The notes under the pieces were generated by a model. That model had not been told where the DNA came from. It did no database searches and was given only the letters and a program-made list of their open reading frames with translations. 38,019 nucleotides of DNA, taken from an uncultured virus (IMG/VR IMGVR_UViG_2061766007_000422). Its lineage: Duplodnaviria > Heunggongvirae > Uroviricota > Caudoviricetes. The DNA lies in IMG/VR virus record IMGVR_UViG_2061766007_000422; one strand, 5' to 3'. Below are positions 1 to 38,019 of this stretch, in pieces. Both the position numbers and the translations under genes were made by a program. Every line of letters starts with the position of its first letter. Positions within the stretch are counted from its first letter, which is position 1.

Positions 1-37
1 TATAACGTTTTCCCGCGATTAGTTCAATTTTCTTCAT
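1..37 (-). CDS. 5' end of a gene running off the window (MKKIELIAGKRY...)
   Basis: ATG at 37 preceded by GAAAGGGGAG RBS and the promoter at 62-90. Confidence 0.7.
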   Translation of the reverse strand, partial: MKKIELIAGKRY

Positions 38-61
38 TCTTATCTCCCCTTTCATAGATTT

Positions 62-90
62 ATTATATCATAAAATTTAGAAAAAGTCAA
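62..90 (-). promoter_or_regulatory. sigma-A/sigma-70-type promoter
   Basis: TTGACT-N17-TATAAT with extended -10 TG; one of 11 similar copies. Confidence 0.85.
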
Positions 91-92
91 AT

Positions 93-121
93 AAAAAAAA
101 TAGCGGCAAAACCGCTATTTT
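93..121 (-). terminator. intrinsic terminator ending the tRNA transcript
   Basis: AATAGCGG/CCGCTATT hairpin followed by a T-run on the minus strand. Confidence 0.75.
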
Positions 122-126
122 AAACT

Positions 127-202
127 AGACCAGTTATGGAATTGAACCATTTCATTTTTTATAGCAAAAAAAATCCTAACCATAAAATTGCTGTGCTGGC
201 CT
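127..202 (-). ncRNA. stem-ACAGCAA short RNA with a T-loop hairpin (Y-RNA/tRNA-mimic candidate)
   Basis: AGGCCAG/CTGGTCT terminal stem, ACAGCAA after the 5' strand, ATGG-TTCAATT-CCAT T-arm-like hairpin. Confidence 0.55.
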
Positions 203-229
203 TAAATTATTATTATAAAAGGATATACT

Positions 230-286
230 CGACCCATTTAAATTTTCCTAAATAGCAAAGAATAAAAATAATGGCTGTGTGGGTCG
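230..286 (-). ncRNA. stem-ACAGC short RNA
   Basis: CGACCCA/TGGGTCG stem, ACAGCCA, internal TTGCTA; starts 3 nt after tRNA-Gln. Confidence 0.5.
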
Positions 287-289
287 AAA

Positions 290-361
290 CAGCGGTTGTT
301 GGGGTCGAACCAACTTAACACGGGTCAAAGCCGTGTGCCCGAACCGTTAGGCGAAACCGCT
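290..361 (-). tRNA. tRNA-Gln(TTG)
   Basis: AGCGGTT/AACCGCT acceptor, CACGG-CTTTGAC-CCGTG anticodon arm, GTTGG-TTCGACC-CCAAC T-arm; CCA not encoded. Confidence 0.92.
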
Positions 362-944
362 AAATATAATGCCATGTAAAGCCAAAAGCTGTTTTTACTA
401 TATTTCGTGCGGCTTTAGAAATAGAACTCATTATACCTTTAACGATTGTTGAGCTAGAATAATTATTTTCAATAATCCATCTTGCTGCTTCTCCTTGACT
501 ACCAAAGGTTTTTATCAATGTATCATTTTTATAGCAACTTATTGGTTTACCTTGAGTTTCATAAGCAATGCTTTCAGACGATTTAATTGGTATTTTAGCA
601 TTATGAAGAATATGGCATACAGAATCACGACAAGCTCCTGTTATACGTGCAGTTTCTTTAATATTATGAACTTGTTCATATGTAGCAATAATTAAATCAT
701 AATCTAAATAAGGCTTTCCATCACCACCTATAGTGGCATTATAGCCATATTTGAAACTTCGATAAAATTCAATCCAATAAGTTTCTCTATCACATAACAG
801 TGAAGTATCTTGTACTTCTTCTACTTGTTCAATATGAAAGTGTTCAATTCCATATTTATTCATTGCACGATAAAGAGGTCTACTTTTTGTATGTAATTTT
901 TGATAATCTTGTTTATGTTCTCTCCATCGTTCTTCTATAGTTAA
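360..944 (-). CDS. GIY-YIG homing endonuclease (5' end lost in the N gap)
   Basis: Frame extends upstream of 863 (LTIEERWREHK...LYRAMNKYG); RE.YWI, GYN.T.GG motifs; NUMOD1-like C-terminus (TAFGFTW). Confidence 0.85.
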   Translation of the reverse strand, partial: LTIEERWREHKQDYQKLHTKSRPLYRAMNKYGIEHFHIEQVEEVQDTSLLCDRETYWIEFYRSFKYGYNATIGGDGKPYLDYDLIIATYEQVHNIKETARITGACRDSVCHILHNAKIPIKSSESIAYETQGKPISCYKNDTLIKTFGSQGEAARWIIENNYSSSTIVKGIMSSISKAARNIVKTAFGFTWHYI

Positions 945-954
945 NNNNNNNNNN

Positions 955-991
955 CTTCTCGCAGTTTGCGTAGCCAGTCAAGTATGCTCAT
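955..991 (-). CDS. 5' end of a small gene truncated by the N gap (MSILDWLRKLRE...)
   Basis: GGAGG RBS just upstream of ATG at 991. Confidence 0.5.
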
Positions 992-1067
992 ATGTCCTCC
1001 TGTTCAATGCGTTGGATTGCGTTGCAAGTTAGTTGCAAGTAGGTTGCAACTTAAAGTGCCTTTAAGT

Positions 1068-1216
1068 TGTCTGCGGGTGAGGATTTGCACCTCACATGAT
1101 AGCCTTTTCGCCGATGTAGGGTCGCATGACTTTCGTCCTTCTTTTCGGGTGGTAACGTTACCTCCACCCTCGTGACTATCTCCCTCTAACCCGTCTACCT
1201 ATTCCGTCACCGCATA
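1068..1216 (-). ncRNA. tRNA-like RNA with the anticodon/variable region replaced by a ~90-nt structured domain
   Basis: Leu-type D arm GACGGAATAGGTAGACG, T arm GTGAGG-TGCAAAT-CCTCAC, TGCGG/CCGCA acceptor-like stem, insert closed by GATAGTC/GGCTATC. Confidence 0.7.
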
Positions 1217-1219
1217 AAA

Positions 1220-1343
1220 TATCTAGCCGGAGTATTACTATTGCACCTGCGCGCGCCAGAGTTGCACTGGCAGCACTAGCTGACTCGAACAACACCGCAT
1301 AATACTATTCTACTCCTTTTCTGTGTTTGCACCCGTCTAGATA
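1220..1343 (-). ncRNA. structured RNA with two T-arm-like hairpins
   Basis: TATCTAG/CTAGATA and AGTATTA/TAATACT stems enclose GTTG-TTCGAGT-CAGC and GCCAG-TGCAACT-CTGGC. Confidence 0.6.
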
Positions 1344-1345
1344 AT

Positions 1346-1439
1346 TGGTTTGGAGTGCCTTTACCATCATTTTTGCAATATCTGTTTCACTACTAATGCC
1401 GTAGCACGTGATACTAACATTTGAGCTTAATGGCTCCAA
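1346..1439 (-). ncRNA. CCA-ended non-cloverleaf RNA
   Basis: TTGGAG/CTCCAA stem followed by ACCA; inner stem GCCATTA/TGATGGT; begins 1 nt after tRNA-Lys. Confidence 0.5.
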
Positions 1440-1440
1440 G

Positions 1441-1512
1441 TGCGCCTGGCGAGGATCGAACTCGCGTTCATAGATTAAAAGTCATGTGCTCTACCGACTG
1501 AGCTACGGGCAC
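1441..1512 (-). tRNA. tRNA-Lys(TTT) with an irregular anticodon stem
   Basis: D arm GCTCAGTCGGTAGAGC, loop CTTTTAA, T arm GCGAG-TTCGATC-CTCGC; stem CATGA/TC(T)ATG needs a bulge. Confidence 0.85.
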
Positions 1513-1516
1513 AAAA

Positions 1517-1601
1517 CGGAAGATGAAGGAGTCGAACCTTCGAGCCCTCTCGGGCCGACGCGTTAGCAGTGCGTTGCCTTAAGCCACTCGGCCAATCTTC
1601 C
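1517..1601 (-). tRNA. tRNA-Ser(GCT)
   Basis: GGAAGAT/ATCTTCC acceptor, loop CTGCTAA, long variable arm GGCCC-GAGA-GGGCT, T loop TTCGACT. Confidence 0.95.
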
Positions 1602-1607
1602 ATAAAC

Positions 1608-1663
1608 GCGGCAGTAAAAATAAGAATTTACAGTCCTTGTAATATTATTGCTATTTCTGCCGC
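1608..1663 (-). ncRNA. stem-ATAGCAA short RNA carrying a Tyr(GTA)-like anticodon hairpin
   Basis: GCGGCAG/CTGCCGC stem, ATAGCAA, AAGGA-CTGTAAA-TTCTT hairpin, no D or T arm. Confidence 0.55.
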
Positions 1664-1670
1664 AAATAAG

Positions 1671-1708
1671 TCTCCTAGTGGTGCGCATTATGAAGAGGCG
1701 TAAGGAGA
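1671..1708. other. compact stem-loop between GIY-YIG gene and tRNA array
   Basis: TCTCCT/AGGAGA outer stem with inner CGC/GCG hairpin; GC-rich island in AT-rich context. Confidence 0.4.
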
Positions 1709-1718
1709 ACGTAATTAT

Positions 1719-2648
1719 TTATACTATATATTTCCAATGAAGTTTTTCTTTAGTTTCTGGATGTTTTCCTGCAGATTTATAGCTACCTCTACCGGCTAAA
1801 TAATCCTTAATAGGGCTGCTACTTTTTAAACCACACCAATTTGCTGCTTCACGCACGGAAGGAAAAATTTGTTGTGTTTCAATACATTGAACCATTTTTC
1901 CTAAATGCTGGGGAACTGCTGGCAATTTATCCAATTTTTCTTTTGACCACTGGTAGCCATATGCTAAATTTTGATTATTATCTTTATGTAATGCACGACT
2001 AATATTGGTTTCACAGCCAGCATAAGTCTTTCCAATAGCTCTACAAGCACTAGTGATAGAAGGATAAGAAGCAATATATTTGCCATCTATTGAATATTGG
2101 TGAATTTCAATAACATCTGAAAAATATATTTTTTGATTTTCAGAAAAATTATATTTTTCGCCAACTTTTATTTTTCCTTGTTTTATTGCACGAATAGCGC
2201 CGCGAGAATGGCTTGTTGTGGCATTATAATCATGATAACCTTTTAAACGATATTGTACGAGTGTATGACCGCATCCAACGATTTCTGTAATTTCTTTTAC
2301 ACTATAACCATCATCCCATAGTTGTCTTATTAAAATTGGGTCAAAAATCCAACTATTTTCACCTTGTCCGCCTTTGGTAGAATTATATCCATTATTAAAA
2401 GAATCATAATAATTTATCCAATAACGTTCTTTAGCGTCTAATACACTTGAGTCTAAATTACATTCTTCAATTACTTCAAAGATAAAATTATCAATTCCGT
2501 CTTCTTCCATCGCAGGATATAATTTTCCATTTTTTCTTTTATTTTTAGCCTCATAAATATGTTGTATCCAACGATTTTTTATATCAATACTTTGACCAAT
2601 ATAAACTTTATTATTTAAAATATTTGTAATTTTATAAATACCAATCAT
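1719..2648 (-). CDS. GIY-YIG homing endonuclease with HTH/NUMOD-like C-terminal repeats
   Basis: GIYKITN..VYIGQS..RW..H, ERYWI, GYNST.GG; ATG 2648 preferred to GTG 2657 on RBS spacing. Confidence 0.92.
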   Translation of the reverse strand: MIGIYKITNILNNKVYIGQSIDIKNRWIQHIYEAKNKRKNGKLYPAMEEDGIDNFIFEVIEECNLDSSVLDAKERYWINYYDSFNNGYNSTKGGQGENSWIFDPILIRQLWDDGYSVKEITEIVGCGHTLVQYRLKGYHDYNATTSHSRGAIRAIKQGKIKVGEKYNFSENQKIYFSDVIEIHQYSIDGKYIASYPSITSACRAIGKTYAGCETNISRALHKDNNQNLAYGYQWSKEKLDKLPAVPQHLGKMVQCIETQQIFPSVREAANWCGLKSSSPIKDYLAGRGSYKSAGKHPETKEKLHWKYIV

Positions 2649-2654
2649 AATTTT

Positions 2655-2730
2655 CACCCCATTAAAAATTATTGGCTGAGTGATGGGGCACTCTTATCCC
2701 GTATAGGCGGCCAAACCTTCCGTTTCCCAA
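2655..2730 (-). promoter_or_regulatory. structured leader with an anti-SD loop upstream of GIY-YIG gene
   Basis: GAGTG-CCCCAT-CACTC hairpin whose loop is complementary to the RBS ATGGGG; homologous to 6473-6555. Confidence 0.6.
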
Positions 2731-2738
2731 AATATAAG

Positions 2739-2855
2739 TGCTACCGAGTAGATTCGAACTACCACTGCGTAGATTTTAAAAACCAGTGTAAGTGATGACC
2801 TTACTTCGCTCTGGCTACCGGTTGTCTACTGCCTCTGCCGTTGGGCTACGGTAGC
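2739..2855 (-). tRNA. tRNA-Leu(TAA) interrupted by a 44-nt insertion (2780-2823) in the anticodon loop
   Basis: GCTACCG/CGGTAGC acceptor, D arm GCCCAACGGCAGAGGC, T arm GGTAG-TTCGAAT-CTACT; removing the insert gives GTAGA-CTTAAAA-TCTAC. Confidence 0.85.
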
Positions 2856-2866
2856 ATTTTTTATAT

Positions 2867-3082
2867 TTATATTCTATCTTCGTAATCTTCCCCAAACACT
2901 TCTTCTATGCTTTTTTCCGAATATCCAAGTGCTCGCGCGAAAATCTTACACATACGCTGAAGATTACCAATAGTAGATTTATCTTCTGCTACATGAAAAT
3001 TTATATCAACATCATTAGCAAATTCATTGGTATCATTCCAATACTGAAATTCAAAATGTTCGTTACGTTCAATTTCTTTCAT
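2867..3082 (-). CDS. hypothetical protein
   Basis: ORF in operon, GAGG RBS before ATG 3082. Confidence 0.7.
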   Translation of the reverse strand: MKEIERNEHFEFQYWNDTNEFANDVDINFHVAEDKSTIGNLQRMCKIFARALGYSEKSIEEVFGEDYEDRI

Positions 3083-3086
3083 TATT

Positions 3087-3302
3087 TTAATCCTCTTCAT
3101 CTATTAAACTATCCAAAATTTTTTCACAGAGTGGCATAGTAGCAGGAAAAGTAAAAATACAAATGAAAATAAGCCACCATCGCTGGAAAATTAGCATCAA
3201 TACGGCTGGAACAGTAAAAGTAATTATACCAATCAATACTGTTAAATATAGAATTTTCATCATTTCTTTAAAATTTTTCCAATATTGTTTCATTTTTACC
3301 AT
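3087..3302 (-). CDS. small membrane protein (two hydrophobic segments)
   Basis: Hydrophobic stretches ILYLTVLIGII... and WWLIFICIFTF; overlaps the upstream stop. Confidence 0.7.
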   Translation of the reverse strand: MVKMKQYWKNFKEMMKILYLTVLIGIITFTVPAVLMLIFQRWWLIFICIFTFPATMPLCEKILDSLIDEED

Positions 3303-3481
3303 TCCCTTGCTTCTTTAACAACACAAATCATTTTACAATCAGGACACTGAATAAAAGGAGTTGGAGCAACAAAAAAGGTCATAGTTTTTATATCATCTGT
3401 GGTAAAACGAAATCTACAACCACATTCGGGGCAAGTCTTTTCATATACTTGAAAATTTCCATGCTTTATAACCGTAATCAT
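3296..3481 (-). CDS. zinc-ribbon protein
   Basis: CPECGC...CPDC; first gene after the promoter at 3512-3540. Confidence 0.8.
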   Translation of the reverse strand: MITVIKHGNFQVYEKTCPECGCRFRFTTDDIKTMTFFVAPTPFIQCPDCKMICVVKEAREW

Positions 3482-3511
3482 TTTATTACTTCCTTTCCCT
3501 TTACTATAACT

Positions 3512-3540
3512 ATTATACCATAAATTTTGAAAAAAGTCAA
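3512..3540 (-). promoter_or_regulatory. sigma-A-type promoter
   Basis: TTGACT-N17-TATAAT with TG. Confidence 0.85.
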
Positions 3541-3572
3541 TTAATAAAAATCACTTTAACCATATTTCTCTT

Positions 3573-3722
3573 CTATTTTCCTCTCCAACTATTAAACCAA
3601 GGTTGCCACATAGGACCAGGCTTAGTATCTTCTTCAATTATTTTGTGTATTAAATGTAATAGCCATACTGTAATACAACTTCCTACTCCTAATATCCATA
3701 TCAATATTATGCCTTTTGCCAT
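3573..3722 (-). CDS. 49-aa single-pass membrane protein (not in ORF track)
   Basis: MAKGIILIWILGVGSCITVWLLHLIHKIIEEDTKPGPMWQPWFNSWRGK; GGAGG RBS. Confidence 0.6.
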   Translation of the reverse strand: MAKGIILIWILGVGSCITVWLLHLIHKIIEEDTKPGPMWQPWFNSWRGK

Positions 3723-4150
3723 TCTTCTACCTCCACATTATGCGCCCGCAACCAATCTTGAACCGGCCATCTCTCAGAGCAAGGATTGTCATATTTTTCA
3801 AAAAATATAAACGCAAAATCAAAATCTTCTATTTTAGGAAAGTCGGCGCATAAACGAGCGCGCAAATCAAGTAAATGCTCCATAAATTCATTAAAATCAA
3901 TGGCATCTAATTGCTTGCGATACTCGTGTAAAAATGCGCAGTCTTTAGGATGTTTAGGCTGACATTTACCGTTACAAAGACCATCACAATTCACGCCTGG
4001 GCGCAAAGGCGGACATCTTAAACTAATAACACCATTATTGTCAATTCCGCCAACATTATACCATTTTGGTTCCCAAACTACTGTTGAAAGCGCAACAAGA
4101 TTTTTAGGAAAATTGCGCACCTGTCCCCAATAACTAGTATATAATTTCAT
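3707..4150 (-). CDS. DUF488-like protein
   Basis: N-terminal YTSYW and C-terminal F.EK..NPCSER..V.DWL resemble phage DUF488-type proteins (recalled pattern). Confidence 0.55.
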   Translation of the reverse strand: MKLYTSYWGQVRNFPKNLVALSTVVWEPKWYNVGGIDNNGVISLRCPPLRPGVNCDGLCNGKCQPKHPKDCAFLHEYRKQLDAIDFNEFMEHLLDLRARLCADFPKIEDFDFAFIFFEKYDNPCSERWPVQDWLRAHNVEVEEWQKA

Positions 4151-4244
4151 TCCTCTTGTAAATCCTCATCAAACATCCAACTATCTTTACTATCTTCGCG
4201 CGCTTGTTCTATTTCGGCCCGTAGTTCTTCATCACTTGTATCTT
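4147..4244 (-). CDS. 3' fragment homologous to the end of 4268-4528
   Basis: ...EELRAEIEQAREDSKDSWMFDEDLQEE vs EEIKAEILKVREDCKDSWVFD; cut by N gap. Confidence 0.6.
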
Positions 4245-4267
4245 NNNNNNNNNNTTGACCCCAATAA

Positions 4268-4528
4268 CTAGTGTATAATTTCATTCTCATCCTTCCACTG
4301 ATGCCAATATTCCACATCAAACACCCAACTGTCTTTACAATCTTCGCGCACTTTTAGAATTTCTGCTTTTATTTCTTCTGGAGTTTTTTGCCCAAGTATA
4401 GCATAAAAATCATCTAATAATTTACTTAACTCTACACTGCTCAAGGGCTCATACTTTCCAAATACAATTGGTTTTATTGGTTTATCTAAACCTTCATGCA
4501 TTTTTACTTCTGAAATATCAAGAGACAT
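4268..4528 (-). CDS. hypothetical protein
   Basis: ATG 4528 after AAGGGG RBS. Confidence 0.7.
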   Translation of the reverse strand: MSLDISEVKMHEGLDKPIKPIVFGKYEPLSSVELSKLLDDFYAILGQKTPEEIKAEILKVREDCKDSWVFDVEYWHQWKDENEIIH

Positions 4529-4529
4529 A

Positions 4530-4754
4530 CTACCCCTTCTTCGCAATAAACTTCATTTCAATTGTAGTACCTTCTGGAATAGTATAATTCTGAAAATAAT
4601 TTGTAGGTAAATGACACATAATACTCGCGCCTTCCTTAACAAAGCACTTCTGATATTCTTCATTTCCATTTTCTTTAAGAGTGCGCATAAGCCATTTATA
4701 AATAGATTCTATAAATTCTGTTTTTGTTGTGGTTGAATCCAATTTTTTAGTCAT
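4530..4754 (-). CDS. hypothetical protein
   Basis: AAGGAG RBS, first gene after the promoter at 4786-4814. Confidence 0.75.
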   Translation of the reverse strand: MTKKLDSTTTKTEFIESIYKWLMRTLKENGNEEYQKCFVKEGASIMCHLPTNYFQNYTIPEGTTIEMKFIAKKG

Positions 4755-4785
4755 TATAATTTTCTCCTTTACTCTTTCTAAAATA

Positions 4786-4814
4786 ATTATACAATAATTT
4801 TAGAAAAAAGTCAA
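4786..4814 (-). promoter_or_regulatory. sigma-A-type promoter
   Basis: TTGACT-N17-TATAAT. Confidence 0.8.
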
Positions 4815-4824
4815 ATAAAAAAAC

Positions 4825-4883
4825 TAGACGGGTTTAATAAAATAACAAATTTCGTTTAAAACAAAAATTGCTGCACCCGTCTA
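4825..4883 (-). ncRNA. stem-GCAGCAA short RNA (may also terminate transcription)
   Basis: TAGACGGGT/ACCCGTCTA stem, GCAGCAA, AT-rich interior, followed by a T-run. Confidence 0.55.
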
Positions 4884-4894
4884 ATAAGATAATT

Positions 4895-4947
4895 ATCACG
4901 GCATAACCTAGGATACAGTGCCCAATATAAGGCGCTGTTGCCGCGAT
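4895..4947 (-). ncRNA. structured element in tRNA-Pro trailer
   Basis: ATCGCGGCA/TGCCGTGAT stem enclosing ACAGCGCC..GGCACTGT hairpin. Confidence 0.4.
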
Positions 4948-4989
4948 TTTCTCACACATCCGCAATATTCGTAGCCTTGCGGCGGCTAG

Positions 4990-5062
4990 TCGAGATGGCA
5001 GGCTTTGCTCCTGCGACAAACGCTCCCAAAGCGCACATGTTACTGAACTACACTACATCTCG
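4990..5062 (-). tRNA. tRNA-Pro(TGG) with atypical T loop
   Basis: CGAGATG/CATCTCG acceptor, loop TTTGGGA, GCAGG-AGCAAAG-CCTGC T arm. Confidence 0.88.
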
Positions 5063-5077
5063 ATAAAATGGCCGTGA

Positions 5078-5608
5078 TTACGGCCATTCTTCTGATAATT
5101 CAGAAAAAACTGGGTCTTCTATATTAGTGCAATAATATAGATTAGGACGTTCACCAAATACATCCAGTGCAATATCCTGATATAAAGTAGAACGATTACC
5201 AAAGTAATCACTCAAATTATCGGTATAATACTGCACAACTTGTTTATTGAAGACAACATAAGTAATACCATCAAGTAACATTACACCATGAATGGTCTTG
5301 GCAAAAGCAAAAGCGCCATTGCCATTAAAGGCGGCTTCATAAAGATCATCAATAGGCGTATCATCATCAATAGTGGCTTCCTCACCATTCGCGGGAACAA
5401 CCTGTATCTTAAGCTTAATGTTACCAAATTCATACTCTTCGGGGAGCAGAATAGTTAGCGCAGCGGCCTTGTCATCATCATCTACGTAAAGCTTAACTTC
5501 ATAGTTATCTTCATCAAAGATGACGTGAACCTCTGGGTCATACTTGAAAAGTGCGGCAATCTGTGAATAACGAATACACCAACCAGGGCTTAGTTTTAGT
5601 CTTGCCAT
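5078..5608 (-). CDS. hypothetical acidic phage protein
   Basis: 176-aa ORF, AAGGAG RBS. Confidence 0.8.
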   Translation of the reverse strand: MARLKLSPGWCIRYSQIAALFKYDPEVHVIFDEDNYEVKLYVDDDDKAAALTILLPEEYEFGNIKLKIQVVPANGEEATIDDDTPIDDLYEAAFNGNGAFAFAKTIHGVMLLDGITYVVFNKQVVQYYTDNLSDYFGNRSTLYQDIALDVFGERPNLYYCTNIEDPVFSELSEEWP

Positions 5609-5611
5609 ATT

Positions 5612-6466
5612 TTATATCTCCTTATCAATAAATTTCCAACCAAATCCTTTTGATGTTTTTAATATACCACGACAAACTCTACTAAGTGTAGAAACACAAC
5701 CGTTTATTTCTCTTGCCGCAGTAGACAAAGAAGGAAAGGTTTTTATTATTTCATTTGTATTTAAATCTATTTGTGCAACTGCACGAGCGGTCATATCTCT
5801 AGTTTTATTTGGAAGTTGTACTTCCCAAAAATAATCTTTGTAAAAATTATGATGTGTTGACAAACCTTCTCGAAAAGTTGCCCTACAAACTCCTAAAGAT
5901 ATCGCTGCTTGAGCCAAAGAAGAAAATTCTTCAATTGCTTCAAACGTAATTGGGTCTCTTTTTATAATTTTTTTAGCATATGGCATATATGAACTTTTTG
6001 CATTTTCTTTGCTTCGTTCTAATTTTTCTTCTGTAGTTATACCATTAGAACTTAATACTATACCAACTGCTGATGGACTACAAGAAACTATTTCACTAAT
6101 TTGCTTAATACTGAAACCTTCTTCCCATAATTCTGCAATTTTATTATGGTCATGTAAGTTATGTCCATCTCCACCCAATGTTAAATTATAACCATTATTA
6201 TAACTGTCATAATATTCTATCCAATATCTTTCTCGTTCATCTAATTGTTCAATAGGAACTAATTCAATAATTTCATAATTAAAATTTTCATTACCATATT
6301 CTCTAATTGCTTTATAAAGAGCTGAATTATTATATTTTTTCCAATTTGGGTGTAAAGCTGCACTTTTATGTGCATACCATCTAGTATAAATATCGCAACT
6401 TTTTCCTATATAAACTTGATTATTTATTTTATTAGTAATTTTATAAATTCCGCTTAAAACTTTCAT
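5612..6466 (-). CDS. GIY-YIG homing endonuclease with NUMOD1-like repeats
   Basis: GIYKITN..VYIGKS, ERERYWI, GYNLTLGG; two F.SL..AA...WE/WK repeats. Confidence 0.92.
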   Translation of the reverse strand: MKVLSGIYKITNKINNQVYIGKSCDIYTRWYAHKSAALHPNWKKYNNSALYKAIREYGNENFNYEIIELVPIEQLDERERYWIEYYDSYNNGYNLTLGGDGHNLHDHNKIAELWEEGFSIKQISEIVSCSPSAVGIVLSSNGITTEEKLERSKENAKSSYMPYAKKIIKRDPITFEAIEEFSSLAQAAISLGVCRATFREGLSTHHNFYKDYFWEVQLPNKTRDMTARAVAQIDLNTNEIIKTFPSLSTAAREINGCVSTLSRVCRGILKTSKGFGWKFIDKEI

Positions 6467-6472
6467 TATTAT

Positions 6473-6555
6473 CAACCCCTACTTGATAATAATATAAGGC
6501 TGAATAATAGGGGTATTCTTATCTCATAAAAGAGCGACCTTTATGCTACCCTTAT
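6473..6555 (-). promoter_or_regulatory. structured leader with an anti-SD loop upstream of GIY-YIG gene
   Basis: GAATA-CCCCTAT-TATTC hairpin, loop complementary to the RBS TAGGGG; homologous to 2655-2730. Confidence 0.6.
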
Positions 6556-6570
6556 ATTATTTAAATATAA

Positions 6571-6652
6571 ATTAGACCTATTTTGACCTGCTCTACCAGC
6601 TGAGCTACTTGTGCAAGCACAAGGTTGGGTTCGAACCGGTAGATAAGCTAAT
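6571..6652 (-). ncRNA. circularly permuted tRNA module, YrlA-type Y RNA candidate
   Basis: 5'->3' order: GGTTCGAACC T loop, loop-closed acceptor stem CTTGTG-CTTG-CACAAG, D arm TAGCTCAGCTGGTAGAGC; closed by ATTAGCTTAT/ATAGGTCTAAT. Confidence 0.75.
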
Positions 6653-6787
6653 AGTGATTTTTCGCACTTCCGCGGATTTCCATGCCTGGTTATACCACCA
6701 ACCCTTCCGCTCTATGTCGGTTGTGTCCTGATACCGAAAAACATCCAGTAGACTTTATTTAATGTTGTTGCTACTGTCCTCAACAAG

Positions 6788-6859
6788 CGACTCTACCGTG
6801 AATTGAACACGGACCTCGTGATAGACAGTCACGCATCATAGCCATTAGACCATAGAGCC
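6788..6859 (-). tRNA. tRNA-Asp(GTC)
   Basis: GGCTCTA/TAGAGTC acceptor, CGTGA-CTGTCTA-TCACG, CCGTG-TTCAATT-CACGG. Confidence 0.93.
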
Positions 6860-6926
6860 AAATATTAGCTTTAAGGTCAGCTAACCGCGCATGCTCGTTT
6901 TACTTCCACATTTGCTTTCAGAAGAA

Positions 6927-6999
6927 CGCCCAGTGAGAATTACGATATCCCGACACCAACGTTAACAGCGTTGCGCTCTACCAACTGAGCTAACTGGGC
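6927..6999 (-). tRNA. tRNA-Asn(GTT) with atypical T arm
   Basis: GCCCAGT/ACTGGGC, canonical D arm, CAACG-CTGTTAA-CGTTG; T loop ATCGTAA. Confidence 0.88.
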
Positions 7000-7004
7000 A
7001 AAAA

Positions 7005-7068
7005 GTGGGCTGATTTAAAAGTTTATAGCATACACGCATCTTCTAAATCTTTTCGCTGCCGTGCCCAC
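7005..7068 (-). ncRNA. stem-GCAGCGA short RNA
   Basis: GTGGGC/GCCCAC stem, GCAGCGA, internal TGCTAT as in 127-202 and 230-286. Confidence 0.45.
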
Positions 7069-7165
7069 AACGGCCGATTTCGTTCGCGGATTATCTCGCG
7101 GGACGCCCCAAGCGTAGTCTTTTCATACTCGCTCGCGCTAGCAATTGTAATGGACGTTGCCAACA

Positions 7166-7238
7166 TAACTCCGACGGGGTATGATCCCGTGCTTGTGGCT
7201 TGAAAGGCCACCGTGTTAGCCTACTGCACTACGGAGTC
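7166..7238 (-). tRNA. tRNA-Glu(TTC) with atypical T loop
   Basis: GACTCCG/CGGAGTT, GTGGC-CTTTCAA-GCCAC, ACGGG-ATCATAC-CCCGT. Confidence 0.9.
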
Positions 7239-7242
7239 AAAA

Positions 7243-7740
7243 CGCGGTTTGATAACGCGGCCGCAACCGCGAATGCTTACCCGCTTGTCTTTTTATTCAT
7301 GTGAGCAACTAAACCGCAAGACCGGTGTCACCGGTGGATTAGCAATAATCGTGCTTTCCGCTCACTAAATTCTAACCGTGGAAACAACTCATTTCCACTT
7401 TACCGCTGATTAGAAGATACATTATTTTGCTCTTCTTTTATTACGCGCCGAGCAATCTGGATATAGTATCATAAATCCATTCAGTTTGCGCTTGTCGTAA
7501 CCCCGTGTTTTACTTGCTTTCTGCACTCGACACTGGCCAGCAACTTGGCTGGACTTCAAACTCCATTTAACCCATTCTTGCCTGTATCAAAAGATACCTT
7601 CTCGCCTGCAATTCAAACTGCCAAGAGGCTAGTTGGGCACCGCCACTATGATTTCTTATAGCCAATAAATAGCTTAATATACTATTGCGAACTTGCGGTA
7701 TATTAGCGCGACACCTTTTTATACTGGGTCTGTATCCAGT
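7243..7740 (-). ncRNA. large structured ncRNA candidate (ROOL/GOLLD-like context)
   Basis: ~500 nt between two tRNA genes, no credible ORF, many hairpins (GTGGAAAT/GTTTCCAC, ACCGG/CCGGT, CCAGC/GCTGG, CGCGGTT/AACCGCG). Confidence 0.6.
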
Positions 7741-7742
7741 AA

Positions 7743-7812
7743 ACGCGGGAGTGAGTAATGCTCTCACAAAGTCGTGCTTATGAGACACGATTGAAGACTT
7801 CTTCTTCCCGCC
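7743..7812 (-). tRNA. atypical tRNA-Met(CAT)-like gene
   Basis: GCGGGA/TCCCGC acceptor, TCGTGT-CTCATAA-GCACGA anticodon arm, GTGAG-AGCATTA-CTCAC T arm, shrunken D arm. Confidence 0.65.
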
Positions 7813-7920
7813 GTGCACCCGTCTTTGGACTATTTTTACTTGGTAGAGTTCGGTACTAGCCAATCGCCCGTAGCAGTTCATGACGCTGCCTAACAATGCG
7901 TGGCCTGCGTCCCACGCTCG

Positions 7921-7994
7921 TGCTCATTAGAGGAGTTGAACCTCTAAAATCTTGATTTTGAATCAAGCACGTTTGCCAATTACGTCAAATGAGC
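7921..7994 (-). tRNA. tRNA-Leu(CAA), short variable loop
   Basis: GCTCATT/AATGAGC, CTTGA-TTCAAAA-TCAAG, AGAGG-TTCAACT-CCTCT. Confidence 0.9.
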
Positions 7995-8009
7995 TCGTTT
8001 TCTAAAATA

Positions 8010-8038
8010 ATTATAACATAAATTTAGAGAAAAGTCAA
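8010..8038 (-). promoter_or_regulatory. sigma-A-type promoter heading the tRNA/ncRNA transcript
   Basis: TTGACT-N17-TATAAT with TG, 15 nt upstream of tRNA-Leu(CAA). Confidence 0.85.
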
Positions 8039-8042
8039 ATAA

Positions 8043-8162
8043 TTAGTTCCATTCTTTACAAGTTTCGTTTTCTTCTACAACTTTTCCCTCTTGTTCCATA
8101 CAATGAAGATTACCTTCATCATCTACAAACGAATTAGAGCAATTAAAGCAATCTTTTTTCAT
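8043..8162 (-). CDS. 39-aa four-Cys mini-protein (not in ORF track)
   Basis: MKKDCFNCSNSFVDDEGNLHCMEQEGKVVEENETCKEWN; GAGGG RBS and own promoter. Confidence 0.7.
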   Translation of the reverse strand: MKKDCFNCSNSFVDDEGNLHCMEQEGKVVEENETCKEWN

Positions 8163-8187
8163 TTTCTTTCCCTCACTTTCTATAATA

Positions 8188-8216
8188 ATTATATCATAAA
8201 TTTGAAAGAAAGTCAA
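8188..8216 (-). promoter_or_regulatory. sigma-A-type promoter
   Basis: TTGACT-N17-TATAAT with TG. Confidence 0.85.
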
Positions 8217-8218
8217 AT

Positions 8219-8276
8219 AAAAAATCCCGCAAACTTTTTATTTATTTAGCTATAAACAACCAATTTGCGGGATTTG
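8219..8276 (-). terminator. long-loop inverted repeat, probable terminator
   Basis: AAATCCCGCAAA/TTTGCGGGATTT followed by a T-run. Confidence 0.6.
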
Positions 8277-8282
8277 CCAAAA

Positions 8283-8346
8283 TGGTTCGCAACGCCACTT
8301 CAGCGCGCTCGTCTCGTGAGCTACACGACCAAGATAACTTGCGTGA
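8283..8346 (-). ncRNA. CCA-ended non-cloverleaf RNA
   Basis: CGCAA/TTGCG stem followed by AACCA; internal TCGTG-TAGCT-CACGA hairpin. Confidence 0.4.
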
Positions 8347-8546
8347 TGGCGGACGCCTATGTTCTTCGTGACCCCGAACATAGAAATGGGATAGACATCT
8401 CATGGATATGTCCGGACATACCTTACAAGTGTGAGATAGCACTTGGCATTCCTATCGTATTTAAAAAAAGAACCGCCTATAGTATTTCTTTTCCTAGCAA
8501 ACGGCAAATCTTTTTTGTGCGCCGGTAAGACTTGCAGAAACGGTGC

Positions 8547-8600
8547 GGAGGGACGCTGGATTTGCACCGGCCGACTCTATAAGTTGCTCCTTGCTCCCCC
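8547..8600 (-). ncRNA. miniature tRNA-like element (acceptor + T arm only)
   Basis: GGGGGA/TCCCTC stem, GCCGG-TGCAAAT-CCAGC T-arm-like hairpin, ~23-nt linker in place of D and anticodon arms. Confidence 0.5.
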
Positions 8601-8604
8601 ATAA

Positions 8605-8621
8605 AGGCGGCTAAGCCGCCT
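8605..8621 (-). terminator. GC-rich hairpin after 113-aa gene
   Basis: AGGCGGC-TTA-GCCGCCT followed by a short T tail. Confidence 0.5.
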
Positions 8622-8626
8622 CGGTT

Positions 8627-8968
8627 TTAGAACCAAAACTTATCAAACAAATCAAAAAGAGTTGGAATATCATCAAAATTTTTGGAGGTGTAATGATATG
8701 AGCCATAACGATTTACAAACGCTTCAATCTTTTCTTTATAAGCTTTCTGCGCTTTAATCATTTCCTGTCTAGCATTTTCAATTTCACTTGCCATCGCTTT
8801 GCGCTCTGCGACTTCTTTTTCTTTCTTTTCTTTCAGTTCCGCGGCTTTACGCTCTGCGAGAATCTTTTCACGATTTTCCTGTTCTTTAGCTTCAAATTCG
8901 GCTTTTTCGGCTTCATCTACTGAATTATAATACTTATTAGTGCGATCGCTATAAACTTTAATTGCCAT
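8627..8968 (-). CDS. coiled-coil hypothetical protein
   Basis: E/K/A-rich helical sequence, AAGGAG RBS. Confidence 0.8.
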   Translation of the reverse strand: MAIKVYSDRTNKYYNSVDEAEKAEFEAKEQENREKILAERKAAELKEKKEKEVAERKAMASEIENARQEMIKAQKAYKEKIEAFVNRYGSYHYTSKNFDDIPTLFDLFDKFWF

Positions 8969-8989
8969 ATAAAATAAATCTCCTTTTAT

Positions 8990-9640
8990 TTATTTATATT
9001 TCCATATATAACCACCAGCAGTCTTTAATTTTCCTTGGCAAGCTCGTGCTAGATTGCTGGTCGGGATAGATGTTTGACGAGAAGCTTCACTTATAGATAC
9101 ATATTCTTGTATTAACTCTTCTTGTAAATTATATTGTAATATTGGTCGAGCTTTATATTGAGCCCCTCTACGACGTCTTTCGTTGGGAGAAATATTTAAT
9201 TCATCTAAAATATTAGTTAAAGTTTGATGTGTACAATGCGTTATCTCTTTAATTTCTGTATGAGATTTACCTTCATTCCATAATGATAAGATTAAATCTC
9301 TATCATATCTTTTTTTAAAAACATTGGTTTCGCCGCCTGCTGTCATATTATACCCATTACAATTAGGTAATTGAATAAAAGTATGATAATAAGAAATCCA
9401 ATATTTTTCTCTTTCATTTAGTTTTTCTTCTGAACAATATTCTAATATATCAAAAGAAAAATTTTCTATTCCATATGTTCTAATTGCAGTATAAATTAAA
9501 CTATTATACATATCATTATTACGATTAAAAGGCTGGGTACGATGAGCCCGTAATCTTACTTTAAGATTTTTAGACTTACCAATATAGCTTTTTCCATTAC
9601 AATTATTTGTAATTTTATAAATACCAGAATTGTTTTCCAT
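8990..9640 (-). CDS. GIY-YIG homing endonuclease with NUMOD1-like C-terminus
   Basis: GIYKITN..SYIGKS, EREKYWI, GYNMTAGG, ACQGKLKTAGGYIWKY. Confidence 0.92.
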   Translation of the reverse strand: MENNSGIYKITNNCNGKSYIGKSKNLKVRLRAHRTQPFNRNNDMYNSLIYTAIRTYGIENFSFDILEYCSEEKLNEREKYWISYYHTFIQLPNCNGYNMTAGGETNVFKKRYDRDLILSLWNEGKSHTEIKEITHCTHQTLTNILDELNISPNERRRRGAQYKARPILQYNLQEELIQEYVSISEASRQTSIPTSNLARACQGKLKTAGGYIWKYK

Positions 9641-9742
9641 GATTTTTTTTAGCCTCTCATAAACATATACTCCTTTTATATTTGCGATTCCTTACTCGCA
9701 TTATATTTGTTGATTGGGTTCCTTTCCCCTTTCAACATAATA

Positions 9743-9771
9743 ATTATATCATAAATTTTATTAAAAGTCAA
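9743..9771 (-). promoter_or_regulatory. sigma-A-type promoter
   Basis: TTGACT-N17-TATAAT with TG. Confidence 0.85.
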
Positions 9772-9899
9772 GTATTTGTTTTAAGAATTTTTATAAATAA
9801 AAAATAAATTATTGTTTTATGATTTGGCACTCTTATATTAGAAATGCTCTTTTTCTAGGAGGTATGTTATGTTTTTATTTAAAAAAGTAGAACAAGAAG

Positions 9900-10559
9900 G
9901 TGATATTTATGGTGCCAATAATTTTAAAAGATTCACATATTTATATCCCTTATTCTCCTAAAACAAAAACAAAAGTTTATATTATGAAAGGTGCAAATGC
10001 TGATATATATAGTGTTATAAAGGAACAAGAACGAAATGTCTATCCTTTACAATATGGCAATGGCAATTATACCATTAAAATATATCAATTAGTAAGTGGT
10101 AATAAATACCATTTAATAACTCAAAAAAATATAAAAGCGGTTAATACTACTTTATGCTATCTTAAACCCACACAGTATGTGTGGTATAAAGATAATATAA
10201 CTAAACTTTCTGCGCAAATTAGCGCAAATAGGTCTATAACTGCATATTATAATTATTGTTATAATCAAATTACTTATGACTATATTAAAGCATTTACATT
10301 AGCAAAAAAGACCGATTATTTGCCTGATTTAGATGATATAATTAAAAAGAAAAGAGGAATATGTATTGATAAAGCCGCACTATTGTGCGCACTATGTCGC
10401 TCAAATAATATTCCTTGTAAACTTGCAATTGGTTATGTTGCTAAAAAGACTTATCATGCCTGGTGTTTAATTTGGCACAATAAAAAGTGGGAGATTTTTG
10501 ACCCAACTTATGGGAAAAAATACAAACCACAAGATTATCAATTAGAGCGCACTTGTTAA
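9900..10559 (+). CDS. transglutaminase-like (Cys-His-Asp) protein; start may be ATG 9909
   Basis: GICIDKAALL..LCR...IPC, YHAW, IFDPT motifs; the only credible plus-strand gene. Confidence 0.85.
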   Translation: MIFMVPIILKDSHIYIPYSPKTKTKVYIMKGANADIYSVIKEQERNVYPLQYGNGNYTIKIYQLVSGNKYHLITQKNIKAVNTTLCYLKPTQYVWYKDNITKLSAQISANRSITAYYNYCYNQITYDYIKAFTLAKKTDYLPDLDDIIKKKRGICIDKAALLCALCRSNNIPCKLAIGYVAKKTYHAWCLIWHNKKWEIFDPTYGKKYKPQDYQLERTC

Positions 10560-10969
10560 TCAAAACGCTCTTCTATATAGCTATCATTTCCTGTATAGCA
10601 AACAATTTTAATACCTAAATCGCGCAATAATTTTTCACAACTAGGACAACACTTTGCTATCGCGCGAGTGCCGTTTTTCCATTCACGATAGATATAAAAT
10701 ACTACATCTTTAAAATCAATATCAAGATAACGTATTTTACGATACAATTGTGTTTCAGCGTGGCTGCGCGCGGGCTTTAATAAAATATCACTTTTAACAT
10801 CCATACGATATTTGTTATAATAATATTGAGTAGGATTAGTTTTTGATGTATTATGCGCCCGTGCGATAATAAATTTATCCTTATATACGGCGCAAGCGCC
10901 TATATGCGCACCACTATAATCAGACAATTTACTTTCTTTTTTGGCTTCTTCAAAAAATCGTTTTTTCAT
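10556..10969 (-). CDS. CMP/dCMP-type zinc-dependent deaminase
   Basis: HIGA, HAE and CCPSC (PCxxC-like) motifs, GIK.V.Y. Confidence 0.85.
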   Translation of the reverse strand: MKKRFFEEAKKESKLSDYSGAHIGACAVYKDKFIIARAHNTSKTNPTQYYYNKYRMDVKSDILLKPARSHAETQLYRKIRYLDIDFKDVVFYIYREWKNGTRAIAKCCPSCEKLLRDLGIKIVCYTGNDSYIEERFD

Positions 10970-10990
10970 TTTTTTACTCCTTATAATATT

Positions 10991-11018
10991 ATTATAACAT
11001 AATTTTGAAAAAAGTCAA
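10991..11018 (-). promoter_or_regulatory. sigma-A-type promoter
   Basis: TTGACT-N16-TATAAT with TG. Confidence 0.75.
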
Positions 11019-11024
11019 AAAAAT

Positions 11025-11049
11025 AAAAAGAGGGGACTTAAGTCCCCTC
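11025..11049 (-). terminator. intrinsic terminator ending the structural operon
   Basis: GAGGGGAC-TTAA-GTCCCCTC followed by a T-run. Confidence 0.8.
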
Positions 11050-11169
11050 ATTATTTTTTTGCCTATAATATTCTTCAAGCAGCGCTTCAACTTGCATCCG
11101 CAGTCTTTGCGGTACATCATCAATTGTTTTTCTGCCGTGAATAATTAAATTAAAATATACCTGTGCCAT
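11038..11169 (-). CDS. 43-aa CD1375-like small tail-associated protein (not in ORF track)
   Basis: MAQVYFNLIIHGRKTIDDVPQRLRMQVEALL; Y..LI..G.KTI..VP..L...V pattern; GGAGG RBS. Confidence 0.7.
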   Translation of the reverse strand: MAQVYFNLIIHGRKTIDDVPQRLRMQVEALLEEYYRQKNNEGT

Positions 11170-11426
11170 TATTCAAGACCTCCTTCTAAAAGCTCATAAA
11201 TGTCGCATAAGGCGGCTTGAGTATCTAACAAATCGGCCTCTAATAGATGAATATATTCATCTTTTCCATATTCCATTAAATTATATTGATAACCTTGAAC
11301 CACGTGTCCATCAAACTCATGCTCATATGGTTCAATTTCTGAAGCAACAAATACTGATTGTTTAGTAATTTCAGTATCTTGAGGGCGTGTAGCACTATAC
11401 ACTATTCCATGATTTATCATAATCAT
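11169..11426 (-). CDS. small tail-fibre-associated protein
   Basis: Acidic protein ending L.DTQ.ALCDIYE, between fibre gene and CD1375-like gene; start uncertain. Confidence 0.65.
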   Translation of the reverse strand: MIMINHGIVYSATRPQDTEITKQSVFVASEIEPYEHEFDGHVVQGYQYNLMEYGKDEYIHLLEADLLDTQAALCDIYELLEGGLE

Positions 11427-13289
11427 CACCTCTCCATACTCGCTGTCCATTTTGCTATGTTAGCATTATAAATTGAATCTTTTACAGAAGGTATATACAT
11501 TAAACGAGCGCTAATTGTACGGGAGTGATAGGTAGGCTCATGGTCGCAAGCATAATAAAAACTACCATTATTTTCTCCAAAATGCCATGCACCACCTATA
11601 GAGCAAAGACTCATACCACTAAGAATACCAACAGTATAAAGATTATCTCCAACTGGTAAAGCACTATTACCATTATTACATTCTGCTGGCATAATTACCC
11701 AATCATAATCTTCATTACCATACCCCATTGCAGAAATCCAACCATATACGCTAGGAACACAGAAGCCTACGCTATGGTAATGGTTAGTATTTTCAGTAGG
11801 AGTATAAACGAAATTATCGCATATGTATGCTACACCGCCTTGCATATCACCATTGCCATAAATATTAGTACCGCCAATTATACGCCACGCATTTCCCCAA
11901 GGATTTTCCATGCCGCGATAACTTACCGCGCGTTTACCATTTTCGCTATAAGTAGTGTAGGTTCCATTAATTTCATTTACCGTGCTTTCTGCATGACCTG
12001 TAGTATTACCTAACGCAGAAGTAGAACCCGTAATTGAAGAGCAATTAACATTTGATATATTTGTAATGTTTGATATACCTAATTCAACACTTGCTTGCGC
12101 ATTCATAGAACCCCATTCTATCATAGAGAGCATTTGATTTGCGCTTTCAGCCGCCATATTTGTAATATGCCAGTTCGCGCCGCGATTTTGAGCAAGTAGT
12201 TCTGCTACCGCAGAAGTAAATGTCTTATTTACACCGCTTATGGGTTTCGCGCCCGCAATAGAAGAAAGTTTATCATAGTCTATATCTACATCAGAAGCAT
12301 CGGTTTTATTATAGGTAGAAGCAGATACGTCATAAGTGCAACTTTCATATGCAGGAAGAAGTACATAATCTAATTCTAAACCCGCAGGGGTTTTAAATAA
12401 CGGATGAAGTTTGAAACCCGGATACGATTTGTAAGAAATCGAATAAGTTTCTTTCTTTACTATTTTACCCACTGTCGCGTTAGAAGTAGAAGACACAATA
12501 CGCGAATAGTAAAATTTGGGCTGATAAATCATTACTTGTCCATTGCTACCATCTTCAACATAATTATTATCACCATAGAAGGCAATAATAGAGCCATCAT
12601 CAGCAACAGTACAACGCTTACGGCCGCCATACATAGGATAAGCATCAAAATCTGAACCAGCGCTGAGATCTTGCGCTTCTTGAGTACGTGTGTAGGACTT
12701 ATTTGGATAATCTACAGATAAGCCTAATACACCGTTAATTTTAGCATCTTCATTTTGCAATAACGCCTCAATAATTGTAGACTCGGTTATATCACCAGAT
12801 GTAATTTCACCATCATCGCCTACAATAACTACTTTGTCCGCATTTTCTGGTCCCAAATTACCACCGCCGCCTTGTGCCGCGAGTTCAGTAATTGCCTTTT
12901 GCGTCATTGTGCCATCTTCATTTTCACCTGAAACAGTATAATATTTAATTAAATTGCTTGTAGATTGTGCAGTTTTCCCGCTAGGATAATTTATTTTTAC
13001 ATCGTGTGTAATTACATTAGTATCAGTTACTTCTTTTACCCCTAATGTAATCTTATCTAATTCGTCACCTAATTCGGATTTAGTAGGAATTGGAATAACT
13101 GTATCTCCATCCGCTTTAATCCAAAGTAAGGTATCACCTGTATCGGTAGGCTCCGCTTGCTGAACTGCTACAACAGACGCAGTTTGCTCCGCGGTTGAAA
13201 CCGCGGTTTCCGCACGTTCAATTGCGATTGCGGCATCATCTGCGGCTTTTTTAGCATCCGCGGCGGCCTTTTTTGCGGCCGCTGCGGCA
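11426..13289 (-). CDS. tail fibre / receptor-binding-like protein (5' end in the N gap)
   Basis: Ala-rich coiled coil, GENEDGTMTQKAIT linker, C-terminal domain with YRGMENPWGN.W and GG.W..G..G.FY...ARL. Confidence 0.7.
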
Positions 13290-13353
13290 NNNNNNNNNNN
13301 NNNNNNNNNNNNNNNNNNNNNNNNNNNNNNNNNNNNNNNNNNNNNNNNNNNNT

Positions 13354-13491
13354 TTATTTCCAGAAGCAACAAAACGCTTTGCGTGCATTTAATACTTCGG
13401 CTCTTGTGCCCTTTGCTCTCGTGCTAGAAGCAGAGCCAGGGTCATTGATATAGAAGTAGTCACCATCCCACTTCCACATTACACAGTAATG
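13354..13491 (-). CDS. endolysin exon 2 (catalytic His and Asp of C39-like peptidase)
   Basis: HYCVMWKWDGDYFYINDPGS...FWK*, in frame with exon 1 after splicing. Confidence 0.88.
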   Translation of the reverse strand, partial: HYCVMWKWDGDYFYINDPGSASSTRAKGTRAEVLNARKAFCCFWK

Positions 13492-14418
13492 CTTAATCCC
13501 GCTACTTTCGTAGGGGCCAGACTATCTCTTCATTTATTCTATTTTCAAGGTCTTCATAATAAGCAATTTGAAGTAATTTGTATCCATTACGTTTACAATA
13601 ATCTTCTTTAATTAAATCGTGTGCGACGGTTTTTAAAAAATTATCTTCACCGCCGAAATAATCTACAGATTTAAAATGTTGACCGCCTTGTAATTCTACA
13701 AGTAGATTTAATTCAGGAATGTAAAAATCAAATGGTAATGGACGTATATCAGCACAATCTTCAAAAATCTTTTGTGCTTCAAATGATATTTTATGCTTTA
13801 ATAATATCGCGCGTGTCTTACTTTCCATTGAAGAAATCATACAACCACAACTTTTAACACTACCACTTTTTAAGTGACGTCCATCTACAACACATTGGTT
13901 TCCACACTCACACTGACAATTATATTTTACGCCTTTTCCAATTTCTGTGGTTCTAGATAAAACTAATAATTTGCCAAATTGTTGCCCAGATAAATCATTG
14001 AATTTTCTTCTGCTACATTGGCTACAAGATTGTATCTTATCTTGCAGAATATGATTGCTTTGTGTTTTAAATTCTTGCTTACAAATAGGACAAATGCAAA
14101 TCCATTTTTTATGCTTTCCTGCGCCCATTGAAGTCTTATCTACTTCTTTAATGTATAAGCCACCATTTAGCATTTGTCCAGTTAAATCTATATACGGTCT
14201 TCCCATTTTATTATCCCCTTAAAAATAAAATAAAGCACGGCGCTTCGTAAGTAGGAATTTCACCTACAAACTACGAGTTATCTCTAGTCGTTACACTTTC
14301 CTATTAAATAGGCTTAGCACGGTATTGGCTTGCCTCTCGGTTTAGCGTTCACCGTTAGCCGCAATTGCGACACCCTAGATTTCTAGGTTCACCGTGTTTA
14401 AAGGCGGCCATTACGTTA
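13492..14418 (-). mobile_element. group I intron (927 nt)
   Basis: P1 GGCGGT/GCCGCC with U.G at the 5' splice site, P3 CACGGTG/CGCCGTG, P7 GACTA/TAGTC, terminal G at 13492, P10 GTAATG/CATTAC. Confidence 0.92.
13502..14206 (-). CDS. intron-encoded endonuclease: Cys-rich DL.GQ repeats + PD-(D/E)xK/Vsr-like domain
   Basis: Two DL(T/S)GQ...C.C..C repeats; PFDFYIP...LVELQGGQHF...HD..K..YC...LLQI.Y. Confidence 0.8.
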   Translation of the reverse strand: MGRPYIDLTGQMLNGGLYIKEVDKTSMGAGKHKKWICICPICKQEFKTQSNHILQDKIQSCSQCSRRKFNDLSGQQFGKLLVLSRTTEIGKGVKYNCQCECGNQCVVDGRHLKSGSVKSCGCMISSMESKTRAILLKHKISFEAQKIFEDCADIRPLPFDFYIPELNLLVELQGGQHFKSVDYFGGEDNFLKTVAHDLIKEDYCKRNGYKLLQIAYYEDLENRINEEIVWPLRK

Positions 14419-15024
14419 ACCGCCTGTCGTCCATTTTCTATATCCTGGCTTACCCTTAGTACCAGTACCAAAGTTAACTACTATATAGCCGCCTGCGAGT
14501 AAACATTCACGGGCAACATCCACAGAAGTTGTTACTTGATATTTCTTGGCTTTATAGTATGATGCGCATTTTTTGAAAAAATTACGCGAAGTGCCACCCT
14601 CATAACTACGATAGCCCCACGCTACGGCTTTTTGCGCTAGTGTGTAGGGTGTTTCTTTACTATTCCACCAACGAGCCACGATATCTGCCATTGAGGTTGG
14701 ACCGCAACCACTGTTTTTCATGGTTTGCTTGGGGTCTTTATGAGATGAATACATCTTACTACCCCAACGAGAGTCATACTGCTTGAAATTTACAGGCTGG
14801 ACAAATTTGGGCAATTTGATTAGTCCTAAAGCAATTAGGGTTTTTTCATTAGCAATACCGTTAGCAGTAAGACCTTTTGCTTTTTGGAAAGCTTTAACCC
14901 ATTTTTCTGTATTAGGGCCAAATTTACCATCTGGCGCGCCGCAATCAAAGCCGTGCTTGACTAGCGCGGCTTGTAATTGCTTAACGTCGGTGCCTTTATC
15001 CCCTCTCTTTAGTGTTGTCCTCAT
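14419..15024 (-). CDS. endolysin exon 1: peptidoglycan-binding domain + C39-like peptidase N-part
   Basis: LKRGDKG.DVKQLQ..L...DGKFGP.T...VKAFQ...GL..NG; Q.D.RW...SGCGPTS; AGGAGG RBS. Confidence 0.9.
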
Positions 15025-15133
15025 TGGATTTTTCCTCCTTTTCGCCAAAGTAGTAAACTTCTTCTTCTACTTCTTCATATGTGTCTTTTTCGGGCTCTTC
15101 GCGCCTTTTACGAAAAAAATCTAGGATTTTCAT
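14996..15133 (-). CDS. 45-aa charged protein upstream of endolysin (not in ORF track)
   Basis: MKILDFFRKRREEPEKDTYEEVEEEVYYFG...; AGGAGG RBS. Confidence 0.6.
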   Translation of the reverse strand: MKILDFFRKRREEPEKDTYEEVEEEVYYFGEKEEKSNEDNTKERG

Positions 15134-15146
15134 AATGTTTCCTCCT

Positions 15147-16166
15147 TTAATTTCCAACAATGGTTAATGGAACTTTTACAAGCTTTGGCGTATATACAAT
15201 AGATTCGTCTGTTTCTGTAGCAAGAGTAATAATATGATAACCATATATTTCATTATCATCTGTAGTAACTGTAAATAATGAAGTCGCTCTTGCCCCATTT
15301 CCTATTATATCATTCCTAGTATATGGAGACTGTATATTTATCATTTCATCAAATTTTACAACAGCATCCCAACCCAAAAAATTATTTAAAATGTTTATTC
15401 TTAAATATACATTATCTTCATTTTTATGCGCGTTAAAATCAAAAGGAGAATTAATCGTTTCTTCTTTAATTTGTACTTCTCCAGTTGATAAATTTACGTA
15501 AGCATTAGCATAAGTTTTATCTCTAAGAGAAAATTCTACATCAATATAGTCTGGTGTACCCCAACTAATATTTACAAATTGCTGTGGAGCTTTAGGGGTT
15601 AAATAATTTTTATATATTACTACTTTTGGAGCCTTAAAATAAGCTAAAAAGCCATCATCATAAATAATGGGGTTCAAAATAATATCTCCCCAATCTTTCT
15701 CCGTAAATCGTACAACAACTAATTGTCCATTTTTATAAGCACTTTCCGCTTGTGCAAAAGTTTTATCGGGAATATAATGCTGCGTATTTTCATCATATGA
15801 AGCTTTTATTAAAAATATACTACTATTATTATCATTTGTAGTATTTTCCCATTTTTCACTGCTGTCATTATATTTTATAATCTGTCCATTAATTGGATTG
15901 CTAATATTTATATCACTTAAGTCTTCTAATGAACTCGCGCCACCGCTTCCACCGCCACCACTAGTACTCGTAGTCATTATAAGCCATTTTTTATTACTAT
16001 TAGCCATATAGAACTCCATACCGCCATCGCCTTCAAGAACGACCGCAACAGACCCAAGAGTAATAAATTTAGGGTCAATATTTTGTAAATCAGCCGTAGT
16101 ATCACATATATGCTCATATGTTACAATATTGTCTTGTATACCACGTTTTGTCATTTTGCTTGCCAT
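15147..16166 (-). CDS. putative virion appendage protein, paralog of 16187-16780
   Basis: Shared ~63-aa N-terminal domain, Gly-rich hinge, L.DLSD..I..P..GQ...Y.....W.N fibre repeat. Confidence 0.65.
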   Translation of the reverse strand: MASKMTKRGIQDNIVTYEHICDTTADLQNIDPKFITLGSVAVVLEGDGGMEFYMANSNKKWLIMTTSTSGGGGSGGASSLEDLSDINISNPINGQIIKYNDSSEKWENTTNDNNSSIFLIKASYDENTQHYIPDKTFAQAESAYKNGQLVVVRFTEKDWGDIILNPIIYDDGFLAYFKAPKVVIYKNYLTPKAPQQFVNISWGTPDYIDVEFSLRDKTYANAYVNLSTGEVQIKEETINSPFDFNAHKNEDNVYLRINILNNFLGWDAVVKFDEMINIQSPYTRNDIIGNGARATSLFTVTTDDNEIYGYHIITLATETDESIVYTPKLVKVPLTIVGN

Positions 16167-16186
16167 TGTTTATTACCTCCAACAGC

Positions 16187-16780
16187 CTAATCACTATATA
16201 CTACTAATACTAATTTACCATCAGATATTCGAAAGCTCGTGAAATCTCCTGCGGAGGAATGACCTTCAGAATATCCATCATTAGTTGCGAGGCCATAGTC
16301 ATAGTTCGCTCCAAGCGATAAAAATTCATATCCCTCTAAATCTGAAAAGCCACCTACTGCAAGATATTGGTCATATATACCATGGCCTGCTATACCTGGT
16401 AAATGGAAAACGACATGTTTCCCCTGTTTAAGATTCGCAAAAATATCCGTGGCATCTTCAATGCTCTTAAAAGCAGGTGCAGTATAAGTACTGCTATATT
16501 CTTGATAAGTAAATTCTATAGCTTCAAATTCATATACCATTTCTTCGTCATCTCCTGGTTCATCTCCACCGCCGTTTCCGCCGGTGGTAATTGTTATCCA
16601 TTCTTTATTGCTGTTTGCCATATAAAATTCTATTCCCTCTTGGCCTTGAAGTACTACAGCAATCGTACCCAAGTTAATGTAGCGAGGGTCTATGTTTTGT
16701 AAATCTTCTGTGGTGTCACAAATGTGTTCGTATGTTACGACATTATCTAATGAACCGCGTTTAGTCATTACATTTGCCAT
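16187..16780 (-). CDS. putative virion appendage protein
   Basis: N-terminus MA..MTKRG..DN.VTYEHICDTT.DLQNIDP shared with the next gene. Confidence 0.65.
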   Translation of the reverse strand: MANVMTKRGSLDNVVTYEHICDTTEDLQNIDPRYINLGTIAVVLQGQEGIEFYMANSNKEWITITTGGNGGGDEPGDDEEMVYEFEAIEFTYQEYSSTYTAPAFKSIEDATDIFANLKQGKHVVFHLPGIAGHGIYDQYLAVGGFSDLEGYEFLSLGANYDYGLATNDGYSEGHSSAGDFTSFRISDGKLVLVVYSD

Positions 16781-16792
16781 GTTACACCTCCT

Positions 16793-19675
16793 TTAATGTG
16801 CCCAGTAAGATAATTCAATATTACCATTCATATTTGAATATACGTTATTTTCACCTTTAAAGGTTTTAATTTGTTGGGGGGTCAATTGATATTCTATTGG
16901 AGTAACTAATTGACCGCATGTTTGTATAGGTGTGCCTGCATCTGCCTGCGCTTTTATATAATTATTTATTGTAGTATCAGAAATTTCTGTTAATCCCCAT
17001 TCATCTATCATGACATGAAGTTTTGAAATCATAATAAATGAATCTCGTAAGCCCAACATATTTGTATTATCATATTTATTTTTATGATGACTGCAAATAG
17101 ATACACGATCACCTTGCAGAAAAATAACTTTAGGATAATTTATTTTATTGCTTCTAACATAATCGCCGCCCCAATCATACCAAGTAGAATTATAAGGTAA
17201 TTCTTCAAAAATATGGGTCGCAACTAATTTCCCCTCAATTAAATCTATATAGCCACCATACATAATACCATAAGGCTCATATGTAGTTGCAGTTGCGCCT
17301 TCTTCAAGTTGAATATTTTTAAGATACATAATATTAGCATAACCACTACCAAATGTTCCTTTAATAGTTTGAATTGTTTTTCCCGCGGTAGTAGATAAGG
17401 TGTATTGAGAAGGAACGGTTCCACTTATTCTTAATCTATTATGAGTACCATCAGTGTAATAAACATCAAAATCTACACCACTTGATGCGCTATTAGTATA
17501 TCCATATATAGATAAAGTATATTGTGTATTTTCTTTATATATTGGTTGTTGTAAAAATCCATCACCAAATTTTAAATTAAAGTCACTCCAAGTACCTGTG
17601 TAATAACCATTATTATCAATTATAAAATTTGAAGCCTGTAATAATTGATTTTCATCAAATAAATTTTTTGTGGCCGGAAATTGTACGGTATATGTATTAC
17701 CGGTATAAGAATAATAGTTTGTATTTGTAGATGGATAGTTAATACTAATATCATTATTAAATGTTTCATTTTTTGTATCAATCCTTACAAAATAGCAATC
17801 TATTGGAGTTTTCCTTACTCGTCCTGGAGTGGGGCACGCTGGATAACCATTCGCGTCAGCGGTGCCAATATAACTTTTGTCTTTACGATAATAGCATATA
17901 TCAAGATTATAAGGTACAATATTTGGACATTTAAAATAATACTCTGTCAAGGGCTGCACTGGAACAAAATTGCTTGTAATCCATTGTGGATTAGATGTAT
18001 TTAGTTCGCCCGTAGCTGTATCAAGATATCCGCTATTCCATATATTATTACAGATATTTATTCCTGTGTTATTTATTATTCCTTTTAACCAACCTGTTAT
18101 CGGCCTTATATTACTTGGTGAAGGGACACCACTACCAGTTTGGGTAGGATTGAAATATACTTTACAATCTTTCAAAGGTGCCGTCATATCTGTTGTGAAA
18201 TTATGAATAAGTGCGGCCGTAGGTGTAATAATATGCGGCTCATTCGCTATAATAAATTCTCTACGATTGTAGAGCATATTTTGCGTTTCATGTAAGTCGT
18301 ATTCGACTTCAACATAATCGGCGTTTGACCAAACATGATTTTGGCCGAGAAAGGTTTGGAGTTGAGCGGGAATGAGGTGGTAGGTGATTGGCGTAATATA
18401 ATAGCAACATTGTAAGGGATGGGCTTGAAAATATTGCTGAACGGCCGTCGCATCATAAGATTTAGGGAAATAAAAATGAATCGCGTGAGTTGTGGTGTTT
18501 ACATAGAAAAACCAAGGTTGAGGGTCACTCATATCAACGGAAGTTGCTGCTATCATATAAGAAGCCATATCATCTTCATGATATCCCCTAGGTTCTATTG
18601 GTAATTGGGTTCTGGGAATACGAAATGTATTTGCCGATGTATAAGTTTCTCGTGCTTGAACAGTTTGAGTTCCATCAATATAAACACATCTTCTTTCTTC
18701 TTGCACTTCCCCCGTAATTAAATCTACCCAACCACCATCTACGGTATGTTTGGGGTTATAGGGTTCGTAGGTTGTCGCGGTATCACCTATTTCTACCATT
18801 GGGTCACTAAATATAACAGTTCCGGTATTTGAAAAAGTAGTTAATCCAAAACATAAATAATAAGTATTAGGTAATGTAGAACAATCAATAGTAATATAAG
18901 ATGTCCCACTTGTTCCAGCAGTGATTTTTGTACCACTTAAAACTACACCATCTACATAATTTTCATCATTTTTATCACGAAACCATATTGATGCTGTTGC
19001 GTCTGTTGTACCATTAGTATTATCAATAACTACCGAATAAGTATATTTAAGATTCCTATTAGGAATAAGCCAAGGTTGCGACCAACCATTATATCCATTA
19101 TATGTAGTATTAGTAATGGTCTTTGGAGCATCAAATTGCACTTTATTCTTCCCCAACACCCCAAATTCATAATCTATTATGTTGCCTTGGTAGGGTTCAA
19201 AAATAGTTGCTGATGAACTTAATTCAAGTTGAAAATTATATGATATTGACGAAATCCCTAAACAAATAATCCCAATTTCTTGAATTTTTTCAAGCGTAAA
19301 AGTAATAGATGGTGGGTATCCCGTTTTAACAAAGCCGCCTCCTTTTTTATAGACGCCAATCATGCTAATGGGAGCATCTGTTGAAAATGTATATGTACCT
19401 GGTTGAAGTACAATGTCACCATTTGTTTGTCCAGTTGCATTTCCGCCAAATCCAATTACAGAATTTCCATAAGTATATTTTGTTTTATCTAGTAAATTTT
19501 TTTGACAAATTTTAGTATTTACCCCATCCCATCCACTAATCGCTCTTACATTTTCTGGACTAGGGTCGCCGCTACCTTCCTGCTTTGGACTAAAATGCAC
19601 TTTTAAACTTCTTATTTCCGCATTAGTTGGACAATGGAATGATGCCATAGGCCCACTATATTTTACAGTGCCCAT
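16793..19675 (-). CDS. large beta-rich tail/receptor-binding protein with internal duplication
   Basis: Two copies of P.Q.GSG.PSP.N.R.I.GW and of GG..DL..G...T..G.N.V.SN; repeated KN(L/K)...(Q)LE.G..AT.YEPY inserts. Confidence 0.7.
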   Translation of the reverse strand: MGTVKYSGPMASFHCPTNAEIRSLKVHFSPKQEGSGDPSPENVRAISGWDGVNTKICQKNLLDKTKYTYGNSVIGFGGNATGQTNGDIVLQPGTYTFSTDAPISMIGVYKKGGGFVKTGYPPSITFTLEKIQEIGIICLGISSISYNFQLELSSSATIFEPYQGNIIDYEFGVLGKNKVQFDAPKTITNTTYNGYNGWSQPWLIPNRNLKYTYSVVIDNTNGTTDATASIWFRDKNDENYVDGVVLSGTKITAGTSGTSYITIDCSTLPNTYYLCFGLTTFSNTGTVIFSDPMVEIGDTATTYEPYNPKHTVDGGWVDLITGEVQEERRCVYIDGTQTVQARETYTSANTFRIPRTQLPIEPRGYHEDDMASYMIAATSVDMSDPQPWFFYVNTTTHAIHFYFPKSYDATAVQQYFQAHPLQCCYYITPITYHLIPAQLQTFLGQNHVWSNADYVEVEYDLHETQNMLYNRREFIIANEPHIITPTAALIHNFTTDMTAPLKDCKVYFNPTQTGSGVPSPSNIRPITGWLKGIINNTGINICNNIWNSGYLDTATGELNTSNPQWITSNFVPVQPLTEYYFKCPNIVPYNLDICYYRKDKSYIGTADANGYPACPTPGRVRKTPIDCYFVRIDTKNETFNNDISINYPSTNTNYYSYTGNTYTVQFPATKNLFDENQLLQASNFIIDNNGYYTGTWSDFNLKFGDGFLQQPIYKENTQYTLSIYGYTNSASSGVDFDVYYTDGTHNRLRISGTVPSQYTLSTTAGKTIQTIKGTFGSGYANIMYLKNIQLEEGATATTYEPYGIMYGGYIDLIEGKLVATHIFEELPYNSTWYDWGGDYVRSNKINYPKVIFLQGDRVSICSHHKNKYDNTNMLGLRDSFIMISKLHVMIDEWGLTEISDTTINNYIKAQADAGTPIQTCGQLVTPIEYQLTPQQIKTFKGENNVYSNMNGNIELSYWAH

Positions 19676-21717
19676 GACATCACCACCCCATAAACTCCAT
19701 CAGTGATACAAATTTCATATACTGTATTAGCCTCTAAATCAGTAGAATCAAACCAAGCTGGCCACGCTACTCCGGTAGCAGTAAGTACTGTGGGCGTTGA
19801 ACCACTCGTGAAGCGTATAATACAAATTCCGCTCGCTGGCGGCGTGACGTCCAATGTGAGCACTTCGCCGCAAATATAGCGCGTGTTTTCTAATGCAATA
19901 ATTGTAGGGACCGTACCAGTTACTTCTATTACGGCGGTTGAACCATCTACAACACCAAGCATAGATTTAATAGAGGCCTTCGCGCTATCGGTATACGCGC
20001 CAACCGCATTACTTGATGCGGATTGAGTTGTATCACCTGCTGCTTTTGCTAGGCCATAAAAAACAGCTTCATGCTGGCGGGAAACACTAATTGGTTTCAT
20101 TGCTGAGCTGCCATCTTTAATATCATTAGCATTACCAAGATTTAATAATAAATAGGTTTTGCCATCTCCCGGACTAGTCCATTGTGTTAATGCGCTGTAA
20201 GTTGAATTTACTAAAACAACGCCTGGAGTTGAACCTGTGGCATAAGGTATATTTGCAACTCCATTACTTACAACGCTTGTCCCATTAACTTGCACATCTG
20301 TGACAACTTCGTTAATTGTTGCTAATTTAGTGCCATTAGTAGAATCAGCATCACAATTAACAAAAATATCACCACCAAAATATCCATTTCCTACTAAATC
20401 TATTTTTAATGCATTAGAGCGATTAGAATTATTAAGGCCATTACCAATAACAAATAAGGTATCGCCATCTGATATAGCGAGACTCCAATATGTTTTTCCA
20501 GATGAATCTAAATCATTTAGTATATCAGAATCGTTAGCACTAATATGGGTTGTCTTACACATCAATACACGGCCTTCTATTATTCCCGCTGTGGCTATTA
20601 CCATATCGCCTCTTTTATACAATGTATTTGGTGCATAAGCAGGCCAATTGGTATTAACCGCGGCATTAAATTGTCCTATTGCTAGCATACGCTCTGCGTT
20701 TACAATAGTAGAATACCCTAATCCTATACTTCCTGAACCAGTAACTGAAATATTACTACCAAAAGCAAATCCTTTAGAACCAGTTATATTATTAAAGATG
20801 CCAAAAGCCGTAGAATATTTTCCTGAAATAATATTAGAATTACCAAATGCATTACTAAATTCATCACTAATTATGTTACCATATCCAAATGCCATGGTGC
20901 CTCGTGTATTACTTAATTCATTTACACCAATAGAATATCCATTATACGTTCCGCCATTATTATTTTTTAATATTGGCACATAATCATCTTTATAAATTAA
21001 AGATGGTGGTAACATTTTTTGCGTTGGAGTAATTTGTTCTACTTTAAATGTATATGAACCTGCAGTGCTAGTGAGTACATCAATAGAACTGCTATTATTT
21101 AAGTCAGAAATAATAACAAATGGCACATTGTCTGTACCACCTGGCACACCACTAGTACTAGAAATATATAATCCAATATTACCTAAATATTCATAAACTT
21201 TTACACTACTAGCGCTATTACTAAACCATAATCTAGTTGGTAATATATATTCTGTATCATTAAAAGTAACTCTATGTAAATAATGTTTACTTATTCTCCC
21301 CGTTACGCTCGCACGCGCATATGGACTATTGTAACCTGAAGTAGTCGCTGTGGTGACACCAAATTCGCCACCAAATAATTCAGTATATGTTCGCGCGCTA
21401 ATGCCTGCGTCATCAAGTGCAACTTTATCTACTTTTAAATATCCATCTGACGCACTTAACTCAACATATTCATCCTCATTAGCATCCCATCTGTATATTA
21501 AATTACTATCAACCGCCACATATAGTCTGCCTTCTTCACCTGTAGAAGGAAAGGCGCTTTGCGCGGAATATTCATCTAAAATAGGGTCTCCCGGAGTTAC
21601 ATATAAATCATTTTCATTATATACAATTGTGCGACCATTTTTAGTGATGGTGCCATTGTCTATTAAAGTTTGATAATCGGCATTTGTTAAATATATTACA
21701 CGATTTAAATTGCCCAT
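19663..21717 (-). CDS. tail fibre-like protein with YadA-head-like repeats
   Basis: AFG..N...G repeats, IGNG...RSNA neck; start ATG 21717 after GGAGG. Confidence 0.7.
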   Translation of the reverse strand: MGNLNRVIYLTNADYQTLIDNGTITKNGRTIVYNENDLYVTPGDPILDEYSAQSAFPSTGEEGRLYVAVDSNLIYRWDANEDEYVELSASDGYLKVDKVALDDAGISARTYTELFGGEFGVTTATTSGYNSPYARASVTGRISKHYLHRVTFNDTEYILPTRLWFSNSASSVKVYEYLGNIGLYISSTSGVPGGTDNVPFVIISDLNNSSSIDVLTSTAGSYTFKVEQITPTQKMLPPSLIYKDDYVPILKNNNGGTYNGYSIGVNELSNTRGTMAFGYGNIISDEFSNAFGNSNIISGKYSTAFGIFNNITGSKGFAFGSNISVTGSGSIGLGYSTIVNAERMLAIGQFNAAVNTNWPAYAPNTLYKRGDMVIATAGIIEGRVLMCKTTHISANDSDILNDLDSSGKTYWSLAISDGDTLFVIGNGLNNSNRSNALKIDLVGNGYFGGDIFVNCDADSTNGTKLATINEVVTDVQVNGTSVVSNGVANIPYATGSTPGVVLVNSTYSALTQWTSPGDGKTYLLLNLGNANDIKDGSSAMKPISVSRQHEAVFYGLAKAAGDTTQSASSNAVGAYTDSAKASIKSMLGVVDGSTAVIEVTGTVPTIIALENTRYICGEVLTLDVTPPASGICIIRFTSGSTPTVLTATGVAWPAWFDSTDLEANTVYEICITDGVYGVVMSWAL

Positions 21718-21730
21718 TCGCGGCACCTCC

Positions 21731-24097
21731 TTATGTAGTAATGGTCCAACCTTTATTGGTTGCAATTGCGCGCTCGGCAGATGTGAGTTGATTTAAGGCA
21801 TTAGAATATATTGTAATTGTACGAGAAGTGGTTACGGTAGGAAGATTAGTAAAAATGTTTATTAAAGATTCATAAGTAAGAGAAAAACAGGAAGAATAGG
21901 TGTGATTTATTGCTATTGGGATAGTACCATTATAGGCTGCTAATGAAACACAATAATAAAACAAATTAGTTACGTTAGATAATTTAGGTAATAGCCAATT
22001 TGTAATTGTTAATTTTTTTAAATTAAAACAATCATAAAACATACCTTGAATAGTAGTACAGGAAGCTAAATTCCAATTATTTATTGTGATTTCCTCTAAA
22101 GCGTAACAATCTCTAAACATATATCCAAGTGTAGTAACTTTAGAAACATTCCAATTATTTAAATTTGGTAATGAATTTAATGAATAACAATAACAGAACA
22201 TGGCCTCTAAAGTAGTTACTTTACTTGTATTCCAATTACTAATATCTCCTACGGTTGTTAATGAAATACAGTTCGAAAATATATTACCCAAATTAGTAAC
22301 ATTATTAGTGTTCCAATTAGATAAATCTAGACTAGTTAAAGAGCGGCAATTATAAAACATATAACTCATAGTTGTCGCGGCGGAAGTATCCCAATTGCTT
22401 ACGTCTAAAGCTTTTAATGAGATACAACCATTAAACATACTATTAAAATTAGTAATTTTACTAACATTCCACCCACTTATATCTAATGTTTCTAATGAAT
22501 AACATTCACTAAATAAGCTACTTGCCGTAAGATATTGAGAACCATTTAAATTCCAATTAGAAATACCTGTAATTCTTTTTAGAGAAAAGCATCTAGTAAA
22601 TAAATTATTTATCGCGCTAGCGCTATTAATTCCACTTAAATCCCAATCATTTGGAATATCTAAATATTGTAGAGAGCAGCACATATAAAAACAATTATAA
22701 ATTGTAGTGCATGTATTAGTCACGTGCCAACCACTAATGTCTATAAATGGTAAACTTATACACCCTGAAAAAACCGCATATAATTCAGTAGTAGAGTTAA
22801 TTTGCCACCCTGTTATATTCAATTGTTTTAAACTATAGCAATTATAAAATAAACTACTAACATTTGTTACATTACTTACATCCCAAGTATGTAAATCTAA
22901 TTTTTCTAAATTATAACAATTTGTGAAAATATTGTTTATTCTAGTTACTTTATTGGTTATATTCCAAGAAGATATAAAATCTATATTTTGTAAACTATTA
23001 CAACCAGAAAATACACTATTTAAATTAGTAATATTAGAAGTGTCCCAATTAGATAAATCTGGTAATTCTTGTAAATTACTACAATTAGAAAATAAGGCAG
23101 ACAAAGTAGTACAATTACTAATATCAAAAGTTTCAATTCCATAAATATGTTTAAGACTAAAGCAATAATTAAACATTTCACTTATTTGATTTGGTATTAA
23201 ATTCCAACCTGTTAAATTGATTTCAGTAACTAAATAACAAAAACAAAACATACGATTTACATTTTTTACCTTAGTAACATTAAAATGTCGTAAATCTAAA
23301 GCTTGGTTTAAATTTGAGCACCAATTAAACATATATCTCATGTCAGTAACATTCTGTGTTTTTAAGCCGCTAATATCAATTTCTTTTAAGCTATAACAAT
23401 TGTGATAAGCATATCCTAAATAAGTTAACGCTGCACCATCACCATTATTTATTTTTTCTCTTTGTAGGTAATAAGAACCCCATTCTCCATTAGCACTACC
23501 TGATAAGTCAATAGCATGTGGTACGTAAGCTACTCTTTCTAAAACAGGTTGTTGCTGTATAGCTTGAGTTCGGCCATCCCGAGTAATTTCTCTAAAATGA
23601 CACATAGTAATATTCCCTGTTACTCTAATAATAGGATAGCCGCCTAATCCATCTAATGACTTTGTATAAATATTATTCGTGCCACTAATAGTCTCATCAA
23701 TTACATATGCACCAGAACTAATATGACCCATCGTAACTTCAATATTACTTCCTGTAATATACAAATTTACTGCACCATAAGTTCTAGTAGCATCATAAGT
23801 CATATAAATGAAATCTGTATCGCCTTCCATTTGTAAATTTAAACTATCTAAATCAGGCCAACCTTGCGGGCGCACCCACGGCGCAGGATTTTCATTTATA
23901 TGCAACTTAACTCTTGCACTAACCATATACTTTTGTTTTAATTCTTCAATCATTTCTGGAATAGAGTTAGTATCAAACTGTCCAGTCCTATAATTAACTG
24001 CATCATTGAATTCTTCCATCTGCTCGGGAGTAATCTCATTATATCTATCTCTATGAAACGATGCGCCTACTTTTGTATCTCCTAAATAAATGCTCAT
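21731..24097 (-). CDS. BspA/DUF285-like leucine-rich-repeat protein
   Basis: Many W.(T/V)S.VT....MF..C.SL..LD.S repeats; ends IATNKGWTI. Confidence 0.88.
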   Translation of the reverse strand: MSIYLGDTKVGASFHRDRYNEITPEQMEEFNDAVNYRTGQFDTNSIPEMIEELKQKYMVSARVKLHINENPAPWVRPQGWPDLDSLNLQMEGDTDFIYMTYDATRTYGAVNLYITGSNIEVTMGHISSGAYVIDETISGTNNIYTKSLDGLGGYPIIRVTGNITMCHFREITRDGRTQAIQQQPVLERVAYVPHAIDLSGSANGEWGSYYLQREKINNGDGAALTYLGYAYHNCYSLKEIDISGLKTQNVTDMRYMFNWCSNLNQALDLRHFNVTKVKNVNRMFCFCYLVTEINLTGWNLIPNQISEMFNYCFSLKHIYGIETFDISNCTTLSALFSNCSNLQELPDLSNWDTSNITNLNSVFSGCNSLQNIDFISSWNITNKVTRINNIFTNCYNLEKLDLHTWDVSNVTNVSSLFYNCYSLKQLNITGWQINSTTELYAVFSGCISLPFIDISGWHVTNTCTTIYNCFYMCCSLQYLDIPNDWDLSGINSASAINNLFTRCFSLKRITGISNWNLNGSQYLTASSLFSECYSLETLDISGWNVSKITNFNSMFNGCISLKALDVSNWDTSAATTMSYMFYNCRSLTSLDLSNWNTNNVTNLGNIFSNCISLTTVGDISNWNTSKVTTLEAMFCYCYSLNSLPNLNNWNVSKVTTLGYMFRDCYALEEITINNWNLASCTTIQGMFYDCFNLKKLTITNWLLPKLSNVTNLFYYCVSLAAYNGTIPIAINHTYSSCFSLTYESLINIFTNLPTVTTSRTITIYSNALNQLTSAERAIATNKGWTITT

Positions 24098-24441
24098 AGA
24101 CGCACCACCTCAACTTTTGTAAAATGATTTATATTCCAATATGTTCCGTCCCAAGTAAAAGCAACCGTTTCCCCTTCGTCCCATATGTAAATATTATCAT
24201 TTATCAATTTAATAGGAGCGGCCGCCAAACTATTGATTTTCAATGTTGGTGAAGCTGCGAAATTGGCTTCTAAAAATGTAATATGAATTGTTACGCCTGT
24301 AACTAAATCAAAATTACTAATCGTAATTTCTTTTTGCGCCACGTCTCCATCAGTAGAGCAAATCGCCCATATGTTTGCTAATTTATCTTTTAAATCATAA
24401 GCACTATTATTTGGTAGAGTGATTTTACTTATATAACTCAT
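24094..24441 (-). CDS. tail-fibre-related protein
   Basis: ISKITLP....YD.KD N-terminus shared with 24457-25225; N....PTL.IN...A.PI...F.WDGT.W motif. Confidence 0.65.
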   Translation of the reverse strand: MSYISKITLPNNSAYDLKDKLANIWAICSTDGDVAQKEITISNFDLVTGVTIHITFLEANFAASPTLKINSLAAAPIKLINDNIYIWDEGETVAFTWDGTYWNINHFTKVEVVRL

Positions 24442-24456
24442 AAGTCATCACCCCAT

Positions 24457-25225
24457 TTAAGAAACGGTAATAGTTGCTGCGTCTCCGCTAAAGCTCGCGC
24501 TTAAAGTCGCGGGAACTGGTATATTATCAGTTACCAGTCTAACTCCAGTGCCCGTAAAAGCAGGCGTGCTTGCCTCATAAGTAGCATCCCCAGTTTTTAC
24601 AGTAACATCACTTGTAGTAATTGAATCACCTGTGGTGTATCCAATTTGATAAAGTGATAAAGTTTCGCCGCTAACGCTATAATATGTAATTGCGTTGTCT
24701 GGTGCGGTCGCGCCTGGGGCGGCCGCCGCGACGGTTTTNNNNNNNNNNNNNNNNTTTTATTGTAGTAGTTGCGCCTGCCCCGTTACTTGCAAGACTAATG
24801 GTTGGTGCTGTTACACTACCTGCGGGAGTATAAGTGGTATCGCCGCTACCTGCTGCGCTAACTGTCGCAGTCTTATTTTCTGTAGTTGCTACTGAAGCGC
24901 TAACACTACCGCTAGGAGTATAAGAACCTGAAGCACTATCTTTATATGCTAATGCTTTAAATGCAGTATTATCGCCCAATTCGTGCCATTTATTATCCGC
25001 GGTAGAATATAAAAATTCTTTTGTTTCGTATATTACAAAATCGCCATTTGCAGCAGTTAATGTAACATTATTAACTACATATGAAGTGGTTGTGGCGCCA
25101 TCAGTTAAAGCAGTTGTTGTAACGCCTCTAAATTGTAAGCCGCCACCCGCGATTTGCCTTGCAACTGCGTCTTTTATATCATATGTAGTGCCGGATGGCA
25201 AAGTAATTTTACTTATATCTGGCAT
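24457..25225 (-). CDS. Thr/Ser/Ala-rich fibre protein spanning an N gap
   Basis: YTP.GSV repeats; after the gap another frame reads KTVAAAAPGATAP...FSGDAATITVS* to 24457. Confidence 0.7.
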
Positions 25226-25238
25226 TTAAAACACCTCT

Positions 25239-25760
25239 TTAATTTCGATGAAATACTAGGGTTTCATCTAGCACTTCATCATTACAATTTAATTTATTAT
25301 TCCAAAACTGTCTTTCATTCGTCGTAACGTGCTTAACATTGTCGTTTATATGCGCGGTTAGGCTCTGTAATACATCATCACCCACGAAAGGTAAGTCTAT
25401 TCCATAGGCTTGGCCGTCTCCAATTTTAATACCTGGGACTACTGTGCCATTTGATAACGTAGCCTTGTCCGCGTAAATAACAATATCGCCGCTATTTGGA
25501 ATAAAAGTTGGTTGCGCGCGCCAGTTTTCAGTGCTATTGATTAAAATAGTTTTACCATCAACTGTGCGGCTATCTATAAAAGGTAAATCTGAGACTAATG
25601 TAACACCGTCGCCCACCTTTAAACGAAAAAAAGGGTGAGCTTCATCAGTTGAATATATGATGAGCTCACCTTTCATAGGACGAAAGCCTGCTGCTTTGTT
25701 CCAATTAGCCTCAGTATCATTTTTCAACTGAATACGTGTTTTTACAGTCTGTCCTGTCAT
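25239..25760 (-). CDS. Mtd_N/hyaluronidase-N-like tail fibre protein (two copies of the motif)
   Basis: RIQLKNDTEANW...P.KGE...LKVGDG..V.DLPF, repeated as W....P..GD...IKIGDG...DLPF. Confidence 0.75.
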   Translation of the reverse strand: MTGQTVKTRIQLKNDTEANWNKAAGFRPMKGELIIYSTDEAHPFFRLKVGDGVTLVSDLPFIDSRTVDGKTILINSTENWRAQPTFIPNSGDIVIYADKATLSNGTVVPGIKIGDGQAYGIDLPFVGDDVLQSLTAHINDNVKHVTTNERQFWNNKLNCNDEVLDETLVFHRN

Positions 25761-25784
25761 AAAAACACCACCTTGACATCAATT

Positions 25785-26267
25785 TCAGTCAATGTATTCT
25801 GCGGCATCGCCGCAATTGAGAATTGTATCATCAATTAGTAGGGCACGTATTGGTATATATAAATAGGTAGTTGTGCCTTCACTGCCTACTATTACTGCGC
25901 CTATTGCCGCCGCGATATCCGGCAGAACGGTTTCGTCAGTTGATTTAAAATAATACACAATTCCAGTTTCACTATCCATATATAAATTTGTGCTATCGCC
26001 TGGAACTGGGAAAGTATCTATTGTTCCTTTAACTATAAGTCCGTCATTGGACCCAAAACGTGATAAAAATGTTTCAAAAGTTCCAAAAAATCCATTAGTT
26101 TTCGCAATTTCATATAATTGATACGAAAGTAATGTAAGCGTGGTATTTTCCCACGGATAAACCATTGATAAGCCCGCGGAATGAGGTTGAGCGGGCACTA
26201 TAGAAAAATCATATTCTAATAAACGGTCGCGCGTGCGCCACCGCTCATGGTTCCAATTCAATTTCAT
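25785..26267 (-). CDS. hypothetical structural-module protein
   Basis: S..LYEIAK.NGF.GT...FL and FP..G....LY motifs typical of fibre proteins. Confidence 0.65.
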   Translation of the reverse strand: MKLNWNHERWRTRDRLLEYDFSIVPAQPHSAGLSMVYPWENTTLTLLSYQLYEIAKTNGFFGTFETFLSRFGSNDGLIVKGTIDTFPVPGDSTNLYMDSETGIVYYFKSTDETVLPDIAAAIGAVIVGSEGTTTYLYIPIRALLIDDTILNCGDAAEYID

Positions 26268-26451
26268 TGTCCTCGCCTCTTTCTGGTGGCACGTCCTCTA
26301 TGGGTATTTCGCGCCAATTATCTACACTATCGTATATACCGAGATAGACTTGAGTAGTGTATATGTATTCGTTAGTTAATTCTACGCCTACGGGCGCATT
26401 AGTTAAAACCATACCGTCGTGAGGTTCTAATACGATTATGTCTGTTGTCAT
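26245..26451 (-). CDS. small fibre-associated protein
   Basis: G.VLTN...VYLG..DS..NW.EI pattern; GAAGGA RBS. Confidence 0.65.
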   Translation of the reverse strand: MTTDIIVLEPHDGMVLTNAPVGVELTNEYIYTTQVYLGIYDSVDNWREIPIEDVPPERGEDNEIELEP

Positions 26452-26465
26452 AATATGCTTCCTTC

Positions 26466-29459
26466 TTAGCGTCCATAAATTTTGACTGAGCCGCCAGTAA
26501 ATTTATATGAATTTAAACTTCTAATAAATATCTCATATATAGGTTGACATTCAATAATTCCTGAAGCGTTTTTGTTTGCTTTAAGGTATTTAGTGGCATG
26601 GTAATTTTCGAAAGAGTTATGAGGGGCATTGCCAAAGAACCTTCCTCCGTCTACATGCAGTTGTGCCATCATTGTTACACCGCCAGTATTACAAGCCTCA
26701 GCCGATAAAAAAGGACCATTTTCAGGTGCGCCGTCGCCGTTTCCTCCCGAATTGACACTTATTCCAAGAGTCCCCGTCCCTGTTGATATTGTCCCATCAA
26801 AATAAACCAATACGTCAGTCAGAGAAAATGCGTCTCCGTTGCTATCGGTTGTTACATATAGGTTTGGTGTTTCTTCTGTAATTGTGTATTCCCTAATTAA
26901 CCGATACGGGGCTTTATATATCCCTAGCATCTGTTGTATAGCCGTTTTAGCACTATCTGTATAGGTGCCGACCGCATTATCAGAAGATGATTGAGTATTA
27001 TCTCCCGCGGCTTTTGCAAGACCGTAGAAGGTAGAGGCGTGTTGCCATCCCGGCGTTATAACTCTTGCAGTAGAAACACCTTCTTTTATTTCTCCATCTC
27101 TGGCAAGCATAAATACACCACGCAGCGTTCCGCTTCCTTGTGGTATATTCGCCACTCCGCTTGAAACGATGGATGTTCCATTAATCTGTACATCACTTAC
27201 TTTTCCCGCGAGTGCGCTATTCATCTCTGCTGCGGTTGGTACTTGAACTGTTCCTGTTACATCGTCATCAATCCAAATTTTATTGTTTACATTTACTGGC
27301 GCGGTAGATTGAATAGCAATTGTATCACTTATCGCAGTAGTAATCGCGCTATTTAACTCGGATACCGTTGGTACTTGAATTGCCGAGTCTGCATCGCTAT
27401 CTATCCAGATTTTTGTGTCGGAGGTAGAGGGTTGGGTTGTTTGTATAGCTATGCTATTAACTGTTGCTAGTTTTACGCCATTACTGGAATCACTATCTGA
27501 ATGTATATATACATCTCCCGCATATTTTCCGTCGCCGGCCCATGTAAGGGCATAGGCATTACTGCGAGCATCATTAGTTGTGCCATTACCAACAATATCG
27601 GCATAAAGGCTATTAGTATCACGAACATTAAATTTGCCTTGCGCATGTTGATAATTAGCTAAAGCAATTGTACTATAACCTTCGGTATGACTATCTTCTC
27701 CAAAGGCGCCACTTTTATATACATATAAATCTTTCGCGTTTAAAGCATCAACTAAAGTAGCTTCAACCGTAAATTGTAAATTCGTTGTATCAACGGCAGT
27801 AATGCGCTTACAATATTGGTCATATGCGATATAATCTCCAACCGCGGGATGACCAGAAGTAGTGGTATATGAATAAGTGGTAGCATTCGCGTCACCAGTT
27901 ACTTTAATTGCTATTGCCTCTCCATGATTTTCAGCATGAGAATTACGGCCAACTGCGAATGTATGATTGCTTTCTGTATGAGAATAATGCCCTAATGCAA
28001 CAGAATAAGTGCCTTCTGCATGTGAAACGTTGCCTAACGCCTTGGCATCTGAACCTTCCGCATGAGAATTATATGTTAAAGCAACAGAACCGCTACCTTC
28101 GGCATGTGAATTTTGACCAATAGCTTTTGTTTTGCCACCTTCCGCATGAGCAGCATAGTTAGCCATAGTCATAAAACCTTCTGCATGAGAATAATATCCT
28201 AACGCTTGATTTTCACATCCTTCTGCTTTACTACCTATGCCTGATGCGGTTGTCCTAATACCCATTGCATGCGAAGCAACTCCAGAAGCAATTGTTTCAT
28301 AGCCTTCTGCAAATGTATAATCACCACTCGCCTCAACATCTTTACCAAGCGCTACGCTATTTGTGCCAACGGTTGTTCCTGCCTTTCTGCCCATACTTAA
28401 AGTAGTATCTAAAATTGTATCGGTTTTAAGCGCATAACCACTCAAATCTAAATCCGCTTGTCCAAATTTTTCCCAAGCATTATTCACATAAGCCCATTCA
28501 ACATATAAATTATTACCACTACCTCCTGGCACCAAATACAAAGTCTGTGTGTCAGGATTTTGTACAGTCGGCACACCAGTTGAAGCATCATATTCTTGTG
28601 CTGAACATATATGAATGCGCATTGTATTAAGTAAAGAAATAGCAGTATAAACGCCGCCAGATGTTACTGGATTGGTACTGTTTTCTGTTGGCGCGTCATC
28701 AATTATAATATTGGCTATACCACTACCATCTATAATGCTTGTTCCATTTATTTGTATATCTGGAATAACTGTATCGGCGGGTAGTGCGCCAACTTCTTGT
28801 GCTGTATAAGTGGGCTTATTGACCCATTTTGTATCAAAATCCGCATTACTTTTCTTTACTAAAAATTGGTCAGTAGTGCCACCCGTGGCGAGACCTGGTC
28901 CAACTGCGGATACACCAGTATCAACAAATTGATTTGTTTCTGCATCCCATAAATACCAATGATTATTTTCACCCACATATGGATAATGTTCCACATTAGA
29001 TTCAGTTTCTTCAACCGCTTCGCGCACATCTGCTAATGCTGCACTAATTATATCTAATTGCTCTGGCGCTAATTTACCAGTTGCGGCATCGGGAGAAACA
29101 AGTAAATCATCTCCTGTCTCTCTAATTTCACATACAGGTAAATCAAATCCCGCATAGTATGAATCAACTTCATCTCCACTAACAAGTTCACCATCTACAA
29201 ATTGAGGATTTTTATAAAATTTAATATCCCATACATATCTACCGGGCATTAAATTAACTGTTTCATTATGAGAAAACTCAATAGTCATTGTATCATTTGT
29301 GGCTTGCATTATTTTTTGAAACAATCTACTATGAGTTAGACAATCAAATATTGTAAATACGGCCACATCTGATTGTGTCGCGGCCGCGATTGCTGGAATA
29401 GTAAATGAACCAGTATCACCGCGAGGAATAATCAATTTTCTTTGTATTAACCTAATCAT
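26466..29459 (-). CDS. long tail fibre protein (BppU-like N-terminus, SHAEG YadA-like repeats, C-terminal tip)
   Basis: RGDTG.F....T..L.PG.Y.WDI; multiple (S)HAEG repeats; VGNG...RSNA; C-terminus ending IYGR. Confidence 0.8.
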   Translation of the reverse strand: MIRLIQRKLIIPRGDTGSFTIPAIAAATQSDVAVFTIFDCLTHSRLFQKIMQATNDTMTIEFSHNETVNLMPGRYVWDIKFYKNPQFVDGELVSGDEVDSYYAGFDLPVCEIRETGDDLLVSPDAATGKLAPEQLDIISAALADVREAVEETESNVEHYPYVGENNHWYLWDAETNQFVDTGVSAVGPGLATGGTTDQFLVKKSNADFDTKWVNKPTYTAQEVGALPADTVIPDIQINGTSIIDGSGIANIIIDDAPTENSTNPVTSGGVYTAISLLNTMRIHICSAQEYDASTGVPTVQNPDTQTLYLVPGGSGNNLYVEWAYVNNAWEKFGQADLDLSGYALKTDTILDTTLSMGRKAGTTVGTNSVALGKDVEASGDYTFAEGYETIASGVASHAMGIRTTASGIGSKAEGCENQALGYYSHAEGFMTMANYAAHAEGGKTKAIGQNSHAEGSGSVALTYNSHAEGSDAKALGNVSHAEGTYSVALGHYSHTESNHTFAVGRNSHAENHGEAIAIKVTGDANATTYSYTTTSGHPAVGDYIAYDQYCKRITAVDTTNLQFTVEATLVDALNAKDLYVYKSGAFGEDSHTEGYSTIALANYQHAQGKFNVRDTNSLYADIVGNGTTNDARSNAYALTWAGDGKYAGDVYIHSDSDSSNGVKLATVNSIAIQTTQPSTSDTKIWIDSDADSAIQVPTVSELNSAITTAISDTIAIQSTAPVNVNNKIWIDDDVTGTVQVPTAAEMNSALAGKVSDVQINGTSIVSSGVANIPQGSGTLRGVFMLARDGEIKEGVSTARVITPGWQHASTFYGLAKAAGDNTQSSSDNAVGTYTDSAKTAIQQMLGIYKAPYRLIREYTITEETPNLYVTTDSNGDAFSLTDVLVYFDGTISTGTGTLGISVNSGGNGDGAPENGPFLSAEACNTGGVTMMAQLHVDGGRFFGNAPHNSFENYHATKYLKANKNASGIIECQPIYEIFIRSLNSYKFTGGSVKIYGR

Positions 29460-30027
29460 TTATATCATCCTCGTATAAATGTTTTATTTTTTCATTGTAT
29501 TTTTCATACAATTGTTCTTGCTCGGAAACAATTTGAGATAAATCATAATTCATTGCTTCTAAATTGATAAATTTCTCTTGTGCTCCGCGCAATTCATCGC
29601 TAACTTCCGCAATTAGTTCTTGTAGATAGAATGCGGCCGCAAGCTCATTTATTTCATACAATTCTTTGTAGCAAGCCGACATCAAATCTTTTGTTTCTTT
29701 TTCCCAATCTACCCACTTTTTTAATAGTTCTCTAATACCATTTTTCTTGGTGCTAACATCTACATCGGTTTTAGAATATTTATACCAATTTTGCGGCACA
29801 ATTTGTGGGTCTTCAATTGGTTCATATTTTATCATTTTATAATAATTGCCCAAATAAAAAGCATTGAAGGCGCGATAGTTTTTACTTTCTTCAAAATAAT
29901 GATATTCGTGGCATTTTTGATACCCAATTAAATTAAGAAAGCCAAATCCATCTGCGATTTGGTTATGTACTATCAAACCTTTTTCTAAATGAGCGGCTAG
30001 TTTATTAAAAATTTCATCAACTGTCAT
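29452..30027 (-). CDS. ferritin-like helical-bundle protein
   Basis: All-helical; H..H.FEE, WV.WEKET and EV..EL spaced as in ferritin-like folds (inferred). Confidence 0.55.
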   Translation of the reverse strand: MTVDEIFNKLAAHLEKGLIVHNQIADGFGFLNLIGYQKCHEYHYFEESKNYRAFNAFYLGNYYKMIKYEPIEDPQIVPQNWYKYSKTDVDVSTKKNGIRELLKKWVDWEKETKDLMSACYKELYEINELAAAFYLQELIAEVSDELRGAQEKFINLEAMNYDLSQIVSEQEQLYEKYNEKIKHLYEDDIND

Positions 30028-30241
30028 TGTTCTTGTCCTCCAATTGCTTTAATATTAAATCAATTTTTTGGTCTTGCTCTTGGAGATGCGTTTGTATCTC
30101 CAAGAGCAAGGCGCTTAATTTATTATTAAAGTGTTCTTCCAATTTTTGTCGTTCTTCTTGCGAAGTGTTAGAGTGTAGATTTTTAATACTAATGGCTAAA
30201 TCCATTAGATTAACTAAATCTATGTAACTATAATTTAACAA
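30017..30241 (-). CDS. small helical protein
   Basis: EIQTHLQEQDQKID.IL; overlaps both neighbours. Confidence 0.7.
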   Translation of the reverse strand: MLNYSYIDLVNLMDLAISIKNLHSNTSQEERQKLEEHFNNKLSALLLEIQTHLQEQDQKIDLILKQLEDKNNDS

Positions 30242-30651
30242 ATTTTAGTCACTACACAATTGATGTGCGCACCAGTTAATGCGGTATCGCCATTACGAAT
30301 TTGAAGAACAGTAGGACTAGAATAACAATTACAATTGCAATTATTTTCACTTACTTGAATAAGAGTTTTAAAGCCAAAAGTATCGACAGTCGCAGCAACC
30401 CCAGTAAAGGAACTAATGGCTTGCGGCTGCGCGACTCCATTAACATAAAGTTGGGCTGTAACTAGCGTGGCGGCCGCGGGAGTAGCAAAACCATCTACTT
30501 CCACTAAATAAACACCGCGTTTGTCTAGTTCAATGGTGGCGGGCGCACTTAATTTTTCGGCGCAACCTTTATCAATAATGACATTATTAAAAGGAAAAGC
30601 CGCATTCGCGGCAACTGCTAAATCACTACTATACGCTTGTAACATAATCAA
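30235..30651 (-). CDS. beta-sandwich protein (BclA-C/C1q-like) with CNCNC
   Basis: PF.N.......I.L...GVY.V.V...QLY.NGV..P.A pattern; GGAGG RBS. Confidence 0.55.
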   Translation of the reverse strand: MIMLQAYSSDLAVAANAAFPFNNVIIDKGCAEKLSAPATIELDKRGVYLVEVDGFATPAAATLVTAQLYVNGVAQPQAISSFTGVAATVDTFGFKTLIQVSENNCNCNCYSSPTVLQIRNGDTALTGAHINCVVTKIC

Positions 30652-30666
30652 ATCCTCCTTATAATA

Positions 30667-30698
30667 AAAAAAAGAGGGGCGTACTATTGTACGTCCCT
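30667..30698 (-). terminator. terminator-like hairpin
   Basis: AGGGACGTAC/GTACGCCCCT followed by a T-run. Confidence 0.6.
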
Positions 30699-30730
30699 AT
30701 CTTATGGCGTACTAAATACGCTCTTATTTA

Positions 30731-31354
30731 TTAGTTATTGCAACCACAGCCGCAAAATGGACTCTGGCCAGCATTGTAGGTGTATCCAGAAGGATAACGC
30801 ACTACGCCCGCTAATTGATTCTGTAATTCAAGTTGATTGATACGGTTTTGCATAGCATCTATACGATTTGCAGTTAGGACATCAAGAATCTTCTGATTCT
30901 GTGCGACAATATTAGCATTGGTCGCTGCATCACGCATAGCGGCTTCATAGTTCATTTCCCTGATAAGTGACTGGGTCTGGCAGCAGCAAGCATTTTGGTT
31001 TGCTAACGCATTAGCCTGGCCCACAGCAAGAGCAGCAATGTCTCTTTGTAATTCGCTGTATTTGTCACCTACATAACTAGTTACATCATGGTAGGTCTGA
31101 TTTGTGGCGGCGACTGCCTGTGCAGTTCCGCTAGTTACGGCCGCAAGAATGTCTCTGGTCTGCGCCTGTAAGTTCTGATTATCAAAGCCGCGATTTACAT
31201 CGGCCTGGATAGCATTACCATTACCATTGCCACCCCAATTGCCGAATCCGCCGCCCATTAGCGCGAGAATAGCAAATAACCAAATCATTCCATTACAGCC
31301 GCCATCTCCATTGAGAAGCGCTACATCGGAAGCAGTAAGTCCATTTTCACTCAT
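30731..31354 (-). CDS. Gly-rich membrane-anchored coiled-coil protein with CCC and C-terminal CGCGC
   Basis: MSENGLTASD..IWLFAILALMGGGFG, ACCCQT, RINQLELQNQL; GAGGTG RBS. Confidence 0.8.
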   Translation of the reverse strand: MSENGLTASDVALLNGDGGCNGMIWLFAILALMGGGFGNWGGNGNGNAIQADVNRGFDNQNLQAQTRDILAAVTSGTAQAVAATNQTYHDVTSYVGDKYSELQRDIAALAVGQANALANQNACCCQTQSLIREMNYEAAMRDAATNANIVAQNQKILDVLTANRIDAMQNRINQLELQNQLAGVVRYPSGYTYNAGQSPFCGCGCNN

Positions 31355-31399
31355 ACTTGAACACCTCACTAGTAATATTTATATTAACTGTTTATATTT

Positions 31400-31426
31400 A
31401 AAAAAGCACTCCTCCTACGGAGTGCT
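31400..31426 (-). terminator. terminator-like hairpin
   Basis: AGCACTC/GAGTGCT followed by a T-run. Confidence 0.6.
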
Positions 31427-31432
31427 CCCTTA

Positions 31433-31674
31433 TTACTGAGCTGATAATTCTTGTATTATATCGTCAATATTTCGGCCTTTTTGCTGTGCCATAATTCGCG
31501 CGATTTGCTCTAATGAAACATTACGAGTTCGCGCAAGATTGAGTACATTCTGTAATCCTGGAAATTGATTAAGAAGTAGTTGCTCTGCATTAGGCGCGTT
31601 TTGTATTTGCCGCATTATATTTTTTAGCGGCTGTAAGTCTAGTGGCTGCGGGCCACCATTTAATTGTTGTGATA
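31433..31674 (-). CDS. Gln-rich small protein (start in the N gap)
   Basis: EQIARIMAQQKGRNIDDIIQEL C-terminus. Confidence 0.65.
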
Positions 31675-31770
31675 NNNNNNNNNNNNNNNNNNNNNNNNNN
31701 NNNNNTTCCATATATAGTGTAGATTGACGACATAAGATATATTGCATATTTTTAAATGATTAAAAATTTT

Positions 31771-32091
31771 TTATTCCTCTTCTGGCTCGGGTTCTGGTTC
31801 AGGTTCGGGCGCCGGTATGGGTAAGCTACCTTTACTTCTATGATATATTGACTTACCATTAGCATATTCAAGCGTAATAGCTTGCATTGCGCGGCTTGGA
31901 TTAGAATCTATTAGCATAGCGCTTTCAAGACTACGATAGTCACTTTCCGCCGCGTTAAATGCTTCCTCATCGCTATTATATCTTAAAGAGTCAAAAGTTT
32001 TAGGATAATTTTGTTTTACACTCCAAAGTCCTTCGGGGTGAGAATCGGAAATTACGACTTGTGTTGCGTTAACAATATAAATTTGTCTCAT
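31771..32091 (-). CDS. hypothetical protein with (PE)n tail
   Basis: AAGGAG RBS; ends PEPEPEPEPEEE; follows the fibre-tip gene. Confidence 0.75.
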   Translation of the reverse strand: MRQIYIVNATQVVISDSHPEGLWSVKQNYPKTFDSLRYNSDEEAFNAAESDYRSLESAMLIDSNPSRAMQAITLEYANGKSIYHRSKGSLPIPAPEPEPEPEPEEE

Positions 32092-32107
32092 AATTCATTC
32101 TCCTTTC

Positions 32108-32794
32108 TTATCGTCCATAGATAGTGATTGTGCCATTTGTCGCACTTGATGTTGTCGCATAGCCTATGCTCATTGATGTTATCGCTGAACATTCGAGAAT
32201 CCCTGATGCGTTCAGATTTCGTTGTACTGCGATAGGGTTATAGGTGTTAGCGAATCCACTCATCGATTCACCAAAAAACCTGCCACCCCTTACATTCAAA
32301 AACGCCACACCTGTTTTGGCAGATGTGCTCCATAGATTGCTGACTGTTATATGTTTCCCCGTATAATCATCACCATTAACCAGTATCAAGCAATTGCTAT
32401 TTGCAGTTGCCACGACATTATTGAAATAGATAATCACATCGGTTAACGATAGCGGATCTCCATTCGTGTCAGTTGAAATGTTTATGTTGCCCGTTTCTTC
32501 TGTTATGGTGTATTCCCTAATTAACCGATACGGAGTTTTATAACTACTTAATTCCACCATAACCGTAGTTTTATCCCAATGCGCCGCGGTCCACACTTCA
32601 GCGGGCGAAATATTTTGTTTTGCTTTATACAACTCACATTCATGAATACAATATTCATCTTTTAAATATGTTTGCTGTGATGAATACTCATCAGCAATAA
32701 TAGAATTAGTGCCTGAAATCATATCAACCCCAACATATTCGCCAGATGTTGGGTCTTTATAATTCAGCACTCCTGTTTTTATAGTAATAGGCAT
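32108..32794 (-). CDS. short fibre-like protein sharing the C-terminal tip domain of 26466-29459
   Basis: YSSQQTY...YC.H...LY...W...HW module, then YK.PYRLIREYTITEET...IYGR. Confidence 0.75.
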   Translation of the reverse strand: MPITIKTGVLNYKDPTSGEYVGVDMISGTNSIIADEYSSQQTYLKDEYCIHECELYKAKQNISPAEVWTAAHWDKTTVMVELSSYKTPYRLIREYTITEETGNINISTDTNGDPLSLTDVIIYFNNVVATANSNCLILVNGDDYTGKHITVSNLWSTSAKTGVAFLNVRGGRFFGESMSGFANTYNPIAVQRNLNASGILECSAITSMSIGYATTSSATNGTITIYGR

Positions 32795-32809
32795 ATAAAT
32801 ACCTCCAGA

Positions 32810-33178
32810 TTAAGTGGAAGCACTTTCTTTCGGTTGTGATTTTTTTCCACTTGCTTTATTATTTTGTTGTTGCGCTATGTAGTCCTCAATTTTTTTAAGT
32901 CGTTCATTAAGGTCATTAACGTTAATTGGCGGCAATTCCTCATGTGGCTTAAAATCATAAGGTGTAACAGTTAAATAGCCGGCGCCATCTGTCTTTGCAA
33001 ACCATATAATTGAGGCTGTTGTATCTAATAACAGTGCATTACTGTTTGGCGCCATACGAAAAGATTCTGCGCCTGCGCGTCCATTTACTTGTATTATTTC
33101 ATAACGCATTAAAGGTTGATAAGAAGGTGATGGCACAGCAGTAGTTGGATTGCCATTATAAAATTGATTCCAGTCCAT
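32810..33178 (-). CDS. hypothetical protein of the 29.4-33.7 kb cassette
   Basis: V.G..GA....MAPNS..LL.D....I.W...TDGAG motif; GGAGG RBS. Confidence 0.8.
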   Translation of the reverse strand: MDWNQFYNGNPTTAVPSPSYQPLMRYEIIQVNGRAGAESFRMAPNSNALLLDTTASIIWFAKTDGAGYLTVTPYDFKPHEELPPINVNDLNERLKKIEDYIAQQQNNKASGKKSQPKESAST

Positions 33179-33181
33179 TTG

Positions 33182-33331
33182 TTATCCTCCTTGTAGTTTT
33201 CGTCCGCAAACAGGACAATAGTCGCAAGGGCGCATATTGTTCGCGCGGTCAAGGAAAAATAGTTCTATTGTTTTTTGTTTTCTTTTGTCCCAACAAAAGA
33301 CACATTCAATTTCAAATTTTTTTTCTTCCAT
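33182..33331 (-). CDS. 49-aa zinc-ribbon protein (not in ORF track)
   Basis: MEEKKFEIECVFCWD...CDYCPVCGRKLQGG; AAGGAG RBS. Confidence 0.75.
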   Translation of the reverse strand: MEEKKFEIECVFCWDKRKQKTIELFFLDRANNMRPCDYCPVCGRKLQGG

Positions 33332-33366
33332 AATTCTCCTTTAAAAATTCNNNNNNNNNNNNNNNN

Positions 33367-33650
33367 TTTTTTACTGCGGCGGCCTTCTCAATTTGACGCT
33401 CATGCATATATTCATATAACACCATCATTCCTACTGGCGGTTCGCCGCTTTCTTTGCGATAATTGTTTATTAAAGCTACTACTTGGTCGTGAAGCATTTT
33501 AATTATATCCATACGCCCCACAGAAAGTGTATAAAATGTTTTAGAAACATCTGGAAACTCTTCTTTGTATTCAACTGCTTTTTTAATATAGCATTCCGCG
33601 ACATCAAGTTCATTTTCAATCTTTTCTGATAAACATTTGATAACCTTCAT
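33367..33650 (-). CDS. helical (ferritin-like) small protein, 3' end in the N gap
   Basis: MKVIKCLSEKIENEL..A..Y...LH..VV.LI..YR...PP.GM...YEY.H; GGAGGT RBS. Confidence 0.7.
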
Positions 33651-33767
33651 AAGGCCACCTCCTATGATGATTTTTCTCATATAGAAGGTAGCCTATCGTG
33701 TATAAAACTATAATATTTTATTTTGAGAGATAATCTTCAATATATGCGGTGGTCAAACAACAATATT

Positions 33768-34196
33768 TTATTTTTTATCTTCAAAATTTTTCAAATATTC
33801 ATCAATATATTTTGAATCTTTATCTAAATTAAGACTAATGCGCTCGCCAAAAGCGTTTAAGTCTTCAATTAGGTTATTAAACTTATTATTTATTTGGTCG
33901 ATATAACTATCCGCGGCCGCAAAAAAGGCTTTATAGAAAGCACGCTTCGCACGAGTAAATGCAAGCCTGCGGCCGAACTTTTCATCCCACGGGTCTTCCG
34001 CAGAACAACTTGCTATTCCAATAAAACGATTGGGTATTTTTACGTCTTTTGGATACCAATTGAAAAGATGACCATTATCGTTGTCTTCTAGGAAATTTTC
34101 AAATTTCCATTCAGTATCTTCAAGCACACATACTACTTTACGATTTTTTTCATCAATATGAAATTTACAATTTTCTGGTTTAATGTTAATTCTCAT
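33768..34196 (-). CDS. hypothetical phage protein
   Basis: G.A.C..ED.WDE..G..LA..RA motif; GGAG RBS. Confidence 0.8.
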   Translation of the reverse strand: MRINIKPENCKFHIDEKNRKVVCVLEDTEWKFENFLEDNDNGHLFNWYPKDVKIPNRFIGIASCSAEDPWDEKFGRRLAFTRAKRAFYKAFFAAADSYIDQINNKFNNLIEDLNAFGERISLNLDKDSKYIDEYLKNFEDKK

Positions 34197-34359
34197 TTTT
34201 ATCTCCTATTATTTCGCTAAAAATAAATAAACTATCACAAAGCCACCCAATGCTGCACGCGACTTTAAGAATAACAGAACCGTCAAGGGCAAGCCAAATA
34301 GCGGCAACAACACATAAATTAAATATTATAGCAATTATACGATAAGCGTTAAAACTCAT
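34186..34359 (-). CDS. 57-aa membrane protein (not in ORF track)
   Basis: MSFNAYRIIAIIFNLCVVAAIWLALDGSVILKVACSIGWLCDSLFIF...; AGGAG RBS, ATGA overlap. Confidence 0.65.
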   Translation of the reverse strand: MSFNAYRIIAIIFNLCVVAAIWLALDGSVILKVACSIGWLCDSLFIFSEIIGDKNEN

Positions 34360-34667
34360 TTTTTCTCCTTTTTAAAATCGCATTTACTTCGGTCGCCGCC
34401 ACAAACACAAGGCGCGCTATCTATCGTGCCCCAACATACGGCAGTTCCATCAGTTTCAGGATGCCAGTGCTCACAAATACCATTATTCGCGCCTGGCTGG
34501 TAAGTAAAATGTTCGCCGCAATTACAACAAGTGCAATGCATAACTTCATAATTTAAATCAGAATTAATTAACGCGCCATTTTTATATATAGGCGGATAAT
34601 TTACTGCGGTGCGTATTGTGTAATCTAATTGATAATACGACTCACCGCATATCGGACATCGTATCAT
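34356..34667 (-). CDS. Cys-rich zinc-binding protein
   Basis: CPICG...CTCCNCG plus CEHW..CWGT..CVCGGD..KCDF; ATG 34667 after GGGGAG. Confidence 0.75.
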   Translation of the reverse strand: MIRCPICGESYYQLDYTIRTAVNYPPIYKNGALINSDLNYEVMHCTCCNCGEHFTYQPGANNGICEHWHPETDGTAVCWGTIDSAPCVCGGDRSKCDFKKEKK

Positions 34668-34971
34668 ATTTCTTTCTCCCCACATAAATCGTGCCAGTAT
34701 AGACAATGGAATTGTCATACTTATCAACATTTCTAGTAATGGAGAGCAAATGATTATCAGTAAGACCAGATAATATTTTTTGCTCTATTTGCGGCCGCAC
34801 CATACATTCATTATAGCCCACAATTTTATCAAGACGCGGGTCAACAATTACTGATGCTTTAAGTGGCACCATACTATATTCTTCACGCACAAATTGTATA
34901 GTTGCTGTCTCAAGTCTTGGTCTTTCAACCTTACTCTTCCAAACCCATTTTGGACGGCTGTTCTTCCACAT
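34642..34971 (-). CDS. hypothetical protein
   Basis: GTG after AAGGAG RBS, downstream of the promoter at 35001-35029. Confidence 0.7.
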   Translation of the reverse strand: MWKNSRPKWVWKSKVERPRLETATIQFVREEYSMVPLKASVIVDPRLDKIVGYNECMVRPQIEQKILSGLTDNHLLSITRNVDKYDNSIVYTGTIYVGRKKYDTMSDMR

Positions 34972-35194
34972 TTTGCTCTCCTTTTATGTTTTCTAAATTT
35001 ATTATATCATAAATTTGGTCCAAAGTCAAATATCCGTTTTCATAATCGCGGAAAAGGTCGCCAAGAACAGTCTCATAGTTTGCAAATAGACCACCACAAA
35101 AAGGACAGAAAGCACGTAAATGGTGCATTTCTAGGCGGCAATTGCCGCAAATAAGTTTGTGATTTTTGTAAGCAATATAAGTTGTGATATTCAT
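34931..35194 (-). CDS. zinc-ribbon protein
   Basis: CGNC...FCPFCG; GGAG RBS. Confidence 0.75.
   Translation of the reverse strand: MNITTYIAYKNHKLICGNCRLEMHHLRAFCPFCGGLFANYETVLGDLFRDYENGYLTLDQIYDIINLENIKGEQNVEEQPSKMGLEE
35001..35029 (-). promoter_or_regulatory. sigma-A-type promoter embedded in a coding sequence
   Basis: TTGACT-N17-TATAAT with TG, encodes LTLDQIYDII. Confidence 0.75.
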
Positions 35195-35376
35195 TTCTCA
35201 AATGACTCCTCTATCCAATCGCGCAATCCTTTAAAGCCGCGATGTGATTTTATACAAAATTTGTAGATATTATAAATACTTCCAAGTCCAAACCAGATTC
35301 CTATTAAAGCAATAAAAGCAATCATAACAACATCGCCAACGCTGGCGGCATTGTAACAAAAAATAAAATAATCCAA
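35191..35376 (-). CDS. small membrane protein (start uncertain)
   Basis: Hydrophobic IAFIALIGIWFGLG segment. Confidence 0.55.
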   Translation of the reverse strand: MDYFIFCYNAASVGDVVMIAFIALIGIWFGLGSIYNIYKFCIKSHRGFKGLRDWIEESFEK

Positions 35377-35428
35377 AATAAAGTTTTTAATATCATTATT
35401 ATTACCTCCCGCGGCGACCGCTATAATT

Positions 35429-35644
35429 TTAAGTGGGAGAGTTAGAAGTAGTTTCTTCTATTTTATTTTCTACTGCCGGGCGCCAACTTGCTTCGCGCAC
35501 GCCTGTATCAATTTTCTCATTACAAAGAGGACAATAGCAATATCTTTCTTCATAAAAATCCTTATGAGGGTCAGGCGCGAGTAGGGCGTAGCATTGCGGA
35601 CAAATGACTACAATGCCGGGGTAGGTTTCTGAATAGATTTTCAT
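35429..35644 (-). CDS. zinc-ribbon protein
   Basis: CPQC...CYCPLC. Confidence 0.75.
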   Translation of the reverse strand: MKIYSETYPGIVVICPQCYALLAPDPHKDFYEERYCYCPLCNEKIDTGVREASWRPAVENKIEETTSNSPT

Positions 35645-35693
35645 AATGTAATTTCCTTAAAATAAAAGAGTAGATTTTTTCTTATCTACTCTA

Positions 35694-35722
35694 ATTTTAT
35701 CATAATTTTCTAAAAAAGTCAA
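35694..35722 (-). promoter_or_regulatory. sigma-A-type promoter
   Basis: TTGACT-N17-TAAAAT with TG. Confidence 0.75.
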
Positions 35723-35730
35723 ATAATAAA

Positions 35731-35970
35731 TTAAAAATCAAATTCGCGGCCGCAACCAGGACAAAATCGCGGCAAACGAGTATCTTTATAAACTGTTATC
35801 TCGCCGCCACAATGCGCGCACTGTAGAATTTGTTTTTCGTTGTCTTCTTCTACGACATTGTATTCTGTATAATCATATTTTGCGCAAAACATACTTACTA
35901 CTACAAAAATAAGAGTAAAGATAGAAAAACCACAGAAAAATCCAATAATCAATTCAAAATGCTCGTACAT
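35731..35970 (-). CDS. membrane-anchored zinc-ribbon protein
   Basis: N-terminal TM segment, CAHCG...FCPGCG. Confidence 0.75.
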   Translation of the reverse strand: MYEHFELIIGFFCGFSIFTLIFVVVSMFCAKYDYTEYNVVEEDNEKQILQCAHCGGEITVYKDTRLPRFCPGCGREFDF

Positions 35971-35973
35971 ACT

Positions 35974-36459
35974 CTAATCCCAAAGCGCCTTTAATGGAGT
36001 TTCCGCTAAAAGCTTCAAGGCCTCCTCTATCATAACGTCTTGCTCTTCCGCAAGCTCTTGGTCACGCTTAAAATATTTTTGCCAAATTTCATCACGTTCT
36101 GTTCCCGCTTTTAATTTTGCCGCGTATTCCTTCCAATATTCATTTTTTCCATCGCGCACTTCTTCTCGCGCATTTAAAAGCAAATTGGCAATACTGTGAA
36201 GATGGTCAGACCAAGATTCTGGGGTAGGAAACTTATCATTACCTGGATAACCTTGCCCATTATCAGCTAGGTAAATTAGCATTTGGGGCATAACCTCAAG
36301 AAACCAATACCCAAGTTCCCAACAATCACAATGACACCAACCTTTTGTGGCGCGGCGCCAAGCTGCCTTAAAAATTGATATAGTTTCGCGCCACCATTTT
36401 AGTGGATGACGCAAATAATAGCGCCATCTCCATTCATAGTGAAAAACATTTAAATTCAT
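35974..36459 (-). CDS. Trp-rich hypothetical phage protein
   Basis: W.RA.KGW...D.W..GYP...W...L; ends LWD. Confidence 0.8.
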   Translation of the reverse strand: MNLNVFHYEWRWRYYLRHPLKWWRETISIFKAAWRRATKGWCHCDCWELGYWFLEVMPQMLIYLADNGQGYPGNDKFPTPESWSDHLHSIANLLLNAREEVRDGKNEYWKEYAAKLKAGTERDEIWQKYFKRDQELAEEQDVMIEEALKLLAETPLKALWD

Positions 36460-36686
36460 ACATAAACTCCTTTTAACACCTTACAAAATTGTATTGCTTC
36501 TTCTAAATTATCATACAAATGATACTTTACAAACTCATCATCTAACGGTTCTTCATCAAATCGCGGCCGACCCCATTCAAATTTATGGACTTCGCGCACA
36601 CACCATAATCTTTCATTATATTCAAAAATATATTTTACATCTTTATTTTTATCATAGGGCGAATACACATCAATAATATACCACAT
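36456..36686 (-). CDS. hypothetical protein
   Basis: GAGGTG RBS, downstream of a promoter. Confidence 0.75.
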   Translation of the reverse strand: MWYIIDVYSPYDKNKDVKYIFEYNERLWCVREVHKFEWGRPRFDEEPLDDEFVKYHLYDNLEEAIQFCKVLKGVYV

Positions 36687-36705
36687 TTTCTCACCTCACC
36701 TATAT

Positions 36706-36735
36706 ATTATAACATAGGTGAGCTAGAAAAGTCAA
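36706..36735 (-). promoter_or_regulatory. sigma-A-type promoter
   Basis: TTGACT-N18-TATAAT with TG. Confidence 0.7.
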
Positions 36736-36743
36736 ATATTAAA

Positions 36744-36952
36744 TTACTCCACTTCAAGAATGACGTCTAAATAGTCGGGTTCAACGCAAAGTTGGCTTGC
36801 TAAAATATCAACTGCCAATTCATACAATTCGGCTGGATTGTGATAGTGGGGGTCTTCTAGCAAAGTGGCAATCTCTTCGGCGCAATCGTCAACTGCTTCC
36901 TGTGCCTCTTCCAAACTGATATTGTCTCTGCGCGCAATCATAGCAATAAGTT
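36744..36952 (-). CDS. acidic helical protein (5' end in the N gap)
   Basis: IA.RDNISLEEA...L..EPDYL motif. Confidence 0.7.
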
Positions 36953-37168
36953 NNNNNNNNNNNNNNNNNNNNNNNNNNNNNNNNNNNNNNNNNNNNNNNN
37001 NNNNNNNNNNNNNNNNNNNNNNNNNNNNNNNNNNNNNNNNNNNNNNNNNNNNNNNNNNNNNNNNNNNNNNNNNNNNNNNNNNNNNNNNNNNNNNNNNNNN
37101 NNNNNNNCGCAGTATTCTTTTTGGGCAAGGAGGGAAATTTGGCGCGAAGCGCCATAATTTTCCTCCCA

Positions 37169-37774
37169 TTACAGTTCTTCTTCATCATCATAATAGCTAT
37201 CGTGATATCCCGCAAAATCTATAATAATAAGTTTTCCCGCGATATATCCTACATTGTTACTATGAATGTCATTTATATCATAGCGCAAGCAAAAATCGTT
37301 TAAAGCCGCAAACTTTTCTTCTCCCCAAAAATGTAGTAGGTCAGCCGCGATGCTTTCACTTCTTTCCTTTAAAGGGCTATATTTATAGGGGGCTAGGCGC
37401 GAATGCTCTTCTTCACTAACATTATGGCGCGAATATCTACAATCTGCTTTTTGAAATGCATACAATGCTATACACCAATCACCAACATTCACATTACCGA
37501 TATAAGCACATTCTGGAAAACAGCATTCAATGTCTAATTCTCGCGCGTATTGATACAATTCGCATTCTCTATCGCAATATTCGTGTGCATCAATATCAAA
37601 TTTTACAACCCAATCATAGGCTTCGTCAACAATTGCGCACCTACTAGCGCCTGCCACCATTTTGATACCATTTGGTAGCGCAACCACATCATCATTGTAG
37701 GGGTCTGTAATGTATTCAGGGGGTATTCGCGCGATGACTTCACTAAAATGATTGTAAATGGCGCCAATGTCCAT
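37169..37774 (-). CDS. protein-kinase-like (atypical/APH-type) protein
   Basis: GASR Gly loop, VVKF, E..LY, catalytic-loop-like DIHSNNVG, metal-binding IIIDFAG. Confidence 0.7.
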   Translation of the reverse strand: MDIGAIYNHFSEVIARIPPEYITDPYNDDVVALPNGIKMVAGASRCAIVDEAYDWVVKFDIDAHEYCDRECELYQYARELDIECCFPECAYIGNVNVGDWCIALYAFQKADCRYSRHNVSEEEHSRLAPYKYSPLKERSESIAADLLHFWGEEKFAALNDFCLRYDINDIHSNNVGYIAGKLIIIDFAGYHDSYYDDEEEL

Positions 37775-37806
37775 AATTTTTCTATTCCTTTCTTTTTTCT
37801 AAATAT

Positions 37807-37835
37807 ATTATATCATAAAAACTGAAAAAAGTCAA
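37807..37835 (-). promoter_or_regulatory. sigma-A-type promoter
   Basis: TTGACT-N17-TATAAT with TG. Confidence 0.85.
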
Positions 37836-38019
37836 ATAATTAAATAGGGTGGGGTTTTAGGCACATTACATCTATGATACATTAAAAGAAACGAGTAGAG
37901 AATGAAAAATGAAATTTCAAGAGGGGTGGGGTTGTAGGCTAGGATGGCCAAGACCGTGTAGTAAAAAATTGGGGTAAAAATAGGGCAAAATCCTAATGAA
38001 ATTAGGATTGCGTTAAATT

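What the first reader, a model, noticed from the sequence alone, without database searches (positions are those of the whole stretch)
120..8625. RNA island: tRNAs interleaved with a dense set of tRNA mimics and other structured RNAs
Seen: most spacers between the tRNA genes hold their own folded unit (permuted tRNA, anticodon-only mimic, double-T-arm RNA, mini-tRNA, CCA-ended hairpins, pseudoknots, a ~500-nt RNA), all on one strand, and several start 1-3 nt after a discriminator base. Established: RNase P and RNase Z processing of CCA-less tRNAs releases the flanking RNA. Inference: the tRNAs punctuate a polycistron of functional ncRNAs that may act as decoys or repair substrates against host tRNA-targeting defence.
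Basis: partly seen in the sequence, partly recalled or inferred. Interest (0 to 1): 0.8.

Follow-up and report, generated by a model that had tools for sequence, protein, structure and literature searches.

The report
Phage tRNA island with structured RNAs
A rumen phage keeps its tRNA genes in a mosaic island with selfish nuclease genes and several conserved folded RNAs, some shaped like rearranged tRNAs, whose job is still unknown.

Summary
Partly confirmed. The region is a phage tRNA island: 8 tRNA genes, all on the minus strand. It holds four internal consensus promoters, so it is not one polycistron. Roughly 3 kb is non-coding. About one third of that belongs to RNA families conserved with compensatory base changes in other phage contigs and absent from Rfam 15:
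- a 76-nt hairpin-pseudoknot motif (7670-7745);
- a ~400-nt modular RNA ending at tRNA-Glu (7240-7641);
- a 67-nt motif between tRNA-Asn and tRNA-Asp (6860-6926);
- a permuted tRNA-like element with YrlA (Y RNA) architecture (6565-6646; the T stem is broken in this copy);
- a tRNA-like RNA with a ~96-nt insert (1058-1216).

Other "units" are leaders of the nuclease genes, or have no comparative or thermodynamic support (S1, S2a, S3, S6a).

The layout matches the phage T4 tRNA cluster (segB plus species I/II RNAs) and the niche of GOLLD/ROOL. Release by RNase P/Z is inferred. The decoy/repair idea is untested: no Ro60, RtcB, CCA-adding or T4 Rnl1 gene was found where searched. This scan has noted the same modular RNA family on other DNA.

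The parts
7920..7994 (-). tRNA-Leu(CAA), first gene after the consensus promoter at 8038-8010
7746..7919 (-). spacer S2a: a hairpin 4 nt after the tRNA and a cloverleaf-like fold around 7750-7826 that begins AGACGGGTGCA; no comparative support
   Evidence: read; no nhmmer hit; in two DNA runs 7671-7808 is replaced by 302 other bases
7670..7745 (-). motif A: 5-bp hairpin, A-rich joiner, H-type pseudoknot (GCG/CGC) and 7-bp hairpin with an invariant loop
   Evidence: CM R1, 86 bits; covariation counts; tRNA context
7240..7641 (-). RNA B: modular structured RNA ending at tRNA-Glu; core 7358-7494; 3' pseudoknot-like module at about 7244-7275
7165..7239 (-). tRNA-Glu(UUC)
7000..7164 (-). spacer S3, no distant homologue; close relative 92% identical
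6927..6999 (-). tRNA-Asn(GUU) with unusual T loop AUCGUAA (Rfam 50.2 bits; not called by ARAGORN)
6860..6926 (-). S4 motif: hairpin with loop AGCAAAUG, then AUG.GCGGUU and a 4-bp stem with loop GACCUUAA
6787..6859 (-). tRNA-Asp(GUC)
6565..6646 (-). permuted tRNA-like element (T arm, closed acceptor hairpin, D arm, tail GGUCUAAUUU) of YrlA-like architecture; T stem only 2 of 5 pairs and outer helix truncated in this copy
6476..6560 (-). 5' leader of HEG 2; CCCC...GGGG hairpin over the ribosome-binding site
   Evidence: read
5612..6475 (-). GIY-YIG homing endonuclease gene 2
5078..5608 (-). conserved ORF (176 aa) of unknown function, found inside tRNA islands of 9 related loci
4989..5062 (-). 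tRNA-Pro(UGG)
4821..4885 (-). long stem UUAGACGGGU...ACCCGUCUA plus U7: terminator-like, with the same 'frame' as the YrlA-like family but no tRNA-like core
   Evidence: by inspection
2867..4754 (-). eight small packed ORFs behind promoters at 4814 and 3540 (3707-4150 is 75% identical in L063)
2738..2855 (-). tRNA-like RNA with 7-bp acceptor, D and T arms and an anticodon arm enlarged by about 44-51 nt; single copy, no homologue
2658..2734 (-). 5' leader of HEG 3, conserved upstream of related HEGs in 7 loci
1719..2657 (-). GIY-YIG homing endonuclease gene 3
1671..1707 (-). abiF-motif-like hairpin, below Rfam threshold (32.7 vs 37 bits), conserved in L063/L235 and L019
1440..1602 (-). tRNA-Ser(GCU) and tRNA-Lys(UUU); the latter has a bulged U in the anticodon stem
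1217..1439 (-). spacer S6a with two adjacent T-arm-like hairpins (1255-1293) inside a stem UAUCUAG.../...CUAGAUA; no homologue
1058..1216 (-). tRNA-like RNA: class-II-type acceptor/D arm and T arm with a ~96-nt insert in place of the anticodon region
360..990 (-). GIY-YIG homing endonuclease gene 4; its 5' part is interrupted by a masked N run, so intactness cannot be judged
289..362 (-). tRNA-Gln(UUG), overlapping the stop of HEG 4
97..288 (-). spacer S8 with T-arm-like hairpin 136-150 and tail GGUCUAGUUU (122-131), then intrinsic terminator 97-121
8230..8626 (-). spacer S1 (GC 0.47), upstream of the tRNA units; no homologue, no energy signal
9683..9738 (-). cow-rumen-4 RNA motif (RF02948), just outside the claimed region, between a consensus promoter and HEG 1

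Best explanation
This is the tRNA gene island of a rumen phage of a low-GC Gram-positive host. It is organised like the phage T4 tRNA cluster. Co-oriented tRNA genes are read from strong sigma-70-type promoters, together with free-standing GIY-YIG homing-endonuclease genes, small ORFs and several structured non-coding RNAs.

The structured RNAs are separate, exchangeable modules:
- motif A;
- the S4 motif;
- a modular ~400-nt RNA (RNA B);
- YrlA-like permuted tRNA elements;
- tRNA-like RNAs with inserts.

These modules are under selection for their fold. They are not one giant RNA.

Because they lie flush against CCA-less tRNA genes, RNase P cutting at the next tRNA's 5' end and RNase Z-type cutting behind the previous discriminator base would release them as discrete stable RNAs. 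This step is inferred. The most likely role is as trans-acting stable RNAs that bind host or phage factors. The invariant loops argue for a specific partner.

The homing endonucleases explain the cassette-like mosaicism. Part of the 'folded units' are their translational leaders.
For: SHOWN
- Phage identity: tail, endolysin and HNH genes.
- 8 tRNAs and 4 GIY-YIG genes.
- Six near-identical TTGACT-17-TATAAT promoters on the minus strand.
- Motif A: 34 distinct sequences; 98.0% paired against 78.7% shuffled and 27-36% slid; 12 of 15 pairs changed on both sides. 51 of 63 contexts have a same-strand tRNA within 400 nt, and 8 abut one by 1-2 nt.
- RNA B core: 25 distinct sequences; 90.5% paired; covariation score 0.408 against 0.04-0.09 slid.
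- YrlA-like family: 23 distinct sequences; 98.5% paired; score 0.732. Its outer helix is 98.5% paired on a plain MAFFT alignment.
- S4 motif: 56 distinct copies. The free stem pairs are paired in 102 of 112 cells against 84.7 shuffled, 0 of 2000 shuffles as high. 20 of 56 have a tRNA just upstream and 16 of 56 have one downstream.
- Cassette swaps in close relatives.
- Contigs from two RNA libraries cover 7483-7740, 7369-7565 and 6649-6745.

PRECEDENT
- segB-tRNA co-localisation is widespread (PMC13096335, section 10).
- GOLLD and ROOL lie near tRNA islands in phages (PMC5737381, ROOL section; PMC12286853, passages).
Against: - No RNA ends, strand or abundance were measured. The RNA-library evidence is contigs at depth 3-6 from poly(A) libraries, and DNA carry-over is not excluded.
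- Minimum free energies are not lower than shuffles.
- The CM-made alignments lean towards the model structures.
- The collection scans were seeded with conserved words, so invariant columns (for example the GCGC/GCGC pseudoknot of RNA B) are partly ascertainment.
- The loop-linker pseudoknot of RNA B is only suggestive (104 of 2000 permutations as high).
- The window's own YrlA-like copy is degenerate.
- About two thirds of the non-coding DNA has no comparative support.
- No partner or phenotype is known.
Confidence: 0.6

Rival explanations
1. One reading: the tRNA-like and other RNAs are decoys or repair substrates that blunt host defences which cut tRNAs.
For: - At least two conserved elements keep tRNA arms: the YrlA-like element and the tRNA-like RNA with insert.
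- The phage tRNA-Lys and tRNA-Asn have atypical stems or loops.
- tRNA-cutting defences and phage tRNA countermeasures are documented (PMC13096335, abstract and section 10).
- YrlA RNAs mimic tRNA and are handled by tRNA enzymes (PMC4201824, passages).
Against: - No Ro60/TROVE in 0 of 10 related phage records, three of them at least 90% complete.
- No RtcB or CCA-adding family in 0 of 5 records, and none in 57 window ORFs.
- The best-supported modules (motif A, S4, RNA B) are not tRNA-shaped.
- The window's permuted tRNA copy has a broken T stem.
- No defence system or cleavage data are linked to it.
Confidence: 0.15
2. The modules are cis-acting parts of the tRNA precursor. They would act as spacers that keep neighbouring tRNAs from misfolding, guide RNase P/Z/E cuts, protect ends, or (the UAGAC...GUCUAGUUU frame) act as leaky terminators. 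They would have no life of their own.
For: - Flush placement against tRNAs.
- The frame at 4821-4885 is followed by U7 and a promoter.
- Leaders of the HEGs are clearly cis-acting.
- Modules are swapped as cassettes together with tRNAs.
Against: - Motif A has 26 invariant positions and long invariant loops across gut and rumen phage lineages. This is more than a spacer needs.
- In the commonest lineage motif A sits 56 nt behind tRNA-Thr with no tRNA after it within 400 nt.
- Many tRNA pairs in the same islands have only 2-5 nt between them.
Confidence: 0.15
3. The spacers are debris: decayed tRNA genes and recombination scars left by homing-endonuclease-driven gene conversion, conserved only by recent common descent.
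For: - Four HEGs in 10 kb.
- Cassette replacement in close relatives.
- A degenerate YrlA-like copy.
- A tRNA-like at 2738-2855 without any homologue.
- S1, S2a, S3 and S6a have neither homologues nor an energy signal.
Against: Compensatory double changes in 11-18 pairs per family, across phage contigs whose tail protein is only 40-53% identical. These cannot come from shared descent alone. The slid-partner controls, which keep relatedness, stay at 0.04-0.17.
Confidence: 0.07
4. Leu-to-Glu spacer (7240-7919) is one giant ornate RNA of the GOLLD/ROOL kind that self-assembles.
For: It has the same genomic niche (PMC5737381, PMC12286853). It is a 680-nt ORF-free stretch with pseudoknots.
Against: - No Rfam match to GOLLD or ROOL even at E up to 10.
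- Motif A, RNA B core and the other modules occur separately, duplicated or in other orders in relatives.
- Part of the stretch is replaced in close relatives.
Confidence: 0.03

Closest known systems
Phage T4 tRNA gene cluster with segB and the species I / II stable RNAs (PMC2330249; PMC13096335)
   Same: Eight co-oriented tRNA genes read from an upstream promoter. A free-standing GIY-YIG homing endonuclease sits inside the cluster, with a start-occluding hairpin. Extra small stable RNAs of unknown function are made from the same precursor.
   Different: Here there are four endonuclease genes, several transcription units, about 3 kb of spacer and different RNA families. No sequence relation to the T4 RNAs was tested, because T4 sequence was not used.
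GOLLD (RF-numbered in Rfam) and ROOL (RF03087) large ornate RNAs
   Same: Phage or prophage RNAs of unknown function, near tRNA islands, pseudoknot-rich. ROOL was first seen in cow rumen (PMC5737381, PMC12286853).
   Different: No covariance-model match. The RNAs here are small separable modules of 65-400 nt rather than one conserved 580-800-nt architecture.
YrlA / bacterial Y RNAs (RF02553; PMC4201824)
   Same: The element at 6565-6646 and its 22 distinct relatives have the YrlA order: long closing helix, an extra hairpin, T arm, closed acceptor-like hairpin, D arm. The YrlA model matches its positions 23-88.
   Different: Scores are 24.5-37.4 bits against a gathering score of 69. There is no Ro60 gene in 10 phage records. 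The 5' strand of the closing helix reads UAGAC plus covarying bases rather than the GNCGAA(N)G motif. The elements lie in tRNA islands, not beside rsr.

Membership tests
tRNA (RF00005) | Covariance-model score above gathering (29 bits) with cloverleaf | tested here: met
   8 matches of 45.8-65.8 bits on the minus strand; ARAGORN agrees for 7
YrlA (RF02553) | T arm, closed acceptor-like hairpin and D arm in that order inside a closing helix | tested here: met
   Family of 23 distinct sequences, 98.5% paired, 11 of 15 pairs covary. Outer helix. In the window copy the T stem keeps only 2 of 5 pairs.
YrlA (RF02553) | Rfam gathering score of 69 bits | tested here: not met
   Window 24.5 bits; L009 37.4 and L042 30.5 bits, model positions 23-88 only
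YrlA (RF02553) | Encoded next to a Ro60/TROVE gene (PMC4201824) | tested here: not met
   PF05731 found in 0 of 10 related phage records, while the control genomes rang. No TROVE among 57 window ORFs. The window's own full genome is not held.
YrlA (RF02553) | Ro60-binding helix with the GNCGAA(N0-1)G motif (PMC4201824, figure legend passage) | tested here: not met
   The 5' strand reads UUAGAC followed by bases that covary with the 3' strand; only L009 reads GACGAA
GOLLD / ROOL | Match to the Rfam covariance model | tested here: not met
   No match at gathering or at E up to 10
GOLLD / ROOL | Phage or prophage location near tRNA genes | tested here: met
T4-type tRNA cluster with seg gene | Free-standing GIY-YIG endonuclease gene inside a co-oriented tRNA cluster | tested here: met
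   PF01541 in 1719-2657, 5612-6475 and 8990-9640; PHROG homing-endonuclease families also for 360-863
T4-type tRNA cluster with seg gene | tRNAs, endonuclease mRNA and extra stable RNAs made from one precursor | not testable with these tools
   Only consensus promoters and terminators and RNA-library contigs were available; no ends or strand
abiF RNA motif (RF03085) | Gathering score of 37 bits | tested here: not met
   32.7 bits at 1671-1707
cow-rumen-4 RNA (RF02948) | Gathering score of 48.5 bits | tested here: met
   49.8 bits at 9683-9738, outside the claimed region; 67.7 bits in L042
Group I intron (considered for 991-1440 plus the nuclease gene) | Match to an Rfam intron model; interrupted host gene | tested here: not met
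   No intron match at E up to 10; flanking tRNAs are complete

The most novel reading that the evidence does not exclude
Phage tRNA islands would be production lines for a toolkit of small trans-acting RNAs cut out by the host's tRNA-processing enzymes. This window alone would carry members of at least four uncatalogued, widespread families: the motif A pseudoknot, the GACCUUAA-loop S4 motif, Ro60-less YrlA-like permuted tRNAs, and the modular RNA B. These would mimic or trap host tRNA-binding machinery such as Rsr/PNPase, tRNA-targeting defence nucleases or modification enzymes. Alternatively, in the case of motif A, the RNA would be a new self-cleaving or ligand-binding RNA.
Probability: 0.18. 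Interest if true: 0.85.

Novelty: new variant of a known kind. Interest (0 to 1): 0.6.

Why it matters
Phage tRNA clusters are usually read as codon-usage or anti-defence devices, and their spacers are ignored. In this island the spacers carry several RNA families with strong structural conservation across rumen and gut phages. None is in Rfam 15. One has the architecture of bacterial Y RNAs but no Ro60 gene nearby. If these RNAs are released and active, they are a sizeable unexplored class of phage effectors. They would also be a handle on the long-open question of what GOLLD/ROOL-type RNAs beside tRNA genes do. The motifs are short (65-150 nt) and have clear consensus, so binding, cleavage and structural tests are directly feasible.

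Tried and rejected
- **Folding energies.** Minimum-free-energy z-scores of 11 spacer pieces against dinucleotide shuffles gave -1.8 to +0.3 on the transcribed strand; coding controls ranged from -3.1 to +2.2. This gives no support either way. A first version of that script timed out.
- **Catalogued phages.** Megablast of 1-9000 against 50,697 phage records found only a 42-base promoter-like match.
- **Metagenome scan.** A scan with the ORF 8627-8968 found 9 relatives, none close.
- **Whole genome.** None is held for the window.
- **Group I intron reading of 991-1440.** No Rfam hit.
- **ARAGORN with introns allowed.** It does not call 1058-1216. It calls 2738-2855 as tRNA-Leu(UAA) with a 44-nt 'intron', which is too short for a group I intron (recalled); no splicing evidence.
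- **Second pseudoknot in the RNA B core (hairpin loop with linker).** Matched pairs averaged 4.19 against 3.85 for mismatched pairs, with 104 of 2000 permutations as high. This is only suggestive.
- **RNA B helix Pa.** Pairs in only 72.7% of cells.
- **Atlas look-up of the 176-aa island ORF.** Best score 0.84, not informative.
- **RNA-library contigs.** They cannot show ends, strand or level. Parts of the stretch without cover in runs X19 and X20 say nothing.
- **T4 Rnl1 family search.** It rang nowhere, controls included, so it is uninformative.
- **The UAGAC...GUCUAGUUU 'frame' shared by five spacers.** The word counts are only mildly above chance: 5 matches against 1.9 expected, and 7 against 3.3. 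It is kept as an observation, not a finding.
- **Literature.** Full-text searches found no description of these motifs. The supplementary tables of PMC5737381 and PMC8040213, which list hundreds to thousands of candidate motifs, were not opened and may hold some of them.

Full report
**What the region is.** The window is phage DNA. It encodes a tail protein (PHROG 5302), an endolysin with a peptidoglycan-binding domain, an HNH endonuclease, DUF285 repeat proteins and a dCMP deaminase, nearly all on the minus strand. GC content is about 35%. Sequencing runs that hold it near-identically are bovine gut metagenomes. Motif A, described below, occurs in only 6 contigs of the 185,579-species genome collection; five are from Bacillota assemblies or MAGs and one is a Helicobacter pylori contig. 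From the promoter and ribosome-binding-site style I infer a low-GC Gram-positive host.

**tRNA genes.** ARAGORN finds 7 tRNAs. Rfam finds 8 at or above its gathering score. All are on the minus strand:

| tRNA | Coordinates | Note |
|---|---|---|
| Leu(CAA) | 7920-7994 | |
| Glu(UUC) | 7165-7239 | |
| Asn(GUU) | 6927-6999 | Rfam only; T loop AUCGUAA |
| Asp(GUC) | 6787-6859 | |
| Pro(UGG) | 4989-5062 | |
| Ser(GCU) | 1516-1602 | |
| Lys(UUU) | 1440-1512 | read by ARAGORN as a 4-base anticodon; the sequence shows a 7-nt loop and a bulged U in the stem |
| Gln(UUG) | 289-362 | |

None is followed by CCA.

- Of the 8,506 bases claimed, about 4.9 kb is protein-coding.
- There are GIY-YIG homing-endonuclease genes at 360-~990, 1719-2657 and 5612-6475, and a fourth at 8990-9640 just outside the region (PF01541 and PHROG homing-endonuclease families). 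The gene at 360-~990 is interrupted by a masked N run.
- An ORF of 176 aa at 5078-5608 recurs inside the tRNA islands of 9 related loci.
- Eight packed small ORFs lie at 2867-4754, and a 40-codon Cys-rich ORF at 8043-8163.
- The 109-codon frame at 7567-7896 is not a gene. Its only 'protein' match is the 24 residues that overlie motif A.
- Six near-identical promoters (TTGACT, 17 nt, TATAAT; 11 of 12) lie on the minus strand at 9771, 8216, 8038, 4814, 3540 and 90. The same promoter word recurs dozens of times in related phage records.
- The island is therefore at least three tRNA-bearing transcription units (8038 to ~4821; 4814 onward; 3540 to the terminator at 121-97), not one polycistron.

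**Thermodynamics give nothing.** Minimum free energies of the spacers are within -1.8 to +0.3 sd of dinucleotide shuffles on the transcribed strand. The case therefore rests on comparison.

**Relatives.** The tail protein found 67 IMG/VR loci at 30-57% identity. Many carry tRNA islands in the same place; several include a CUA-anticodon tRNA. The closest islands are in L063/L235 (a 163.5-kb record, 93% complete) and L199/L234. tRNA sets differ between them and the window, but RNA modules are shared. No catalogued phage is close.

**Motif A (7670-7745).**
- A 15-base word from its loop matched 120 or more IMG/VR stretches. 74 of the 125 matches in held loci carry the rest of the motif.
- A covariance model finds one full copy in the window at 86 bits.
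- On 34 distinct sequences, 98.0% of cells pair, against 78.7% after shuffling and 27-36% with slid partners. 12 of 15 pairs show changes on both sides. The covariation score is 0.553 against 0.04-0.11.
- The fold is a 5-bp hairpin, an A-rich joiner, and a 7-bp hairpin whose 5' strand is bracketed by GCG/CGC. That H-type pseudoknot is supported by one covarying pair in three sequences; these columns were not part of the model.
- 51 of 63 distinct contexts have a same-strand tRNA within 400 nt. In 8 of them the motif ends 1-2 nt before a tRNA (Tyr, Trp, Glu or Asn). The commonest lineage has it 56 nt behind tRNA-Thr.
- No Rfam family matches it at E up to 10.

**RNA B (7240-7641).**
- nhmmer and MAFFT show a conserved RNA that ends at the first base of a tRNA in the window (Glu), L017 (Glu) and L063 (Thr). 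L234 is 85% identical over 7641-7419.
- A two-word pattern found 36 IMG/VR stretches. 19 distinct sequences, the window's included, carry the full core.
- The family is modular: a 5' element, an optional insertion, a core, alternative middle modules and a 3' module are combined differently in each phage.
- A model of the core (7358-7494) scores 124.5 bits in the window. It also finds members that the pattern had not seeded: L008, L066 and L015.
- On 25 distinct sequences, 90.5% of cells pair (71.3% shuffled, 32-49% slid). 18 of 23 pairs change on both sides. The score is 0.408 against 0.04-0.09.
- One proposed helix (Pa) is poor, at 72.7%. The GCGC/GCGC pseudoknot never varies. A loop-linker pairing is only suggestive.
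- The 3' module before the tRNA reads as a hairpin with two compensatory changes between the window (CGCGG/CCGCG) and relatives (CUCAG/CUGAG) (by inspection).

**S4 motif (6860-6926).**
- It fills the gap between tRNA-Asn and tRNA-Asp. It follows tRNA-Asn in L063 and L020 too.
- A 17-base pattern found 59 IMG/VR stretches, giving 56 distinct copies.
- The two free pairs of its 4-bp stem pair in 102 of 112 cells against 84.7 on shuffling, with 0 of 2000 shuffles as high. G-C alternates with A-U.
- Within flanks of only 160 nt, 20 of 56 have a tRNA ending at the module's start and 16 of 56 have one downstream, nearly all starting within 3 nt of its end.

**Permuted tRNA-like element (6565-6646).**
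A T-arm-like hairpin, a closed acceptor-like hairpin (UUGUGC/GCACAA) and a canonical D arm follow in that order.
- Rfam's YrlA model aligns to it at 24.5 bits (gathering 69). It aligns better to relatives: L009 at 37.4 and L042 at 30.5 bits, model positions 23-88.
- A model built from three copies found further copies. 9 copies in all pass E 1e-7, the window's and six beyond the seed included. A pattern scan added more.
- On 23 distinct sequences, 98.5% of cells pair, 11 of 15 pairs covary, and the score is 0.732 against 0.07-0.13 slid.
- tRNA-tRNA junctions score lower; an example is window 1468-1547 at 30.8 bits. This is the false positive that PMC4201824 warns of.
- In the eight relatives examined, the element is about 130-150 nt, with a closing helix UAGAC-NNN/NNN-GUCUA that is 98.5% paired on a plain MAFFT alignment, with 3 of 9 pairs covarying. 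It also has a CAGCAA hairpin ahead of the T arm. This is the YrlA layout as described in PMC4201824 (passages read).
- The window's copy is the odd one out. All three T-stem mispairs in the alignment are its own, and it lacks the extra hairpin and most of the closing helix.
- In an RNA-library contig of a close relative, 5613 is joined to 6649. That variant lacks both endonuclease gene 2 and this element.
- No TROVE/Ro60 gene was found in 10 related phage records, three of them at least 90% complete. The search rang in Deinococcus and Bacteroides controls.

**Other tRNA-like pieces.**
- 1058-1216 has a class-II-type 5' acceptor/D arm and a T arm plus 3' acceptor strand. They are separated by about 96 nt in the window and by different lengths in L031, L233 and L234.
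- Four pairs show compensatory changes among these four sequences (by inspection). In L031 and L234 it lies just before a tRNA.
- 2738-2855 has a perfect 7-bp acceptor stem, D and T arms and an anticodon arm enlarged by about 44-51 nt, but no homologue.
- T-arm-like hairpins outside tRNAs number 5 in the spacers (2747-2763, 1279-1293, 1255-1271, 1078-1094, 136-150). There are 2 more inside ORFs of the island, 4 in the remaining 28 kb of that strand, and 1 on the opposite strand of the island.

**Leaders of the nuclease genes.**
- The ~65-85 nt in front of endonuclease genes 2 and 3 (6476-6560, 2658-2734) resemble each other.
- They also resemble the regions in front of related endonuclease genes in L019, L032, L047, L013, L014, L240 and L241.
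- They contain a CCCC(AU)...(AU)GGGG hairpin over the ribosome-binding site (by inspection).
- The same device was proposed for T4 segB (PMC2330249, Discussion passage).
- cow-rumen-4 (RF02948, 49.8 bits) lies between a promoter and endonuclease gene 1.

**Unsupported spacers.** S1 (8230-8626), S2a (7746-7919), S3 (7000-7164) and S6a (1217-1439) have no hit at nhmmer E of 0.1-1 or below in 244 loci of 1.2 Mb. S5a (6647-6786) and S8 likewise have none, or only hits with E above 0.1. S5a is, however, identical in two RNA-library contigs and near-identical in a DNA run of close relatives.

**Mosaicism and expression.**
- Contigs of DNA runs from other studies show that 7671-7808 (motif A plus part of S2a) is replaced by 302 other bases in two runs.
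- In one run, 6860-7282 (S4, tRNA-Asn, S3, tRNA-Glu) is replaced by 94 bases. Modules are therefore exchanged even among close relatives.
- Contigs from two poly(A) RNA-seq libraries cover 7483-7740, 7369-7565, 6649-6745, 7106-7165 and the ORF at 5106-5584, at depth 3-6.
- That is compatible with transcription. It shows neither ends nor strand, and DNA carry-over is possible.

**Repair and partner genes.** RtcB and the PolyA_pol/CCA-adding family were found in 0 of 5 related records, with positive controls. The T4 Rnl1 family rang nowhere, controls included. None of these, nor TROVE, is among the 57 window ORFs scanned.

**Reading.**
- The anatomy matches the T4 tRNA cluster: eight tRNAs, segB and species I/II RNAs from one precursor (PMC2330249). 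It also matches the tRNA-island niche of GOLLD and ROOL, whose function is unknown (PMC5737381; PMC12286853).
- I take the conserved modules to be separate stable RNAs released by RNase P and RNase Z-type processing. This is an inference from established tRNA maturation (recalled, not tested). I take the endonucleases to drive the cassette exchange.
- The decoy/repair hypothesis remains possible for the tRNA-like members but has no positive evidence here.

**Earlier notes of this scan.** Another window (e1-5761300) shares words with 7240-7760 and was read as a 'giant modular RNA in a phage tRNA array'; part of that report later fell. My evidence agrees that the family is real and modular. It argues against treating the stretch as one giant molecule.

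Noticed in passing
window 122-131, 4821-4885, 6569-6578, 1222-1345, 7750-7826 (minus strand): Five spacers share a 'frame' like that of the YrlA-like family: 5' (U)UAGACGGGUGCA / CAGCAA and 3' GUCUAGUUU-like tail. AGACGGGTGCA occurs 3 times exactly (expected 0.27). The copy at 4821-4885 has no tRNA-like core, ends in U7 and looks like a terminator. The copy at 120-213 holds only a T-arm-like hairpin.
   Followed up: partly
window 1440-1512 and 6927-6999 (minus strand): The phage tRNA-Lys(UUU) has a bulged U in the anticodon stem. The tRNA-Asn has a T loop AUCGUAA with positions 54 and 58 apparently swapped. Both are atypical features that could matter for recognition by nucleases or modification enzymes.
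   Followed up: no
loci L008, L009, L013-L015, L019, L024, L027, L031, L032, L042, L045, L047, L066: Many related phages start their tRNA island with a tRNA bearing a CUA anticodon (called 'Pyl' by ARAGORN). This hints at amber-codon reassignment or suppression in that clade. The window itself shows long ORFs under the standard code and has no such tRNA.
   Followed up: no
window 8627-8968 (minus strand): A 113-aa Lys/Glu-rich ORF with a conserved aromatic C-terminus sits at the head of the tRNA island in 23 related loci. It has no Pfam or PHROG family.
   Followed up: partly
window 991-1057 (minus strand): The leader of endonuclease gene 4 carries three direct copies of UUGCAAC spaced 10-11 nt apart, just before the ribosome-binding site.
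   Followed up: no
window 9743-9771, 8188-8216, 8010-8038, 4786-4814, 3512-3540, 62-90 (minus strand): An extended, nearly identical promoter word (TTGACTTT...TATGATATAAT) recurs six times in 10 kb and dozens of times in related phage records. It makes spurious 'homology' hits between unrelated spacers.
   Followed up: yes
L063 14885-14927, L090 438-480, L120 438-479: In several relatives motif A is followed at once by a half copy (joiner plus second hairpin only, 31-33 bits). The window lacks this half copy.
   Followed up: no

Follow-up and report, generated by a model that had tools for sequence, protein, structure and literature searches.

A conserved four-helix RNA leader shared by phage homing endonuclease genes and its proposed role in long-range masking of the ribosome-binding site

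Phage genomes often carry free-standing homing endonucleases and, to our knowledge, little is known outside T4 of what restrains them from harming their carrier. The question arises twice in the window analysed here, the 38,019 nucleotides of the uncultured Caudoviricetes record IMGVR_UViG_2061766007_000422, a phage of the rumen. Two GIY-YIG genes on the minus strand, which carries all genes here, follow leaders that a first-pass annotation had described as one RNA structure, travelling with the endonuclease gene and supposedly dampening its translation inside a presumably highly transcribed tRNA operon through pairing of a hairpin loop with the Shine-Dalgarno sequence (SD). Are the two leaders the same RNA, and what could it do for these genes? 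The product of gene 1 contains GIY-YIG (3e-13) and NUMOD1 domains in Pfam and has 1766 homologues at E <=0.001; that of gene 2 contains GIY-YIG, SegE_GIY-YIG and NUMOD1. The operon setting is as first described, both leaders lying in tRNA arrays 3' of strong TTGACT-17-TATAAT promoters (8038-8010 and 3540-3512). The 3' end of a tRNA-Leu(UAA)-like gene, whose anticodon loop carries a 44-nt insert and which is called by neither ARAGORN nor Rfam, adjoins leader 1 (Table 1).

Table 1. Positions of the endonuclease genes, their leaders and associated features in the window.
Feature	Positions	Strand	Details and basis
GIY-YIG homing endonuclease gene 1	1719-2648	-	309 aa; ATG at 2648
tRNA-Leu(UAA)-like gene	2736-2855	-	By-eye reading and alignment with the tRNA-Leu(UAA) genes at related loci
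Leader 1, entire structured 5' leader of gene 1	2646-2732	-	Through AUG 2648-2646
Leader 1 three-way junction	2672-2730	-	Predicted from sequence and P1-P3 family covariation
Leader 1 P1	2730-2727 with 2675-2672	-	UUGG with CCAA
Leader 1 P2 hairpin	2722-2700	-	
Leader 1 P2 loop near-palindrome	2713-2708	-	UGGCCG; palindrome analysis
Leader 1 GAUAA junction	2698-2694	-	
Leader 1 P3	2693-2678	-	GAGUG/CACUC, then AGCC
Leader 1 P3 loop (putative anti-SD)	2688-2683	-	CCCCAU, complementary to AUGGGG 2662-2657
Leader 1 P4 hairpin	2646-2670	-	Stem 2670-2663 with 2656-2649 (minimum-free-energy folds)
Leader 1 P4 loop (SD)	2662-2657	-	AUGGGG; AUG at 2648-2646
GIY-YIG homing endonuclease gene 2	5612-6466	-	284 aa; ATG at 6466
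Presence/absence cassette	5614-6648	-	tRNA-like fragments (~92 nt) plus leader 2 and gene 2
Leader 2, entire structured 5' leader of gene 2	6464-6556	-	Through AUG 6466-6464
Leader 2 three-way junction	6493-6556	-	Predicted from minimum-free-energy fold and P1-P3 family covariation
Leader 2 P1	6556-6550 with 6499-6493	-	UAUAAGG with CCUUAUA
Leader 2 P2 hairpin	6545-6525	-	8 bp; loop non-palindromic
Leader 2 junction	6524-6519	-	AGAUAA; GAUAA is 6523-6519
Leader 2 P3	6518-6502	-	GAAUA/UAUUC, then AGCC
Leader 2 P3 loop (putative anti-SD)	6513-6507	-	CCCCUAU; CCCCUA (6513-6508) complementary to UAGGGG (6481-6476)
Leader 2 P4 hairpin	6464-6492	-	Stem 6492-6483 with 6475-6466 (minimum-free-energy folds)
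Leader 2 P4 loop (SD)	6482-6476	-	GUAGGGG; AUG at 6466-6464

Every element of the layout first described (P1, P2, GAUAA, P3, AGCC and the loop-SD complementarity) is present in both leaders. Two details changed: the GG(C/T)CGC-containing hairpin is present as P2, but the family-wide feature of P2 is a palindromic loop, and the SD, earlier taken to be single-stranded, instead lies in the apical loop of a further hairpin, P4. A pattern drawn from both leaders matched the window twice, only at those leaders (0.00 matches expected, 100 shuffles), and chance resemblance of the two is excluded. With filters off, a covariance model built from nine leaders (R1) scored leader 1 at 79.2 bits (E 1e-17) and leader 2 at 78.3, the next-best match in the window reaching 13.2; the R2 model gave 63.6 and 77.7 bits, respectively. 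The recommended cmscan, run against Rfam 15 over 2646-2732 and 6464-6556, returned no family at the gathering score or at E <=10. Elsewhere in the window, cow-rumen-4 RNA (RF02948) has a single match (9683-9738), away from both leaders and upstream of a third GIY-YIG gene; a weak YrlA match upstream of leader 2 (6559-6661) is the sole Rfam match nearby.

The leader family is common to the endonuclease genes of many uncultured gut and rumen phages. About 30 copies were found beyond the window's two: of 241 loci retrieved by GIY-YIG similarity, 22 gave matches (E <0.01), and a pattern scan and one whole contig supplied further copies. Every copy is on the gene strand, just 5' of a start codon, and three stand upstream of HNH endonuclease genes. 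In 9 of the 29 loci scanned the leader begins 0-9 nt 3' of an ARAGORN-called tRNA, and by eye leader 1 and the L350 leader also abut one; 10 of the 29 retain the leader with no tRNA whatever. The neighbouring tRNA is tRNA-Leu(UAA) in four loci, and a CUA-anticodon suppressor tRNA also occurs among the neighbours. In two relatives (L085 and L086) TAG is read as sense. A catalogue of candidate RNAs from IMG/VR lists three entries, DNAVirus_227 (58 cases), DNAVirus_5494 (48) and DNAVirus_1557 (8), placed by its supplementary table <=25 bp upstream of GIY-YIG genes (PMC10690425). Like the leader, these are computed structures directly 5' of phage GIY-YIG genes, and one of them may be the leader family or a subgroup of it, as compared by catalogue entry rather than by sequence; the available sections of PMC10690425 give no description, structure or mechanism for the three.

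In the family alignment P1, P2 and P3 are paired in 90.5%, 92.0% and 94.2% of cases, and each of the 22 pairs in the stored structure (P1-P3 plus P4) shows double changes; overall, 86.4% of cells are paired, versus 60.5% in shuffles and 41-52% when partners are slid. A MAFFT-only alignment of nine leaders gives 86%, 96% and 98% for the same helices and 96.8% for the loop-SD pseudoknot helix. These figures indicate that P1-P3 covary across the family. RNAalifold predicted zero pairs from a MAFFT alignment of 24 diverse leaders, so for the divergent members the support comes from the model-fitted alignment, which is biased toward the model's own structure. Pairing of P4 reaches only 55-77% in the alignments, as its register shifts from row to row. 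The minimum-free-energy fold of leader 2 reproduces exactly the three-way junction (z -2.5). Thermodynamics alone is weak support for the fold: leader 1 has z +0.9 to +1.1, and single-sequence folds give the junction in only 11 of 29 leaders (mean z -1.27). The unpaired junction bases are strongly conserved among 28 distinct leaders. In the NAG between P1 and P2, A (column 9) occurs in 28/28 and G (column 10) in 24/28; each base of the GAUAA between P2 and P3 occurs in 22 to 27.

The covariation of the P3 loop with the SD, first noticed between the two leaders, did not vanish in the larger set, where at least 14 distinct loop sequences each have their own downstream complement (for example CUCCUAU/AUAGGAG, CCUAUAU/AUAUAGG, CCCUAA/UUAGGG and ACUCGC/GCGAGU). 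The longest cognate complement averages 6.81 nt versus 5.47 in permutations, none of which (0/20000) equalled the cognate pairing. Two near-identical leaders (L016 and L030) differ by a compensatory pair, CCUUAU/AUAAGG versus CCUCAU/AUGAGG. Predicted duplexes range from -7.5 to -12.8 kcal/mol (-11.9 in leader 1, -12.8 in leader 2) and are stronger than those with a generic anti-SD in six of eight cases. The covariation argues for a genuine loop-SD pairing kept by selection. In leaders 1 and 2, P4 is predicted as an AU-rich hairpin of 8-12 bp, its 3' side extending into the AUG. For 14 of 27 leaders, the site complementary to the P3 loop is left unpaired in the apical loop of such an AUG-ending hairpin, 8-11 nt upstream of the start codon. 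Since the SD sits in the P4 apical loop, the contact would be loop-loop. A divergent subgroup (L177/L026, L005, L180, L165, L059/L134 and L053) carries a tandem duplicate of the loop complement, the AUG-distal copy often being the better match; here the loop could bind the distal copy as a decoy, leaving the SD free.

The leader had also been said to travel with the endonuclease gene, and related phages, examined as assembled contigs, bear this out. In runs X5, X6 and X17, contigs connect the two flanks of the cassette with 19 to ~78 other letters between, and a contig of run X3 runs through it. Because three runs' contigs join across 5614-6648, leader 2 and gene 2 are jointly absent there; the same leader family stands before endonuclease genes elsewhere.

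The reading that we consider probable is that each leader blocks translation in cis and is mobile together with a free-standing homing endonuclease gene. P1, P2 and P3 would form a three-way junction held by the conserved unpaired NAG and GAUAA bases, which presents the P3 loop as an anti-SD, while P4 would display the SD in its apical loop, its 3' strand running into the AUG. The P3 and P4 loops would then form a kissing helix of 6-7 bp that hides the SD, so that, as we propose, little endonuclease is made from read-through from the strong tRNA-array promoters. We infer that the pairing forms in vivo, as we do repression by the leader and whatever relieves it. The block may be constitutive, or it may be relieved, with processing of the tRNA-array transcript, a junction-binding factor or dimerisation through the P2 loop as candidates. 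Autoregulation by the encoded enzyme, an earlier suggestion, is unlikely because GIY-YIG genes and unrelated HNH genes share the leader.

T4 segB is a GIY-YIG gene within the T4 tRNA cluster. The T4 precedent invoked for the window holds: RBS-sequestering structures are described as silencing the T4-group genes I-TevI, I-TevII, I-TevIII, segB and Aeh1 mobE (PMC2988022). As described there, these are single, local, gene-specific hairpins with the SD in the stem, and a late promoter within the structure circumvents them (PMC2988022). Compared with that description, the leaders are alike in that the RBS of a phage homing endonuclease would be base-paired in an upstream RNA structure on long read-through transcripts. 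They differ in forming a conserved four-helix family across many phages and two nuclease families, and in that the SD is predicted in the P4 apical loop, paired over long range with the P3 loop. A sigma-70 consensus scan, from which the phage's late promoter type may differ, found no strong site inside the leaders, 9-of-12 sites at gene starts being at chance level. The leader extends the T4 RBS-masking principle in a new form.

Masking alone, for which a simple anti-SD hairpin would suffice, does not explain the conserved junction or the palindromic P2 loop. One explanation, to which we give a low probability, is a regulated switch in which the three-way junction is a sensor and docking of the P3 loop on the SD depends on the binding of a metabolite or of a protein from phage or host. 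SD-sequestering pseudoknots are known from the SAM-II, preQ1-II/III and fluoride riboswitches, and purine riboswitches have a loop-loop kiss. By analogy with these, a loop or pseudoknot contact would govern SD access next to conserved junction bases, although here no Rfam family matches and a separate hairpin at the start codon serves as kissing partner. The near-invariant junction bases of the 28 distinct leaders exceed what masking needs, the layout is like an aptamer followed by an expression platform, and the tandem decoy and SD sites of the divergent subgroup resemble two alternative docking states. Against a switch, Rfam riboswitches are without a match at E <=10, the gene context suggests no ligand since homing endonucleases are non-metabolic genes, and a protein sensor could not be the encoded enzyme, the leader being common to GIY-YIG and HNH genes.

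The P2 loop invites another tentative explanation. Across the family it is ~9 nt long with a central 6-nt self-complementary sequence that varies between relatives yet stays self-complementary (UAGCUA, UCAUGA, UAAUUA, UGAUCA, UGGCCA). In leader 1 this palindrome is imperfect, and leader 2 no longer has it. The HIV-1 DIS is a palindromic kissing-loop dimerisation site. In sequence, the P2 loop resembles it in size and central palindrome; the biological context is unrelated, and leader 2 has lost the palindrome. It is possible, though unlikely, that the leader is a self-dimerising riboregulator whose P2-loop palindromes kiss at high leader RNA concentration and free the SD. The anti-SD loop would be re-oriented or removed either by the dimerisation or by a double-strand-specific RNase cutting the long helix so formed, and endonuclease would be made only once tRNA-array transcripts accumulate. 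If true, selfish genes for both GIY-YIG and HNH enzymes would be carrying an RNA switch that senses dose.

We think it improbable that the leader instead serves tRNA-array transcripts as an element for RNA processing or stability, either as a folded domain that protects the endonuclease mRNA as a structured 5' end after tRNA maturation or as a mark for cleavage between the anti-SD domain and the SD. The leaders lying 0-9 nt past a tRNA, with leader 1 and L350 as read by eye, the four tRNA-Leu(UAA) neighbours and P1, which would put the new 5' end within a helix, fit such a role. However, the leader is kept in the 10 loci without any tRNA, and the covariation of the P3 loop with the SD is left unexplained.

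That the leader is a small self-cleaving ribozyme freeing the upstream tRNA or the mRNA, much as the HDV-like theta ribozymes might, appears very unlikely. Theta ribozymes are reported no more than 5 nt from Met, suppressor and Leu tRNAs in recoded gut phages (PMC10879173). The leader likewise is a small structured RNA abutting, in some loci, tRNA genes, Leu and CUA-anticodon suppressor included, in gut and rumen phage arrays, and it combines conserved junction bases with a putative pseudoknot. The topology is nevertheless a three-way junction with a kissing hairpin rather than a nested double pseudoknot, a third of the leaders have no tRNA nearby, and the HDV, hammerhead, twister, pistol and hatchet models have no match at E <=10. 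Compared with the theta ribozymes as reported, leader position is set by the downstream start codon, not by the tRNA. The HDV-like theta fold itself was rejected, the covariation describing a P1 that encloses two complete hairpins, plus a separate hairpin, with no HDV-family match.

That the likeness is functionless upstream sequence retained by two paralogues is scarcely tenable: the two proteins share 49% identity over their N-terminal 135 residues, which makes common descent of the two cassettes likely, but this reading is already contradicted by the compensatory changes seen in each helix and the pseudoknot alike, among leaders that MAFFT cannot align by primary sequence, and by matches confined to the gene strand directly before start codons.

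The P2-loop palindrome, changing yet self-complementary, stands as an unexplained feature of the family. The leader family offers a covariation-supported model of long-range RBS masking, and it is a candidate both for a new Rfam entry and for a marker of endonuclease cassettes in metagenomic phage contigs. It represents a conserved multi-helix RNA that travels with two unrelated nuclease families through many uncultured gut and rumen phages.

Both leaders lie on the minus strand directly before GIY-YIG genes 1 and 2 (see table). Read on that strand, they share the layout recognized in the first-pass annotation: the outer stem P1 encloses two hairpins, P2 and the 5-bp P3, with GAUAA at the junction between them, and AGCC comes after P3. 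P1, P2 and P3 form a three-way junction. P3 carries two compensatory changes between the leaders, and its loop matches the Shine-Dalgarno (SD) sequence of the gene that follows, CCCCAU with AUGGGG in leader 1 and CCCCUA with UAGGGG in leader 2. A search pattern drawn from the two copies found no third match in the window (0.00 expected), and R1, a covariance model built from nine leaders and run with filters off, scored the two at 79.2 and 78.3 bits, the next window match reaching 13.2 bits. The SD site is no free strand but the apical loop of a further, AU-rich hairpin (P4) of 8-12 bp, the 3' strand of which extends to the AUG, and the contact between P3 and SD is therefore loop to loop.

Features of the window (window coordinates) and leaders linked to HNH genes in related loci
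Feature	Position or locus	Strand	Remarks
GIY-YIG gene 1	1719-2648	-	GIY-YIG and NUMOD1 domains
Leader 1	2646-2732	-	precedes gene 1
tRNA-Leu(UAA)-like gene before leader 1	2736-2855	-	acceptor, D and T arms intact
GIY-YIG gene 2	5612-6466	-	GIY-YIG and NUMOD1 domains
Leader 2	6464-6556	-	precedes gene 2
5' end of cassette 2	6557-6661	-	T-loop-like GGUUCGAACC, then acceptor and 5' half of D arm
Further endonuclease-type gene	360-863	-
Further endonuclease-type gene	8990-9640	-	third GIY-YIG gene
Further endonuclease-type gene	13502-14206	-	HNH
Promoter-like sites, TTGACT-17-TATAAT	8038-8010, 4814-4786, 3540-3512	-	strong; head the units holding genes 1 and 2
Promoter-like sites, TTGACT-17-TATAAT	90-62, 8216-8188, 9771-9743	-
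cow-rumen-4 match (RF02948)	9683-9738	-	49.8 bits; between a strong promoter-like site (9771-9743) and the third GIY-YIG gene
Element upstream of HNH gene	14207-14300	-	GUGUAACGACUA ... GAGAUAAC and a hairpin
abiF RNA motif, sub-threshold	1671-1707	-	32.7 bits against a threshold of 37, E 0.0075; between gene 1 stop codon and tRNA-Ser
Run of 10 N	4246-4255		flanked by two near-identical gene ends
HNH-linked leader	L336		phrog_10822
HNH-linked leader	L086, second copy		Pfam HNH_3
HNH-linked leader	L350		HNH motif by eye

Metagenome assemblies contain many protein homologues of the endonucleases (1766 at E up to 0.001), and GIY-YIG similarity was used to collect 241 loci on viral, metagenome and genome contigs. 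The metagenome loci L085 and L086, whose proteins are 58% and 48% identical, have the same leader with the loop CUCCUAU and the SD AUAGGAG, a pair that extends the covariation first seen between the two window copies. An IMG/VR pattern scan yielded the further members L261, L308, L336 and L342, L181 came from a genome contig, and R1 together with a second model, R2, recovered weaker members in a consistent position. Matches with E below 0.01 were found at 22 of the 241 loci, all on the gene strand and directly upstream of the endonuclease start. Three leaders of the family (see table) stand before a gene of the HNH and not the GIY-YIG type. Exact duplicate sequences and alignment rows were tallied once: L129 (a duplicate of L138) and L017 (of L016) were merged in the loop-SD tallies, L166 was taken as L165 throughout, and L087, the same contig as L005, was omitted from the source list of the R2 scan. 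Three matches with E above 0.1 (L151:915, L139 and window:30640) were dropped before counting, L161 and L062 were excluded since no start codon was resolved, and L118 entered the loop-SD permutation test while being left out of the palindrome, P4-fold, single-sequence-fold and junction-base counts. L085 and L086 are the closest leader-bearing relatives; their GIY-YIG genes (688-1581 and 1501-2337, respectively) contain in-frame TAG codons, one of them where a Gln is conserved, and in L086 the leader directly follows a tRNA (1311-1400) whose anticodon is CUA. In these phages TAG probably encodes an amino acid. The two GIY-YIG genes of the window hold no in-frame stop codons, and a suppressor role for its 'ttta' tRNA (1440-1512) was rejected, the loop being Lys UUU.

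The case for a conserved structure rests on covariation and not on stability, because the folding results are weak: only 11 of the 29 leaders folded as single sequences showed the three-way junction, mean z was -1.27, leader 1 folded no better than shuffled sequence, and RNAalifold found no consensus structure in a MAFFT alignment of 24 diverse leaders. When 35 matches were fitted to the model, 86.4% of cells were paired, against 60.5% after shuffling and 41-52% with partners slid, with both-side changes at all 22 pairs and pairing of 90.5% in P1, 92.0% in P2 and 94.2% in P3. Since such an alignment leans toward its model, the nine strong leaders were aligned with MAFFT alone, the loop-SD helix (the pseudoknot) was written in, and pairing was recounted; it was 86% in P1, 96% in P2, 98% in P3 and 97% in the loop-SD helix, P4 reaching only 55% because its register shifts between rows. 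A scripted test set each of 27 distinct leaders against its own and every other downstream region, and the longest complement averaged 6.81 nt for cognate regions versus 5.47 nt; the cognate mean was reached in none of 20000 permutations. At least 14 different loop sequences occur, each with its own partner, and the almost identical leaders L016 and L030 differ at one loop base and at the matching SD base. That the resemblance reflects mere shared ancestry is contradicted by this covariation. Unpaired bases at the junction hardly vary: among 28 leaders, A stands in all 28, G in 24 and G-A-U-A-A in 22 to 27.

Of 25 distinct P2 hairpins, 22 have within their loop a 6-nt palindrome of the form U-NNNN-A (shuffles: mean 4.4, maximum 12), which falls into five classes, UAGCUA (9), UCAUGA (6), UAAUUA (4), UGAUCA (2) and UGGCCA (1); leader 1 has the near-palindrome UGGCCG and leader 2 has none. 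A palindrome in a hairpin loop cannot pair with itself intramolecularly, and its conservation through covariation suggests that two molecules pair with each other or that a dimeric partner binds there. A divergent subgroup carries two tandem complements of the P3 loop, one at SD distance from the AUG and the other, often the better match, 10-25 nt farther upstream; the tandem sites may mark two alternative docking states.

The leader is probably an undescribed RNA family. Rfam 15, the check proposed in the first-pass annotation, had no match at either leader, whether at gathering scores or at E up to 10, and full-text literature searches brought up no description of the RNA. Window 1400-7100 (megablast) and a leader (blastn) had no match among 50,697 deposited phage records; an IMG/VR scan with the exact two-copy motif pattern gave only two matches, GC-rich and due to chance, and single-protein searches of IMG/VR returned only weak relatives in which the leader is absent. 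A bulk catalogue of predicted phage structures places DNAVirus_227, DNAVirus_5494 and DNAVirus_1557, unnamed candidates, no more than 25 bp upstream of GIY-YIG genes (PMC10690425), and the leader RNA may already stand among them undescribed. Several known classes were rejected: a group I intron or split tRNA (no intron model match, and other genes directly follow the ORFs), tRNA mimicry (no tRNA model match at E up to 10) and, by eye, theta/HDV-like ribozymes, hammerheads and kink-turns, which misfit in topology or consensus.

The window, part of an uncultured phage, encodes several homing endonucleases besides a tail protein, an endolysin and many proteins without a known function; among public sequencing runs only bovine gut metagenomes hold it near-complete. 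The minus strand carries all eight Rfam-called tRNA genes and, with few exceptions, the other genes too. The six promoter-like sites are near-identical, four have a TG extension, and a host polymerase of the sigma-70 or sigma-A type probably uses them as early promoters. The 38-kb stretch has at least five genes of the homing-endonuclease type, four GIY-YIG-like (one apparently truncated) and one HNH, and the leader family precedes only two of them. Proteins 1 and 2 are 49% identical over their N-terminal 135 residues and unrelated in their C-terminal parts. The N run is an assembly gap concealing about one gene; in related contigs 669 letters separate positions 4113 and 4311.

The proposal that the leader travels with its endonuclease is borne out by assembled contigs of runs X5, X6 and X17, which join 5569-5613 to 6649-6658 with 19 to about 78 other letters between, indicating related phages in which the 92-nt tRNA-like fragment is missing along with leader 2 and gene 2. 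The co-absence of leader 2 and gene 2 makes the leader part of a mobile cassette; one X3 contig is continuous across the whole cassette stretch. An X3 contig joining 1440 to 2770, which may arise from tRNA similarity, was set aside for having only 41 letters on one side, and the RNA runs X17 and X20 entered in small shares as assembled contigs, a form that carries no RNA ends, strand or level. The leader begins 0-9 nt past an ARAGORN-called tRNA at nine of 29 loci, four of these being tRNA-Leu(UAA), and ten of the 29 have no tRNA, so a tRNA is a frequent neighbour and not a requirement. The tRNA-Leu(UAA)-like gene of the window, called by neither ARAGORN nor Rfam, has a 44-nt hairpin-forming insert in its anticodon loop, much too short to be a group I intron; because the gene abuts endonuclease gene 1, one may speculate that the insert disrupts the target site of that enzyme. 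The fragments at the 5' end of cassette 2, where a YrlA (Y RNA-like) match is weak (24.5 bits, threshold 69), are probably tRNA-gene remnants carried by earlier homing events.

Other elements precede endonuclease genes as well. The cow-rumen-4 match may be a further endonuclease leader; its two hairpin loops hold the SD-like AAGGA, and a 3-codon upstream reading frame comes after it. The element upstream of the HNH gene differs from the P1-P4 leader and resembles GIY-YIG leaders in L118 (1413-1495) and L143 (about 934-1040), with which it may form a second endonuclease-leader family. L032 (about 1104-1200) and L123 (about 1440-1500) share an upstream motif at GIY-YIG loci, GAUAAUCUCGUGGGAAG, unrelated to the P1-P4 leader family.

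The most economical reading would make the leader a cis-acting block on translation: the three-way junction would hold out the anti-SD loop of P3, which would kiss the SD loop of the start-codon hairpin P4 and so block translation in cis. The loop-SD duplexes are predicted at -7.5 to -12.8 kcal/mol, six of eight being stronger than with a generic anti-SD; we infer translational repression, as we would any trigger of its relief. Two less likely rivals are a ligand- or protein-responsive switch, which would fit the conserved junction, and an element for the processing or stability of tRNA-array transcripts, which would fit the tRNA-adjacent position. Autoregulation by the encoded enzyme, suggested earlier, is unlikely because unrelated GIY-YIG and HNH enzymes have the same leader. 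A small ribozyme akin to theta ribozymes (PMC10879173) is unlikely, as the fold differs and there is no model match.

The observation made from the two copies is confirmed and much extended, and its interpretation finds support for structure and mobility, the function being what we infer. The reading of the leader as a cis-acting block matches the principle invoked from T4, in whose endonuclease genes structures sequester the ribosome-binding site (RBS) on early transcripts (PMC2988022). Compared with the T4 cases described there, the leader family recurs in conserved form in different phages and before genes of two nuclease families, has a conserved junction and a palindromic P2 loop, makes its contact over a long range and loop to loop, and shows no evident internal promoter that would bypass the structure. 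The leader would be a variant of known RBS-masking control.

Follow-up and report, generated by a model that had tools for sequence, protein, structure and literature searches.

A tRNA-top-half insert in the anticodon loop of a phage tRNA-Leu(UAA) gene: a candidate intron and its possible splicing route

Introduction

How could a phage tRNA gene whose anticodon loop is interrupted by 44 nucleotides still give rise to a working tRNA? The question is raised by a locus of an uncultured member of the Caudoviricetes, present in the 38,019-nucleotide stretch of DNA analysed here as a whole (referred to below as the window). In textbooks, tRNA introns are of two kinds—the self-splicing ones of bacteria and organelles, and the endonuclease-spliced ones of archaea and eukaryotes. 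The original prediction, made from the sequence of the window, likewise considered short tRNA introns to be archaeal or eukaryotic, a view that has been outdated since 2019, when introns of 23 to 141 nt (Table S6) were described in the tRNAs of Lak megaphages, being called 'enigmatic' there, with no mechanism given in the accessible portions of the paper (Devoto et al. 2019, Nat Microbiol, PMC6784885). The present study deals with the architecture of the 44-nt insert, its counterparts in related rumen phages and the ways in which such a gene may, or may not, be expressed.

The interrupted gene and its surroundings

The gene was recognised by ARAGORN, with introns allowed, as tRNA-Leu(taa), c[2738,2855], 74 nt long when spliced and carrying a 44-nt intron after position 32; it was missed by ARAGORN in the default mode as well as by Rfam, both at the gathering scores and at E<=10 on the segment 2600-3000. 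The exons form a canonical cloverleaf with U8, G18G19, the T loop, U33, a purine at position 37 and A73 (ARAGORN and sequence reading), the variable arm being short and the discriminator being A. The CCA end is not encoded, and the same holds for all the tRNA genes called by ARAGORN in the window (0/7 with CCA). The parts of the gene, together with the neighbouring features, are summarised in Table 1.

When the insert is excised in silico, a 7-nt loop CTTAAAA (CUUAAAA in RNA) is left. In the MAFFT alignment with five uninterrupted short-variable-arm tRNAs, all five with Leu anticodons, the insert corresponds to a single clean gap of 44 columns, and two of the five (L003:973-1049 and L066:10362-10435) possess the identical loop CTTAAAA. 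Both ARAGORN -i and MAFFT thus uphold what had been proposed from the sequence of the window, i.e. a 44-nt insertion at 32/33 of an otherwise intact tRNA-Leu(TAA), the removal of which restores that loop. Concerning the codon to be read, TTA is the commonest Leu codon of the phage, accounting for 342 of the 659 Leu codons in 36 ORFs of the window, and no second tRNA(UAA) was found in the window with ARAGORN in either the default or the intron mode.

The insert is also present in material from other studies. One contig (X3, record 5) covers the window positions 2710-2954 with 23 differences and 0 gaps, and another one (X6, record 24) covers the positions 2598-2897 with 7 differences, the sole indel being a 6-nt deletion at 2860; the identities amount to about 91% and 98%, respectively. 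The insert is therefore not an assembly quirk of one sample, its length having been kept in contigs from two other studies; neither is it unique to this isolate, a possibility raised by the original prediction.

As far as the surroundings are concerned, the homologue of the 77-aa ORF in the locus L001 precedes a tRNA-Leu(UAA) gene interrupted by a group I intron, so that the synteny of the two loci is anchored. Homing endonuclease genes are dense throughout the tRNA-cluster region of the window, and the adjacency of the GIY-YIG gene was discounted as evidence because such genes are common throughout that cluster. Collaborative homing involving the GIY-YIG gene was considered and rejected, the 38 ORFs in the vicinity of 10 further interrupted tRNAs having yielded a single HNH fragment only.

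Table 1 Features of the interrupted tRNA-Leu(UAA) locus in the window
Feature	Position	Strand	Basis or remark
GIY-YIG/NUMOD1 homing endonuclease gene, 82 nt downstream of the tRNA	1719..2657	-	Context only
Interrupted tRNA(UAA) gene, 117 nt	2739..2855	-	ARAGORN -i; alignment with uninterrupted homologues
5' exon, 32 nt: acceptor 5' strand, D arm, anticodon-stem 5' strand, C32	2824..2855	-	ARAGORN and sequence reading
Insert, 44 nt, tRNA top half (minihelix)	2780..2823	-	ARAGORN -i, folding, geometry test, shuffles
Insert: acceptor-like stem 5' strand, 7 nt, 7/7 paired	2817..2823	-	Geometry test
Insert: 12-nt linker in place of the D and anticodon arms	2805..2816	-	Geometry test
Insert: T-arm-like hairpin, 5-bp stem closed by G53-C61, 7-nt loop	2788..2804	-	Folding, geometry test
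Insert: 3' strand of the acceptor-like stem, 7 nt, directly adjoining the T-like stem	2781..2787	-	Geometry test
Insert: single unpaired U at the discriminator position	2780..2780	-	Geometry test
3' exon, 41 nt: U33, anticodon UAA, A37, A38, anticodon-stem 3' strand; then variable loop, T arm, acceptor 3' strand, A73	2739..2779	-	ARAGORN and sequence reading
77-aa ORF just upstream of the tRNA	2867..3100	-	Homologue in locus L001

Architecture of the insert

Rather than being a plain hairpin, the insert has the build of a tRNA "top half", consisting of a 7-bp acceptor-like stem, a T-arm-like hairpin and a trailing base. The individual parts (7 bp + 12 nt + 5 bp + 7-nt loop + 5 + 7 + 1) add up to exactly 44 nt with 0 mismatches. 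The pairings noticed originally—AACCGGT with ACTGGTT at the base and GTAAG with CTTAC at the tip—are real and represent the minimum-free-energy fold of the insert alone. All 12 of the 12 pairs of the inner helix are formed, the acceptor-like and T-like stems sharing a continuous 3' strand. The T-like loop matches the consensus UUCRANN at U55, C56 and A57 only, the positions 54 and 58 being different. There is just one register that yields a 7-nt anticodon loop with U33 and A37.

It is the geometry that is unusual here: the exact top-half arrangement was met in 15 of 200,000 shuffles of the 51-nt sequence comprising the loop plus the insert. The folding energy of the insert is ordinary (z -1.12), 23 of 200 shuffles folding equally well. 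An intrinsic terminator within the gene, i.e. a hairpin followed by a T run, was also taken into account and dismissed, the terminator scan making no call there.

It should be pointed out that the window insert is the least tRNA-like, i.e. the least canonical, member of the class described below. Its atypical traits are the T-like loop with the three matches just mentioned, the A-U first pair, the C preceding the insert and the single unpaired base between the insert and the outer anticodon stem. Both CCA and G3-U70 are absent.

Recurrence in related phages

A survey of related rumen-phage loci—70 sources with 505,590 nt in total—provided 15 distinct ARAGORN inserts of 30-130 nt. The top-half build is exhibited by 14 of these 15 short anticodon-loop inserts, 11 of them being free of mismatches. 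If the cuts are placed at the start of the helix and 1-4 nt past its end, the loop obtained is one of 7 nt that contains U33 as well as a purine at position 37, again with 14 of the 15, and in 14/14 the inner acceptor stem begins right at the 5' junction. The stem cells are paired in 163 of 168 cases, the mean on re-dealt 3' strands being 92.1 (sd 7.3, max 123), and the observed value was reached in 0 of 5000 permutations. At the 53-61 pair, just two pair types occur across the 14 inserts. The base preceding the insert is U and the first insert base is G, each in 10 of 14. With regard to the 3' tails, NCCA was found in 7 of the 14, a 2-nt tail (N then C) in four or five, ACAA in one and the single U in the window insert; some members of the family also possess G3-U70 with A73.

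The structural rule for the junctions has consequences for the naming of the genes. The near-identical tRNA bodies of L003 and L014 both receive a Lys(UUU) loop under this rule, and four genes with identical or almost identical anticodon stems (L038 deviating by one base) receive a single loop, Gln(UUG). The L067 gene becomes Asn(GUU), the same slot being occupied in L068 by an uninterrupted tRNA-Asn, and L067 is without any other Asn tRNA. The structural rule thus yields consistent tRNA identities where the junctions given by ARAGORN do not, the anticodon being changed in 9 of the 13 fitting genes of the relatives.

Sequence kin of the window insert was found neither in IMG/VR nor in the JGI metagenome loci nor among GenBank phages. 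Pattern scans of viral contigs gave 0 matches with three exact patterns and 0 with one gapped pattern, another gapped pattern giving 2 chance matches, neither of them a tRNA. A scan for free-standing minihelices followed by NCCA was dominated by fragments of normal tRNAs, and the inserts of L003 and L004 were its two short matches that were clean. In the MAFFT alignment of the insert family, the 5' strands were out of register. Since the BLAST comparison of the insert with all the loci revealed 10-nt chance matches only, it is by shape alone that the window insert is assigned to the class. Judged by that shape, it appears to be a member of a class of tRNA-shaped inserts that turn up repeatedly in the anticodon loop of tRNAs encoded by gut and rumen phages.

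A possible splicing route

Because the insert has the shape of a tRNA top half, the ordinary tRNA-trimming enzymes together with an RNA ligase could probably excise it and reseal the tRNA. Under this reading, host RNase P would cut between 2824 and 2823, i.e. directly ahead of the inner acceptor stem, leaving the 5' exon with a 3'-OH, and host RNase Z would cut between 2780 and 2779, just after the inner discriminator, leaving the 3' exon with a 5'-phosphate. The outer stems, acceptor and anticodon, would keep both exons together, so that an ATP-dependent 3'-OH/5'-P RNA ligase could seal them, and the product would be a functional tRNA reading UUA. For the insert as a top-half intron removed in this manner and giving a working tRNA, the chances may be regarded as about even.

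Concerning the cuts, the acceptor/T-arm minihelix has been described as an accepted substrate of RNase P, tRNase Z and the CCA-adding enzyme (PMC3714273, in the sections at hand). The predicted RNase Z cut at 2780/2779 follows from the rules given in the available text of PMC7479834, according to which the cleavage by the enzyme follows the discriminator if the precursor lacks CCA and follows CCA if the precursor has it. From their sequences, the NCCA tails of 7 inserts and the single-base tail of the window insert appear to match these two published cut sites; the 2-nt and ACAA tails are not accounted for by the known rules for RNase Z. It should be noted, too, that the outer anticodon stem is just one unpaired base away from the insert, so that RNase P could be hindered. 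Searches of related phage records gave 0/5 for RNase Z and likewise 0/5 for the CCA-adding enzyme, and both would therefore have to be supplied by the host.

With regard to the ligase, no such gene was found within the 38-kb window. Among the related records, PF09414 is present in 6 of 9, 5 of them above the cut-off, and an Rnl5-type ligase is encoded by related phages near the tRNA clusters. The ligase from L064 (L064:835-2073) combines a PHA02142 OB fold with an RNA_ligase domain, its best solved relative being the RNA ligase from Naegleria gruberi (E 7e-31). The latter enzyme exemplifies the Rnl5 family, which seals nicks with 3'-OH/5'-PO4 ends (PMC7261155, in the text available), and the physiological role of the family was termed 'uncharted' in a passage of PMC5397189. 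Rnl1 (PF09511) was seen in 0 of 4 related records, the positive control being without a match too.

The ligase of the relatives has company. An AAA_33 kinase occurs in 5/5 related records, and in G001 a methyltransferase, a kinase and a calcineurin-like phosphoesterase adjoin each other at a distance of ~3 kb from the ligase. Since the ligase is accompanied by the kinase and the phosphoesterase, it may serve the repair of nuclease damage only, and for the same reason the use of the ligase by itself as a marker of 3'-OH/5'-P ends was dropped. The broader proposal—a further mode of tRNA splicing, in which a top-half intron would hijack RNase P and RNase Z and the phage Rnl5-type ligase would rejoin the exons—is a tentative one, with the chances somewhat below even.

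Alternative explanations

The alternative that survives best is a dead gene, i.e. a tRNA broken by the insertion, for example of a tRNA-like fragment copied via endonuclease-driven recombination in what is a cassette-rich region, and thereafter neither spliced nor used. The cluster contains further damaged tRNAs, one (1440-1512) having a bulge in its anticodon stem and another (6927-6999) an aberrant T arm; a contig of the run X4 appears to join 1440 to 2871, the block with the interrupted tRNA being missing; and the density of homing endonuclease genes in the region as well as the least canonical character of the window insert in its class point in the same direction. Decay would not be expected, however, to keep the perfect 7-nt loop left by 14 of the 15 inserts of this kind in the relatives, and the exons of the window gene are intact and canonical, their residual loop being that of the uninterrupted homologues. 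The lack of any indel in the insert of two diverged relatives, and the position of TTA as the main Leu codon with no other tRNA(UAA) seen in the window, also speak against a dead gene, which is considered unlikely.

The next possibility is a working RNA that is never spliced, either a tRNA-shaped mimic or decoy—one of the options named originally—or a signal releasing tRNA halves and a functional minihelix. Owing to NCCA in many members of the class and G3-U70 with A73 in some, the excised piece could be CCA-tailed or charged, and phage tRNAs are known to take part in conflicts with anticodon nucleases (PMC10264068, in the part consulted). The window insert has neither of the two features, however, and a mimic would not need the flanks C32 and UUAAAA, yet these equal the loop of the uninterrupted homologues, and in the 14 fitting members the remaining 7 nt likewise include U33 together with a purine at position 37. 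An unspliced function thus seems distinctly improbable.

Splicing could also be achieved by proteins of another type, with some other phage or host endonuclease producing 5'-OH and 2',3'-cyclic phosphate ends that would be healed by a kinase and a phosphoesterase prior to sealing by a ligase. The AAA_33 kinase, the gene group of G001 and the 2-nt and ACAA tails, which are unlike the known RNase Z products, would be consistent with it. On the other side, no candidate RNA endonuclease was identified, the constant 5' junction in 14/14 corresponds to the RNase P rule, and RNase P would in any case have access to a top half whose 3' tail is free (PMC3714273, in the same sections). This makes the involvement of another endonuclease quite improbable.

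The syntenic tRNA-Leu(UAA) of L001 is interrupted by a 325-nt group I intron (Intron_gpI with 44 bits against the gathering score of 50, E 4e-9), and L010 and L011 contain one of 726 nt, both facts being in favour of the insert as a collapsed group I remnant, as had been suggested, or a tiny self-splicing RNA. A length of 44 nt is, however, insufficient for a group I core. No Rfam intron match was obtained at E<=10 in 2600-3000, the same model (RF00028) detecting the L001 intron, and BLAST similarity is absent between the insert and the group I introns of the related tRNA-Leu(UAA) genes. Those introns are situated at 34/35 and the window insert at 32/33; moreover, the insert is preceded by C and ends in U, the usual group I arrangement being U before and G last, as stated in the accessible text of a preprint (Williams 2020). 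The suggestion of a group I remnant is thus not supported, and any form of it is very improbable.

Finally, an archaeal/eukaryotic-type intron, i.e. a bulge-helix-bulge cut by the splicing endonuclease with RtcB joining the exons, is suggested by the short length and the anticodon-loop position and can be given hardly any credence, since folding reveals 1 unpaired base 5' and 7 unpaired bases 3' of the junction without a 4-bp central helix, the position is 32/33 instead of 37/38, and the search for the two proteins, proposed earlier and run on the related phage records, gave 0/4 for RtcB (control matched in 10/14 genomes) and 0/5 for tRNA_int_endo (control matched in 4 archaea). From the three options of the original prediction, the protein-spliced mini-intron therefore fits best, apart from its archaeal-type endonuclease and RtcB, for which there is no bulge-helix-bulge.

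Implications and comparison with known systems

Should the proposed excision by RNase P and RNase Z followed by ligation be true, a phage could afford an interruption in an essential tRNA gene without relying on a ribozyme, and the misnaming of such genes by tRNA finders, seen with 9 of the 13 fitting relatives, would be explained. The insert and its relatives give an exact rule for the positions of the cuts. The window insert is roughly the smallest and cleanest example—an acceptor/T-arm minihelix with one base added—and would be close to the minimal form of such an intron.

The Lak introns are alike in being short anticodon-loop inserts in gut-phage tRNAs that are not of group I. The one of tRNA-Thr(UGU) was said to 'itself encode a possible tRNA' (PMC6784885, in the available text), and the Tyr intron of Lak A1, the single sequence compared from Table S6, has a hairpin resembling a T arm, after which comes an acceptor-like 3' strand. 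The insert of the window differs from them in consisting of nothing more than a top half of 44 nt, which lacks CCA and is situated at 32/33; furthermore, the Lak phages, with genomes of ~540 kb, are phages of Prevotella, the relatives of the window phage being rumen phages of ~180 kb. Neither a structural rule nor a splicing route is proposed in the accessible portions of the Lak study, and the term 'RNase P' and words beginning with 'splic' do not occur in the preprint text as available.

The group I intron of tRNA-Leu(UAA), known from cyanobacteria and plastids and present also in L001, L010 and L011, interrupts the anticodon loop of the same tRNA species in a similar way, and in the closest relative, L001, it occupies the same genomic slot as the window insert. 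Group I introns are, however, self-splicing, hundreds of nucleotides long, placed at 34/35, with U before them and G at the end, none of which applies to the window insert. The archaeal and eukaryotic introns, processed by Sen/EndA and RtcB or Trl1, resemble the proposed intron in being short, not self-splicing, and cut and joined by proteins; they differ in having the bulge-helix-bulge, in their position and in the chemistry of their ends, those predicted here (3'-OH/5'-P) being the opposite.

The recruitment of the trimming enzymes by a tRNA-shaped element within a longer transcript has its parallel in the mascRNA of MALAT1 and the t-elements of plant mitochondria, with RNase P and RNase Z acting on them. 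There the cuts release ends and nothing is rejoined, whereas the flanks of the window insert are tRNA halves that would need ligation. The resealing of a break in the anticodon loop by an RNA ligase is, in turn, known from T4, with Pnkp and Rnl1 acting after PrrC, and from the bacterial Pnkp/Hen1 system, and the relatives of the window phage similarly have genes for a kinase, a phosphoesterase, a methyltransferase and a ligase close to the tRNA cluster. Such repair answers damage caused by the host, whereas the break proposed here would be programmed by the structure of the gene itself, with ends in no need of healing; if this is true, phage RNA ligases would have a natural job beyond damage repair, and the Rnl5 family a natural substrate.

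The interrupted tRNA gene

Read on the minus strand from 2855 to 2739, the sequence gives a complete tRNA except for 44 additional bases within the anticodon loop. Neither standard ARAGORN nor Rfam calls a tRNA here; with introns allowed, ARAGORN reports a tRNA-Leu(taa) of 74 nt when spliced, the intron (2823..2780) following position 32. The exons carry the usual invariant tRNA features and the discriminator A73, and CCA is not encoded (0/7 for the window tRNA genes called by ARAGORN). In a MAFFT alignment, a single clean gap of 44 columns appears against each of five uninterrupted short-variable-arm tRNAs with leucine anticodons, two of which (from the related loci L003 and L066) also have the loop CTTAAAA on a very similar anticodon stem. 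ARAGORN and the alignment confirm the original prediction of a 44-nt insert in the anticodon loop of an otherwise intact tRNA. Since TTA makes up 52% of the Leu codons in 36 window ORFs and no second tRNA(UAA) was found in the window, this tRNA would matter to the phage.

Short-variable-arm tRNAs of 74-77 nt with leucine anticodons (CAA, CAG, UAG, UAA), unlike bacterial tRNA-Leu, occur in the window and in related rumen-phage loci (table), in some of which long-arm Leu tRNAs accompany them. Two further unusual tRNAs of the window are also tabulated.

Shape of the insert

The insert is a tRNA acceptor-stem/T-arm stack plus the discriminator base, without D and anticodon arms, i.e. the top half, or minihelix, of a tRNA. 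Its first seven bases pair perfectly with seven bases near its 3' end; an unpaired linker of 12 nt follows the first strand and leads to a 5-bp stem with a 7-nt loop, the 3' strand of this stem being continuous with the closing 7-nt strand, after which a single unpaired U ends the insert (7+12+5+7+5+7+1 = 44). The insert edges, set independently by the requirement that a 7-nt loop remain, are the first base of this inner acceptor stem and one base past its last. The folding energy is ordinary (z -1.12); the exact geometry arose in 15 of 200,000 shuffles and a loose version, allowing one mismatch per stem, in 2301. Because no sequence relative was found in the collections searched, membership of the window insert in the class described below rests on shape, and it is the least canonical member, with a degenerate T-like loop, A-U as the first pair, C as the preceding base and one base only between it and the outer anticodon stem.

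Related inserts and their anticodons

ARAGORN -i, applied to 70 sources (505,590 nt), yielded 15 distinct inserts of 30-130 nt, 14 of which fit the top-half geometry, 11 of them without mismatch; L048_49 fits marginally, whereas its homologue L053_50 fails. Pairing is seen at 163 of the 168 stem positions of the 14 fitting inserts; with the 3' strands dealt among the elements, the mean is 92.1 ± 7.3 and the maximum 123, the value of 163 being reached in 0/5000 permutations. The stem sequences vary from element to element and the 53-61 pair is near-constant, as in real tRNAs. Several inserts have canonical T loops as their hairpin loops, and in the larger ones D-arm-like and other hairpins replace the linker. 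The base preceding the insert is U, and its first base G, in 10/14 each. Concerning the 3' tails, seven inserts end in NCCA, one in ACAA, four in N followed by C (five with L048), and one, that of the window, in a single N. The window insert is a real, minimal intervening sequence shaped like a tRNA top half, belonging to a class that has been seen in print but is left without explanation there.

Three inserts have an alanine/tmRNA-type acceptor end (G3-U70, A73 and CCA). The 7-nt loop GGCAGTA (GGCGGTA in L053) caps a recurrent hairpin whose stems differ and covary; this hairpin forms the T-like arm in tRNA-shaped inserts and is also present within a group I intron.

A structural rule, cutting at the start of the inner helix and after the 3' tail so that a 7-nt loop remains, changes ARAGORN's anticodon in nine of 13 fitting related genes; for the window gene both give UAA. 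Since the anticodons thus reassigned are mutually consistent, ARAGORN -i very likely misnames these nine tRNAs. The genes of L003 and L014, near-same in tRNA body, are Thr and Trp by ARAGORN and both Lys(UUU) by the rule. Four genes, whose anticodon stems are identical except for a single base in L038, converge on one loop, that of Gln(UUG); ARAGORN's names for genes reassigned in this way include Glu and Thr. The gene of L067 becomes Asn(GUU); no other Asn tRNA was found in L067, and the same slot in L068 holds an uninterrupted tRNA-Asn with a different body.

Coordinates of the features discussed, in the window and in related loci (L001-L071)
Feature	Position	Strand	Remark
Interrupted tRNA(UAA)	window 2739..2855	-	insert 2780..2823; 5' exon 2824..2855; 3' exon 2739..2779
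Homing-endonuclease genes/fragments amid tRNA genes	window 360-863, 1719-2657, 5612-6475, 8990-9640, 13502-14206	-	GIY-YIG/NUMOD1, one HNH type
tRNA with 4-letter anticodon 'ttta' (ARAGORN)	window 1440-1512	-	reads as Lys(UUU)-type, extra C bulged in anticodon-stem 3' strand
tRNA by Rfam (50.2 bits), missed by ARAGORN	window 6927-6999	-	Asn-type loop, anticodon GTT, aberrant T arm
Short-variable-arm tRNAs, Leu anticodons	window 7920-7994	-	
Same, related loci	L004:3100-3174; L008:3421-3569; L066:10362-10438		
cow-rumen-4 RNA	window 9683-9738	-	Rfam 49.8 bits vs gathering score 48.5
DUF285/leucine-rich-repeat protein	window 21731-24097	-	tail region
Protein with N-terminal Mtd_N (major tropism determinant) domain	window 25239-25760	-	tail region
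tRNAs very likely misnamed by ARAGORN -i	L003:4557-4677; L004:841-962; L014:5278-5426; L053:1760-1907; L066:14917-15069; L067:6449-6580; L022:985-1144; L029:3518-3673; L038:52-211		
GGCAGTA/GGCGGTA hairpin	L003:4591-4637; L014:5314-5386; L053:1795-1869; inside L001:7869-8279		in the last, within its group I intron
CTA-anticodon tRNAs	L008:3839-4107; L009; L011; L048; L051; L059; L010:4504-4599; L013:2528-2622; L014:12247-12335		
ROOL RNA	L001:203-787		
cow-rumen-3 RNA	L003:3607-3744		
tmRNA	L004:542-839		directly precedes an interrupted tRNA
Methyltransferase, AAA_33 kinase, calcineurin-like phosphoesterase	L071:737-2570		phage record G001
Rnl5-type RNA ligase	L064:835-2073		phage record G001

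Genomic setting

The window (GC content 36%) is phage DNA: a tail protein and an endolysin are encoded, and homing endonuclease genes of the GIY-YIG and HNH types are numerous among the tRNA genes. Two tail-region proteins and the structured RNAs of the window and related loci are listed in the table. Its nearest relatives, contigs of about 180 kb from IMG/VR and rumen metagenomes, are 50-80% identical to it in a neighbouring protein. The closest, L001, shares the order 147-aa protein, 77-aa ORF, tRNA-Leu(UAA), tRNA-Ser(GCU) and tRNA-Gln(UUG); its tRNA-Leu(UAA) is of the long-arm type and has a group I intron of 325 nt (Intron_gpI 44 bits, E 4e-9) at 34/35, so that the leucine tRNA of the shared slot is interrupted in both phages by unrelated inserts. 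Insert length is kept in two contigs from other studies, the extent of persistence seen. A contig of sequencing run X4 apparently joins 1440 to 2871, the sequence between being marked as not known; as it seems to lack the block 1441-2870 (two tRNA genes, a GIY-YIG gene and the interrupted tRNA), the gene seems to sit in a variable cassette.

The related phages often carry tRNAs of the amber-suppressor type (anticodon CTA), suggesting that TAG is recoded in this clade; several of these genes are interrupted by an insert, about 172-192 nt long, that resembles the Leu tRNA group I introns.

Proposed splicing of the insert

A minihelix of acceptor stem and T arm is described as accepted by RNase P, tRNase Z and the CCA-adding enzyme (PMC3714273). 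RNase Z is reported to cut right after the discriminator of a CCA-less precursor and right after CCA in a CCA-bearing one, a rule covering archaeal enzymes, the B. subtilis enzyme under the conditions tested, and Thermotoga (PMC7479834), and Rnl5 ligases to seal 3'-OH/5'-PO4 nicks (PMC7261155, PMC4408790). In the window, RNase P would cut between 2824 and 2823 and RNase Z between 2780 and 2779; the exons, presumably held together by the outer acceptor and anticodon stems, would then bear 3'-OH and 5'-P ends and therefore need no healing, and a ligase would close the loop. This predicted route is the best-supported mechanism, with roughly an even chance of being correct; it does not account for the tails of 2 nt and of ACAA seen in other inserts.

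The relatives supply a candidate ligase. PF09414 is present in six of nine related records (five above the cut-off), the three without it being 27-43% complete, and a few kb separate the gene from the tRNA cluster; no ligase gene was found within the 38-kb window, which is part of the phage genome. The L064 protein combines a PHA02142 OB domain with a ligase domain and is most like the Naegleria gruberi RNA ligase (E 7e-31). Near the ligase of relatives are a methyltransferase, an AAA_33 kinase (5/5 records) and a calcineurin-like phosphoesterase; in G001 these three stand side by side, with the HNH and ligase genes about 3 kb further, adjoining the tRNA cluster, a set reminiscent of an RNA heal-and-seal module with its functions on separate genes. 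These neighbours weaken the RNase P/RNase Z route, because such a repair set may exist for other reasons and would be just as useful to a route leaving 5'-OH/cyclic-phosphate ends. The route is further weakened by the absence of a ligase gene from the window, by the atypical features of the window insert and its lack of sequence kin, and by the gene's place in an apparently variable cassette.

It is possible that the gene is dead, or that it is an unspliced mimic; both readings would have to account for the identity between the bases flanking the insert and the loop of uninterrupted homologues, and for the perfect 7-nt loop left by all 14 fitting inserts. The original prediction had also offered a collapsed group I remnant, against which stand the lack of an Rfam model match and of similarity as well as the wrong position and end bases, these also opposing self-splicing. 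Its endonuclease/RtcB alternative is not supported, the folds containing no bulge-helix-bulge as for archaeal-type splicing and the related phage records yielding RtcB in 0/4 and tRNA_int_endo in 0/5 with working controls. An intrinsic terminator was not called by the terminator scan.

Comparison with published inserts

Devoto et al. (PMC6784885) describe "enigmatic" introns of 23-141 nt (Table S6) in Lak megaphage tRNAs, state that introns in phage tRNAs were previously unreported, and suggest that one of them may itself encode a tRNA; the preprint text contains neither "RNase P" nor words beginning "splic". In the literature searched, with subscription journals mostly outside it, no paper was found that sets out a structural rule for such inserts or proposes how they are spliced. 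The Lak introns, like the window insert, are short inserts in phage tRNAs.

Follow-up and report, generated by a model that had tools for sequence, protein, structure and literature searches.

Small RNA modules absent from Rfam in a gap of a phage tRNA operon

Introduction

The 38,019-nucleotide stretch of DNA analysed here (referred to as the window) stems from an uncultured virus of the Caudoviricetes (IMG/VR record IMGVR_UViG_2061766007_000422) and contains a gap of 680 bases between two tRNA genes. An earlier note had proposed a single ornate non-coding RNA of about 500 nt over 7243-7740, next to or including an atypical tRNA-Met. That the tRNA clusters of phages can encode small stable RNAs has been known since the work on T4.

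Borders, transcription and coding potential of the gap

The phage context of the stretch was seen from the gene content of the window, and the flanking tRNAs were identified by ARAGORN. The following features were assigned in and around the gap, all module coordinates being read on the minus strand:

8010-8038, minus strand: promoter-like site TTGACT, 17 nt, TG-TATAAT, about 10 nt 5' of tRNA-Leu
7920-7994, minus strand: tRNA-Leu (CAA), upstream border (ARAGORN; Rfam tRNA 65.8 bits)
7820-7919, minus strand: G+C-rich spacer (fold z -0.04)
7744-7812, minus strand: tRNA(CAU)-derived cloverleaf (minimum-energy and centroid fold)
7675-7740, minus strand: module C, hairpin and H-type pseudoknot (covariation)
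7645-7674, minus strand: lineage-specific linker between C and D with a small hairpin (alignment A2)
7544-7644, minus strand: module D, nested helices P0 and P1 (alignment A4)
7495-7543, minus strand: two-hairpin insert separating D from E, common only to the window, L008 and L124
7427-7491, minus strand: module E, H-type pseudoknot (alignment A5)
7372-7413, minus strand: module F, stem CUAAUC/GGUUAG around GUGGAAA-UGAGUUG-UUUCCAC
7301-7365, minus strand: module H, three-way junction closed by GUGAGC/GCUCAC
7244-7271, minus strand: module I, CGCGG-UUGCGG-CCGCG-UUAUCAAACCGC (alignment A7)
7165-7239, minus strand: tRNA-Glu (UUC), downstream border (ARAGORN; Rfam 57.4 bits)

The G+C content amounts to 0.43-0.47 over 6501-8000 versus about 0.25-0.40 nearby. 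Four GIY-YIG genes flank the tRNA islands of the window or lie among them, and the operon holds two tRNA-derived genes with aberrant T arms. A further conserved leader precedes tRNA-Asp at 6916-6860.

The promoter-like site at 8038-8010, with 11 of 12 consensus matches and TG preceding the second hexamer, is the likely start of the transcript carrying the 680-base gap. The motif was found again at 8216-8188 and in relatives. A scan of the minus strand from 6300 to 8700 called no terminator-like site. Transcription of the stretch may also be reflected in contigs with close relatives from RNA libraries of two studies: X1 record 7, which corresponds to 7483-7740 and spans both C and D, X2 record 13, a relative of 7369-7565, and X4 record 18, corresponding to 7480-7641 at a depth of 33. 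Since these are contigs, and possibly derived from DNA, processing cannot be read from them. The share of the stretch was small in each of the five RNA runs with relatives (5-9% of words), and no conclusion attaches to those parts that these contigs do not cover.

The stretch is untranslated. Its only long ORF (7567-7896, 109 aa, TTG start) had no match in PHROG, and a search for a conserved protein-coding signature revealed none in any frame of the module families, no frame staying open in more than 12 of the 33 segments of module C or in more than 7 of the 24 of module D. The earlier assignment as non-coding is thereby confirmed.

According to searches against Rfam 15 the region 7240-7920 has no match at E<=10, which includes the group I intron and the ribozyme families, and the gap was likewise without a match at the gathering score over the whole window and at E<=10 over 6500-8700. 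In particular, neither the ROOL (RF03087) nor the GOLLD (RF01998) model matched at the gathering score or at E<=10. The stretch is therefore not ROOL, GOLLD, OLE, RNase P RNA or tmRNA, in line with the earlier difficulty of assigning it to a catalogued class. ARAGORN detected no tRNA between 7240 and 7919 and no tmRNA. Furthermore, nothing overlapping modules C, D or E was reported by Rfam at E<=1 in the loci of 14 relatives (loci of relatives are given L numbers). RNase P RNA, tmRNA, group I intron, preQ1-I, twister and HDV-like folds were considered by eye for these three modules and rejected; none was matched by Rfam, and the resemblances were short. A blastn search of 1 kb of the stretch and of module C alone against 50,697 phage records yielded no match, which also applies to T4 species I and II, and the literature searches yielded no paper describing the motifs, the motif strings appearing only as unrelated primers.

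Structure and conservation of the individual modules

Compared with 20 shuffles per strand, the minus strand of the whole gap folds with z -1.48 and its plus strand with z -2.96. Folding energy by itself does not demonstrate an excess of structure over chance, and the structural case rests on covariation in relatives.

The spacer at 7919-7820, another 100 nt that had been thought to be structured, could not be substantiated as such: its structure and conservation are without support, and blastn against every fetched locus detected no homolog. By contrast, the tRNA-Met-like element with reduced D arm that the earlier note had placed next to the hairpins does exist at 7812-7744. It folds with z -2.25 (4 of 200 shuffles fold equally well) into four intact stems, comprising an acceptor of 6 bp, a D arm of 4 bp with a 4-nt loop, a T arm of 5 bp and a 7-nt anticodon loop CUCAUAA. 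The canonical tRNA elbow is formed by a D loop with GG and a T loop UUCRANY; as read from the sequence, the cloverleaf departs from it with its D loop AAGU and its non-canonical T loop AGCAUUA. It was neither called by ARAGORN nor matched by the Rfam tRNA model (RF00005, threshold 29 bits) even at E<=10. A search with the string of its 19-nt anticodon stem-loop gave identical copies in just two genes, the ordinary tRNA-Met(CAT) genes that ARAGORN calls in L169 and L170, and no homolog of the entire cloverleaf was found. For the cloverleaf, the spacer and module H comparative support is absent or weak.

Module C begins 3 nt past the 3' strand of the cloverleaf. It consists of a first hairpin, whose stem varies and whose loop AUACA(U)GAC is conserved, a linker UAUAAAAAGGUGNCGC, and a pseudoknot with a 3-bp stem 1 (GCX/YGC), an 8-bp stem 2 and a 12-nt loop AAGUUCGCAAUA. 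In an alignment of 25 module C sequences (A3, 89 columns, 31 of them invariant) 92.7% of the cells were paired and 13 of the 16 pairs had changed on both sides, including all eight pairs of stem 2, while slid controls all remained at 40% paired or less. G-U pairs were present, and one pair of pseudoknot stem 1 occurred as G:C in 16 sequences, as C:G in eight and as U:A in one. The 80-position model R1 built from A3 scored 88.7 bits at 7747-7669, the sole copy in the window. The loop of hairpin 1 may form a further pseudoknot with the GGUG tail, for which two registers fit different variants (ACC/GGU and UCC/GGA; GCAUC/GAUGC in L161). In other relatives the place of the linker between C and D is taken by a second, divergent C copy (C'), which scored 28-31 bits with R1 in L008, L009, L132 and L161.

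The pattern of module C was detected in at least 120 viral contigs and in seven contigs of genome collections, all seven of which carry same-strand tRNAs. A tRNA on the same strand lies in the fetched flank of 65 of the 72 distinct copies, an opposite-strand tRNA in that of none. A tRNA of one of many identities starts within 12 nt downstream of 13 of the 72 copies, the distance being 5-6 nt by the measure of our script in 11 distinct loci, while the remaining 59 copies are not directly followed by a tRNA. In L005 module C stands by itself with tRNA-Trp on one side and tRNA-Glu on the other; in a group of gut phages the order is tRNA-Thr, module C, an inverted repeat with a T-run and then a gene; a terminator scan did not call this repeat in L016. 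R1 was also run on a sample of 151 genomes belonging to the same order as one carrier genome, and matched a single one, the carrier itself.

Module D is formed by an outer helix P0 (NNNGG/CCNNN), a UG, and a helix P1 (CCCA/UGGG) enclosing a variable interior, and it has a conserved 26-nt 3' strand GGUUAAAUGGAGUUUGANGAACAGCC at 7572-7547. In alignment A4 (24 sequences) P1 was 89.6% paired with two of four pairs changed on both sides; P0 was 68.3% paired, its three outer pairs each being formed in 10-13 of the 24 sequences. Many copies in composites retain only GG/CC of the outer helix, whereas it comprises 4-5 bp in stand-alone copies. Both strings of the hairpin that had been described as repeated are present, GCAG-UUUGAA-UUGC at 7621-7608 in the interior of D and GGAG-UUUGAA-GUCC (GGAG-TTTGAA-GTCC in the DNA) at 7564-7551 on the minus strand. 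The first of them is kept with varying stems in 15 of the 24 members, but the second forms only in the window and L008, because the 3' side reads GAAC in the 22 others and cannot pair. We take the UUUGAA hairpin to resemble a tRNA-type T-loop. An elbow-docking double T-loop motif was also considered for D, but its UUAAA and UUUGA do not fit the core letters AG..A and UG..A (PMC3664808). Of 26 distinct copies of D, 23 have a same-strand tRNA; five directly precede a tRNA and 21 do not. In L152 the module is all that lies between two tRNAs, and in L143, L155, L156 and L160 a tRNA follows it directly.

The insert between D and E is missing in L001, L040 and L013. In L024 its place is occupied by a DUF3800-I RNA (RF02969; 1505-1610, 57.3 bits versus a gathering score of 44.2), and a match to this family lies between D and E in L061 as well. 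The same model had no match in 7240-7920 of the window at E<=10, and no DUF3800 protein was detected by Pfam among 43 of the ORFs of the window.

In module E stem 1 (GCGC/GCGC) and stem 2 (UUGCUC/GAGCAA) enclose a loop 1 holding a variable hairpin and an A-rich loop 3. All ten pairs were 100% paired in the 15 sequences of A5, with one both-side change per helix (GC to AU in two sequences, and GC to AU in three plus one GU). Modules C and E are H-type pseudoknots with covariation in both helices. The check that the earlier note had called for, homologs with covariation, was thus positive for C, D and E.

Both stems of module F contain pairs changed on both sides according to RNAalifold on A2, and the module follows E in L008, L001, L013, L024 and L040. 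Module H emerged when 7375-7240 was folded at minimum energy (z -1.61), its homology being confined to a single blastn match of 70% identity after a tRNA in L001. Module I is a compact pseudoknot-like leader ending 4-5 nt before tRNA-Glu. In A7 its stem is CUCAG/CUGAG for L001, L006, L008 and L009, with two pairs changed on both sides, while loop and tail are invariant; from these invariant letters the loop GCGG is predicted to pair with the tail CCGC. In the four relatives the module directly precedes tRNA-Thr or tRNA-Asn. Its distance to the tRNA is short and fixed in five of five loci.

Arrangement of the modules in relatives

Modules C, D and E and, on the basis of four relatives, module I represent RNA families absent from Rfam 15, which were found almost only where uncultured phages of gut and rumen have their tRNA clusters, and invariably in the orientation of the tRNAs. 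Nine contigs share the order C, D, E (the window, L008/L159, L009/L158, L001/L150, L040/L148, L013/L131, L024/L132, L161 and L157), and the recurrent ensemble is limited to about 7740-7372, i.e. to C, D, E and F. Each of C, D and E also occurs alone, in another order or in other company; in L006, for example, E directly follows tRNA-Met and lies upstream of D. The single ornate RNA of about 500 nt that had been suggested for 7243-7740 is not borne out by these arrangements, nor by RNAalifold on seven composites, which revealed no long-range pair changed on both sides.

Comparison with known systems

T4 species I and II are small untranslated RNAs located between phage tRNA genes and made as one precursor with the tRNAs, and SegB, a GIY-YIG enzyme of the same cluster, drives the inheritance of the cluster, as reported in PMC2330249. 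The stretch resembles this system in having untranslated RNAs in a phage tRNA cluster with GIY-YIG genes nearby; it differs in its many more modules, which are rich in pseudoknots and shuffled between phages, and in that processing is observed in T4 and presumed here.

ROOL, which was first seen in rumen data (PMC5737381; PMC12286853), and GOLLD are non-coding RNAs with a defined structure that phages and prophages carry, often beside tRNAs (PMC5737381). The phage setting and the adjacent tRNAs are shared, whereas ROOL is a single RNA of about 580 nt and the stretch consists of modules of 30-110 nt that are also found alone. GOLLD, too, is a single RNA, with a length of about 800 nt.

The HDV-like theta ribozymes of gut phages lie at tRNA 3' ends, the G of their cleavage site immediately following the tRNA, and form a nested double pseudoknot (PMC10879173). 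Small size, conservation, pseudoknots and the position next to phage tRNA genes are common to both; however, C, D and I are located on the 5' side of tRNAs, C and E have a simple H-type topology, and no Rfam ribozyme or HDV-family model was matched. Among the small RNA motifs treated in PMC5737381 are some with a conservation typical of riboswitches or ribozymes and, as described there, without an obvious cis target. Module C is similar in its conservation and in the terminator-like repeat that follows it in the gut-phage group, but the window has no Rfam match to those motif families.

A catalogue of 8,495 unnamed csRNAs of IMG/VR viruses with an average length of 67 nt, tRNA-like structures included, was presented by Fremin et al. 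2023 (PMC10690425). It was built from the same collection as the window, and C, D or E may be among its entries; neither the motif strings nor six contig names were found in the searchable text of the supplement.

Proposed origin and role of the modules

With a probability of about 0.6 we regard the gap as an untranslated spacer of a tRNA operon on the minus strand that holds a chain of independently folding RNA modules released in a T4-like manner. The chain, in the order spacer, cloverleaf, C, D, lineage-specific insert, E, F, H, I and tRNA-Glu, would be transcribed together with the tRNAs from the promoter-like site upstream of tRNA-Leu. Host RNase P, cutting the 5' end of the next tRNA, may free the modules as stable RNAs of 30-110 nt, while 3'-end processing would trim the preceding tRNA, and compact pseudoknotted 3' ends could shield the modules from exonucleases. 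They would then act as autonomous units. Release by RNase P cannot be the general rule, since 59 of the 72 C copies lack a tRNA immediately downstream. The shuffling of modules between phages would fit recombination driven by the flanking GIY-YIG homing endonuclease genes. The most likely role of the modules would be the binding of a conserved host or phage factor handling tRNAs, as suggested by the tRNA-derived cloverleaf and by loops that we assume to be T-loop-like.

The C-D-E order, the X1 contig bridging C and D, and the reduced outer helix of D would also fit one large cooperative RNA in which C, D, E and F act together (about 7740-7372, 370 nt, longer in relatives), i.e. a new ornate RNA of rumen phages analogous in function to ROOL and GOLLD and perhaps multimeric. 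Large RNAs typically carry optional inserts at fixed points, RNAalifold proposed pairs between the GGUGNCGC of C and E, and the position near phage tRNAs is the same (PMC5737381). However, every module also exists alone or reordered, a different RNA intervenes between D and E in L024, the letters of C in the proposed pairs are equally invariant in stand-alone copies, and the ROOL and GOLLD models do not match, so that we consider this reading unlikely. It appears distinctly unlikely that the modules are cis-acting leaders, pseudoknots ending 4-6 nt before a tRNA and acting only on that tRNA by setting or delaying RNase P cleavage, aiding tRNA folding or shielding the transcript from Rho and nucleases. 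The short fixed distance to tRNA +1 (13 of 72 copies of C, 5 of 26 copies of D and five of five loci with I), the conserved leader before tRNA-Asp and the many identities of the downstream tRNAs, as expected of a general processing aid, are in its favour; yet most copies of C and D are not directly before a tRNA, the gut-phage group has C between tRNA-Thr and a gene, and the 31 invariant columns of A3 exceed the needs of a passive shield.

A new small self-cleaving ribozyme in C (or I), trimming phage tRNA precursors as a 5'-side counterpart of the theta ribozymes, would be consistent with the pseudoknotted fold, the ribozyme-grade conservation of unpaired letters and the 11 loci with C 5-6 nt before a tRNA, and theta ribozymes are a precedent (PMC10879173); a twister-like match in the tRNA array of L049 falls short, at 57.9 bits, of the required gathering score of 67.2. 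Taking into account, on the other hand, that Rfam ribozyme families do not match, that most copies are not beside a tRNA end, that tRNA 5' ends are already made by RNase P, and that similar conserved motifs with downstream terminators did not self-cleave in the tests related in PMC5737381, this is very improbable. Hardly credible is the view of the gap as filler and decayed tRNA genes in which the invariant blocks of 14-17 nt are recognition or immunity sites of GIY-YIG enzymes in DNA. The GIY-YIG genes among the tRNA islands, the recognition of a conserved tRNA element by T4 SegB (PMC2330249) and the two genes with aberrant T arms would agree with it, but stems covary, loops are fixed and G-U pairs fix the strand, which argues for selection on RNA, and the four stems of the cloverleaf are intact, unlike in random decay.

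A more far-reaching version of the chain of independent modules is in our view unlikely, namely that it is a combinatorial kit of small pseudoknot RNAs in the tRNA operons of gut and rumen Bacillota phages with C, the member of widest occurrence, as a new functional RNA class that plays an active biochemical part. Module C would in that case be more than a passive spacer: an aptamer for a ligand or protein, a self-cleaving RNA, or a mimic of the tRNA machinery, and such a mimic would manipulate host tRNA processing or tRNA-targeting defence.

Conclusions

Modules C, D and E are now available with exact borders and alignments ready for model building; C is widespread and strongly covarying, and D and E are conserved as well, with support for their structures that is weaker in the case of D. 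Nature furthermore provides a series of contexts, with a module alone, in a chain, before a tRNA or before a terminator-like repeat, and these contexts together with the defined modules make the question of function testable. Annotators should be aware that what looks like a long empty gap in an array of phage tRNA genes can be a mosaic of RNA genes and not one giant RNA. If the modules engage the tRNA-processing machinery or tRNA-targeting defence systems, they would add a new layer to the conflict between phage and host.

Genomic context of the non-coding stretch

The window belongs to a phage: its products include an endolysin-like protein, repeat proteins resembling tail fibres and a tail protein. 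All eight tRNA genes found in it (8/8) lie on the minus strand. The stretch considered here (the gap, about 680 nt) separates tRNA-Leu from tRNA-Glu. Its separately recognisable RNA pieces are termed modules C, D, E, F, H and I, and related loci fetched from other viral contigs carry L numbers.

Features of the window (coordinates are window positions)
360-863, 1719-2657, 5612-6475 and 8990-9640, minus strand: four GIY-YIG homing endonuclease genes (SegE-like, NUMOD1), interleaved with tRNA and RNA islands
13502-14206: HNH-type endonuclease gene, further to the four GIY-YIG genes
8038-8010, minus strand: promoter-like site TTGACT-17-TG-TATAAT (11/12 matches), just upstream of tRNA-Leu
7994-7920, minus strand: tRNA-Leu, one border of the gap
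7812-7744, minus strand: tRNA-Met-like cloverleaf, anticodon loop CUCAUAA, fold z -2.25
7740-7675, minus strand: module C, hairpin and H-type pseudoknot with covariation
7644-7544, minus strand: module D, nested helices and an invariant 3' strand
7543-7495, minus strand: insert, common only to the window, L008 and L124, absent in L001, L040 and L013
7491-7427, minus strand: module E, second H-type pseudoknot of the gap
7413-7372, minus strand: module F, located behind module E in five relatives and showing compensatory changes
7365-7301, minus strand: module H, weakly supported
7271-7244, minus strand: module I, ending 4-5 nt ahead of tRNA-Glu
7239-7165, minus strand: tRNA-Glu, other border of the gap

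The promoter-like motif is present in two copies (8188-8216 and 8010-8038, minus strand), each within a 45-nt repeat with many occurrences in the loci of related phages. A terminator scan of 6300-8700 detected no terminator-like site on the minus strand. The G+C content is 0.43-0.47 over 6501-8000 compared with mostly 0.25-0.40 in the genome. A match to the cow-rumen-4 RNA (RF02948) at 9683-9738 (minus strand; 49.8 bits, barely over the gathering score of 48.5) hints that the window may come from a rumen or gut phage.

Conservation of the gap in blocks

Ten loci of uncultured phages were reached through neighbouring proteins and compared by blastn. The gap is kept blockwise rather than as a whole, and its blocks turn up in other company: block 7743-7665 stands alone between tRNA-Trp and tRNA-Glu in L005, and in L006 block 7491-7417 directly follows tRNA-Met and lies upstream of block 7588-7545, reversing the order of the window. 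Among 50,697 records of cultured phages, blastn returned no match to the gap stretch or to module C.

The earlier note had suggested a candidate large ornate non-coding RNA beside, or including, an atypical tRNA-Met. The stretch is indeed non-coding and structured; however, a single unit of about 500 nt is not supported, since it breaks into modules found alone or reordered. Its folding energy as a whole is unremarkable (z -1.48 for the minus and -2.96 for the plus strand, 20 shuffles each), and the further 100 nt or so of presumed structure (7919-7820) could not be substantiated (z -0.04, without homolog in the fetched loci). Homologs with covariation do exist, and no coding frame is kept across the families, the frames being open in at most 12/33 module C segments and 7/24 module D segments. 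The sole long ORF of the gap (7567-7896, TTG start) had no PHROG match. The comparison with known RNA classes which that note had in mind gave no Rfam 15 match in the gap, either at gathering score or at E<=10, which excludes ROOL, GOLLD, OLE, RNase P RNA, tmRNA, group I introns and catalogued ribozymes and riboswitches at the sensitivity of these models.

Structure of the modules

The pattern of module C was matched in at least 120 viral contigs and in seven genome-collection contigs, six from assemblies of gut or rumen Bacillota and one from Helicobacter pylori, the latter of which may be a contaminant. From 128 copies with full flanks, 33 remained at <90% identity, of which 25 were aligned (31 invariant columns). 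The first element is a hairpin whose stem varies and whose loop, AUACA(U)GAC, is fixed. After the linker UAUAAAAAGGUGNCGC comes a second helix; the two strands of a 3-bp helix, GCX/YGC, flank its 5' strand, thus forming an H-type pseudoknot with a first loop of 1 nt and a fixed 12-nt loop AAGUUCGCAAUA. Pairing is found in 92.7% of cells compared with 73.1% in shuffles, slid controls are all paired at 40% or less, and both sides change in 13/16 pairs; the X:Y pair is G:C in 16 sequences, C:G in 8 and U:A in one. The G-U pairs establish that the transcribed strand is the minus strand of the window. R1, the covariance model of module C, detects only one copy in the window, with a score of 88.7 bits; several relatives carry a second, shorter and divergent copy after the first.

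The 17-nt core of module D matched 31 viral stretches, of which L134, L137, L139 and L142 were set aside by eye because neither the GGUGC start nor the conserved continuation on the 3' side is present in them. In module D the outer helix NNNGG/CCNNN encloses UG and an inner helix CCCA/UGGG; the interior varies, whereas the 3' strand GGUUAAAUGGAGUUUGANGAACAGCC is invariant. Pairing in the inner helix reaches 89.6%, and CCAC/GUGG and CCUA/UAGG occur as compensatory variants. In the outer helix the three outer pairs are each formed in only 10-13 of 24 sequences; it has 4-5 bp in stand-alone copies (L152, L143, L151, L153, L155 and L160, among others) and is only GG/CC in many chain copies. Both hairpins quoted in the earlier note are present on the minus strand (7621-7608 and 7564-7551). 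The former lies in the interior of module D, where 15/24 members have a loop of the UUUGAA type closed by a stem that varies. The latter is not general among relatives: its letters GGAGUUUGA are invariant, but the window and L008 are the only members in which its 3' side can pair. Canonical T loops of tRNAs have the consensus UUCGAAU, one letter from the UUUGAAU of module D; this apparent likeness may serve as a lead only.

In module E all 10 pairs (10/10) are 100% paired across 15 aligned sequences. Stem 1 is GCGC/GCGC (ACGC/GCGU in L133 and L138) and stem 2 is UUGCUC/GAGCAA (UUACUC/GAGUAA in L131, L149 and L158), and since each helix has one compensatory pair, few independent events stand behind this module. 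At the insert point between D and E, L024 carries a DUF3800-I RNA (57.3 bits, gathering score 44.2). Module I has the stem CGCGG/CCGCG in the window and CUCAG/CUGAG in L001, L006, L008 and L009, where it lies directly ahead of tRNA-Thr or tRNA-Asn. Its loop GCGG and tail CCGC, invariant in their letters, can pair and may form a putative pseudoknot.

More recurrent pieces join the shuffling (L013 1767-1800, L092 and L122; upstream of module I in L001, L006, L008 and L009). The piece CCGUCACACAGUGUAGCC occurs ahead of module C or I, the pair GCAGGGGCAAACUGCUGC...GGCAGAGUA ahead of C or D, and the pair GGGAUGGAAGGAAACGAG...GUCCUUACC after E.

Association with tRNA genes

Among 72 distinct copies of module C, a same-strand tRNA was found within the fetched flank in 65 and an opposite-strand tRNA in none (0/72). 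A tRNA starts within 12 nt downstream in 13/72 and ends 13-100 nt upstream in 32/72, these 32 mostly representing one gut-phage set with the order tRNA-Thr, pseudoknot-like hairpin, module C. Module D has a same-strand tRNA in 23 of 26 distinct copies (within 12 nt downstream in 5/26), and same-strand tRNAs accompany all genome-collection loci of module C (7/7). When 151 genomes were sampled from the order to which one carrier belongs, R1 matched a single one, the carrier itself; the module C family therefore appears to belong to phages and not to their hosts.

In the gut-phage set (L016 1053-1320, about 40 near-identical contigs) tRNA-Thr, a pseudoknot-like hairpin pair and module C precede a T-run-bearing inverted repeat (AGAGAG/CUCUCU), uncalled by the terminator scan, a ribosome-binding site and a gene with metallophosphoesterase-like motifs (by eye). 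This arrangement possibly represents a stand-alone small-RNA gene or a regulatory leader.

The tRNA-Met-like element noticed earlier was confirmed, its cloverleaf being both the minimum-energy and the centroid fold. It was not called by ARAGORN, the Rfam tRNA model gave no match at E<=10, and no homolog of the whole element was found, leaving a single instance. All four stems (4/4) are intact. Two viral contigs have tRNA-Met(CAT) genes, called by ARAGORN, that share its 19-nt anticodon stem-loop letter for letter, the remaining arms being wholly different. The element lies 3 nt ahead of module C, a position taken by a tRNA in L049 and L030. It is therefore a tRNA-derived element maintained in shape. 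Judged from the sequence, a normal elbow cannot arise from its D loop (AAGU) and T loop (AGCAUUA), and it may serve in decoding, as a processing mark or as a decoy.

One RNA or a chain of modules

The order C, D, E is constant in nine contigs and one RNA-library contig bridges C and D, as would be expected if the three formed a single cooperative RNA. These observations indicate co-transcription at most. Every module is also found alone, D and E are in reversed order in L006, different RNAs sit between the modules in relatives, and none of the long-range pairs that RNAalifold suggests changes on both sides, their letters being equally invariant in stand-alone C. A single cooperative RNA thus seems unlikely, and we favour a chain of modules that are autonomous.

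Five RNA-library runs from two studies (gut, bovine) contained 5-9% of the sampled words of the stretch, and their contigs include close relatives of 7483-7740 (5 differences, 2 gaps), 7369-7565 and 7480-7641 (depth 33). Expression is weakly supported by these contigs, which by nature cannot reveal RNA ends or strand and may derive from library DNA.

Neighbouring non-coding stretches

A conserved 57-nt leader directly ahead of tRNA-Asp (6860-6916, minus strand) has a hairpin UAGC-UGACCUUAA-GCUA with GCGG ahead of it, and shows 84% identity in L001, L008 and L009 and a variant with the stem CGC/GCG in L160. The 300-nt non-coding stretch after tRNA-Asp contains a weak Y RNA-like (YrlA) match (6559-6661, minus strand; 24.5 bits, gathering score 69, E 0.025) with permuted tRNA-like D-arm and T-arm strings. 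The tRNA-Asn(GUU)-like gene (6999-6927, minus strand; Rfam 50.2 bits, missed by ARAGORN), a second tRNA-derived gene in the operon of the cloverleaf, has an aberrant T arm with the loop AUCGUAA and a mismatched stem, and its 5' two-thirds alone were matched, with 79% identity to tRNA-like genes in L005 and L040. Between it and tRNA-Glu lies a G+C-rich 165-nt spacer (7000-7164, minus strand; z 0.46, no homolog in the fetched loci), of which 7004-7155 is covered by RNA-library contigs of one study.

A second G+C-rich (0.47) non-coding island (1000-1439, minus strand) lies behind tRNA-Ser and a tRNA-Lys-like gene. It contains three copies of GGUGCAA, one of them within a hairpin that has the 7-nt loop UGCAAAU; the part that recurs in relatives is limited to 1073-1097, and a run of N is located at about 944-953. 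The tRNA at 1440-1512 (minus strand; Rfam tRNA 50.8 bits) received the four-letter anticodon ttta from ARAGORN and by eye is tRNA-Lys(UUU)-like, its anticodon stem carrying one additional, bulged U on the 3' side.

Further elements occur in the tRNA arrays of related phages (L049 1796-1857, L030 1382-1704, L005 15774-16068; L003, L004, L005). These are a twister-P1-like match (57.9 bits, gathering score 67.2 not reached), two tmRNA genes, several "tRNA-???" calls with abnormal anticodon loops (L008, L009, L013, L024, L173) and CUA-anticodon tRNAs, called tRNA-Pyl by ARAGORN, which are possible amber suppressors.

Possible origin and role of the modules

By analogy, the GIY-YIG endonucleases could plausibly, if speculatively, drive the shuffling of modules; SegB, a GIY-YIG enzyme of the T4 tRNA cluster, offers a precedent for endonuclease-driven inheritance, as outlined in PMC2330249. 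A literature search by motif strings and topic found no description of these RNA families, which may be included among the 8,495 unnamed viral candidate RNAs of a 2023 catalogue drawn from the same collection (PMC10690425).

The modules are conserved, strand-specific RNA structures associated with phage tRNA operons, and we rate them as falling under a known kind, the stable RNAs encoded in tRNA clusters of phages. Of all pieces of the gap, module C most deserves experiment. RNase P cuts the 5' ends of tRNAs, and tRNA 3' trailers are removed. By analogy with the species I and II RNAs of phage T4, excision of the neighbouring tRNAs would free the modules as stable small RNAs, whose resistance to exonucleases would come from their pseudoknotted ends and which, more speculatively, may have a conserved component of the tRNA machinery as binding partner.
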